In this document: positions 1 through 47,186 of the stretch, one piece after another | How positions within the stretch are numbered: position 1 is the stretch's first letter | Layout of the letters: each line of letters begins with the position of its first letter | NCBI GenBank assembly: GCA_021432655.1 | Contig: MU271279.1 | Location: 62,001 to 109,186, forward strand | Length of the DNA stretch: 47,186 nt | Direction: 5' to 3' | Source: Atractiella rhizophila | Taxonomy: Eukaryota | The notes under the pieces: generated by a model | Told to the model about the DNA's origin: nothing | Databases searched by the model: none | The model's input: the letters and a program-made list of their open reading frames with translations, nothing else | Translations under genes and position numbers: made by a program

Positions 1-240
1 AGCAGCTGCTTTAGGGCCAGCACTTCGACTTTCTAGCTTTCTCTATTATACCTGCACCTATATCTACGTCCAAAATGTCCATAGCTTCCATCCTTCTTCA
101 CCGCACATGTTTGCCGGACAAAGACTATGAAGACTAATCGTGACAATGGGGGTCAAGCAGGAAACAAGACACGGAATCACATGAGACTAACATCCAGTGC
201 TAAGTGAAAGATGTACACTCCCAACGAATCACATCTTACA

Positions 241-1270
241 TCACTCCTTCTTCCTCTTCTCCTCCACCTTAGCACCTTCACCCCCACTCCCACTTCCATA
301 ATAAATGACCTCTCCAAGTATAACCGCATTCAGCGCCGCCGCTGCAACGAAAGACCACCAAATGATCCTATCACCCGTCTCCTGCGCGGTCGTGAAGACT
401 CTAGCCAAACAACCGACGAGGGAATTGACGACGAGCCACGTGCTAAGTTGTCCCGCAGAGCGTTGTTGATAGATCGTACTGATCTGTGGGAGCTTCGAAG
501 AGAGCGAGAGAGGGATGGTGAAACCTAGTCCTGCGCGGAGGAGGGAGGGAGGGAGGAGGTGCAGTGTGAAGAGGGTGGGGAGGACGAGGAGGTAGGTTAG
601 GAGTGGGAGGGGACGGGAAGAGGGGGGAGTGTAGAGGAGGAGGAGGTAGAGGATTATCGCGTTCTGGTTTGAGTTGAGAAGTTAAGATGGGATTTGAGAG
701 CGAGAGAGTAAAGAACGCTTACTTGGAGTAGGAGGAAGAAGGATTCTCCATATGACACGAACGGGTGAGAGGAGGCGAGGTTGTACCCCACTGTGATGGC
801 AAGAGACGCCGTGTCTAGCGCGTCTGTGATACTTGCCACGTCAAAACAGTCTGTCAGCCATAGTAAGGAGAGAAGGCACACAAGAGCTAAATGAGAGTCC
901 CTTCGTGCTCCTACTCTTCAATATGTTCAAAATCTGAGGGACCTTGACTTTGAACGCAACGGGTCATAGAATCAGTAAATAAGTGTTGGGAAGTGGAGGA
1001 TGAGAAGCGCACCAATCGACCCTCCAGCAATGATTCCCACTCCTAACACCTTGCTAACAGCATGCTTCAGGCACTCTGGCTCTGGATTCACGTCCAAAAT
1101 AAGCGTTTTATAGCATTGGGGGCCGATTAGTGCTTCCCCAAGTTGCGGGATGGGGTAGGGGAGGGAGGAGGTCAGTTTCTGGCATAGAAAAAGGGTCAGT
1201 CCGTGCCTTTCGTCTGAATATAACTCACCTGGAGAAAGTTGAGGGACTCGGAGGTCGTAGGAGGGGCCAT
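241..1270 (-). CDS. MPDU1: Mannose-P-dolichol utilization defect 1-like PQ-loop membrane protein (multi-exon)
   Basis: Spliced minus-strand reading from ATG 1270 (MAPPTTSESLNFLQ|GTGAGT). Internal segments include SHPFVSYGESFFLLLQ|NAII and the PQ-loop SKLPQI. Ends AAALNAVILGEVIYYG...RKKE-TGA at 241-243. Confidence 0.85.
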
Positions 1271-1338
1271 TGTTGTTTCAAGTGAAGATGTTCCCTTGTG
1301 TTGGTGGCGGCGTGCGCTTCCGCAACCCGCGCAGGTGG

Positions 1339-1369
1339 ACGCGCGATAGCGCGCAAGATCGCGTCGCGT
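1339..1369. promoter_or_regulatory. Cluster of MCB-like (ACGCG/CGCGT) cores in the 180-bp divergent promoter of MPDU1/CDC8
   Basis: ACGCG 1339-1343, CGCGT 1360-1364 and 1365-1369, about 80-110 bp upstream of the thymidylate kinase ATG. Yeast CDC8 is a classical MCB/MBF target. Confidence 0.5.
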
Positions 1370-1450
1370 AACAGCATAAGTGGGTACACTGATCAACTGC
1401 TAGACAAACCACAGCTTCGTGCTTTGTATCACTAAGAAATAGTAAGAGCG

Positions 1451-2439
1451 ATGCGTGGAAGGTTCATTGTCTTTGAGGGTTTAGATCGGTCTGGAAAGTC
1501 AAGCCAGTCTGAGCTGCTCAAAGCCAGACTGGAAGAGGAGGATAAAACTGTCCAATTGCTCAAATTTCCAGGTGTGATTTCTTCACGAGATCGGTGATAA
1601 TCAGTTTATTATACACAAATATCTACAGATATTTTTGGCCACCTCTTTTTGGAGAATGAGTTTACTATCGTCCCTCAGTGATAAGATGTTTTCGTGGCTT
1701 TGCTTTCGGTTTCCGTTCTTATGTATAGCCTCATCCGTATCTGAAACAGTTCAAAGTACTAAATCACATCTTCTTTTGATTGCTAGTGCTTATACTCGAG
1801 TATATCGAAGTTCTAGGCGTAGATTTTCACTTTAGGCTGATTGTCATGGACAGCGAAATTGTGCTCACACCATCATTGACGTAGATCGTACCACTCCAAT
1901 CGGAACTCTCATCAACTCCTACCTCCTCTCCAAGTCTAACTTATCAGATGAATCCATACATCTCCTCTTCTCTGCAAATCGATGGGAGAAAGCGTGAGCT
2001 TCTTCCTGTAGATCCTGCCATCACTTGCCTGACATCGTTCAGTGAGAGCATCCAACAAACTCTTTCTGCAGGAACTTGGATAATCGCAGATCGATATTGT
2101 TTCTCCGGCATAGCATTTACTGCTGCCAAGGGCCTTTCGATCGAGTGGTGTCGTTCTCCAGATGTAGGACTACCAGCTCCTGACCTGACGCTTTTCCTGG
2201 ACTTGACGGCTGAGGCAGCGGAGCAGCGTGGCGGATATGGTGAGGAGCGGTACGAGAAGAAGGAGATGCAACGGAAAGTAAAGGAGCATTTTGAGGCACT
2301 TGGTAAGGAGGAAGGAGAGCGGTGGAAAGTTATCGATGCCGATGGAAACAGAGAAGAAGTGAAGGGGAAGATCTGGAATGCTGTGAGATATCTGATGGAC
2401 GTAGATGGAGGAATTGAAATCAGAAAAATGTGGCAGTGA
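1451..2439 (+). CDS. CDC8: Thymidylate kinase (dTMP kinase), 3 exons
   Basis: [20 protein letters not shown]-loop from ATG 1451. Intron 1572-1884 joins KFP-DRTTPIG, followed by [36 protein letters not shown] and GGYGEERYE. Confidence 0.95.
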
Positions 2440-2494
2440 AGAAACTGGCGGTATCATAGACTCGCGTCGTCATCGAGAACTGGAAGTGTGAACA

Positions 2495-3745
2495 TTAAGT
2501 TTGCGTGCAGCAGGCATCTGGCGGCGAACCTTTGCAAAAAATAAAGCTAGTCCCATTCCCCCCAAACACTCGTTCTATGTGCGCTCTCTCCTCGTCGATC
2601 TTCAGCCGTCTTGGCTCCCGTATCGACTCCAGTCCTTCCACACCGAGATTTCCATGCTCATTCCATCCCCATCCCCACACTTGTCCGTCAGTGCTTGATA
2701 CAAGTAGGTGCTCGCTCCCAGCATTGAAGTCTGCGACGAAAGATGAGATGTTGATGCGAATAGGGTCCATGGCACGAGAAATGGATGAAGGAATCACTGT
2801 AGAGGAAGGGTGAGATCTTGGAAGTTGGCCATGCGTGTCGATTCCCCAGCCGAAGATTTGGGTATTGTTCTTATCATGGAGATAAGTGCCGTTCCAGGTG
2901 CAAAACAGGCGATAAGTCGAACTCGGAATCTTTAGAACAGACTGCTCGCCTGGTTTTTGCTCGAACCCATCCTCCTTGTGTCCAAGTTGATTACGACGTC
3001 CGCTTCCTAAAGAGAGCACGGACATTTCTTGTTCCCAGTAGAGGAGAATAGCAGAATGATCTTTTCCTACCGCCAGGTCCAAGACAGCAGATGATGCTCC
3101 CAAATCTATGGTTCGCGGAAGGGGGATAACCGACTCTTTGGAACCCAGCTGCCCATGCCGTGATGCTCCCCAGCCAACCAGTACTTGAGAACCCCCGAGA
3201 GACAGCAAACAAAGACTGTGTCGTACGCCACATGATAACCTCTCGATCTTTCTGGGATATGTATCTTGTTCAATGTGCGAGAAATCAACCTCACCGCAAA
3301 GCTGAGGTTCAGTTGCTTTGCGTCCTAGTTCGCCAAAAGCGTTTTCCCCTCCCCAAGAAACCAGACGATCGTCTTTTGTCTCATCCTTAGATGAAAGCAC
3401 GACAAATTTAGTTTCCCAACAACATCCCACGGACGCAACGTCGTATTCTGCGGCACTGGAATCAATGGACCCAAAAATTTCTTGCAGACGCATCTTCCTG
3501 AACACTTTCTCGTCTTCTAACTGGCCAGGTTCCATCGATGATCCAGCGAACCAGATCTCCTTCTTTCCCTCAAAATTGAGGAGGATCATAGTTCCATTCG
3601 TACTCGATGCAAAACTTTCGACTTTCAATGGCAAATTTGAAGGCAGACCTCGAAAGACGCAAGGAAAGAAAGCAGCGCATTCTTCCGCATTTGAACCAAC
3701 TCCAAGCTGGCCTTTGAGATTCGAGCCCGCAGCAAAGACTTTCAT
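2495..3745 (-). CDS. RCC1/BLIP-II beta-propeller protein (ATS1/KTI13- or secretion-regulating GEF-like)
   Basis: 416-aa ORF with RCC1 repeats: AAGSNLKGQLG, SCGVRHSL..GWGASRHGQLG, AGSEHLL..VWGWGWNEHGNLG. Confidence 0.85.
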   Translation of the reverse strand: MKVFAAGSNLKGQLGVGSNAEECAAFFPCVFRGLPSNLPLKVESFASSTNGTMILLNFEGKKEIWFAGSSMEPGQLEDEKVFRKMRLQEIFGSIDSSAAEYDVASVGCCWETKFVVLSSKDETKDDRLVSWGGENAFGELGRKATEPQLCGEVDFSHIEQDTYPRKIERLSCGVRHSLCLLSLGGSQVLVGWGASRHGQLGSKESVIPLPRTIDLGASSAVLDLAVGKDHSAILLYWEQEMSVLSLGSGRRNQLGHKEDGFEQKPGEQSVLKIPSSTYRLFCTWNGTYLHDKNNTQIFGWGIDTHGQLPRSHPSSTVIPSSISRAMDPIRINISSFVADFNAGSEHLLVSSTDGQVWGWGWNEHGNLGVEGLESIREPRRLKIDEERAHIERVFGGNGTSFIFCKGSPPDACCTQT

Positions 3746-5586
3746 GTCATCGAGTAAAAGTGTTCGTGGTTCTCTCTCCTGCTTGAGACTCTAATGGCCA
3801 CGTGATTTACAACAACAACAACAAATCTGCAATCATTGCAATGTTGGAATCGAAAGCTAAAGACAATGATATTTCAGGGATCTCAGCCCCAGTACAAGAG
3901 TGGTCCTTGTCACTCATTCCAGTTATATATAGTCCAAGCATTATCGGCTAGCTTTGACAAGGAATAATTTGAAACGTTCAGCTTACTTTACTTTGGTTGC
4001 CTCTTAAGTGACTCCTCAGAACGCTCCAAAGAGCATACGTATACGTATCTTCTTTTTGCTTTTTCTTTATCTGGTGTAATTGTTTTATGAATTCTGACGC
4101 CTGAGCACTTGTTGAAACTCTAGGATTGCCTTTGCTCGTTTTCATGCCAACCACATTTGTCTTCTCAGACCCTGTGGAAGTTCGAAGATGAGATTTTCAG
4201 GTTAGGGAGGCAAATGTTAATGTACAAGACTTGGTTCCACGCGCCCAAGGCATCTATTCCAAATCAGATCGATACTTATCGATATTGCTCTGAATGCTTT
4301 GTTGAATGCGGCAGCGGTGAAAGCCCTCGTCCGTGCCAGGGAAGTGGATCGGCGCCTTCGATAATCCAGTTTTGTGGACCTTGGAAGATATGCGGCGTGC
4401 TGTATTCTTCCATTTGGTATCAGATCAGTCATACGGCATTTCCACGGCTCATCATGCAGGTGAAGGCGGTGCTTCCTAGATCTTGAGGAACATTTGACAT
4501 ATCCAAAGTCGATGAGCGGTAATCAGGATTTGAAGGTGGCGCCGAATTGAAGAAAACCTAGTATAGTTTTGATGTTTTGCGAAAAGTGACGGCAAGGGAA
4601 TGTGGTTTCGCCTGGCCACCAAGCAAGTGTAAATGTCAGGGTAGGTCGCCGTAGAGCAACTTCAGTAAAATCACCGCTGATATGGACGGCATTGGATGCA
4701 TGGGGACTAGCGTTTAATCGTCATATCAAAATGTTGTTCGGCAAGAGGTGGAGACACATGGTGAATGGTATAACCCTTACGTGTCTCAGAATGCTCCAAC
4801 AGAATATTCGAATATAACTGCTTTTGCTATGTGAACTGAAGGAGTATGCAGATTTGACCGCGTTGCACTTCGAGTGCTTTGTTAACACCAGAAGTGGAAA
4901 GTCTGGCATTTAATCTCAGGGAAAATAGTTCCCTTCTTCTAATGTGTTTAACATTGGCGACACTGGCCCTGCACTGACACTAGCAGGATCTATGGTCTAC
5001 AGTCGGGTAAACTCCTTGAGGAGAGGTTTATGAATGACAAATATGGGGGATGAGATTATGGTGTAGATGTAAGAGGGTATCCATTGGTCTATTTATCGAC
5101 TACACGGAAAACCTGGATGATCTGCCTTCGTCCTTGCAGATGGCACTCAGGACAGCACCTGAATCACTGGCTCTCTGCTACTCATATTCAAGTTGAAGGG
5201 TGACATTTCTCAATTGCAAAGGAGCCCATGCGTTCCCAATGAGAGAAGGAGAGATCACACCTTCACCAAGGAATGACGATTTCGCATCCCTTTCTCCTCC
5301 AAACGAGCTTCAGCCTCTCGTTGCTGAAAGATACCAAAGGTTTGTCGATTTGGAGGAGTATTGGTGGATTGTGGGGGTAGACAGAAAAATCCCCGCGGCT
5401 AATTTTCTTTAAAGGCCAAAAACCGCTTATCAGTTGAACGCGTGGTCCTTATCAGCAGCCATTTGAATGAATGCCCAAAAGTGCGCACCGTGAAAAGTCC
5501 CTTCAAACCACCTACAAAGCTCCAATTAGACGGCCAACAGCTGACTCTTCAGCTCAGACGAGGATTCCCAAGACTCGCAAGACGAT

Positions 5587-8500
5587 ATGACGACCCATCA
5601 GATAACCAGACCTGGCCCTGGTGTCCAAGTTCCGCTGCAAGGAGGCGTCCAGGTCAGCTTCGTCCGTCGTCCTGGCCACCACTCACACACCCACCGTCCG
5701 CACCCTCTCCCTGCATTCCCAGCCCAACCTCCAACCGCGTCTACGTCCAATTCCCCATCCACGAGCGCTGGTGCCGCGATCGGTGCCGAGAAAAGTGGGA
5801 CCAGCACTTACCGCGATCTGACCTATCAATCGTTGCCGTCAGGGAGGGTCTACGTCGCGCATCCTCATCAGCACCCTCATTCAAGGCTTGGACACATCCC
5901 TGGACCCAGAATTATTGGTGGTCCAGCTGGTCTTGCAGTGAATCCGATTTTGCGGGTGCAACAACCGAGTGGGGTCAAAAGAAAAGTTGGGGAGATGGCA
6001 GCTGCTAATGGGAATGGCAGCGCTGCTAACGGCAATGGGAAGAAGAGTAAATCAAAATCCAAGGAAAGGGAGAGGGAGAGGGACGAGGGAGAGGAGGAGA
6101 GACCAAGCAAAAAGATCAAAATTGGAGCGAGAGGTTCGTCTTTTTTTTGTTGTTTTAGATGGATGGATGGAAAGTGATGGCTCCCTTCGACTCGTGATGG
6201 ATCATAGCTAGCATTGGTATGTACAGTCAGCATTTGGGGAGTCAGTGCATTGAAAGAGGTCACAGCATGCACCACATGTAGAAAACGCAAGGTCAGGTGT
6301 TCAGGGGACTTTCCGAGTTTGTCCTTTTCTTCTTTCCAACAGTGTCCTCGTCATCTTACCTGCTTTTCAGTATGCGCATTCTGCACGACCAAGTCTCTGC
6401 CTTGCACATACGAGGGACACCCAGCTCAATACGCGTCCACGTTGACCGATCCATCAAAGCCGGTCTCCTCAACAGCGGGATATCTCAACCCACTCTCCGC
6501 TCTACAGCACCCGGCATTTTCCGTCCCCCTTCCACCCACGCCTGCTCTCGTCGAGGCACTCGAAGCATTCGAACAACACTTCCACCAAACTGGATTGTTC
6601 ACCTTCTTCAACACATCCACCTTGTTGCAGGATATTCAAGCGGGCGAGATACCCCGAGAAGTGATCTTCTCCATACTCGCTCTCTCAGCTAGGTTCGCTC
6701 CTACACTTGCAGCCAATTACACTTCCTCTTTCGCCTCGGCAGCGGCAGCGGCAGCCGCCAACGCTGGCACTTCAACTCCTGCGACAGCCGCACTACAGGC
6801 TGGCTCACACCTCGCCTCCCTCGCATCGTCTATAATCGACCAGACCCCGAACGTCGTCTCCGTCCATCGCTGCCAAGCCAACCTGCTATTGGGGCTGCAC
6901 GACTATCTAGAAGGGGAGGAAGTGCGTGGGTTCATGCGTCTCGGGACTGGGATACGGATGACCCAAGTCTTGAGACTGAGCTTCGAAGACGATTGTCCGG
7001 GAGAAGGAAGCGTTCCTCATCCTCTTGGAGCTGGAGGTGGAAATGGGACCGGAAAGGCGTTCATGAACTCTGAGATGCGTCGGAGGACTTTCTGGAGCGC
7101 CTATCTCCTAGATAGATTACTGTGTGCTAGGGATAGACCAGTGACCATTCGAGAGGCGAATACGAGGTTTGTAAGGATGCCTTGTGAGGATGAGGAGTAT
7201 TCGAACGGTGCTCTCAATGGCACGCCAGGCGATGGGCCGGACGGAGAAGGAGAAGGAGGACAGCCACCAAGATTGAGAAAGGTGGAAGAGTGGGGCAGCA
7301 TGTGTTTCCTCGAAGAACGGGGAAAAGAGAGGGACTGCGATCTCTATGGATTTCTGTTGAGGATAGCAGACTTCTGGAGTGACGTTGCCACCTATATCGG
7401 GCAGGGAGGGCACACAATGGATCGTCGTGGTCCCTGGACGAGGCAATCGTCATTCTATGTCCTAAGCGAGAGGTTGAGGGGATGGTGGGATTCTCTACCA
7501 CCAGAGATGCGACTGAACGAAACAAATTTTGTCCGATACAATGGGGAGAAGAAGGGTCGATTGTTCGCCGTCATGCATCTCGTTTACTTCTGCTCACTCA
7601 TCTATCTCCACCGTGACTTCCTCCCTTTCGCTCCCCTCCCAGGATACGATCCACGGGACGGACCTATCGACGTCGCGCTTGTGGATCAGGATGCACCAAA
7701 CGGGTGGTGGGAAGATAGCTTGCGGGAAGTCACAAGTGCGAGTACGGCGGTCACGGACCTATTCTCGCTCCTCGAACGCCACAACACCGCTCTCGCCCAT
7801 ATCTTCGGCGGATTCACAGTACTTACTGCAGGCTCGATGCACGCTTACATGCTCTTCTGCCCCCTTCCCTTCCCCGAAGCATCCCCCTCTCCTCCCCAAG
7901 AGCACAACGTAGAGATCGAGTCGGAGGATTTGAGCGAATACCTGTTGCGCGACATGCGCTTCCTTGAGGAAATGAGGAGAGTCTTCAATATTGGAAAAGG
8001 GTGGTGTAACTCCCTCATATCCTACTTCGAGCTGTTAGCCAACTCTTCTGGCGTGCTGAACGATAAAGAAAAGAAAAAGGACGCTATGTCCGTATTTAAA
8101 CTCAGACAAGGAATTGTAAAATTGCTGAGGAGCTCGAGGGAGGAAGATGAGTTGACAGAAGAAGCAGGGAAGAAGAAGGTGTCTCGGTCTGACAGAGGTG
8201 GATCGACTACTGAAGGGGATCTAAAGGAAAGGGAGGTGGACGGGAAGGGGGAGGAGAAGGAGAAGCGTGACTTGAAAGCTTTATTAGCGGCGACGAGTGG
8301 CGCGAGAAAGCAGTTGGAGATGCAAGAACGGGAACAAGCAGCGTTGAGGAGGTCGGGCAGCGTCCAGTCTTCCGTTCCTTCGGCGGCTTCGATGCCAGCC
8401 ACACCTACCATGCAAGCGCTCAAATCCGATCCCCCATCCACTTCTTCCAACCCTTCTTCACTGCCTATAGACGCTCTAATCCCTTCCGATCCTCATTCTC

Positions 8501-8853
8501 ACATTCCCGTCTCCTCCGCTTCTTACCTTACCTCGATACCAACTCCTAGCGCTGTCGCAGGTCTTTACGACAACAGTCAGTTCTGGGGGCCTACGGCTGG
8601 GATATACGATGATCCCCTCCTCACCTTGGGAGGATTTGGACTCGCTGATTTCAATAATTCGCAATGGCAATCAACGTTTGGGATGCTGGGAGGGTATGGT
8701 ATGGGGATGGGGATGGGAGGATTGGGAATGGGCGCAACGGGAGGAATGGGAGGGTACGATTATAATCCATTCGCAAATGTCATGGGCACGGGTGGATGGG
8801 GAACGGGTACTTTGGATATGTTGCAGTTGGGATTGGAGGAGGAGCAGCGTTGA
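5587..8853 (+). CDS. Zn(II)2Cys6 fungal transcription factor with fungal-specific TF middle domain
   Basis: Splicing out 6134-6207, 6217-6265 and 6317-6370 yields RASIACTTCRKRKVRCSGDFPICAFCTTKSLPC, the canonical Cx2Cx6Cx6Cx2Cx6C spacing. The middle region has EMRRRTFWSAYLLDR and a basic NLS lies upstream of the cluster. Confidence 0.9.
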
Positions 8854-9384
8854 AGTTGAGTCGGATCAATCGTCTTCTGTGCGGCTTTCGACATTGACAG
8901 CATTCTTTTGCTGTTCCCCTTTCAGTTCAAAGCAAAAATGGTGATCAATGTGTTGTTGTATGAACTTTTCTTGGGACCTTCCGTTAACTGAACTGTACTC
9001 TTTATTCGTATTTTGTGAACATGTATCATTTACTCCAAAATCAAATAAACATGGATGAAATGGATCAAAGAGCCGCATCAGCCTCTCGTTATATTAGCAA
9101 AAAGTCGACCTTCGAGCCACCTATGCCAGAGTTGGCTCACCGTCATCATGTCATCATCTTTCAAGATGTGATCGAACAGCCGTTTCTGCGGTGAGTTGGT
9201 GGGATTCCGGTTTCTTTCCTCGATCCTCAATGACTGTTTCCTTTTTTTGGAATCTAAGGGGAATTGTCTCGCATCTCTGCCATCAACCCAACAATGGAGG
9301 GTGACAATTTCTAAGTTCAAGCTCATAGTATTTGGTTATGGCCGGCATTCAACTAACGTCCTGATGCCGCTTCTCACTAAGCAT

Positions 9385-9765
9385 CATTCGCCCCTTGCAG
9401 GATTTAGACTCGGACTCGACGATTACAATGATTCGCCCTGGTAATGATGTTTGATTTCTGCAATGGTGTGCGGTAGTGGTATGGTATGGGTTGGCGACAT
9501 AGGACGAATGGGCGGGGACGAGTATAATTCGTTCGCAAATATCAAGTGGTCGTGTTTAGGGGATACTGCAGATGGGGTTGCAGGATGAGCAGTGTTGAGT
9601 CAGATCAATCGTCAGTTGTGTTGGCTCTGGACATTACTGCAACAACATTATTTCGCTGGTTCCCTTCAGCTCAAAACGTGATTAATGTGTTGTATGAACT
9701 TTTCTTGGGAGCTTTCGTCGGCTGAACTCGCTATTTCGCAAAGATGTGTCATTACTCCAAAATAA
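9385..9765 (+). repeat. Decayed direct copy of the 3' end and 3' UTR of the Zn2Cys6 gene (source ~8615-9055)
   Basis: Shared collinear blocks: ggtatggtatggg, tataat..ttcgcaaat, gagcag.gttga, gatcaatcgtc, tgtatgaacttttcttggga, ttactccaaaat. Confidence 0.85.
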
Positions 9766-10554
9766 GTGGTGCATAAAAACAGTGTAAGTGTCCCTTGGAA
9801 CACGCTGCTCTGCGTTCCTTTTCGTTCCACCACTCAAGTTCAGGAACAACTTTCGGATGAAATCCGCAGCATACATTGGCGAACAGCGAAAATCAAGCAA
9901 GAAGAATTGGTCATTTCAAGGCTCTGACACAATTCATCAGCGATTTCAATTAGACTGTCTGTCAATTTGCGCACAATGGTTGTCTCGTTCCAGTGACAGG
10001 GGAACTTAGTTCCCTATTACGCAGCTGGCTAATCCACGCCGCGCCGGGAAGGAAGGACATCTTGCTCTGAGCAAGACATCGGGGCTACGGGGACCTTCGA
10101 CAAAAAATGCGCACCATTGACCAACAGTTCAACTCAACTTCTCGTCAGCTAACGAGCGAAACCAGCTGTTTAGGAGAGTGATGGACTCTCCGCCCTTCTC
10201 ATCTGTCCTTCTCGGCGATGCGATCAGAGACCTGGATAGATGATCATCCGCAGGACTTCCGCTAGGAACTTGTTGTCGCTCACGCCATTCTTCCATTATT
10301 ACCTAAGTGCCTCGTCCTCGGAAGAGCGGAAGGAGGTGTTTGAAGCGAACGGGCAAATGGTACAGTGTTGTCCGGTGTTGGCGTTGATCGATCATTACAG
10401 CCAGTCTAGTCGCAGGATATAAATCGAGGATCATGCAAGCGCCAATTCCCACTTCGTTCTCTCTCTTTGTAGCTTTTTCTATCACGTATCCAAATACCCT
10501 AGAAGTACAGTAATATCGTCAGGGATCGCCTTCCTCCAACACATTCCTTCTACA

Positions 10555-12273
10555 ATGAAACCTCTCTCCATTCCTGCCCTTGCCGCACTGTTGGCAGTTG
10601 CGAAAGCTCAGCTTAACAATGTCAGAGGGGTAACCTATGGAACCGAAGGGATTCCCGACACAGTTTCCATCGATTCTAGTCTTTCCGCTACCGTAGACAA
10701 AGTGTGCCTCCTTTCTTTCTCCTGTAGCAAAATAAATAATGTCGGCAGGTCTACAATGTTCTCCGCCAAGTCGCCGCGCACAGTTGGGAATGGGGAGGTC
10801 CGTGTTCTCGTCTCATTTGCCCCCAAGCCAGTAACAGATGGATGTACGGATGCAGCTCAAGCAGAAGTAGCCACCGAAGCTTTCTACCCAGAACTCGACG
10901 TCTTCTCTCGCCAATGCCCATTTCCCCTCTGCTCTTCTGAGAACGCAACTTTCGACGGTACGGTCCCCACGGAGCTGTTTGCCATCTTGGACCCCATTTT
11001 GGCGCAGAGGACTCCAGGAATGCTGCCCATCGTGAACGGAGATGGAGCAGCAGGAGACCCCGCTAGTTTAGGTGCAGCTTTGCTTCGCGCCACTCGAAAA
11101 CTCACTAACTATGACGCTAGGTATCGCTGCAGTTCTTTGTGGAAGGACGACACCGGGGGATAACGCCAGCTATTACATCCAACCCGCGGTGGATCAGCTC
11201 GATTTCCTCCTCAACGACGTACCAAGATACACCGTACGGCTCTTTCCCTCCCCTTTTCTTAGCACACTAATTAATGTCACGGGATGGCTGAAGAACGGCG
11301 CGATTTCTCATCGTGAAGCTCAAGTCCAGTTATGGGCTGATAACCTCTACATGGCCCCTCCTTTCATTGCATATAAAGGAGTCTTACGCGGCAACTTTTC
11401 TCTTGTCCAGCTGGCCTTTGAGCAGTTCACGGACTACAACGAAGTGCTCGGGGATGAAGAGCTGAAGCTTTGGCATCATATCAGGCTTGGAGATACGAGC
11501 AATGGAGGTGCTTTGGACGAGGGGTTGTGGTCCACGTTCGGCTTCCTCCCTCCATACAGGCCACGTTCACTGATATTGGAATGCACTGGAATAGCGGAAA
11601 TGGTTGGGCTCTGGCTGGCGCAATGCGCATTCTCGCTACTGCAAGGCATCTTCCTCGCTCCTACCGGCGCCAGACGAAGGCGCTAGAGGCCAATATGACC
11701 GCTATAGCTTCTGGGATGTTTGACAACGCCTGGTCCTTCCAAGATATTGAGACGGCGCTCTTACCCAACTACTTCAATAGCACTGAAGGTTTGTTGTTTC
11801 CTACCCGTCTGGATGAAGCAATGAGTGTTTACGTTTAATTGGACGTGGCAGCGAAAGCTTTCCTTGAAGCTACTGGAACAGCCATGATTACTGCTGCAAC
11901 TTATCGATATGCCCAATTGACAGGAGACATAAGCTATATCCCTTTCGGTTCGCCATTCCCTCCGTTTTCTTCCTTGCCCAACGAATCGCAATATTGATGA
12001 ACATATGTTAAACTCGAACAGCTGAAAGAGCCTTCTTTGCCATTATCGAGAATAATATCGATCCGGACACAGGCATCCTGAGTCCAGTCGTCAATCCACT
12101 TGGTCCGTCTCCCCATTCTGTATTGTGCGTTTGGACTATCTGACTCAAATGGTTCTGCAGGTTGGGGAGATCATCAGCCTCTTGATAGCAACAGCGCTTC
12201 GCCCGAAGGTCAGGCGGCCGTTATTGCAATGATTTCAGCGAGGAACGATTGGAAGAAGAAGCCTTGGGAATAA
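10555..12273 (+). CDS. Secreted six-hairpin glycosidase, GH88/GH105-like (unsaturated glycuronyl hydrolase-like), multi-exon
   Basis: Signal peptide MKPLSIPALAALLAVAKA. Motifs HSWEWG, DGAAGDPASLG, GAISHREAQVQLWADNLYMAPPFIAY, GNGWALAG and SPEGQAAVI. Stop TAA at 12271-12273. Confidence 0.8.
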
Positions 12274-12512
12274 ACTTGTCGTCGTGGCTTTAAGCATGAA
12301 TACATCTGCTCCAGCTTCGAGAAAAGTACTGTCGTCGCTCTTTGATATAGGACATGCTTGCCTGTTGTAGCCAACAGGATTGTTGCGCAGATTTATCTAT
12401 TTCTATTTTATACAGAACCTGTTCCAAGGCATTTTGTGAGAATCAGCAAACAACAGAGCAAACTCAGAATTTTCCCAGGCACAGTGAGACCCAGACTCTG
12501 ACCTCTGACCCT

Positions 12513-15310
12513 TCAAGAGAAACTTCTGAACTTCTCCTCCTTAAGCTCGATACCCTCCTTGATCGTTTCCTCCAACAAGGGGTCAACAATCCAATCCTCG
12601 TACGGTGCCCAAACTCCTGGTCGCTTGAGTTTCCCATCTAGCACCAACTGAACCGCGATGCCACAAGGCACACCGACAAGTCTAGCCATACTGCTACTTC
12701 CACCATCTATGCTTCCAGTCGGCGCACCGAAATCGATGAGTGTGGACGTGCGCGTCTCCCTCGATCCATCCGCGTTTTCCACGATGAACTTGTGTTGTAG
12801 GACAACGAGGTCACGATCACCTTTCTCAAGTGACATTTTAGATTCGAAAAGCGCGCATAAAGTGTCGAGCATGTTCGAGCGGACAATCTTGGCGGGGTTC
12901 GAGGAGAGGAAGCCATACCAATAGAGGCCGGCGAAGAATTTCTCGAGATTGGAGGAGGCGGCAGGAGAGGTGGAGAAGGCGGGAAGGTTAGATATCCTCT
13001 CCTTGATGGCGGGCAGAAGTGCGCTCTCCGATGTATCATTGCTCCCAATCGACTTGGCAGTGATTTGAGCCTTTTCAGAAGAAGATCAGCTGAGGAAGTG
13101 TAACGGCGAACTGCGTACCCAAGTCAAATCCCCCTTCAGCCAGTCCTTCTCGCTGTCATCCATGAATCCCAACTTCTTAATTCCCTCAATGAACTCGCAA
13201 AAGCCCTCATAGCGCATAGTACCTCTGACGAAGTCTTCGCATTCCTCTCCCAAGCCGTACAATTCCCTGAATGGTGTGCTGTCACGATTGGGATAGGCAA
13301 CAAAGGCAAATCCAGGGGCGACGTAGTAAGGTTTCGCGAAGGACATCAGCTCTGTGCCAGGAACAGGATACGGCTTTCCCTTTGAGAGGAACTTCGCGTC
13401 ATTGAGGAGGGCAAGGAGAGCACCCCGAGCAGACCACGAAAATTTGTAGCCCAACGGGTTCGTCGCGTTTTCAGGTGCGACAAGGCCTCCACAATAGGAG
13501 GAGAAACCCTTCACCTGCCCCATGCTGAGGTTAGTCTCCTTATGTATGAAGAGTCAATGGCGTACCTTTCCTCCTTCCGCCTTGATCTCTCGAAATCCCT
13601 TCATAGCCCAAAGGTGATCAACTCCGGGATCCAAACCAATCTCATTGACGATCGTGACACCAGCATCCTTTGCTTCTTGCTCCACTTCACGAATTGCAGG
13701 ACTGATGTAGCTAGTGGTGACTACATCCTTCTTCTGTTTGATTGCTTCTTTGATCACAAGAATATGGTAAGTGTATGGGATGAGGGAGATGATGAGGTCG
13801 TGTGTGGAGACTGCCTTGGCCAATGCAGCCCCGTCTGTCACATCGAGCGAGATACAAGAGACTGCTGTCGTCACTGAGAGTTCAGCAGCAAGTGCTTTGG
13901 CGGTAGCGAGCGTGCGACAAGCTGTTCACAGAATCCGACTACTGAGTTTGCTTACACCTCAGAAAAAAAGGCATACCAATGGTAAGCTGATTTTCCGGCC
14001 GTCGAAGAACACATTCAGCGGCTGGACCGGCAACCAGTCCACTACCAAGAAGGAGGATTCTCTTCGGGGCAAGATTCTCGCTCCCAGGAATGTAGCTTTT
14101 CGCTTTATCGATCTCAACTCGGGCAAACTCCGGCATAACAAAAGCAGCGAAGTGTGCCTTCTCATTCCAATACTTCATCGTCTGCCCAGGTTTGAGAACC
14201 AAATCCTTCGATCGCCGGAGGGGATACATGAAGTCTCTCTTTCCGTCCTTCGTCGCCATCAGAAATCCGATCGTACCGGAAGGGTAGGTCGGGATGGAAG
14301 TTTTGGCATAAGTAACATTTCCGCCGTAGTCAGCAAAGACAGTCTTCATCTCCTTCAACAGGTTCGAGATGAGGTTGAGGTGCAGCCATATACACTCTCC
14401 TTGAGTCGCGATCGTGCCTCCTTCTGCCAAATTATCCCTCAACAGCGCAAAGTAGTCCTTCTGGAAGAGTGAGTCAGCAGGCATAGAGCTTCCCTCTACC
14501 GCATCCGCATCTGAGGGATCCGAAGAGTCAGTTATGATCACGTCGAATTCCCCCTTCCCCTTCCGATCACGAAGGAATTCGAAACCGTCTCCGATGAACA
14601 CTTCGACTCGTGGATCATCAAACCCTTGCGCCATACCCTTCAGGTAGAGCTTCGAGACGCGAGGAACAGCTTCATCGATATCGCAGAGAACAGCGCGCTC
14701 AACCGTGGGGTGCTTGAGCACTTCTCGGAGGACTCCTCCGTCACCACCGCCGATAACAAGGACCGATTTGGGATTCGGATGGGAAGCCATAGGGAGGTGG
14801 GCGATCATCTCTTGGTATCTGTTCAAGTTATTAGATTTGCCGATAAGGTCTGCTCGTGTTCAAAAACCTGACAGTAGTTGTACACAATTCTAGATAGTTC
14901 CCAAGTCTCCTTGGAATGGGACTTTATCAGATTATCAAAGGCAATGTTTTATAGCACCATGCACAAGCAATTTGGATATCTAGTACCCATATGCAAGTCG
15001 TACAAACATTTAAGACGGTTTACTGAACTCGTCAAAAAAGCGGGAAGTGACTCGTAGAAAATAGCAACTTCCCTTCAAAAACGCAAGAAACGACTTACGC
15101 AAACTCATCATCTTCCACGCATTGAATAGCTCCGTCGAGCACTAGCACATTGCCATGCTTAAAACTCTCAAAGACGAGGACGTCCTGAAATTTGCTTTTC
15201 TCGACATGCAGAATCTTCTTCACCTTCAAACTCATCGCTTGTCCCGGCCAGAGCGGTGAGAGCTCTTGAAACCATCCGTCTTTAATCGAAGGGTGTGTGA
15301 GTTCTGACAT
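12513..15310 (-). CDS. SPE3-LYS9: Spermidine synthase / saccharopine dehydrogenase (glutamate-forming) fusion protein
   Basis: Spermidine synthase part: [52 protein letters not shown]. It reads in frame into the Lys9 part: [43 protein letters not shown]. Confidence 0.95.
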
Positions 15311-15408
15311 CGTGGCTATCGCTTGTGCTGGGTGTCTTGGTGAAGAGATCAAAAAATTGTCGAGTCGATCATTTTCAAGCAAAATTTCAAATCGATTGCT
15401 CATCTCAG

Positions 15409-15420
15409 TCACGTGAGTCA
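15409..15420. promoter_or_regulatory. Overlapping TCACGTGA (bHLH E-box, Cbf1-type) and TGAGTCA (Gcn4/CPC1-type) sites in a 128-bp bidirectional promoter
   Basis: Sequence tcacgtgagtca lies between the ATGs at 15310 (-) and 15439 (+). Confidence 0.5.
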
Positions 15421-15438
15421 CAAACACCAAAATCCAAA

Positions 15439-17099
15439 ATGTCTTTGGCTGACCCTTCCGAACGCGCCCACTGGATTTCTGTATTAAAGACATTCACATC
15501 TTATAGAACAGCAGCTTTATCAGGCAACCAGCTGCGTCGAAGGGACTTCTACTCCCTTGCCCAGCATCAGAGAGAACTTATTGGTGATGCCTACAAGAAA
15601 TTATTAGACGATGCAGATTGGTGTATTAGGGCTAATGCCGATTTTTGTGATGAGATTGCGAGCGAGGCCGCTGCGATGTTTGGATTAGAAGATGGAGAAG
15701 GAGGTTCGTGCTTCACTGCACGAATGGCGCCTTCGGTAAAGCTGAAGTTGGGACAGGCGAGGATCTTGCGATGGATGGGGAAGCCGGGGACACTCATTCA
15801 CACGATGGTCATCTAAATTCTCACTCTCACTCTCATTCTCATCCACATACACATCCTGCGCCAATCTCTGCCGCGCCAACTGGCAAGCCAGATTACGAGA
15901 AGCTCCGTTCAACGCTTCGCCAATTCGTGCGTGACTGGTCAGCCGAGGTGCGCTCTTCCACTTGAATTTGGCTACTACAGCAACTTGCACTCACTGTATG
16001 AGATTTAGGGAGCAAAAGAACGTCGGGAGACCTATGAACCGATAATCGAGTTTCTCTTACAGGAATACGGAGAAAAAGAGAGGTATGCACCTCTCTCTTC
16101 GTGAAGGACAATATCGCTGATGCGAACAAGTTCAGAGGGAATATAAAAGTTTTGAATCCAGGATCTGGTCTCGCTAGACTTAGTTGGGAGCTCAGCAACG
16201 TCGGTGCGTCATGACCAGATTGTTTGTTCGCAACTGATTCTGTTGTGCGTACTCCAGGTTTTGCATCACAAGGTGCGTCTCCTCCATTTTCAAAACGCGA
16301 TCTGATCAAAGATTAGGCAATGAAGTTTCGGTGTTCATGATATTTTCATCGTTCCTAATTCTCAACAAGTTCGCCTTCCCTTCAGATTTTCGAACTCTAT
16401 CCCTGAATATTAGGTTTCTAGATGCACATCCGCAGAACAGTACACAATTTATCCCTCTGTCCACAGCTTTTCCAACTCCCTCACCTCCGCTTCCATTCTA
16501 GCTCCATCTCGCATCCCGGATGTCTGTCCGTCTCAGACGACTAAGAGTGAAGAAAGGGGTGAATTCAGCATGATCTGTGGGGAGTTCGTTGCAGTCTACA
16601 ATACAGCAGAGCAGGAAGGTATATCTATATCCTTTATCTACCTTAGCATGAAAAGCTGATTGACAATCAGGGCAGTGGGACGCTGTGGTCACATGCTTCT
16701 TTATTGACACGGCAACGAATGTTGTGGATTATCTAGAAACTATTTGGCGCCTCTTGAAGCCTGGAGGTCTGTGGATCAACCTGGGGTACGTCTTTTTCTT
16801 CTGCACAAGTCTGACAGCACCTCAAAGTATCTCGTCAAAGGCCCAATCTATGGCATTTTGAAAGTTCACGAGACCCCACCATCACGAGTATCGAGCTACC
16901 TATCGATGCCATTAAAAATTTATCCCGAAAAATTGGATTTAAGATCGAGGTTCGCCTTTTCTTTGTATTTGGATTGGCAACTAATGTGCAAGAACAGAAC
17001 GAGAGAGAAATAAAAACGACGTACAATCAGAACCCGGAATCGCTGCTGGAGAGCATTTACCGAGCGCAATTCTGGATAGGTCGAAAGCCAAAGGTGTAG
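15439..17099 (+). CDS. CARNMT1: Carnosine/histidine N-methyltransferase (N2227 domain), multi-exon
   Basis: Motifs [48 protein letters not shown] and [11 protein letters not shown]. His-rich linker near the N-terminus. Stop TAG at 17097-17099. Confidence 0.88.
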
Positions 17100-17540
17100 A
17101 AACATAAAAGTAAAATACGAGCTTCCTATCCTCTTCAAAGCCTGAAGCTACAGCAGCACATACCAAAGACTTTTGTCCTGATAAATAATACTTGCTCATT
17201 ACTTTCTAACGATTAGATTTCATCAACCTCGCAACTCGGAGCACTGCGCTCTGATACAATGAGCAGGAAGGGGAAAATGCAGAGAAAGCAACAAAGATAG
17301 CTTTCCGTTCGAAACGCTCACGTGAGAAGTCAGCGACTGAGCGGCTCCGTTGGATGTCCACCGACACTTTTTCTTCCATTGAAGTTAGCTGAAGTCTTGC
17401 TGGAGCTGGTGTTTGGGTGACTTCTACGGAACGTCTAAGGGGCTCATAGAAAGCTTGGAGCGTGAAAGTACCATAAAAGCTAGAAACACAGTAAGTTTCC
17501 GTTGCATCCAAGAAGTCGAGTGAAATGGTTTTGTGAAGGC

Positions 17541-19301
17541 ATGATTGTCCTACGAAAAGCTGCGTTCCCGTCCATCCTTCAGCGTGCTCCCATCTCTCCA
17601 CGCCCTGCATTCCGCTCACGCCCTATCCACCTCTCCGCCGTGCGCCTTCAAGATTTCTCAGGTAGAATACGTCGTAGCCAGCGACCTAATAGGCGTCAAT
17701 CTACCTCTCGTGAAGAAGAGGACGAAGACGTAGATGATGGAGAAGCAAGCCGTTTCGATGACTTTGACCCCAACAGACCAGGCCCGGACAGGCGTGAGGT
17801 GGTGAAGCTCATCTCAGAATGGCAGAAGGGCGGTTCGGGAGCCCCATCGCGTGTGGAGATGCTTCAGAAGCTGTATGGAATGGGCGAGGTCAAAGCGTCG
17901 ACGGTTGCTGAAGAGCTGGAGAGTGCTGCTGGCCCTAAGGCGGCTCAGGAGGAGTTGGAGGAGATTGGAGGTGAGGATTTCGGAAGTGAAGGAGCGCCTG
18001 CACCGGAAGACGCGCCGAAGAGGAGAATTTCGAGGGGTCAGGAAAGCGCCAATCTTATTTCATTCAAAGCGACTAAGGAGGATATGGAGCTTTATTTTAA
18101 GCATAAGAGACGTCTTCAAGAGTCGGGCCAACAGGACCTTGATTTTGATGCGGCGGAGGAAGATGAAGGAGAGGACGAGCTCATGCTTGCGGAGTGGCAG
18201 GAAATGCAAGAAGAGGAGGCTGAGGAAGCTGCGGTCCAGAGACAGTATGATGATGTCCAGAGGAAGCTGGAAACAGTGGTTAAGGCTGGTTTGCTTACAG
18301 AGGCCGAGATAGGAGAGAGTGAATATGGGGAGGTCGTTGCTAACTTGTTGGACGAGTGGGAATTTGGAGATGCCGCAACAGCGAATCTGAACGAAGAAAT
18401 CGTCAAGCCAGATCCGCACGCCGCTCTCAAGCCAGCGGAACGTCGCAAAGCCACCATCGCGGACCTTGCTGGTCAAGTCGAAGCAACGCTGGAGGAGGAC
18501 GTCGGAATCATTCGTGCGATGCGAGGAGAGTCTCAAGAGGAGCAGATAACCAAGGAGTCTCTCGGCGCTCTCGCTGATAAAGTCTTCCCTGACGTGGACG
18601 AGCACTCTTTCGACGATGAGTTTGATGGAGATTTCGTCAATGAGCCGGAATTGACGACTTATGCTTACGAGCAACTTTACCTCCAACGAGTCCATCTTAA
18701 GTACCTTCGACTGACGGAATTCGAACTACCCACATTCACTCGTTCGTCTATTTCCCCTCCCATCTACCGATGTTGACAAAATGCGGACAGGTTTCCACAA
18801 ACCGTTCGTGCCACCGTCATCAAAACATATCGTCCGCATTCGGACACAACATTATCAAGGAGAAGAGCATCCCGCCGACCGTAAGTGCGCGCTCACTGTC
18901 CACGTTCCCGGCATTCCAAACCTCGAAGATTGGATGAGGCACAAATTCCGAGTCCTCGCCGGACCGCGGTGGTATCCTGAAGAGGACATGGTCAAGATCT
19001 CTTGCGAGCTATTCCCAGAGCTGGAGATGAACGAGAAGTGGTGTAACGACACCCTGAACAAGCTCCTTACGGTTGCTAAGGTCTGTCTTCACCTTCTACT
19101 TTGTTGTGGGAAAGGTGTTGATGTTGGCTGCAGGAAGGAGAGGACAAGATGCTCGATGTTCCATTGGACACTCGGGCTGCTGAGAAGAGGAAAAAGGTCA
19201 AGAGGTCGAGACGTGCAGTTGAGGCGGAAGATTTCCCTCTCGAGTGGCTACCCACTCCTTCACAATATCGATCGGCCGTCCCCATTGAAGTACTCCCATA
19301 A
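17541..19301 (+). CDS. RSM24: Mitochondrial small ribosomal subunit protein mS35 (Rsm24), 3 exons
   Basis: Arg-rich presequence MIVLRKAAFPSILQRAP. C-terminal family motifs YLRLTEFELP|FHKPFVPP..HYQGEEHPADRK..KFRVLAGPRW..VKISCELFP..DVPLDTR..DFPLEW. Confidence 0.85.
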
Positions 19302-19455
19302 TACTGCAAGTCTTAATTATATCCTTATTCCTCACTTCTCCACTGTTCCGTGCTTCAATATCTGAGCGACTTCAAGTACTCGTCTATGAACACAATTTTG
19401 CTATTCACAGTGGGCAACTATAGATACACTTGTTCACCATATCCCCAACGTCACT

Positions 19456-20219
19456 TTAATTTTGGTTGAACTCTCCTTTCGATCTCAGCGATCCTTGCGC
19501 CTTCAGGTCAGGATTACCAGTGACAACACCTTTGGCTTGCTCGTAGGCTCCCTTCGCCTTATCTCCAAAGGTAGCTTTTGCTGCAGAATGTTGATGGTCA
19601 GGACGATGGTCCCCATCACGGACGAAATCAGAGGGACTATGTCGAGTCGCGTCGTCATTGAAGTGATGAGCCGTCGCCCCTTCTCGTCCCAAACCGGAAT
19701 GCATCGCATCCGTCGTATCTGCAGTCCCCAGTGAGCCAAAGGCCGTAACGATGAAGGCTCAGCTATAACGTACGGAAACTCTGTTGATTTTGTCCATGCC
19801 TATCGAACCCTTCCCTTCCCTCGAATCCTTGAGTCGGTCGACCAGTTCCGCTCCCCTGATTCAAGCCTTCAAAGTTGCCGCCTTCGCATCGCATCCGAAT
19901 GAGCAAACTCGACTGCCAGTAACAACTTGAAATGGCAGCTTGGGAAACTTACCGCGTTGGTATTGCGGTTCTGCGCTGCCAAAGGCGGAGGGATCGATTC
20001 CCTTTGGTTCTGGAGCGCCACCGCCGGTAGACAATCCTTGCATGGAAGGGAGATTCATCGTCTCGACGTTTCCCTTCGGGCGGTATTCAAGTTGTTCTCC
20101 GCCCCCTGCAAGGCATTCTTAACGACTCGGAAACGAGTGGAGGAAAGGCGCGCACCTTGAGTAGGGTAGTCGCTACCAGTCAAACCGGTGTTTTGCTGAT
20201 TGTTGATGTTAGAAGACAT
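19456..20219 (-). CDS. Small hydrophilic stress/dormancy protein with C-terminal CsbD/LEA-like motif (multi-exon, internal structure approximate)
   Basis: Starts MSSNINNQQNTGLTGSDYPTQ and ends KATFGDKAKGAYEQAKGVVTGNPDLKAQG. TATAAAA and a CRE site lie upstream. Confidence 0.6.
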
Positions 20220-20269
20220 GTTGAGTTGTAGATTGTGCAAATTGTTGCGACTGTGAGGGGATCTTGCCC

Positions 20270-20324
20270 TTTTATACTGGCCCGGAAAGGAGAGAGAAGG
20301 GATATGATGCAGTCCGTGACGTCA
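20270..20324 (-). promoter_or_regulatory. TATA box (TATAAAA, ~20270-20276) and ATF/CRE palindrome TGACGTCA (20317-20324) upstream of the stress gene
   Basis: Direct motif matches about 50 and 100 bp upstream of ATG 20219. Confidence 0.55.
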
Positions 20325-21360
20325 CCGTCATCATCTCCTACCTCAAGCGGCCTCAAGCGAAGGTGCTAAGCCGAGCGATCTCTCTTAGGTGCTACATAAC
20401 CATTAATTAGTCACAACAGCCTTGTTAAATACTACTGTAATAATCTTTCACAGAGCACAATAAGGATGTCAAGTTACATCGATGTACACCCTTTGCGTCT
20501 TGAAAAGGGAGAATCGATGAAGAGTGAAAGAACGATTCAAGTTATAACTTCAAAGCACTCTGACACAGTGCGACAATAAGCCCGACAAACCCCAATAACT
20601 CAATAATTCAGTCATTCCCACCCAGTCGACGGTCGACGTCTTGACGTTTGATCTCGTCAATGGAAAGTACTGAAATGCCGAGGGATCGACAATTCACAAT
20701 ATGGACTCTTAGCTTGCTTGAGCGTCATCACCCTCTGATCCCTTATTCCAACCGTTTGACGAAAGCAAAGTGCAAACCTTTCTTCACATGTCCGTGTAAA
20801 CTGGTGCCAAAGTCAATCCCATTTCATGAGCGCTGTCTGTCACGACATCATTCCCTTTGAGCCCCTCCACCACTCGCTCTCCTCCCTCACGGTCTCTGAG
20901 TCTGCTCTTCTTATTCCACCTACATTCCTTCTTCTCTTCATTCCTTGTGGCTTGTCACCCTCTTCCTTCTTTCGCTTGACGCTTGACTGTTTGAGCGGTC
21001 GGAAGCAAATTTGGCACACAGCCAAGCTACTCCAGTATTCCATCTTTCGACGACCACTCCTCCCTCAGCAGCTCCTGGGAGCCTCTGCAACAGGCTCATC
21101 CCTTGCATTTGCCTTGCGGTCACAACCAGAGACTGGGTCACGACATCCCCTGCCTCACGACGACAGGATCGGCTAACTTGGGCTCCATTTGAACTGCCTT
21201 GTTCCAGTTCCCGACGATCATTTATACGTTCGCCTCCCGTACAGCAACACTCTTTCGCCCTTCAGCTTGTCTGTCGCAGTTCGCAGCGGTATCCTGAACA
21301 GTAGTCTAATATCCCAATATCTCAAGGAGCGAAATTGCTGCATGACTTTGTTCCAACGAG

Positions 21361-23353
21361 ATGTCTTCCAAGACCAAGTGCAATCCAAGGCGGACCCACA
21401 CCCTCGTCTCCCGCTCACTCCCGTCAGCTCAACAGGTACCAAAGATCGGTCCCTTCAGCCTCAGGTACTCCGACAACGAGACGTCGATCCAATACTCGAA
21501 GGGGTGGAAGATTGCGACGTCGAATAACTTGAATGTGTCTGATGGGGTCGAACATGTAACTACCACACCAGGCAGCTCTGCTTTTTTTCTATTCAGAGGT
21601 GCGTCCTTCGATGCTCATCTGTATTCCCCGTCTTTGAGCTTAGGAGACCGTATTGAACATGAAATGCATGGGAATAGGGATTTCGATAGCTTTTTTCGGG
21701 AGGACTGGACCTGACCATGGCCAGTTTGAGATCGAAGTGGATGATTACAAGTTCAACGGAACCGCCTTGTCTCAGGAGGCAGAGAGTGGACAGGTCTTAT
21801 TTCAAGTAAATGGACTGAGGGACGATGAGCTCCATTTGATGCGGTTCAAACACGATGACAAGAAGGGAGTGAGGTTGGATTTGGATGGACTTGTGGTGCA
21901 AGGGAACCAGAACACTGTGTGCGTTTCTTCCATTCATTGGGGAAAGGGAATGTCATATTGAATCGTTCGCTACGGTATGCATAGACCATTTCCAGTGCCT
22001 AATGGTTCCGAGAACCCGTTCGGCAACAGCGGTGATCCATCCACCTCTTCCCTACCTTCATCCCTCCCTCCTACTGCTTCTACTTCCGCTTCTGCCTCCA
22101 CCTCCACCTCCATCTCCTCCTCCACTTCCACCACAACCACTTCCCGACCCACGTCAACATCCGTCGTCCCCCACCCACCCTTCTCCAACTCCTCCGCCAT
22201 CTCGACTCGGAACGCTGCGATTGGAGGCACAGTGGGAGGGGTGGTAGGAGTTGCACTCTTAGGCTGGCTAATATTTCTACTGCTCCGACGACGTAAAAAT
22301 GGCCAAGGCCTCCTCGCCTCTTCCTTCAAATCCCTACCCCGCAAATGGAACCTCCTCTCAACCCCTCCAGCCTCCACAGTGACCTCTCCAGATCCTACAC
22401 CGGCCATGGAACAGATAGATCCTATCCTCGCTTCCTTAACTGTCAAGCCGAGAGGTGGAGGAAGCTTTCAGCACATACGGACTAGGAGCGCGTCGCCGGC
22501 GTTCGAGAAGGCTGTGGCTACGGCTACTGGTGTTGGTGTTGGGGTGGGTGGGGGAGGACATGTGAGAGGACGAAGCGACGGGAGTGGGAGCATCAGACTG
22601 TATTCTGCTGCGCCGATGGGTATGGGAGGGAGTGGAGGAAGGGGGAGCAGACAGAGTTTCTCGGGCGATCCGTACCTGTCGAAGAGGAGTCAACTCAGTG
22701 TGATGAACCCGGATGTGTTCGTCGAACCTTCGGAGGATCGAAGTGGTGGAGGAGCGAAGGGGCAGAGAGGGAGTTTGGCTATCGATCAGGCTTGGATATA
22801 TGAGGGGAGGCAGAGGGAGATGGGCAGGGGAGGGAACTCGTCTGGCAGCGGCAGTGGGAGCGGCAGCACTGGGAGCTACGTCGTCGATTCTCCCGACGAT
22901 TCGCCAGAGGCCAGCACTTCCAACCTAGGAACGAACGGACACAGTAACAGCAGCTCGCACCAATCCCTCACCCTCTCCCAATACTTCCCTTCCTCCCGTC
23001 GACCCACCCTCCTGCCCATCTCCGAACACACCTCCTACCGCTCCTCGTACCCCGCCTCCCCTCCGCTCGCAGATAGTATGGCACCATCTCCCCTCCCTGC
23101 ACCCGCTCCGCCGTTCGCGATGAATCCGAGCGCGAGCGGGAATGTGTCGTTTACGAGTTCGCCGAGCGACGTGCAGTATGTGGGCTTTCAGGAGTATCCT
23201 TTTGAGGGGAGCGAGGGGAGTAGTCAGAGGAGTAGCGTGGCGGAGGATAGGAGGAGGAGTGCGTTTGGACGGGACGCTTCTATCGCTGCTAGGAGTAGTA
23301 CGAGCGGGAGCGAGCGGGCGAGGTGGACTCAGAGTGGAGATTTTGCTTCTTGA
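21361..23353 (+). CDS. Single-pass cell-surface protein: extracellular beta-sandwich, Ser/Thr stalk, TM helix, disordered tail (Mid2/Skg6-like layout). Start uncertain.
   Basis: Exons SDNETSIQYSKGW..FLFR|GISIAFFGRTGPDHGQFEIEVD..RLDLDGLVV, then an S/T-rich stalk and the TM segment AAIGGTVGGVVGVALLGWLIFLLLRRRK. Confidence 0.7.
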
Positions 23354-23472
23354 CGTTAATAATCGAAAGCTCGTGCTGACGTTTGAGTGAGTTGAACGTT
23401 GATCGTATATAGGTAGATGCATGTGTATAGTGCTTTAATCTTGTTTCATTCGTCATTTGTGACATCCATCCT

Positions 23473-24875
23473 TCATTCACGCTCATACACGCTGTTTGGT
23501 GCATCTTCTCCATCAATGCTTACTGCGAGCAAGTTGTATTTCGACTTTCCTTTCACTCTTTCGAGCGAATCGTAGATGTACATTCCACATTCTGCGCCAA
23601 AATTTGATGCGTGTTTCTGAATCTCGCCCTTGTTGAAAGACAAACTTGAACGACCCACTGGCAGTGTGCAATCGCATAGCCTCTTGATTGGTTGTGAAGT
23701 TTTCTCATGCTTCCATGACATTTCAACTAATTCATGTGGTAGAAGGGTGACGCTTGACAAAGACTTGAAGGATAGTTCAGCTCAAAGAAAGTTTTGAAAG
23801 AGGCATCCTTGTCCTTTTTGGGCCCACATGTTGTCTTGCCCAAGGGTTCTAGTTCCCGACCTGGCACTTTCCTTTCTCTGGGACGCAGGGATATAAAGTG
23901 TCAAGCAGCTCAGTTCGTCAGTCGAACTACTTCCGACTTCGATACCCATTTGGAGATTTAGACTCCAACTTGAACATGCTTTGTAAGGTTTCCATCCAGC
24001 ATTTGGACGGTACATTAATGGCATGCTACTAGGTAGCTGCGTTTTCTGCGGTGAAATAATATCTCACTGTGGAGGTCAATTAATCCAACATAAAAATGTT
24101 GTTGGATTTTTGAGAGCCTATCCGAAAATGGAACCGCTTCACTGCCGTACGCAATCTCTCATCGAAACAGAAACAATGAACCTGAGCAGCTTAGATCTGG
24201 CTCGCAGCGTTAGACTCGGACAGTTTACCTTGCGAGCTCTGTCATGCAGTAGGTTACTGGACCTGTGACGCTGGGTTCCACTCCTACACGGCCTATTTTT
24301 CAGAATTAATCAAGAACGTTGTTCACTTGCACGTCGTCGAGCAGTTTATGGACTTTCAGGATCGAGGACAGGCCGATGTAATCGATGTGATCCTTGGCTT
24401 AGATGTGACAAAACCCAGCCTACTCAAAGAGAAGCAGCTGATTGCTACTGAGATGGAGGACACCAAACGAGAATATTCTCGCACAGGGTTCGAATCACCA
24501 TTCGACAAATATGAAACTTTCCGGGCTAGGCACCGTCTGTCATTTAGGCGACGACTCTGTCTAATCCCTCCGCTGTACTGGAACGATATCGAACGCCTAT
24601 ACCAGGAATGGCGAGATGGGGTATCGACACTTGATGAACTCAGATTTTCTTCTACCCGTGCAAGCAGCCAGCTCCACGTCGCCGATCTCAACTTGACAGT
24701 CAACAGCATCTTCGAGCCTCAGTCTTTGTGTGGCGGGACCCAGACGAGGGAAACCATCACAGGAGATCTCAAACTAATCATACCTCTCAACGGCAGGGTT
24801 CCCGACCTCAAGAATACCGCGAGGATGAGGAGATTCAAGATGGCTCTTTCTCGTACCGTCGTGCTCCGAGTGTGA
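23473..24875. pseudogene. Probable decayed F-box/LRR-like gene fragments
   Basis: Minus-strand TLLPHELVEM resembles an F-box start. Plus-strand FLRAYPKM and a 182-aa orphan ORF (24327-24875) are also present. No coherent spliced model could be built. Confidence 0.25.
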
Positions 24876-25931
24876 GAGTCCTACCTAGCAGTACGAGAGC
24901 TCAGAATGGACGGGAACGGTGGACCAGAAGGTGACTCCCCTGTCGCAGCTCTGCAGCCTCGATGCTTAAATTTGTATGGCAAGCGGCAGCCTCCTAGTTT
25001 TAGACGTTTAATCTAGTACTTCTAACTGTTTGATGACAGAGTCCCTAAGGGCACTTTTCTAGCGACATGTAGATCGCGTACAATTCTTTTTGAATATTGC
25101 GATAAAGACAAACAATACAGGTTGAAATATCAAACATTCACCTCCACATAGACCAGATGTCTACTTGTTCAACAATCCGCACCACGATTGGATAGGAGAC
25201 ATCCCATCATTTGCAAGTACTGAGAGTTTAGATGTTCACGGAACTGCAGCAGAGTATCGATCGAATGCACAATACTTGTACAACAGAACAACACTGTGCA
25301 AGATGCGAGAGACGGATAGCGATAAAGGTCACCCGTACACCTATCTTGCATCCATAGCTGCCACCCATCAGTAACTGAAAGAAGCAACGAATCACCACCT
25401 CTCGCTCCCACAATCCTCCTCCTGCGTCCCTGAGAAAGCTGAACCTGAGCAACTTAGGTCTGGCTAGCACAAGCGTTGGTTGATGAGTTGATGAAACTGG
25501 ATGACAGATGATGAGGACTGGAAAGAAGCGCCGCTTTTTTATTGACCTCACGCATTACACTGTGACTCACTCGCCCCCGACCGCGATTTGAAAATGCCCG
25601 CGCGTTTCCGAATTGTCACTCCGCTTTATCAGCCAGAACTCTCACGGGACCTCCTCCTTTCTTCGAATACCTTTTTTTACCAGGGACCAGGGATTTGGCA
25701 GGAGAACGCTTTCAGCCCGCGAGAGGGGCGAGATATCGAAGGTTCGTCAGGTTATCGCGACGCTTGCTTGTCGACTTATCAAATTGTGGTAAAGCTTGTT
25801 AATGCAAAGATACGGCACAGATCAAGTGGTGCTGGTTCTGGCTTATTTAGGACTGTCTGTCTCCTCCTTTTGCCCTCAACGATCAGTAGATTGATAACGA
25901 GCAGCAGGTTTCCGAGCGAGGAGTAGACATC

Positions 25932-28469
25932 ATGGGTCTCGAACCTCCACCACATCCAACCCATCGCGCAAACTCCTTCCAATCGATATCGGACCAACAA
26001 GTCTTCGAGGATGGACCGTCACAGATACCTGAGGTCGAATCCATGATATTTCACACTAGCAGACCTATCGGTTCCAGGTCAAGGTCGAAGAAACCCCTGA
26101 GAATCGTTCCTCCACAAGCTGGCCCAAATGTTGATGCCGAAGCCGGCGAGGAATCTCCTCTTCTCGCCGGTCATGGCGATCGTGACGGTGGAGATGCTGC
26201 AGCGAGAAGTAGGAGTGAGAGCTTGAAGGAGATGAATTCCAAGCCGTGGTATCGTCGTCCAGCGCCTGGATGGTTTCTCCCAGGTGCTACATCCAAGTCC
26301 ACCATCACGCCTTGGGATTAACAGGTTTTAGGTGCTTTGATAACTTCCTTGAGCATGGGTATCATCATTGGTCCAAAGTGCGTTATCCATTATCAGCTGT
26401 CACGATGCAATATTGATGACTTTCAGGTTGGAAGTATATCAGCGATTGGTTTGCTCAGAAATTCAAGAGTCTTCCCAAGCCATCGCCTTCAACGATTTCA
26501 ACCTGATCACTATCCCACATTCCCTCACGCAACAATCAGCACCGTGGTCTCGTCTGTTTGACTCTTCCAACTCTTCTCAATCAGAACCACCCTCAATCCC
26601 CTTCCCTGATAACTCTACACACGTTCCAATCATGATCCCTTCTGCACCAGATCCGCCTCCCGATTCGAGAGATCGTTGTCGCAAGGATACTGCGGTGCAG
26701 CAAGGCAAGTTATGTATTGAACTGAGTGAAGTCTAGCTTACGACGTGTTTACATAGCTGTCACCCAGTTGAACGTTCTTCTCACCCTTTCGATGGGTATT
26801 TTGAGCGCTCTCACCACCGGTTTCTGGGGAGGGTTCTCCGATAGGTACGGCCGAAAGAAAATTGTCATGCTCAGCGTACTGGGAATCCTTGTCAACGATG
26901 CCGTATTCTGGACCACTGTCACCTTCCGCAAGGTGCTCGGATATAAGTTTCTTATCGTAGGCCCACTCATTGAGGGCATTCTGGGAGGTCACACGTTTGT
27001 CTTTTCCATAACCCAATTCTGAAGATTTTCGTTGACGTTGGCTTTGGCAAAGAACGGCGAGCGCAGGAATGGGAGCCTACATTTCGGATTGTACTGGTGG
27101 CGGATCCAGAGCTCAGGTCTTCTCTGTCTTTATGGGTCTCTTCTTCGCCGGTTTTACTGTCGGGCCAGCTATTGGTTCTTTGAGTACGTTTCCCTTTCGC
27201 TGTAGACCATCCCACTTTCTGAACCCACAGGTCTACAGTACTCTCTCATCCGAAAGCGGATCTACTCTCGCCGTTCTACGTCTCCATGACGCTTCACACT
27301 GTGCAACTATTCTTCATCCTTTTTCTGCTGCCTGAGTCCTTGTCCATGGCTCGACAACTAGAGACTCGAGCTCTGTACAAGAAAAGTCAGGAGGAGAAGC
27401 AACTGCGCAGTTGGAAATGGAAAAGAATGTTTGGATTCTTGCGGCCCCTCAAATTGCTCCTCCCTCGACAGATAGGTGATCAAGAGGAGGAAGAGGCTGA
27501 CGGAAAGAGAATTTCTAGGACGGATCTGAAGCACGGAAAGAAAGATTGGAACCTGACCGTCCTCGCCTTCGCATATGCCCTGTTCTTGATGAGCATGGTC
27601 CGTAAACACTTCGCATCAATCGCTCTAACTGACGATCAGAATGCAGGGAATTTATAGCATCAAATCCATATACACTATGTCCAAGTTCGATTGGGGACCA
27701 GAGGAGATCGGATTCATGCTCTCTTTCCTCGGTTCCACTCGCGTCATTTCACTACTCATTGTCCTTCCTCTTGTCATCCGTATATTCCGCAAGCCACCTC
27801 CGATGCCACTGGCAACACCGACGACAACACCAGGACAGTCAGAAATTACCCTCAATGGAGAAGGAGATGAAGAATCGAGAGGAGACAGCGCGGTTCTCGT
27901 TGAAAATACCCCCGACTGGGAGGTGCATGCGAAAAAGCTCAAGATATTGCACGACTCTCGTGCGTCTCTGCTTCTCTTTACGTTTTAAAGATAACTAACA
28001 TTGGTTTGCAGACTTCGATCTTTTTCTCGCTCGCCTATCCATTCTTGTGGACTTCCTCTCGTACTTCCTCATCACGCTGTCACATAACCCTATGCAATTT
28101 CTCGGAGCATCGGCTATTCAATCCCTTGCTGGTGGTGGTTCTCCAGCTCTTCAATCGCTAGCTCTGTCGCTCGCTTCTCCCAATGACAGCGGGAAGATCC
28201 TCGCCGCCTTAGGAGTTTTGCAGGGTTTCTCATCCCAGGTCTTGGGGCCTCTGATCTATGGAGGCATCTATTCGGTCACCTTCTCCAAGTGGCCAGAAGC
28301 GGTTTTCGCCGTCGCTGCCAGCATTTATATGCTTGCTTTCCTCATCCTTAGTGGGGTCAGGTTACCCCCGAAGAAGGAGACGGAGAAGAAGGGGAAGAAG
28401 AAGGGGAAGAAGAGGGAGAGAGGGAGGAGCAGGACGAGGAGGGAAAGTGGAGTGGGAACTTGGGTGTAA
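25932..28469 (+). CDS. MFS transporter (SLC46/TetA-like), copy 1, multi-exon, apparently intact
   Basis: Motif A FWGGFSDRYGRK, plus AYISDCT..RAQVFSVFMG..GFTVGPAIGS and QVLGPLIYGGIYS. All introns close in frame. Confidence 0.9.
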
Positions 28470-29769
28470 TTGGTGGATGAGTGATACCCGTAGGAAGGTC
28501 GCTTTAGGACATTTCATAACCGGTTGTCTTGAGCGTCTCTTCAATATACAAGAACGTTCTTTTGCTCTTCTCTCTGCATTACCTTTCGATCTTCTTTGAT
28601 TTTGTACTATTTCCTTCAGCGCTTCAGCAATCATGCCCTTTTCATTCGCTAAATTCATCAATTTAGATACGAATTAACACTGCTGTACATTATGTTCAGT
28701 GGACAAGCTGTAATACATGCAATCTGCTTGATCTCTCTTCAAACAATCAATTAGTCGAATCTGTTTGTCATCGAGATATATTAGTATAAAGAATCCTGTT
28801 GCTCGAAAGATAAAAAATTCAAACTCGTTCAGGCCTTTTGGCCTTCTGAGGATGATAATAAGTGGTTAACTATATAGAATGTGCGAGGCTGATTTTTAGA
28901 GCGTAAGACATGATATGGTAAGGTTTTGCTGCTTGAGAGAGTGAGAAATGTACTTTCTACCACTTTGCACTAACAATCCCCAATCACTTATTAGTGAGTG
29001 CAAATGGTATAAACGAATATGTGATTCCCTGGATGGGAACATAGAGCAGTTCTTATAGCCTAAAATCTTCACTTTAGCTCGTCGAGTCCATAATGCAAAA
29101 CGAATATGAGATTCTGGAAAGAAAAGGAATGAAAACACAGCAAGCATACTTATAGTCGTAAACAGTAAAATCTCATGTTTGGCACGGCATCCCATATCGC
29201 AAAGCAAATAAAACTAACAAGTGGCATCCTCGGATTCCAACACTCAACATGTAATTTCGCAGCTCATGCTTACCATTTTAATCCGCTGCACGTGTTCATT
29301 CGTGCCTCCTTGAACTCCTCGTCCTACACAGTCTGCATTTAAGCCCCATGCGCGGACGAAAGAGAAGCGGCAGTCGAAGCAACGTTATCAACAACTGGGC
29401 CTTTTTAATTACCAGCGGGCGGTCCTGTGTGACAAGAACTGGTATCTCTTTGCATGAACAACAGTAGCTTCAAAGTCGTCGAAACATTCTGCCTACTTGA
29501 ACTCGTAGTCTACAGCAATATGTTCCTGTTCCACTGTTCGACGTGACTATCGGATCTAAAGCTTCAGCCGAATCGTCCCAGTGATTATCCAACGTAAAAC
29601 AGTAGTCGTCTGCTTCTTGCATTTTGGTATGAGTCCCAGGAAGGCGAACAGCCTTGAATGGAAAACCGACTTAACTCAATGGATGTTTCGGATCCAAAGC
29701 ACAACAAATTGGTCAAACAAATCTGAACATTCGAACACAAGACTGAGCACACACTTAATTGTCGTTTCG

Positions 29770-32700
29770 ATATGCATTCGAGATCGCTCAACTCGCCGAA
29801 TTTGAGTGCATGATCGAATCCGCTTTCGACCCACTCGCGCAAGGAGTCCGATGATGATCCGCATCCGACTCTTGATGGTAGGTATAAAGTTCGGAATGGT
29901 CCTGAGGAAGAATGTATCGGTCACATTTCTACTTCGATCCAACTCCGACTACTGGAAATCGAGCGGAACGAAATCGTTAATGGGACGAGAAGACCGATTT
30001 CTGTCGATAGAATCGCTGGATTGACGACGTGACAAGACAGAAACTACTTCGAAAGTTCAGTAACAGCGGAGAGAACAAAGACAGAGAGCATACTCGAACA
30101 TCTCCGATGCATGCCTTCCACACGCAACTCTCGGTATGGTTACGATGGTCGCTTCGCTCTCCTCGTTTCTGCCTCTGACCAGATTTGGGTGGTCACATGT
30201 CCTCGGGATCAGCTCCTTTGTTCGAGCCACATGGCGATGCGAACTTGTCGATTTGTTGTTCACGAGGTATCGCTGACACTATAATGATAGCGTAGAATCA
30301 TTGGATGGGATCGGTGAACAATAATGGATCCACATCTTCTGACCTCGATCTGGATGCCAAAGAACACGAATGCTGTTCAAACCCTCAGAGAGAGAAGCGA
30401 TTCACCCCATGCATTCGGAGAAGATGGAGTCGATAAGAGCAGGTCGAGTTTCCGTCGATCCAATCCTGGATCAACGAGGATGCACAAGAAGAGGGTAGTG
30501 GACATCATCAGCAGAATGATACACGAATCATCGTCCCGACGCGGCAGACAGTACGAAAGACCAAAGCTGAGTACAGTACTCGCATAAAAACTTCTTCCAC
30601 CATTGTCAGCTCCAGCCTGACACAACCCATAGATGTCCTTCCTAATGGACGTAAACGACCTTCGGACGAACCTCGCCGATGAAACCATGTGACTGCTCTC
30701 TAACGAAGCACTTGATCTTCGGATGGCCATGCAGGAAAGACATCGCTGACGCTCGAAACGTCAGGCCGGACCCTCCCCTTTTCCCCTGAGATGGACAGTT
30801 CGTGCTAGAACAGATGCAGACGGCGACAAGGATGATGCCCAAGTCTCCATCATACTCCGATGGCTTCTACTCTTTGGAGCATCGATCCCCTGCGTACCAC
30901 AAGGCGTGCTTTGTACTTAGATCACCTCCCCACGAGGGTGGCAAGCTAAACCGTAAGAACCCATTTAACGCATGAAGAGCCGTTCTCCAAGAAGGCAACT
31001 CCGTCAAGCCACCTAGCCACGTCCCCATCAGACTCGAACGCCGAAATCTCCGCAACCATAGAAGCTAACCACAAACCGCAGTCAGGTCCAGCGATTGGAC
31101 CTGTTTGAACCTTGGTCCACTGCGATACGGACCGTCCAGAACACTTCCTCGACTCCATAAACGTCGAGTATCGTCCTCAAGCGTAACCTCGTAGACTGAT
31201 GGGTATCGTTCCACTTCTGGACGCACAGCATGCCCTAAAAAGGGGCGACGACTTCATCATTACCGCACACTTGAGCGTAGTACAGACCTCGCTAATGAAG
31301 TTTCTTGTAATCCCACCTATTCGGCCCGGCGCCACGTATTCCTCTCAACAGCAGCTGTTGACGTTGAGGGGAGAAACTAGCAAGTTCGCATACCTGGGCC
31401 CTCGCCTTCCGTAAAAATGCTTTCCATTCTCCTCGCAACTCCATCCTGGAGCAAACCAGGAGGTCCCCTTCTGGAGGTTAAAGAAGGACGGACGGAACTG
31501 AATCTCCCCCCCTTGTTCTACAGCCACATGAGTTTTGACTAAGTCGCTTTCTTGAAAGTGTAGAAGACACCGATGTGTCAGCGTATCGCAGGGACGTGAA
31601 GTTCGAACATCGTCCAATGCCAGCACGGTTGACGGTAAAACGAAACGTCCATCCCAGATCTCCCTCTATCCGCCCTATCTCTCCCTGACATCCTGATCGC
31701 TCCGAGGTATCAGAATGTCAAAGAAATCGTCAGGCTACAGGTGACAAATTCTCTCAGTTTCATGATAGCCTCTTTCAGAGTAGAACTTATTTGCGAAGAA
31801 TACTAGCCGACTTAGCCTTCTACTATCGTCCGCCTAAAAGGATCCAAGAATCACGCATCGCCTAACCGACAGGGACAAATGCCAACGAAGATGACATCTA
31901 ACTTTGCTCGGAGTAATAGCTTCAAAGAAACCCTATTGCTCAGCCATGATCGCACACTGCAGCGAGACAACCAAATACCCTGATGTGCGTCATAACAGGA
32001 GTTATTCCATGAAACTTTTCGGAGGAGAGACCTGGATCTGGACTCGCATGTTCCCATGCGTAGACCATAATCTTCCTCACTATCCGACGGCAACTCTCAA
32101 CGCCTCATACCAAAGCTACAAACGGACTCAGAAGTCGAGGAGCAGACATCGAACCATGTTGAAAAGAGTATACCATTGTCGCTCCCACATTCACGCCCGG
32201 ATCGTGTGCATACGGAATGCTCGTCATGGTAGAAATCGGATGTTTGTCACACCAATTCTTCAGTGCAAGCGACCAAGGAATTCCATGGTCTTGGTCGTGG
32301 CGTGATCTTGCGGACGTCTACGTCAAGGTGCCCGGGAGGATAGCTGCTCTGACCCCGTCCAAGATGTGATGGTGCCTAGGATGATGAGCTGCATTCCGCC
32401 TACAATCATATGATCTGAACGCAACATCGACGACGCCGAGAAACGGATAGGAGATCCCTGAAGACTCGGACAACTCTCGATGGACACCATGTATCAAATC
32501 CCAACGTCAGCCCGGGTCTATGATCTCCAATACACGCAGGTACCGTACGACCTTCCGTACGTAGATGTCCCTCTTGCACGATGGAAAGCCAATGAGCTCA
32601 AAAAGGAGATGCATGGAAGCTATCCCGTACACTGAGACGGAAGACACAATTTCATTTGGAATCGCGAGTCGAAGCCGGATAACCGATGAGGTGCGCGAGA

Positions 32701-33424
32701 CGTTGAGGCCATATACGAAGATCGCACTTGCGATAAAAGACGGAGGAGGAAGCGATCGATGAAGTCTCCGTTGGAGAGGGGGTAGCCGATGCAGGTAAGG
32801 ATCAACCGACGGGAGGGAGCGTATGGAGCCCGAAGAAGACGGAGGAGAGGTCGACTGAGTGCTAGAAGAGGCAGAGGATATGTTGGAGAGCAACGACGAG
32901 TAGTGGGTGCGGATGTGGCTGAATTCGTCCTCGATCGCATGGAGGTAGCGGGGGTGGAGAGGAAGGATGTGGAGCTGTTGTTGAAGTCTGGCATGGGCAA
33001 CGGTTTGTTCTTCGGTGCCTCCGATGGCGAGGCATTGCACTCCCTCTCCTTCGCTCGATCAACTGAAGCCTTGTGCCAGCCCAACTTGTGGCCACAAAGG
33101 AAGCAGTTGGTTCCCTCTCCATCCAGTGCTCCATTATCCCCAACCCACACCGGACACCGACACTCCTTGCTCTTGCAGTGCTCCAAAGCATGTCCCGTCG
33201 CTGCCATCGCCTTCGAAATCTCCACCGCACTTAGCGAAACTCGCCTGTGGTGCCAGTAGAGCTCATGCTCGCAAAGGTCGCAACGAGTGCCAGTGATGTT
33301 GGCTTGAGCTGGAGCTTCATAGACGGGGACAGTTGCATCCTGATTCACGGCAGTAAGAGAGATTGTTGGAGAGGTCGGGAGGAGGAGTTGGAGGTGCGGT
33401 GGGAGGGATCAGCTTGGAAATCAT
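29770..33424 (-). pseudogene. Degenerate copy of the zinc-module/arrestin gene
   Basis: The 5' part is nearly identical to copy 2 but has a 1-nt deletion at ~32896 (caacgacgag vs caacgagcgag). The 3' part is riddled with indels and carries an insertion at ~30335-31065. Confidence 0.75.
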
Positions 33425-33873
33425 GATGATCGCTTTCTCGTTCGCTCGTGCTGCTGCCAAGTGATGATGAGCAAACTGCAGACAATATTCAGCACCGATG
33501 CAGGCTTTATGACGGGGAGAACTTGACAAGCCGATTACGCACCCACATAAGCAGTCAATAGTAAACGTAGAGCTTGAAGCTTGATTTTGAACGCGTATCA
33601 AGGTGAACCTGTAACACCCCCCAACTCGATCGTTCGGCTTCTCTTGCTCAGATCTCGTTCCTGTGAACGGATTTCTGGGCCCTGCAGCCGTCTTTATAGA
33701 AAAATGAGCCGCGAAATCGCTGGCCGTCGCACCGTCGCAGCTGCAGAATAGATATAAGATATACTTCTGGGGACCACGCGGACCGAGCATTAGCGAACCT
33801 CTCGGTTGGGCAGATCGAGCCAACTGATAGCTTGAGATGGGTCGCCTTTGAAAAGGTTTGAAAGTTTCGGAGA

Positions 33874-33898
33874 NNNNNNNNNNNNNNNNNNNNNNNNN
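33874..33898. other. Assembly gap (25 N) at the junction of the two copies
   Basis: Run of 25 n. Confidence 1.
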
Positions 33899-35135
33899 GG
33901 GAAACCATCGCAGGAGGTCTCAATCTAATCACACCTCTCAAGGGCAGCGTTCTCGACCTCAAGAGTACCGCGAGGATGAGGAGGTTCAAGATGGTTCTTT
34001 CTCGTACCGTCGTGCTCCAAGTGTGACTGTTCTACTACCTAGCAGTACGAGAGCTCAGAATGGACGGGAACGGAGGGCCAGAAGGTGAACTCCCCTGTGG
34101 CAGCTCAGCTACCAGCCTCGATGCTTGAATTTGTATGGCAAGCGGCAAGCCTCCTAGTTTAGAAGTGGAATCCAGTACTTGTAACTGTTTGATGACAGAG
34201 TCACTAAAGGCACTTTTCTAGCGACATGTAGATCGCGTACAATTTTTTTTTGAATATTGCGATAAAGACAAACAATACAGGTTGAAATATCAAACATTCA
34301 CCTTCACCTGCACATAGACCAGATGTCTACTTGTTCAACAATCCGCACCACGATTGGATAGGAGACATCCCATCATTTGCAAGTACTGAGAGTTTAGATG
34401 TTCACGTAACTGCAGCAGAGTATCGATCGAATGCACAATACTTGTACAATAGAACACTGTGCAAGATGCGAGAGACGCGTAGCGATAAAGGTCACCCGTA
34501 CACCTATCTTGCATCCATAGCTGCCACCCATTGGTAACTGAAAGAAGCCAACGAGTCACCACCTCCCGCTCCGTCGCACAATCCTCCTCCTCTGTCCCTG
34601 AGAAGGCTGAACTTGAGCAACTTAGGTCTGGCTAGCACAAGCTTTGCGTTGGTTGTTGAGTTGATGAAACTGGATGACAGATGATGAGGACTGGAAAGAA
34701 GCGCCGCTTTTTCATTGACCTCACGCATTACACTGTGACTCACTCGCCCCCGACCGTGATTTGAAAATGCCCGCGCGTTTCCGAATTGTCACTCCGCTTT
34801 ATCAGCCAGAACTCTCACGGGACCTCCTCCTTTCTTCGAATACCTTTTTTTACCAGGGACCAGGGATTTGGCAGGAGAACGCTTTCAGCCCGCGAGAGGG
34901 GCAGCGATAGGAGCGAGATATCGAAGGTTCGTCAGGTTATCGCGACGCTTGCTTGTCGACTTATCAAATTGTGGTAAAGCTTGTTAAAGTGACGCAAAGA
35001 TACGGCACAGATCAAGTGGTGCTGGTTCTGGCTTATTTAGGACTGTCTGTTTGCTCCTTTTGCCCTCAACGATCAGTAGATTGATAAGGAGCAGCAGGTT
35101 TTCGAGCGAGGGATCGGGAGAGAACAGTTGACATC

Positions 35136-37676
35136 ATGGGTCTCGAACCTCCACCACATCCAACCCATCGCGCAAACTCCTTCCAATCGATATCGGACCA
35201 ACAAGTCTTCGAGGATGGACCGTCACAGATACCTGAGGTCGAATCCATGATATTTCACACCAGCAGACCCATCGGTTCCAGGTCAAGGTCGAAGAAACCC
35301 CTGAGAATCATTCCTCCTCAAGCTGGCCCAAATGTTGATGCCGAAGCCGGCGAGGAATCTCCTCTTCTCGCCGGTCATGGCGATCGTGACGGTGGAGATG
35401 CTGCAGCGAGAAGTAGGAGTGAGAGCTTGAAGGAGATGAATTCCAAGCCGTGGTATCGTCGTCCAGCGCCTGGATGGTTTCTCCCAGGTGCTACATCCAA
35501 GTCCACCATCACGCCTTGGGATTAACAGGTTTTAGGTGCTTTGATAACTTCCTTGAGCATGGGTATCATCATTGGTCCAAAGTGCGTTATCCATTATCAG
35601 CTGTCACGATGCAATATTGACGACTTTTCAGGTTGGAAGTATATCAGCGATTGGTTTGCTCAGAAATTCAAGAGTCTTCCCAAGCCATCGCCTTCAACGA
35701 TTTCGACCTGATCACTATCCCACATTCCCTCACGCAACAATCAGCACCATGGTCTCGTCTATTCTCCTCTTCCGACTCTTCTCAATCAGAACCACCCTCA
35801 ATCCCCTTCCCTGATAACTCTACACACGTTCCAATCATGATCCCTTCTGCACCAGATCCGCCTCCCGATTCGAGAGATCGTTGTCGCAAGGATACTGCGG
35901 TGCAGCAAGGCAAGTTATGTATTGAACTGAGTGAAGTCTAGCTTACGCCGTGTTTACATAGCTGTCACCCAGTTGAGCGTTCTTCTCACCCTTTCGATGG
36001 GTGTTTTGAGCGCTCTCACCACCGGTTTCTGGGGAGGATTCTCCGATAGGTACGGCCGCAAGAAAATTGTCATGCTCAGCGTACTGGGAATCCTTGTGAA
36101 CGATGCCGTATTCTGGACCACTGTAACCTACCGCAAGGTGCTCGGATATAAGTTTCTTATCGTCGGCCCAGTCGTTGAGGGCATTCTGGGAGGTCACACG
36201 TTCGTCTTTCCCATGACCCAATTCTGAAGATTTTCGTTGATGTTGGCATTAATCGCAAAGAACGGCGAGCGCAGGAATGGGAGCCTACATCTCGGATTGT
36301 ACAGGTGGCGGATCCAGAGCTCAGATATTCTCTGTCTTCATGGGCCTCTTCTTCGCTGGCCTTACTGTTGGGCCAGCCATTGGGTCTTTGAGTGCGTTTC
36401 CCTTCCACTGTGGGGCATCTCACTTTCTAAACCATCACGATACAGTCCTTTCTCATCCCAAAGCGAATCTACTCTCACCGTTCTACGTCTCCATGACGCT
36501 TCACACATTCCAACTACTATTCATCCTTTTTTTGCTGCCTGAGTCCTTGTCCATGGCTCGACAACTAGAGACTCGAGCTTTGTATAAGAAGAATCAGGAA
36601 GAGAAGCAACTTCGAAGCTGGAAGTGGAAAAGAATGTTTGGATTCTTGCAACCTCTAAAACTGCTCCTGCCTCGACGGATAGGTGATCAGGAAGAAGAAG
36701 AGGCTGGAGGAAAGAGGATTTCCAGGACGGATCTGAAGTACGGAAAGAAAGATTGGAATCTGACTGTCCTTGCCTTCGCATATGCACTCTTCTTGATGAG
36801 CATGGTAGGTATACACTTTGCATCATTTGCTCCCACTGACGATCAGAATGCAGGGAATTTACAGCATCAAATCCATATACACTATGTCCAAGTTCAATTG
36901 GGGACCAGAGGAAATCGGATTCATGCTATCCTTCCTCGCTTCCACTCGAGTCGTCTCACTACTCATCGTGCTTCCTCTCGTCATCCGTATCTTCCGCAAG
37001 CCCCCTCCCATGCCACCAACAACACCGACTACAACACCAGGACAGTCAGAAATTACCATCAACGGAGAAGGAGATGAAGAATCGAGAGGAGACAGCGCTG
37101 TTCTTGTTGAAAATACCCCCGATTGGGAGATACATGCGAAAAAGCTCAAGATATTGCACGACTCTCGTGCGTTTCTGCTTCCCTTTAAAGTCTAAGGTAG
37201 AACTAATGTTTATTACAGACTTCGATCTATTTCTCGCTCGCCTATCTCTTCTTGTGGACTTCCTCTCTTACTTCCTCATCACGCTCTCACATAACCCTGT
37301 GCAATTTTTGGGAGCAACGGCTATCCAATCCCTTGCTGGCGGTGGTTCTCCTGCTCTTCAATCGCTAGCTCTGTCGCTCGCTTCTCCCAACGACAGCGGG
37401 AAGGTCCTCGCCGCCTTAGGAGTTTTACAGGGTTTCTCATCCCAGGTCTTGGGGCCTCTGATCTATGGAGGTATCTATTCGGTCACCTTCTCCAAGTGGC
37501 CAGAGGCGGTTTTCGCCGTCGCTGCGAGCATTTATATGCTTGCTTTCCTCGTCCTGAGTGGGGTCAGGTTGCCCCCGAAGAAGGAGACGACGAAGAAAGA
37601 GAAGAAGAAGGGGAAGAAGAGGGAGAGAGGGAGGAGCAGGACGAGGAGGGAAAGTGGAGTGGGAACTTGGGTGTAA
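35136..37676 (+). CDS. MFS transporter (SLC46/TetA-like), copy 2, apparently intact
   Basis: Same exon structure and motifs as copy 1. The visible differences are mostly synonymous or conservative. Confidence 0.9.
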
Positions 37677-39073
37677 TTGGTGGATGAGTGATACCCGTAG
37701 GAAGGTCGCTTTAGGACATTTCATAACCGGTTGTCTTGAGCGTCTCTTCAATATACAAGAACGTTCTTTTGCTTTTCTATCTGCATTACCTTTCGATCTT
37801 CTTTGATTTTGTACTATTTCCTTCAGCGCTTCAGCAATCATGCCCTTTTCATTCGCTAAATTCATCAATTTAGATACGAATTAACACTGCTGTACATTAT
37901 GTTCAGTGGACAAGCTGTAATACATGCAATCTGCTTGATCTCTCTTCAAAACAATCAATTAGTCGAATCTGTTTGTCATCGAGATATATTAGTATAAAGA
38001 ATCCTGTTGCTCGAAAGATAAAAAATTCAAACTCGTTCAGGCCTTTTGGCCTTTTGAGGATGATAATAAGTGGTTAACTATATAGAATGTGCTCAACGCC
38101 TGTGCGAAGCTGATTTTTAGAGCGTAAGACATGGTACGGTAAGGTTTTGCTGCTTGAGAGCATGAAAGCTCCTAAATTCGAATCCTTTGACACCGAGTGT
38201 GCTAGTGTTGAGAAATATCTCATCCTTGTTTCCATTTTCACAGTTCCCATAAAGCAAATTGAATTTTGAGGTTCCATGGGTGGGAACATTAGAGCAGTTC
38301 TTATAGCGTAAAACTTCAGTTTTGCTCGCAGTCCCTTATCCCAAAGAAATATATGTCTCCTCTGGTTCGAAGTCCTGAACGCATTCATGGTAAAGGTTTT
38401 AATCTGTCAAATCTCATGTGTGTCCTAGCTCATATTGTCATACAGCCAAGAAAACTCAAGTTGGCAGGAGTCTCCTCAGCATCAACATGTATAATTTCGC
38501 AGCCTTTCGAAAGTCATATTCCATTTGGAATTCACCGGTGGACGTGTTCATTCTGCCTCCTTGGACTGCTCGCCTACGCAGTCTGGATTTATGCCCTCAA
38601 ACTTGCGGCGGACGAAAGAGCAGCGGAATTCGGAAGCAATGTTATCAACAACTGGGTCCTTTTTGCTTACCCAGCGGGGGGTGCCGTCGGTGTGCCTACA
38701 ACAAGAACTGGTTAAGTATGCTCTTTGCATTGCTCAAGAGTAGCTTCAAAGTCATTCGAATGCATTTTCGTACTTTCGCTCGTAGTTCTACAACATTTTC
38801 CTGTTCCACTGTTCGACGTGACTATCCAGTTTGAGTCCCTACGTGCGCTTAAGACGGTCATGATCCCAGTGAGTAATCCATGAGGTAAAACAGTAGTCGT
38901 CTACTTCTTCTATTGCATTTTGGTATGAGTCCGCGGAATGCGCAACGAGCTTGAATGGAAAACCGACTTAACTCAATAGTATTTTTTTCGGATCCAAAGC
39001 ACAACAAAATTGGTACAACAAATCTGAACAGATTCGAAAACACGACTGAACACAATATTTAATTTTCGTTTGG

Positions 39074-41772
39074 TTATGGATTCGTGATCCTCAACTCGCC
39101 GAATTTGAGTGCATGATCGAATCCGCTTTCTTCCCACTCGCGCAAGGAGTGATGATGATCGTCATCCGACTCTTGATGGTAGGTATAACGGTCGGAATGG
39201 TCCGAAGAATGATCGGTCACATTCGTCCTTCGATCCAACTCCGACACTGGCGATCGAGCGGCGAAATCTTTAATGGGGACGAGGAGACCGATTTCTGTCG
39301 ATAGAATCGCTGGATTGACGACGTGACAAGAGAGAAAGTACTTCGAAAGTGCATCAGTAACAGTGCGGAGAGAACGAAGACAGAGAGCGTACTCGAACTT
39401 CTCCGTTGCATGCCTTCCACACGCAGATATCCTCTTCTTGGACGATGACCCGTCCTTCGACCCTCCAGATGGTCGCTTCCTGTGCTCTGACAAGCTCGTC
39501 TTCTGTCCTCTGGACCAGACTCTTGACTCTGAGCGTGGGTCGTACACTTTCCTTTCCCGTTATGAGGTTTTTGAGAATGATGCGACGGGACAAGGCGATG
39601 CGAAGCTTGGATTTGATTTTTGACATCGAGTCGTTGTTTAGATGAGACGAGGGTGGAAAAGAAAGCGAGAATCGATAATGGATGAGGAGCGGTTTGCAAG
39701 AATGAATCTCGTAGGCGATCTAGTGACTCTCATCAGACAGGTACGGCGAAAGAAAGGAAGAAGTGAGCACAAACCTCAGCATCGACGATTGGAGCTGTTT
39801 GACCTTCCACTGCGATACGAACGGGAACGCTTGCTCGAGTCGATAGACGCGAGTAGGTCCAGTTCCCGTCATATCCCACTTCTGGATGCACAGCATGCGC
39901 TAGCAAGGGGTCGGGAACATCAACCGCACGTTTGAGGGTTACAGGAATGATCGTCCTGCCGTAAGGGGCACGTTGAACAGCGGCTACATGGATATAGCAA
40001 GTTGGCGTACCTGTCCTTCGCCTTTAAAAGTTCTTTCCTCTCCCCTCTCAGCTCCATTCTGTAGTGAACCTGGATGTCGTTGTGGAGGAAAGAAGGAGGG
40101 ACGGAATGAAGCTCGCCTTGACAGGCACATGTGACTATCGCTCTGAAAAAAAGGCACTATGTGAGCGTGGAAGGAGGTGCAGTAAAGTAATGGCGCACGG
40201 GACTGTAAAACGAAAAGTCCATTCCCGATCCTCTGGCCCGTCTCCCCTCACATCTGACGTTCGAGGTAGAATGGACTTCAGGACGGTAACAAAAGGATGG
40301 TGCTCAGGTCTAGCGCATCATACTCCGACTTAGGCTTTTACTCTTTCCAAAAGGAGAAAGACTCACGGATCACCTGAGACGGTACAAATGCCGATTAAGA
40401 TGACTTCTAACTTCTTGTAGTTCGCTAAAGAGACCTTATTGCTCACCAATCGCACACGACAGTCAATCTTCTGCCCTGGGGAAACCGGAGTTATTTTGAG
40501 AGGAGGAGAGACCTGGATCTGGACTCGCATGTTCCCATGCGTCGACCATTTCTTCCTCACTCTCCTCCTGCTTCTCTCCGTGCCTTCCGAACTCAAACGC
40601 TCAGAAGTTAGCAGAGATTGAGTGTGGTCCTCCTCCTCTTCACTCTCGGAGTGGTAGAACTCGTCATGGTAGGAATCGGAGAACTCTTCGTGGAAGTGCC
40701 CAAGGTGTTGTTGGTGTTGGTGTGGGTGATGTTGATGGTGGTGCGGGGGAGGATATGTGCCGTGATGGTGATGGTGAGGATGATGTGGTGGATGGCTAGA
40801 CCTGTGATGAAGGGAACTGAGGTGGAGGCGAGGGAAGGAGATTCCTGAGGAGTGGGACGATTCTGGATAACCAATCAGCTCCGGATGGAGCGCGGGATGA
40901 TTGCGATACACGGAGGTAGCGTTCGATCTTCCGCTCGATGTTGTTGACGGTGGATAGCCTATGAGCTCAGGATGGAGAGCTGGAAGGTTCTCGTACACTG
41001 AGACGGAAGAAGAAGAGGAAGCGATCGAAGCGGGATAACCGATGAGGTTCGGGAGAGGAGGGTCGAGGATCGCACTTGCGATTGAGGCGGAAGAGGAAGC
41101 AATGGATGAAGTCTCCGTTGGAGAGGCGGGGTATCCGATGAGTTGAGGATCAACCGACGGGAGGGAGCGTATGGAGCCCGAAGAAGACGGAGGAGAGGTC
41201 GACTGAGTGCTAGAAGAGGCAGAGGATATGTTGGAGAGCAACGAGCGAGTAGTGGGTGCGGATGTGGCTGAATTCGTCCTCGATCGCATGGAGGTAGCGG
41301 GGGTGGAGAGGAAGGATGTGGAGCTGTTGTTGAAGTCTGGCATGGGCAACGGTTTGTTCTTCGGTGCATCCGATGGCGAGGCATTGCACTCCCTCTCCTT
41401 CGCTCGATCAACTGAAGCCTTGTGCCAGCCCAACTTGTGGCCACAAAGGAAGCAGTTGGTTCCCTCTCCATCCAGTGCTCCATTATCCCCAACCCACACC
41501 GGACACCGACACTCCTTGCTCTTGCAGTGCTCCAAAGCATGTCCCGTCGCTGCCATCGCCTTCGAAATCTCCACCGCACTTAGCGAAACTCGCCTGTGGT
41601 GCCAGTAGAGCTCATGCTCGCAAAGGTCGCAACGAGTGCCAGTGATGTTGGCTTGAGCTGGAGCTTCATAGACCGGACAGTTGCATCCTGATTCACGGCA
41701 GTAAGAGAGATTGTTGGAGAGGTCGGGAGGAGGAGTTGGAGGTGCGGTGGGAGGGATCAGCTTGGAAATCAT
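39074..41772 (-). CDS. Arrestin-fold protein with N-terminal tandem Cys/His modules, PxLIGYP repeats and His-rich tract (7 exons, ~790 aa)
   Basis: Exon 1 is 41772-40367. Introns at approximately 40310-40366, 40143-40200, 39956-40010, 39882-39929, 39719-39773 and 39341-39392 give an uninterrupted frame. It includes SPGQKIDCRVRL..LEVILIGICTV..EWTFRFTVP..VPPSF..IQVHYRMELRGER (arrestin-N pattern) and ends FGELRITNP-TAA. Confidence 0.75.
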
Positions 41773-42503
41773 GATGATCGCTTTCTCGTTCGCTCGTGCT
41801 GCTGCCAAGTGATGATGAGCAAACTGCAGACAATATTCAGCACCGATGCAGGCTTTATGACGGGGAGAACTTGACAAGCCGATTACGCACCCACATAAGC
41901 AGTCAATAGTAAACGTAGAGCTTGAAGCTTGATTTTGAACGCGTATCAAGGTGAACCTGTAACACCCCCAACTCGATCGTTCGGCTTCTCTTGCTCAGAT
42001 CTCGTTCCTGTGAACGGATTTCTGGCCCTGCAGCCGTCTTTATAGAAAATGAGCCGCGAAATCGCTGGCCGTCGCACCGTCGCAGCTGCAGAATAGATAT
42101 AAGATATACTTCTGGGGACCACGCGGACCGAGCATTAGCGAACCTCTCGGTTGGGCAGATCGAGCCAACTGATAGCTTGAGATGGGTCGCCTTTGAAAAG
42201 GTTTCAAAGTTTCGGAGAGCAAGCGGAGAGCGGTGAGTTTGAAGGTGATATAAAAAGGAGAACGAGGAGGGACCTCCGCGACCCTGAGCTGTGGCGGACG
42301 GACGGTCAAAGTGACAGATGGAACAACAGCACATTAGGGTAACCCAGAGAGGGTATTGTTTGTATTCACTATATTATATCAGCAGTGCAATTGCTGTTGC
42401 AGTTGGATTGTTGTGGTAAACAGGTCCCAGAAGGCTGGAGGAATTAAGCTTGGCATTGGCATGTGAGTCGTCATGTGAAATGAAGGAGGAGGAAAACAAA
42501 AAG

Positions 42504-42584
42504 TGGAGTAGCTGGGTATCGAACCCAGTACCTTTCGCAGGCAGAAGCTGCTAAGCGAACGCTCTACCGATGAGCTACAACCCC
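42504..42584 (-). tRNA. tRNA-Ala(AGC) with 9-nt intron (42540-42548)
   Basis: GGGGTTG TA GCTC ATCGGTA GAGC G TTCGC TT-AGC-A[GCTTCTGCC]T GCGAA AGGTA CTGGG TTCGATA CCCAG CTACTCC A. Has the G3:U70 Ala identity pair and a TTTTT Pol III terminator. Confidence 0.95.
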
Positions 42585-42739
42585 GTATATTATAACAGAC
42601 AACAAGGTACACCAAAAAGGAAGCCCTGCAACAAACCCAAAAAAAAAATGCAGACGCGGCGTGCGTACCTGATTCACCTGTCCGTCTCGCCATCTTCAAG
42701 CGACCATCTCTGCAAGTCATCGTTTCTCGAAGTTCCAAC

Positions 42740-43399
42740 ATGGCGAACGCAAACATTGATGGTGAGTGCTTATATCTTTTTCAGAGCCTTCATGCTGATT
42801 ATCGATCGGGAATAGAGATAGCGAAACAATTCACCGATTTCTATTACAACACCTTTGACACGGACAGGACCGGCCTGGGGAATCTCTACAGGGATAACTC
42901 CATGCTTACATGGGAGTCGGAGCAGATTCAGGGTGCTTCTAACATCCTCACCAAGCTTACAGTGAGTCCCTACACCTAGTCAGCGGAAATTTGGATGCGT
43001 CAAGGTCGCGATGACGGCTTGAGAAGTCCTTGTTGTTTGATCAGTCACAAAAATGGTCGCTGATGGGGTTGATGCCCACAGTCTCTTCCTTTCCAGAAGG
43101 TCCAGCACAAAATCACCACCCTCGATGCCCAGCCCTCAAACCCTGGCATTGCGTCTCTCATCGTCCTTGTAACTGGTCAACTACTCGTTCGTACCGTTCC
43201 TCCTTAATTTCGCCCTCCTGATAATGTGCCAAGGTGGATGATGGCGCGCACCCAATGAACTACTCACAAATCTTCCAGCTTATCCCGACCGAAGATCAGA
43301 AGAGTTATTTTATATTCAATGATGTCTTTCGGTTCGTACCCTCCGTGTAACTTTCCATCGGTACTCATGACATGGCGTTTTAGGCTAGTGTATGGTTGA
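42740..43399 (+). CDS. NTF2: Nuclear transport factor 2, 5 exons
   Basis: [76 protein letters not shown]. Confidence 0.95.
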
Positions 43400-43664
43400 G
43401 GAATGGATTGGAGATTCGGCCTGAGCAAAGGTTGTGGATGTACAGTGATGATAACTATTTCTGGTCATGTTCTTCTCTACCTTCTCCAACCAAAGATCCC
43501 TTAGCACTGATATATCCAACAAGCAATTACATGTTGTCACATTTTACACCTTTACACCAAGCTCCGATCGGCATATGCTCTTCAAACTAGAGCGAGCAAA
43601 TAAGAGCTGAATCATTGCATTGAAATTGGTATCCTCCAAATCAGAGTCCATTCTTAAAACTTGC

Positions 43665-45173
43665 TCATCGCCAAGTGCTAAATTTGTGATGTGCCCACCA
43701 AGTATAATACTCTCCATTCTTCGTCCCCGGTCCGTAAATTTGATCAATGCCCCACTGAGGGTTATTGATGGCCGCAATCCAACTCTCCTGCTCCAACACG
43801 ATACACGTCTGATAATCGTAATTACCAGCTTCTGGTCCTCCTTGCGACTTCTTCCGGGGAATCGCCGTGCTATTGATACCGTTGCAGGAGTAGACTTGGC
43901 CTGCAATCTGGTTCGTGGTGATATCCAACCTGTTAAGGTTCATTATGAGTTCAAGTAGCCGAATGGAGAAGAGCAGACGCACCGGATCCCAGAGTTATCT
44001 GACCACAAGGACATTTGCGGCTCATTCTTGCCAATCGCAGAGTCAGCATAAGGCCAGCAATTGTCGTAACTTCCATTTGTTCAAACACTTAGTTTCAAGA
44101 ATACAGAGCAGAAGTGAAAAAATGCGTACCCAGAACAACCACCGCCGCAAAACCCATCCGTGGACCCGTTGTGGATAAAGGTCCCGAGTTTCATTCCCTT
44201 CCTGAAATCGAAAGCGGGGACATCATCAACATGAATGATATCACCTGTCCATCAATCAAATCAACATACTATCCAAATATCCTAGAAAAGGAACGAAGGC
44301 TTACCCGTAGGAATGAGGATTGGGTCAGTAGCAATGACCCTATCCCCTGCCAATTTGAGGTGATGGGAATCGATGAAGGAGACATCGTTGTAGTTATGGT
44401 ATGCGTCCAAATTCCAAAACGCGTGACTACTAAGCAAAATGGGGGTTTTCTCCCAAGCCTTCGATTCGAACTTTACATCCCAGACCCCTCCATTCCTCAA
44501 CGTGTAGGTCACTCTTGTGGTGACCTTTCCCGGGAAGCCCTGTTCTCCAGCTGGATCTTGGAGGCCGAAGACGATTTGACTCTTCGAGCTTGACAGCACT
44601 TTGAAGGGTCGTAGATCGTATCCGTTGTACCCACCATGCAAGGTATTCGCTCCATCGTGCTCGTTCGTAGGCGTGTGATAGACGGTCACGCCTTCAGTTT
44701 GGTTCGTGGTGTTCCGAGTAGGAGGGATGGAAAATGTTCCTACACCCTGATGTATTAGCAAATCGTGAGACAACTTAACAAGAAAATAATGCAGACCATT
44801 TTGAATTCGGTTTGCATACCGTCCCACGACCGGGCCAAAGAATCCTCGTTCCGTATACTGCGTCTGTCGTCATCGTGTTAGATGAATTGTCGCCCACGCA
44901 AAGAGAGAGAGAGGAAGAACAAACCAAATTATCATAACCTAACAAAACATCCCTCCAATCTCCATACCGATCAGGAACCCAAAGCGCATGTGCCGTGGCT
45001 CCCAATTCGAGGAATTGCATCTTAATGCTGCCATCCGGCGCCGATACGTCGTGCAACTTCAAGCCATCGCTTTTCGAGTTCTCAAAATCCCAATCTCTTT
45101 TCTCCAGCGAGGGAAGTCCGAAGACCGTGACGGCAAATGCGAAGGATAGGAGGGAGAAAGTGAGGACTCGCAT
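43665..45173 (-). CDS. Secreted aldose 1-epimerase (galactose mutarotase-like), multi-exon
   Basis: Signal peptide MRVLTFSLLSFAFAVTVFG and pro-peptide ending EKR. Motifs DVLLGYD, GRYANRI, LHGG, GFPGKV, HAFWNLD and CIVLEQE. Confidence 0.9.
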
Positions 45174-46167
45174 TCTCTTTCGTGTCACCGTAAAATACTG
45201 GATAACGTCAATTCGTGAAGGGACGTGACTGGGGAATTTGAAAGCAAGACAGGAAATGCTCTTTTATGGGAACTGTGGAGCGGACGATAGGCGGCATGGA
45301 GACTAAGGATAGTGAGACAGTGGGGATCACCAAAACGGGTGTGGGACCTTCAATTCGTGCGCGGGGTGCGAGCTTGAAGAACGTCATCGCACCATGGCGA
45401 GGGATCGCGGACCTGGTCTCTACAGGCGTCTGGGCTGCGGCAGCGAATTTGACAGCTCAATGACATGTAGCTATTGAATCTGCGGCTTAATGTATATATA
45501 TGTCAACGCAGGAGCACGCTGACGGGCTTTACCTGTCCTCATCTTCTCCAGAGGGAATGGACAAGTTACAGTAAGCAATGCGGGGTAACATCACGATTAT
45601 TTAATATTCACGAATCAGGAAAGGAAATACTTCCACTAACGCCTCAAATACACATGCAGATCAACGCCTGCGTTCCGGACCGTTAGGATAGAGCTAAAAA
45701 GGGTGAGGCTCCGAAGCAGGGCTGGCTCCATCCTGCCAACAGCCTTGAACGCGCCACATATCAAGTAAAGGCTTTGGCACAGCATCTTCGTGAAGTACAC
45801 ATATGATGACGGAAAAAACACAGTGCCTATTATCATCCATTGCCCCAGTTCAACTTCAAAGCTTTGGGCCAGCCCTAACCACTATCTGCGCTATCATGCT
45901 CGTGGTGTTCCCTTATAAGACATGAAATATAGCAGAACAGAAGTCGGAGAACGTCAGGCGAAACGTGTGAGACGACGCACTGGCATATCTTCATTTCCTG
46001 CTGCATTGAGAAATTGCCAGCCAGCGAGAAGGGCAAAAATGCTCGAGGGGCTAACTGCAGACCGGATCCGGTGAAAACGACGAATTGAGGAATTTGACCA
46101 GTGCTTCTATTCTCCTTCTCAACTTTTCACTCCGCCTCGTGCAATCTCTTCCCCCGGCCAAAACGAA

Positions 46168-46666
46168 ATGGCACCCTCCGCACAGTCGCACATCCAAGTA
46201 TCGATCCTCCCCTCCTCATCCTCCTTCTTTGCAGGGGAATTACTATCTTTTACTCTTACCTTCCGGAACACCTGCCCACCACCACCACCTCCTACCTCGT
46301 CCTTTTATCCTACCTCGCATCCTTTAGGAAATGCGGCAGGAGGGAGGCATGGGCGGGTTCAGTCGCTCGCTATCCCGAGCTCCGGAGTGGTCAGCGGATT
46401 GTCAGCGGAGGGGATGAAGAAGGCGCTCTCTTTGCGCTCTATAGAGGAGGATGAGGTGTCAATCGATGTTCCGCCAACCGCAGGATTGGAGGGGTGGCAG
46501 GTACCTACAACACCGCAGGCAGTGGGAGGTAGAGATGGGAGGATGGCAGGGATGGAAAGGAAGGGGTTGGTAGGCAAGCCGAGGGAGAGGAAGAGGAGCA
46601 TTTATGAGGAACGACGAATTCCAGGCAAGGAACATAGGAGGAATAGGACTGTAGGTAACGTGCCAG
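46168..46666 (+). CDS. RGP1-like protein, first exon (continuation not resolved in window)
   Basis: N-terminal IQVSILPSSSSFFAGELLSFTLTFRN matches the fungal Rgp1 start pattern. GTGAGT donor at 46667. Confidence 0.6.
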
Positions 46667-47186
46667 GTGAGTAGTTCACTACTGACCATCGTTGGCTTGT
46701 TTGGGACATGTTGAATTCTCTTGTTTTATGCATGAAGATTGTGTAGGAGCTGTTTTTCTTCCTGTTATGTCTTAGCACAGCGGTGCTCAGAGTAATGACC
46801 AAAAGAGCAAGGTCGGCACCTTCTGCAAGGTGAGGAGGTTGCCTCTTTCCTAGGCTGATTGTGAAGGAAACTTGACATCTAAGAAGGCCTTACTTTTAGG
46901 ACAGAAGACGGACACGCGTTTTAGTACATTGATGTCCTTTCCTTTATAAGATCATGAACTGGATTTGTACAAGGAACGGCACTCGCGCTTTACCTGTACC
47001 TCCTATTCGTGCACCGCGTCAGGTGATCTGCCTCAGGGCTGGTTGGTTTGAACGGAGGAAAGGATATGTTTACACCTAGAAGAATCACGGGTGCTGTGTC
47101 TTATACTCTTTTTCTCGTGGTACCTGATATTTGGAAAGAATACACAATCAGTCTCTTTAACTCTTTATTGCCAACCTATCTGCTCC

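Follow-up and report, generated by a model that had tools for sequence, protein, structure and literature searches.

The question raised by this locus is whether a gene of the root-associated basidiomycete fungus Atractiella rhizophila encodes an arrestin-clan protein fused to putative zinc-binding modules, and by what route such a protein would act. The gene lies in a window of 47,186 nucleotides (contig MU271279.1, positions 62,001 to 109,186 of the forward strand), and all coordinates given here are those of the window. The choice of the transporters and receptors that are withdrawn from the cell surface falls to arrestin-clan adaptors, which in fungi are thought to bring in the Rsp5 ligase via PY motifs. 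Sequence-detectable arrestins are few in basidiomycetes. In Cryptococcus, simple sequence analysis yielded only four arrestin-domain proteins, and none of them was needed for Rim signalling (PMC12345238).

Gene structure and transcripts

RNA-derived contigs indicate that the locus at 39074-41772 on the minus strand is a single spliced gene, which is expressed, and not two genes. Reading of the sequence places the ATG at 41772-41770 and the stop codon at 39076-39074, and the six joined exons encode 807 aa that correspond, letter for letter, to residues 25-831 of P0001, the NCBI hypothetical protein BT69DRAFT_1348991 of A. rhizophila (831 aa). The parts of the gene and its neighbouring copy are as follows.

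41824..41875, minus strand: 5' intron of the database gene model; joint 41823/41876 in an X2 contig
40367..41772, minus strand: coding exon 1, 100% identical to P0001; the X11 contig covers 40367-41733 and continues into exon 2
40310-40366, minus strand: intron before exon 2, GTGAGT..TAG
40199..40309, minus strand: coding exon 2; joints 40309/40367 and 40142/40199 in X11, the latter also in X5
40011..40142, minus strand: coding exon 3; preceding intron 40143-40198
39775..39955, minus strand: coding exon 4; preceding intron 39956-40010; joint 39954/40010 in X11
39393..39719, minus strand: coding exon 5; preceding intron 39720-39774; joint in X11, X5 and X2
39074..39340, minus strand: coding exon 6 with the stop codon (39076-39074); preceding intron 39341-39392; joint 39340/39393 in X11
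29789..33475, minus strand: second tandem copy of the gene (copy 2), in a decayed state in the assembly; residues 8-200 99-100% identical, in two frames

All five exon joints are present in one contig of 2174 nt from run X11, and all are GT..AG on the minus strand, the one preceding exon 4 once the cut is shifted by 1 (the X11 joint is given as '(cut +1)'). The coding-region introns skipped in this contig measure 52-57 nt each. Two of the joints were seen again in run X5 and one in run X2. The metatranscriptome runs X1 and X2 cover the gene partially, some pieces being 90-95% alike and having loose ends at the His-repeat. The single X11 contig with its five canonical joints thus bears out the original prediction of one gene. 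The number of further exons, put there at six, comes down to five, because the same contig joins six coding exons in total. The 528-aa ORF from which that model started does exist as a mechanical ORF, but it begins at a TTG inside an open frame of 543 codons (40363-41994), whose coding part from the ATG comprises 469 codons. Exon 1 contains both zinc modules, the entire disordered linker and the initial strands of the arrestin body, and exon 3 encodes the invariant C535-x-C537 and P545.

Splicing at the 5' end differs between the runs. Once the intron at 41824..41875 is removed, an ATG further upstream, at 41896-41894, comes into frame and the protein gains 24 residues that are not conserved (P0001 starts MWVRNRL/FAHHH), whereas run X11 skips 41825-41903 instead and thereby loses this upstream ATG. 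The length of the protein is therefore 831 aa with the upstream ATG and 807 aa with the downstream one.

Copy 2 lies 8.3 kb from the intact gene, and the assembly has a gap at the duplication junction, at 33874-33898. Its residues 8-200 are distributed over two frames, which implies two 1-nt shifts, and in-frame stops occur within the remnants of the linker and body, while the end of the tail, SLREW.ESGFDHALKFGEL, is retained. The decayed copy and the gap could be taken as signs that the gene model misfused two neighbouring genes, or that the gene is a decaying lineage-specific one. This explanation is judged to be already refuted and carries practically no probability: one contig with five canonical joints runs from the zinc-module exon to the last exon, the reading frame is intact, the splice junctions fall inside blocks conserved among homologues, and a fungus of another class has this fusion too.

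The predicted arrestin-fold body

In the numbering of P0001, which is used for the domain map, module 1 (49-82) and module 2 (107-141) are followed by a linker (160-231), the repeats, a His tract (341-392), an acidic tract (393-420) and the body (432-774). This residue map agrees with the order proposed originally, namely a Cys/His pair, an S/T linker, four PxLIGYP repeats, a His-rich and then an acidic tract, and an arrestin-like body.

39248..40551, minus strand: arrestin-fold body, residues 432-774, exons 1-6; N lobe ~432-580, C lobe ~598-774
39077..39247, minus strand: disordered acidic/His C-terminal tail, residues 775-831; pLDDT <50 at model residues 349-401

The Pfam searches gave zero matches for single-exon ORFs, and for the whole P0001 they returned IBR alone (E 4.4), with no Arrestin_N, Arrestin_C, Vps26 or PCAF_N. 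Arrestin_N (PF00339) was found in 0 of 20 body-bearing family proteins; Arrestin_C appeared in three of these 20, below its cutoff of 27.7 (21.5, 16.0 and 15.7 bits), and neither was found in P0001 even at E<=10. Vps26 (PF03643) had no Pfam match in P0001 or in 20 homologues. The structure of the body was predicted with AF2 from a 28-sequence alignment, and the model (pLDDT 82.6, pTM 0.73) consists of two beta lobes. The Foldseek search of the PDB with this model gave 253 matches at E<=1e-3; the matches listed all belong to the arrestin clan, the best of them being Vps26 (5f0m_B, E 4.1e-9), TXNIP, and beta- and visual arrestins. In VIA-align the body gave a Z of 14.1 with visual arrestin 4zrg (rmsd 4.8 A, 266 aligned, model 2..343 vs 11..359) and of 13.2-13.5 with Vps26 over both lobes (Vps26B 13.5). 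Atlas places the body closest to basidiomycete clusters of 'Arrestin-like N-terminal domain' proteins, with a feature score of 0.94. As modelled, the C-terminal ~345 aa are a two-lobe arrestin fold that is too diverged for Pfam detection; the earlier claim of such a fold thus passed the Foldseek check. The locus therefore shows that arrestin-fold proteins invisible to Pfam exist, the fold being a predicted one.

Helix I of the N lobe is a feature of beta- and visual arrestins that alpha-arrestins and Vps26 lack, and DSSP assigned no helix of at least 4 residues ahead of model residue 233. The two-lobe fold and the helix-free N lobe are shared with the alpha-arrestins/ARTs (yeast Art1-Art10, Bul1/2 and Rim8; Cryptococcus Ali1-4), as are long disordered extensions, and in feature space P0001 is nearest to basidiomycete and ascomycete arrestin-like clusters. 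It differs from the ARTs in that 0 of 20 family members reach the Pfam threshold of Arrestin_N or Arrestin_C and in its family-specific invariant body residues, H497, C535-x-C537 and P545. Moreover, an N-terminal pair of zinc clusters occurs, to our knowledge, in no described ART. Vps26/VPS26C resembles the body in giving the best Foldseek E-values and a high VIA Z over both lobes, but these proteins are stand-alone chains of ~300 residues (targets 282-306), whereas P0001 has 831 aa with a 430-aa N-terminal extension. Since the Z values of Vps26 are tied with those of true arrestins, the structure gives no assignment to Vps26, and the body as Vps26 proper was dropped because Pfam support was absent.

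The putative tandem zinc modules and their family

41599..41700, minus strand: zinc module 1, C49 C54 C56 (Y59) C72 C75 H77 H82, CX4CXC-X15-CX2CXHX4H; ligand columns invariant
41422..41526, minus strand: zinc module 2, C107 C112 C114 (W117) C131 C134 H136 H141; six ligand columns invariant

Both modules share the ligand pattern CX4CXC...CX2CX[H/C]X4H. The seven ligand columns of module 1 are invariant in 18/18 aligned homologues and also in 10/10 of a second set; in module 2 either H or C occupies the sixth ligand position, and the other six are invariant in the same 18/18. A Tyr, Trp or Phe stands three residues past the CxC in both modules of the 18-sequence alignment. On the strength of this conservation, the Cys/His pattern is not a matter of chance.

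The closest named counterpart is the zinc region of PCAF_N (PF06466, 7by1), with which the modules share seven ligands in the order Cys3...Cys2-His-His and the aromatic residue three positions after the CxC. A review (PMC8586995) gives the region of mGCN5 as Zn2Cys5His2 (C107 C113 C115 C142 C145 H147 H151); a Trp is conserved at the third position past the CxC, and in the family consensus the gap between Cys1 and Cys2 is one residue shorter. With one residue fewer, this consensus reads CX4CXC-aromatic...CX2CXH, which is the same as in the A. rhizophila modules. The spacing of the final His, however, is X4 in these modules and X3 in GCN5. Only the zinc region is present, in tandem, whereas the connecting coiled coil and the MSL3-like region of the whole PCAF_N are absent and module 2 is followed by an S/T-rich disordered linker.

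The similarity scores are all weak, and P0001 is below every threshold. Pfam found PCAF_N in two of 20 zinc-bearing homologues, in P0032 with 24.4 bits, just above the cutoff of 24 (profile positions 24-82), and in the other with 13.1 bits, below the cutoff, both matches ending by position 84 of 251; neither P0001 nor its N-terminal 146 aa gave a PCAF_N match. The N-terminal structure model reaches a pLDDT of only 68.5. When 48,161 chains were searched with it (VIA), just 6 reached Z>=2, and the GCN5 PCAF N-terminal domain (7by1_B) took rank 2 with Z 2.3, 22% identity, rmsd 3.8 A and 46 aligned residues, tied with rubredoxin. In the Atlas structure rows for the zinc part, the first two places go to KAT2A and to a 'KAT2B family' cluster from basidiomycetes, 115 aa long. 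A Foldseek search with the model of the N-terminus gave 12 matches at E<=10 and 0 at E<=1e-3, and neither the profile searches (A1, A2, A3) nor phmmer with P0032 retrieved GCN5, or any relevant match, from the PDB sequences. Several weak and partly independent lines, drawn from sequence and models, converge on the GCN5/PCAF_N zinc region, and each module is most likely to hold a binuclear zinc cluster, as predicted by analogy.

The family, which comprises 40 proteins, came to light through an exhaustive phmmer search; word-indexed protein searches with the body found only P0001 itself, and with the N-terminal profile one other protein. Ten of the 40, P0001 included, combine the zinc pair, a disordered linker and the arrestin body. 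Among them is P0040 of Leucosporidium creatinivorum, from a second class of Pucciniomycotina. The architecture is therefore conserved, as far as the compared sequences go, in at least two Pucciniomycotina classes, a range that rests on two named proteins and Atlas cluster labels. The check for conservation proposed at the outset thus had a positive outcome, and the domain combination, noted then as unrecognised, is indeed not a described family in Pfam or in the literature searched (no paper contained both 'arrestin' and 'PCAF_N'), but it is not unique to P0001, which belongs to an uncharacterised basidiomycete family. One conserved group of Pfam-invisible arrestin-fold proteins carries a tandem zinc module, with a probable relationship to the GCN5/PCAF zinc region.

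In its second half, CX2CX[C/H]X4H, the module also recalls the plant ZF-HD dimerisation domain (PF04770; Atlas rows 8-9), which was found below the threshold in two of 20 zinc-bearing homologues (19.5 and 12.9 bits, cutoff 27). However, this match is limited to the second half, none being reported for CX4CXC in the first, and the ZF-HD context is plant-specific. An arrestin fold by itself is no demonstration of a trafficking role, and the nearest named relatives of the zinc modules, in histone acetyltransferases and plant ZF-HD transcription factors, might indicate a nuclear, chromatin or signalling scaffold, in which the zinc pair would bind a chromatin or transcription partner. The basic stretch RSRRRVRKK at residues 424-432, similar to a nuclear localisation signal, would fit such a role, as would the 11 of 40 family proteins that have the zinc pair without the body, from which it follows that the module acts independently of the arrestin. 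This explanation is nevertheless very unlikely: the basic stretch is not conserved among homologues, Pfam detected no DNA-binding domain in P0001 or in 20 body-bearing family proteins, and fungal arrestin-clan proteins of known role act at membranes.

Linker, PY motifs and the proposed mode of action

41152..41367, minus strand: S/T-rich disordered linker, residues 160-231, 32/72 S/T; not alignable among homologues
40861..41151, minus strand: four xPxLIGYP repeats, DPQLIGYPA, LPNLIGYPA, HPELIGYPP and HPELIGYPE; GYP at 237, 269, 296 and 325
40585..40824, minus strand: His-rich tract 341-392 (21/52 His), then acidic tract 393-420 (10/28 D/E); by composition

The disordered region between the zinc pair and the body extends over ~290 residues and is lineage-specific. 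LIGYP occurs in 0/39 other family proteins and a single GYPA in just two, and both the repeats and the poly-His tract are missing in the nine other fused proteins; within the sequences compared, they are specific to P0001. As to known sorting signals, defined here by the ALIX/PalA YPx(n)L/I, dileucine and clathrin-box consensuses, an ALIX/PalA-type motif was dropped because YPxxI fits only one of the four repeats, and a dileucine motif or clathrin box because 0/4 repeats fit.

A metal-responsive adaptor, as suggested originally, would use the poly-His tract and the Cys/His modules to sense metal availability. Besides the 21 His in 52 residues, a His/Gln-rich tract ahead of the body in P0007, a closer relative, would agree with this, and the invariant H497, C535 and C537 of the body could form an extra metal site. 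It is a highly improbable reading, however, since the His tract is absent from the nine other fused proteins and is underlain, at 40704-40795, by short-period DNA repeats typical of slippage, and such invariant multi-Cys clusters are structural in GCN5 (PMC8586995). The modules, compared with these, look like structural binuclear zinc clusters of the GCN5/PCAF_N type and not like sensors, and the metal-responsive role found no support.

The regex scan of the entire P0001 found no [PL]PxY, which confirms the absence of a canonical PPxY noted earlier; the nearest sequence is PPSF at 545-548. A protein with an arrestin body, a lineage-specific disordered linker and an N-terminal Cys5His2 pair is interpreted here, with moderate confidence, as an alpha-arrestin-like adaptor with its own zinc effector module. 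The body would engage a membrane protein or the surface of a membrane, in the manner of arrestin-clan adaptors, and the zinc pair, as effector or docking part, would connect it with downstream machinery, for which the ubiquitin system is the most plausible candidate. As P0001 has no [PL]PxY, the zinc pair would replace the PY motifs and Rsp5 of classical ARTs. The non-Rsp5 adaptor proposed originally may be right. This conserved, uncharacterised design may be an unusual connection between the sorting of membrane proteins and ubiquitin.

Action as a classical ART through Rsp5/Nedd4, with non-canonical or partner-borne motifs (the PPSF loop, PxLIGYP) and a zinc pair that merely regulates or localises the adaptor, is unlikely, though several observations agree with it. 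PP[ST]Y is found at the loop of the invariant P545 in P0003-P0006, P0023, P0025 and P0040, and a conserved acidic PxY-like C-terminal motif in P0006, P0008 and P0010, so that use of Rsp5 may persist in the family taken as a whole. Alpha-arrestin-like clusters are the nearest in feature space, and action through PY motifs and Rsp5 is established for ARTs (PMC9105457). In P0001, however, PPSF lies within the folded N lobe and adjoins the invariant CxC, and is therefore probably structural. LIGYP matches no WW-ligand consensus known to us, and the feature kept over the 10 fused proteins is the zinc pair and not a PY motif.

The adaptor with a zinc effector module has a stronger variant, in which the tandem Zn2Cys5His2 recruits an E2 or acts as a minimal ubiquitin ligase, and the cargo is ubiquitinated by a self-contained 'arrestin-E3' without PY motifs and Rsp5. 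Of GCN5/PCAF, the zinc region is the sole part that has been reported as necessary for E3 activity, and according to the review the zinc region by itself may or may not have such activity (PMC8586995). An E3-like activity of the modules is speculative, being argued by analogy, and the self-contained variant is quite unlikely. The locus nevertheless bears on whether the PCAF_N zinc region is a minimal ligase module and on whether arrestin adaptors can reach ubiquitination without Rsp5; if both answers are no, a new pair of domain families, worth entering in domain databases, is still obtained. Stand-alone two-module proteins of 116-183 aa occur in basidiomycetes, and these would represent the ligase class in its smallest natural form if the variant were true.

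Gene model and transcript evidence

The locus lies on the minus strand and, as read from the sequence, is bounded by an ATG at 41772 and a TAA at the 39074 end; part of it is overlapped by a 543-codon open frame (40363-41994). The exon 1 query returned a 100% identical 831-aa protein, P0001, which is the NCBI entry hypothetical protein BT69DRAFT_1348991 of Atractiella rhizophila, a basidiomycete of the Pucciniomycotina. The scripted join of the six coding exons encodes 807 aa that match P0001 residues 25-831 exactly; the database model has 24 more residues, which come from an upstream ATG via one extra intron.

Coding exons of the locus (scripted exon join)
40367-41772, minus strand, coding exon 1
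40199-40309, minus strand, coding exon 2
40011-40142, minus strand, coding exon 3
39775-39955, minus strand, coding exon 4
39393-39719, minus strand, coding exon 5
39074-39340, minus strand, coding exon 6

Contigs from four public RNA runs were compared with positions 38900-42300. All five coding-region joints sit in one 2174-nt contig of run X11 (no library kind on record), with skips of 57, 56, 55, 55 and 52 nt, each GT..AG on the minus strand. Five canonical joints in a single contig are only possible from cDNA, and therefore the exon encoding the N-terminal Cys/His modules and the arrestin exons belong to one transcript and not to two genes. Run X5 shows two of the joints again, and the metatranscriptome X2 shows one. 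The original prediction had joined a long open frame to six further exons; the RNA joints bear out the joining, but the further exons number five.

The 5' end takes two forms. In X2, 41824-41875 is removed (minus strand) and the upstream ATG is kept in frame; in X11, 41825-41903 is skipped, a skip whose ends are non-canonical and which brings 2 extra letters, and this ATG is lost. The start codon is therefore either 41896 or 41772. A further 58-nt 5' intron lies at 42086-42143 (minus strand), and the X11 contig continues past 42292. The 5' UTR thus exceeds 500 nt, unless there is a set of upstream exons. The X11 contig carries 16 mismatches in 1367 exon 1 positions (40367-41733) and so derives from a different allele or strain, a second one that is present in public data. 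The 250-aa P0002, a mis-framed model with 80% identity, seems to represent this gene too, in a variant form of different origin.

The C-terminal arrestin-like body

A Pfam search of the whole P0001 gave nothing beyond IBR at E 4.4. An exhaustive phmmer search of 1.84 billion representatives recovered 38 proteins at E ≤ 1e-3, including 16 at E ≤ 1e-10. With an alignment of 28 sequences (A1) as input, the AlphaFold2 model of residues 431-831 reached a mean pLDDT of 82.6 and a pTM of 0.73, with one beta lobe at model residues 4-149, another at 170-336 and a disordered tail after them. Foldseek found 253 PDB matches at E ≤ 1e-3, with Vps26 first (E 4.1e-9), then TXNIP and the beta- and visual arrestins. 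In the VIA-align comparison, confined to Foldseek's top 1000 chains, the best match was visual arrestin (Z 14.1, rmsd 4.8 A, 266 aligned residues, model 2..343 against 11..359), with which Vps26B (Z 13.5) is tied within 1. The ESM Atlas neighbours of the segment are basidiomycete clusters labelled "Arrestin-like N-terminal domain" (feature score 0.94). Among 20 body-bearing homologues, Arrestin_C matches were found in three, all sub-threshold, and none reached the gathering score of an arrestin Pfam family. The body (P0001 residues 432-774), as the original prediction supposed, is thus an arrestin fold by predicted structure, and one outside Pfam-level arrestin membership.

Several body residues are invariant in the family, namely H497 (27/27), C535 and C537 (24/24) and P545 (24/24). 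H497, C535 and C537, together with a His near 550, may form a further Cys2His2-type metal site, a putative feature of the N lobe of this family that classical arrestins lack. A metal sensor, as first suggested for this gene, is a rival reading of the protein.

Residues of the putative metal site in the N lobe
40297-40299, minus strand, H497, invariant
40127-40129, minus strand, C535, invariant
40121-40123, minus strand, C537, invariant
40082-40084, minus strand, H550, mostly conserved His near 550, judged by eye

Family architecture, Zn modules and proposed role

Layout HMMs from trimmed alignments were run over 40 family proteins; since they were built from the same sequences, they tabulate layouts and do not detect the domains independently. 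The pair of N-terminal Zn modules (P0001 residues 49-82 and 107-141) occurs together with the body in 10 of the 40 (P0001, P0006, P0008, the truncated P0009, P0010, P0016, P0017, P0018, P0029 and P0040), without the body in 11, mostly proteins of 116-183 aa, and the body stands without the pair in 19, one of them joined to DUF3431. The predicted combination therefore recurs, and because it is carried by P0040, a hypothetical protein of the Microbotryomycete Leucosporidium creatinivorum, the fusion is older than the split of two Pucciniomycotina classes. The body behaves as a mobile module. In P0011 it is placed after the DUF3431 domain, and in P0004 and P0005 a conserved C-terminal stretch of ~120 aa, common to both and without a Pfam hit, comes after it.

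The linker between the Zn pair and the body shows no sequence conservation among homologues. LIGYP is present in four copies in P0001 and in none of the other family proteins, a single GYPA occurs in two relatives, and the His tract overlies short-period DNA repeats. A motif scan of P0001 found no [PL]PxY, in agreement with the original prediction that canonical PPxY is absent, and the P545 loop reads PPSF in P0001 versus PP[ST]Y in seven relatives. A rival to the role proposed below is a conventional Rsp5 adaptor using cryptic motifs. The C-termini of P0006, P0008 and P0010 share a conserved acidic motif, L.[LF]PPDF..E[FV]P.D.E..P.Y, which P0001 lacks and which may be a PY-like docking site in these three relatives; the ends of P0040 and P0029 carry PPP.FE[DE]A-like motifs.

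Across 18 aligned sequences (numbering from ATG 41772), the invariant columns are C25, C30, C32, P33, C48, C51, H53 and H58 in module 1 and C83, K84, C88, C90, C107, C110 and H117 in module 2, where either H or C serves as the sixth ligand. Both modules thus read CX4CXC-(aromatic at +3)-Xn-CX2CX[H/C]X4H, with seven putative ligands apiece. A review of E3 ligases (PMC8586995) describes the Zn region of mouse GCN5 PCAF_N as a binuclear Zn2Cys5His2 cluster (C107, C113, C115, C142, C145, H147, H151) with C145 bridging, a conserved Trp at 118, and a Cys1-Cys2 spacing in GCN5/PCAF one residue longer than in the family logo. This ligand pattern, so described, fits the P0001 modules, although the last spacing is X4 in the latter and X3 in GCN5. 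Pfam PCAF_N matched 2 of 20 Zn-bearing homologues, P0032 (24.4 bits, cutoff 24) and P0035 (13.1 bits), both at profile positions 24-84 of 251; a comparably weak ZF-HD_dimer match, on the module's second half, occurs in 2 of 20. The N-terminal model is mediocre (pLDDT 68.5) and gave no Foldseek match at E ≤ 1e-3, and sequence searches of the PDB did not retrieve GCN5. A scan that did not rely on Foldseek covered 48,161 chains and gave Z of at least 2 in only six, with 7by1_B, "GCN5 PCAF N-terminal domain", second (Z 2.3, 46 aligned residues, 22% identity) and tied with rubredoxin. In the Atlas structure search KAT2A was row 1, followed in row 2 by a "KAT2B family" cluster (115 aa, mainly from basidiomycetes), with PCAF_N in 22% of its 282 members. 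Beside the ligand pattern, the Pfam PCAF_N, chain-scan and Atlas lines, partly independent and each weak, speak for homology of the modules to the PCAF_N Zn region; the mediocre model, the Foldseek and PDB sequence searches and the ZF-HD_dimer match speak against it. On balance this homology is probable.

We commit to P0001 being an alpha-arrestin-like adaptor. The body would engage a membrane protein or the membrane, and the Zn pair would be the effector or docking end. By analogy, the pair may be linked to the ubiquitin system, because of the GCN5 precedent and the missing PY motifs; the review (PMC8586995) reports that E3 activity is abolished without the Zn region, and that sufficiency of this region alone is unknown. 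That the pair is a true in-cis ubiquitin ligase is unlikely. The GCN5 likeness also brings in a nuclear or chromatin scaffold as a rival to the adaptor. A full-text search, with subscription journals and supplements outside it, found no paper joining arrestin with PCAF_N. Most of the PCAF_N matches listed were unrelated uses of the string; by title, among the matches listed, none on alpha-arrestin/Basidiomycota/Rsp5/PY concerned this protein family and none on Atractiella rhizophila the arrestin gene.

Tandem duplication and neighbouring genes

A tandem duplication with a period of ~9.15 kb (units 24748-33873 and 33899-42218) contains the arrestin gene in its second unit, and an N run, an assembly gap, at 33874-33898 is the exact junction of the units. 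Their identity is mosaic: 98-100% in the first ~1.0 kb adjoining the gap (5' region and Zn modules), mostly 30-75% across linker and body, 83-91% in the last exon and 88.8% in the 5.5 kb downstream; ~0.5 kb of the second gene copy (about 30200-30700) is almost unalignable.

29789-33475, minus strand, copy 2 of the arrestin gene, decayed as assembled

Copy 2 has two 1-nt frame shifts within the 99-100% identical Zn-module region and in-frame stops in the linker and body remnants; a single degenerate ELIGFP repeat remains in its linker, and the C-terminal SLREW.ESGFDHALKFGEL is retained. By these sequence features, copy 2 is a pseudogene as assembled. Given the assembly gap and a kilobase of near-identity, gene conversion or an effect of the assembly may be at work here; the duplication could be genuine, with gene conversion in recent times, or in part a product of assembly.

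Neighbouring genes
~35088-37700, plus strand, MFS_1 transporter, convergent neighbour (E 7.5e-12 on ORF 36840-37676)
42596-42979, plus strand, NTF2-domain protein (PF02136), upstream neighbour (E 6.8e-12)

An arrestin-type adaptor beside a transporter is suggestive, adjacency in a fungus being weak evidence. The MFS_1 gene was duplicated together with the arrestin gene, and its second copy lies in ~25900-28500.
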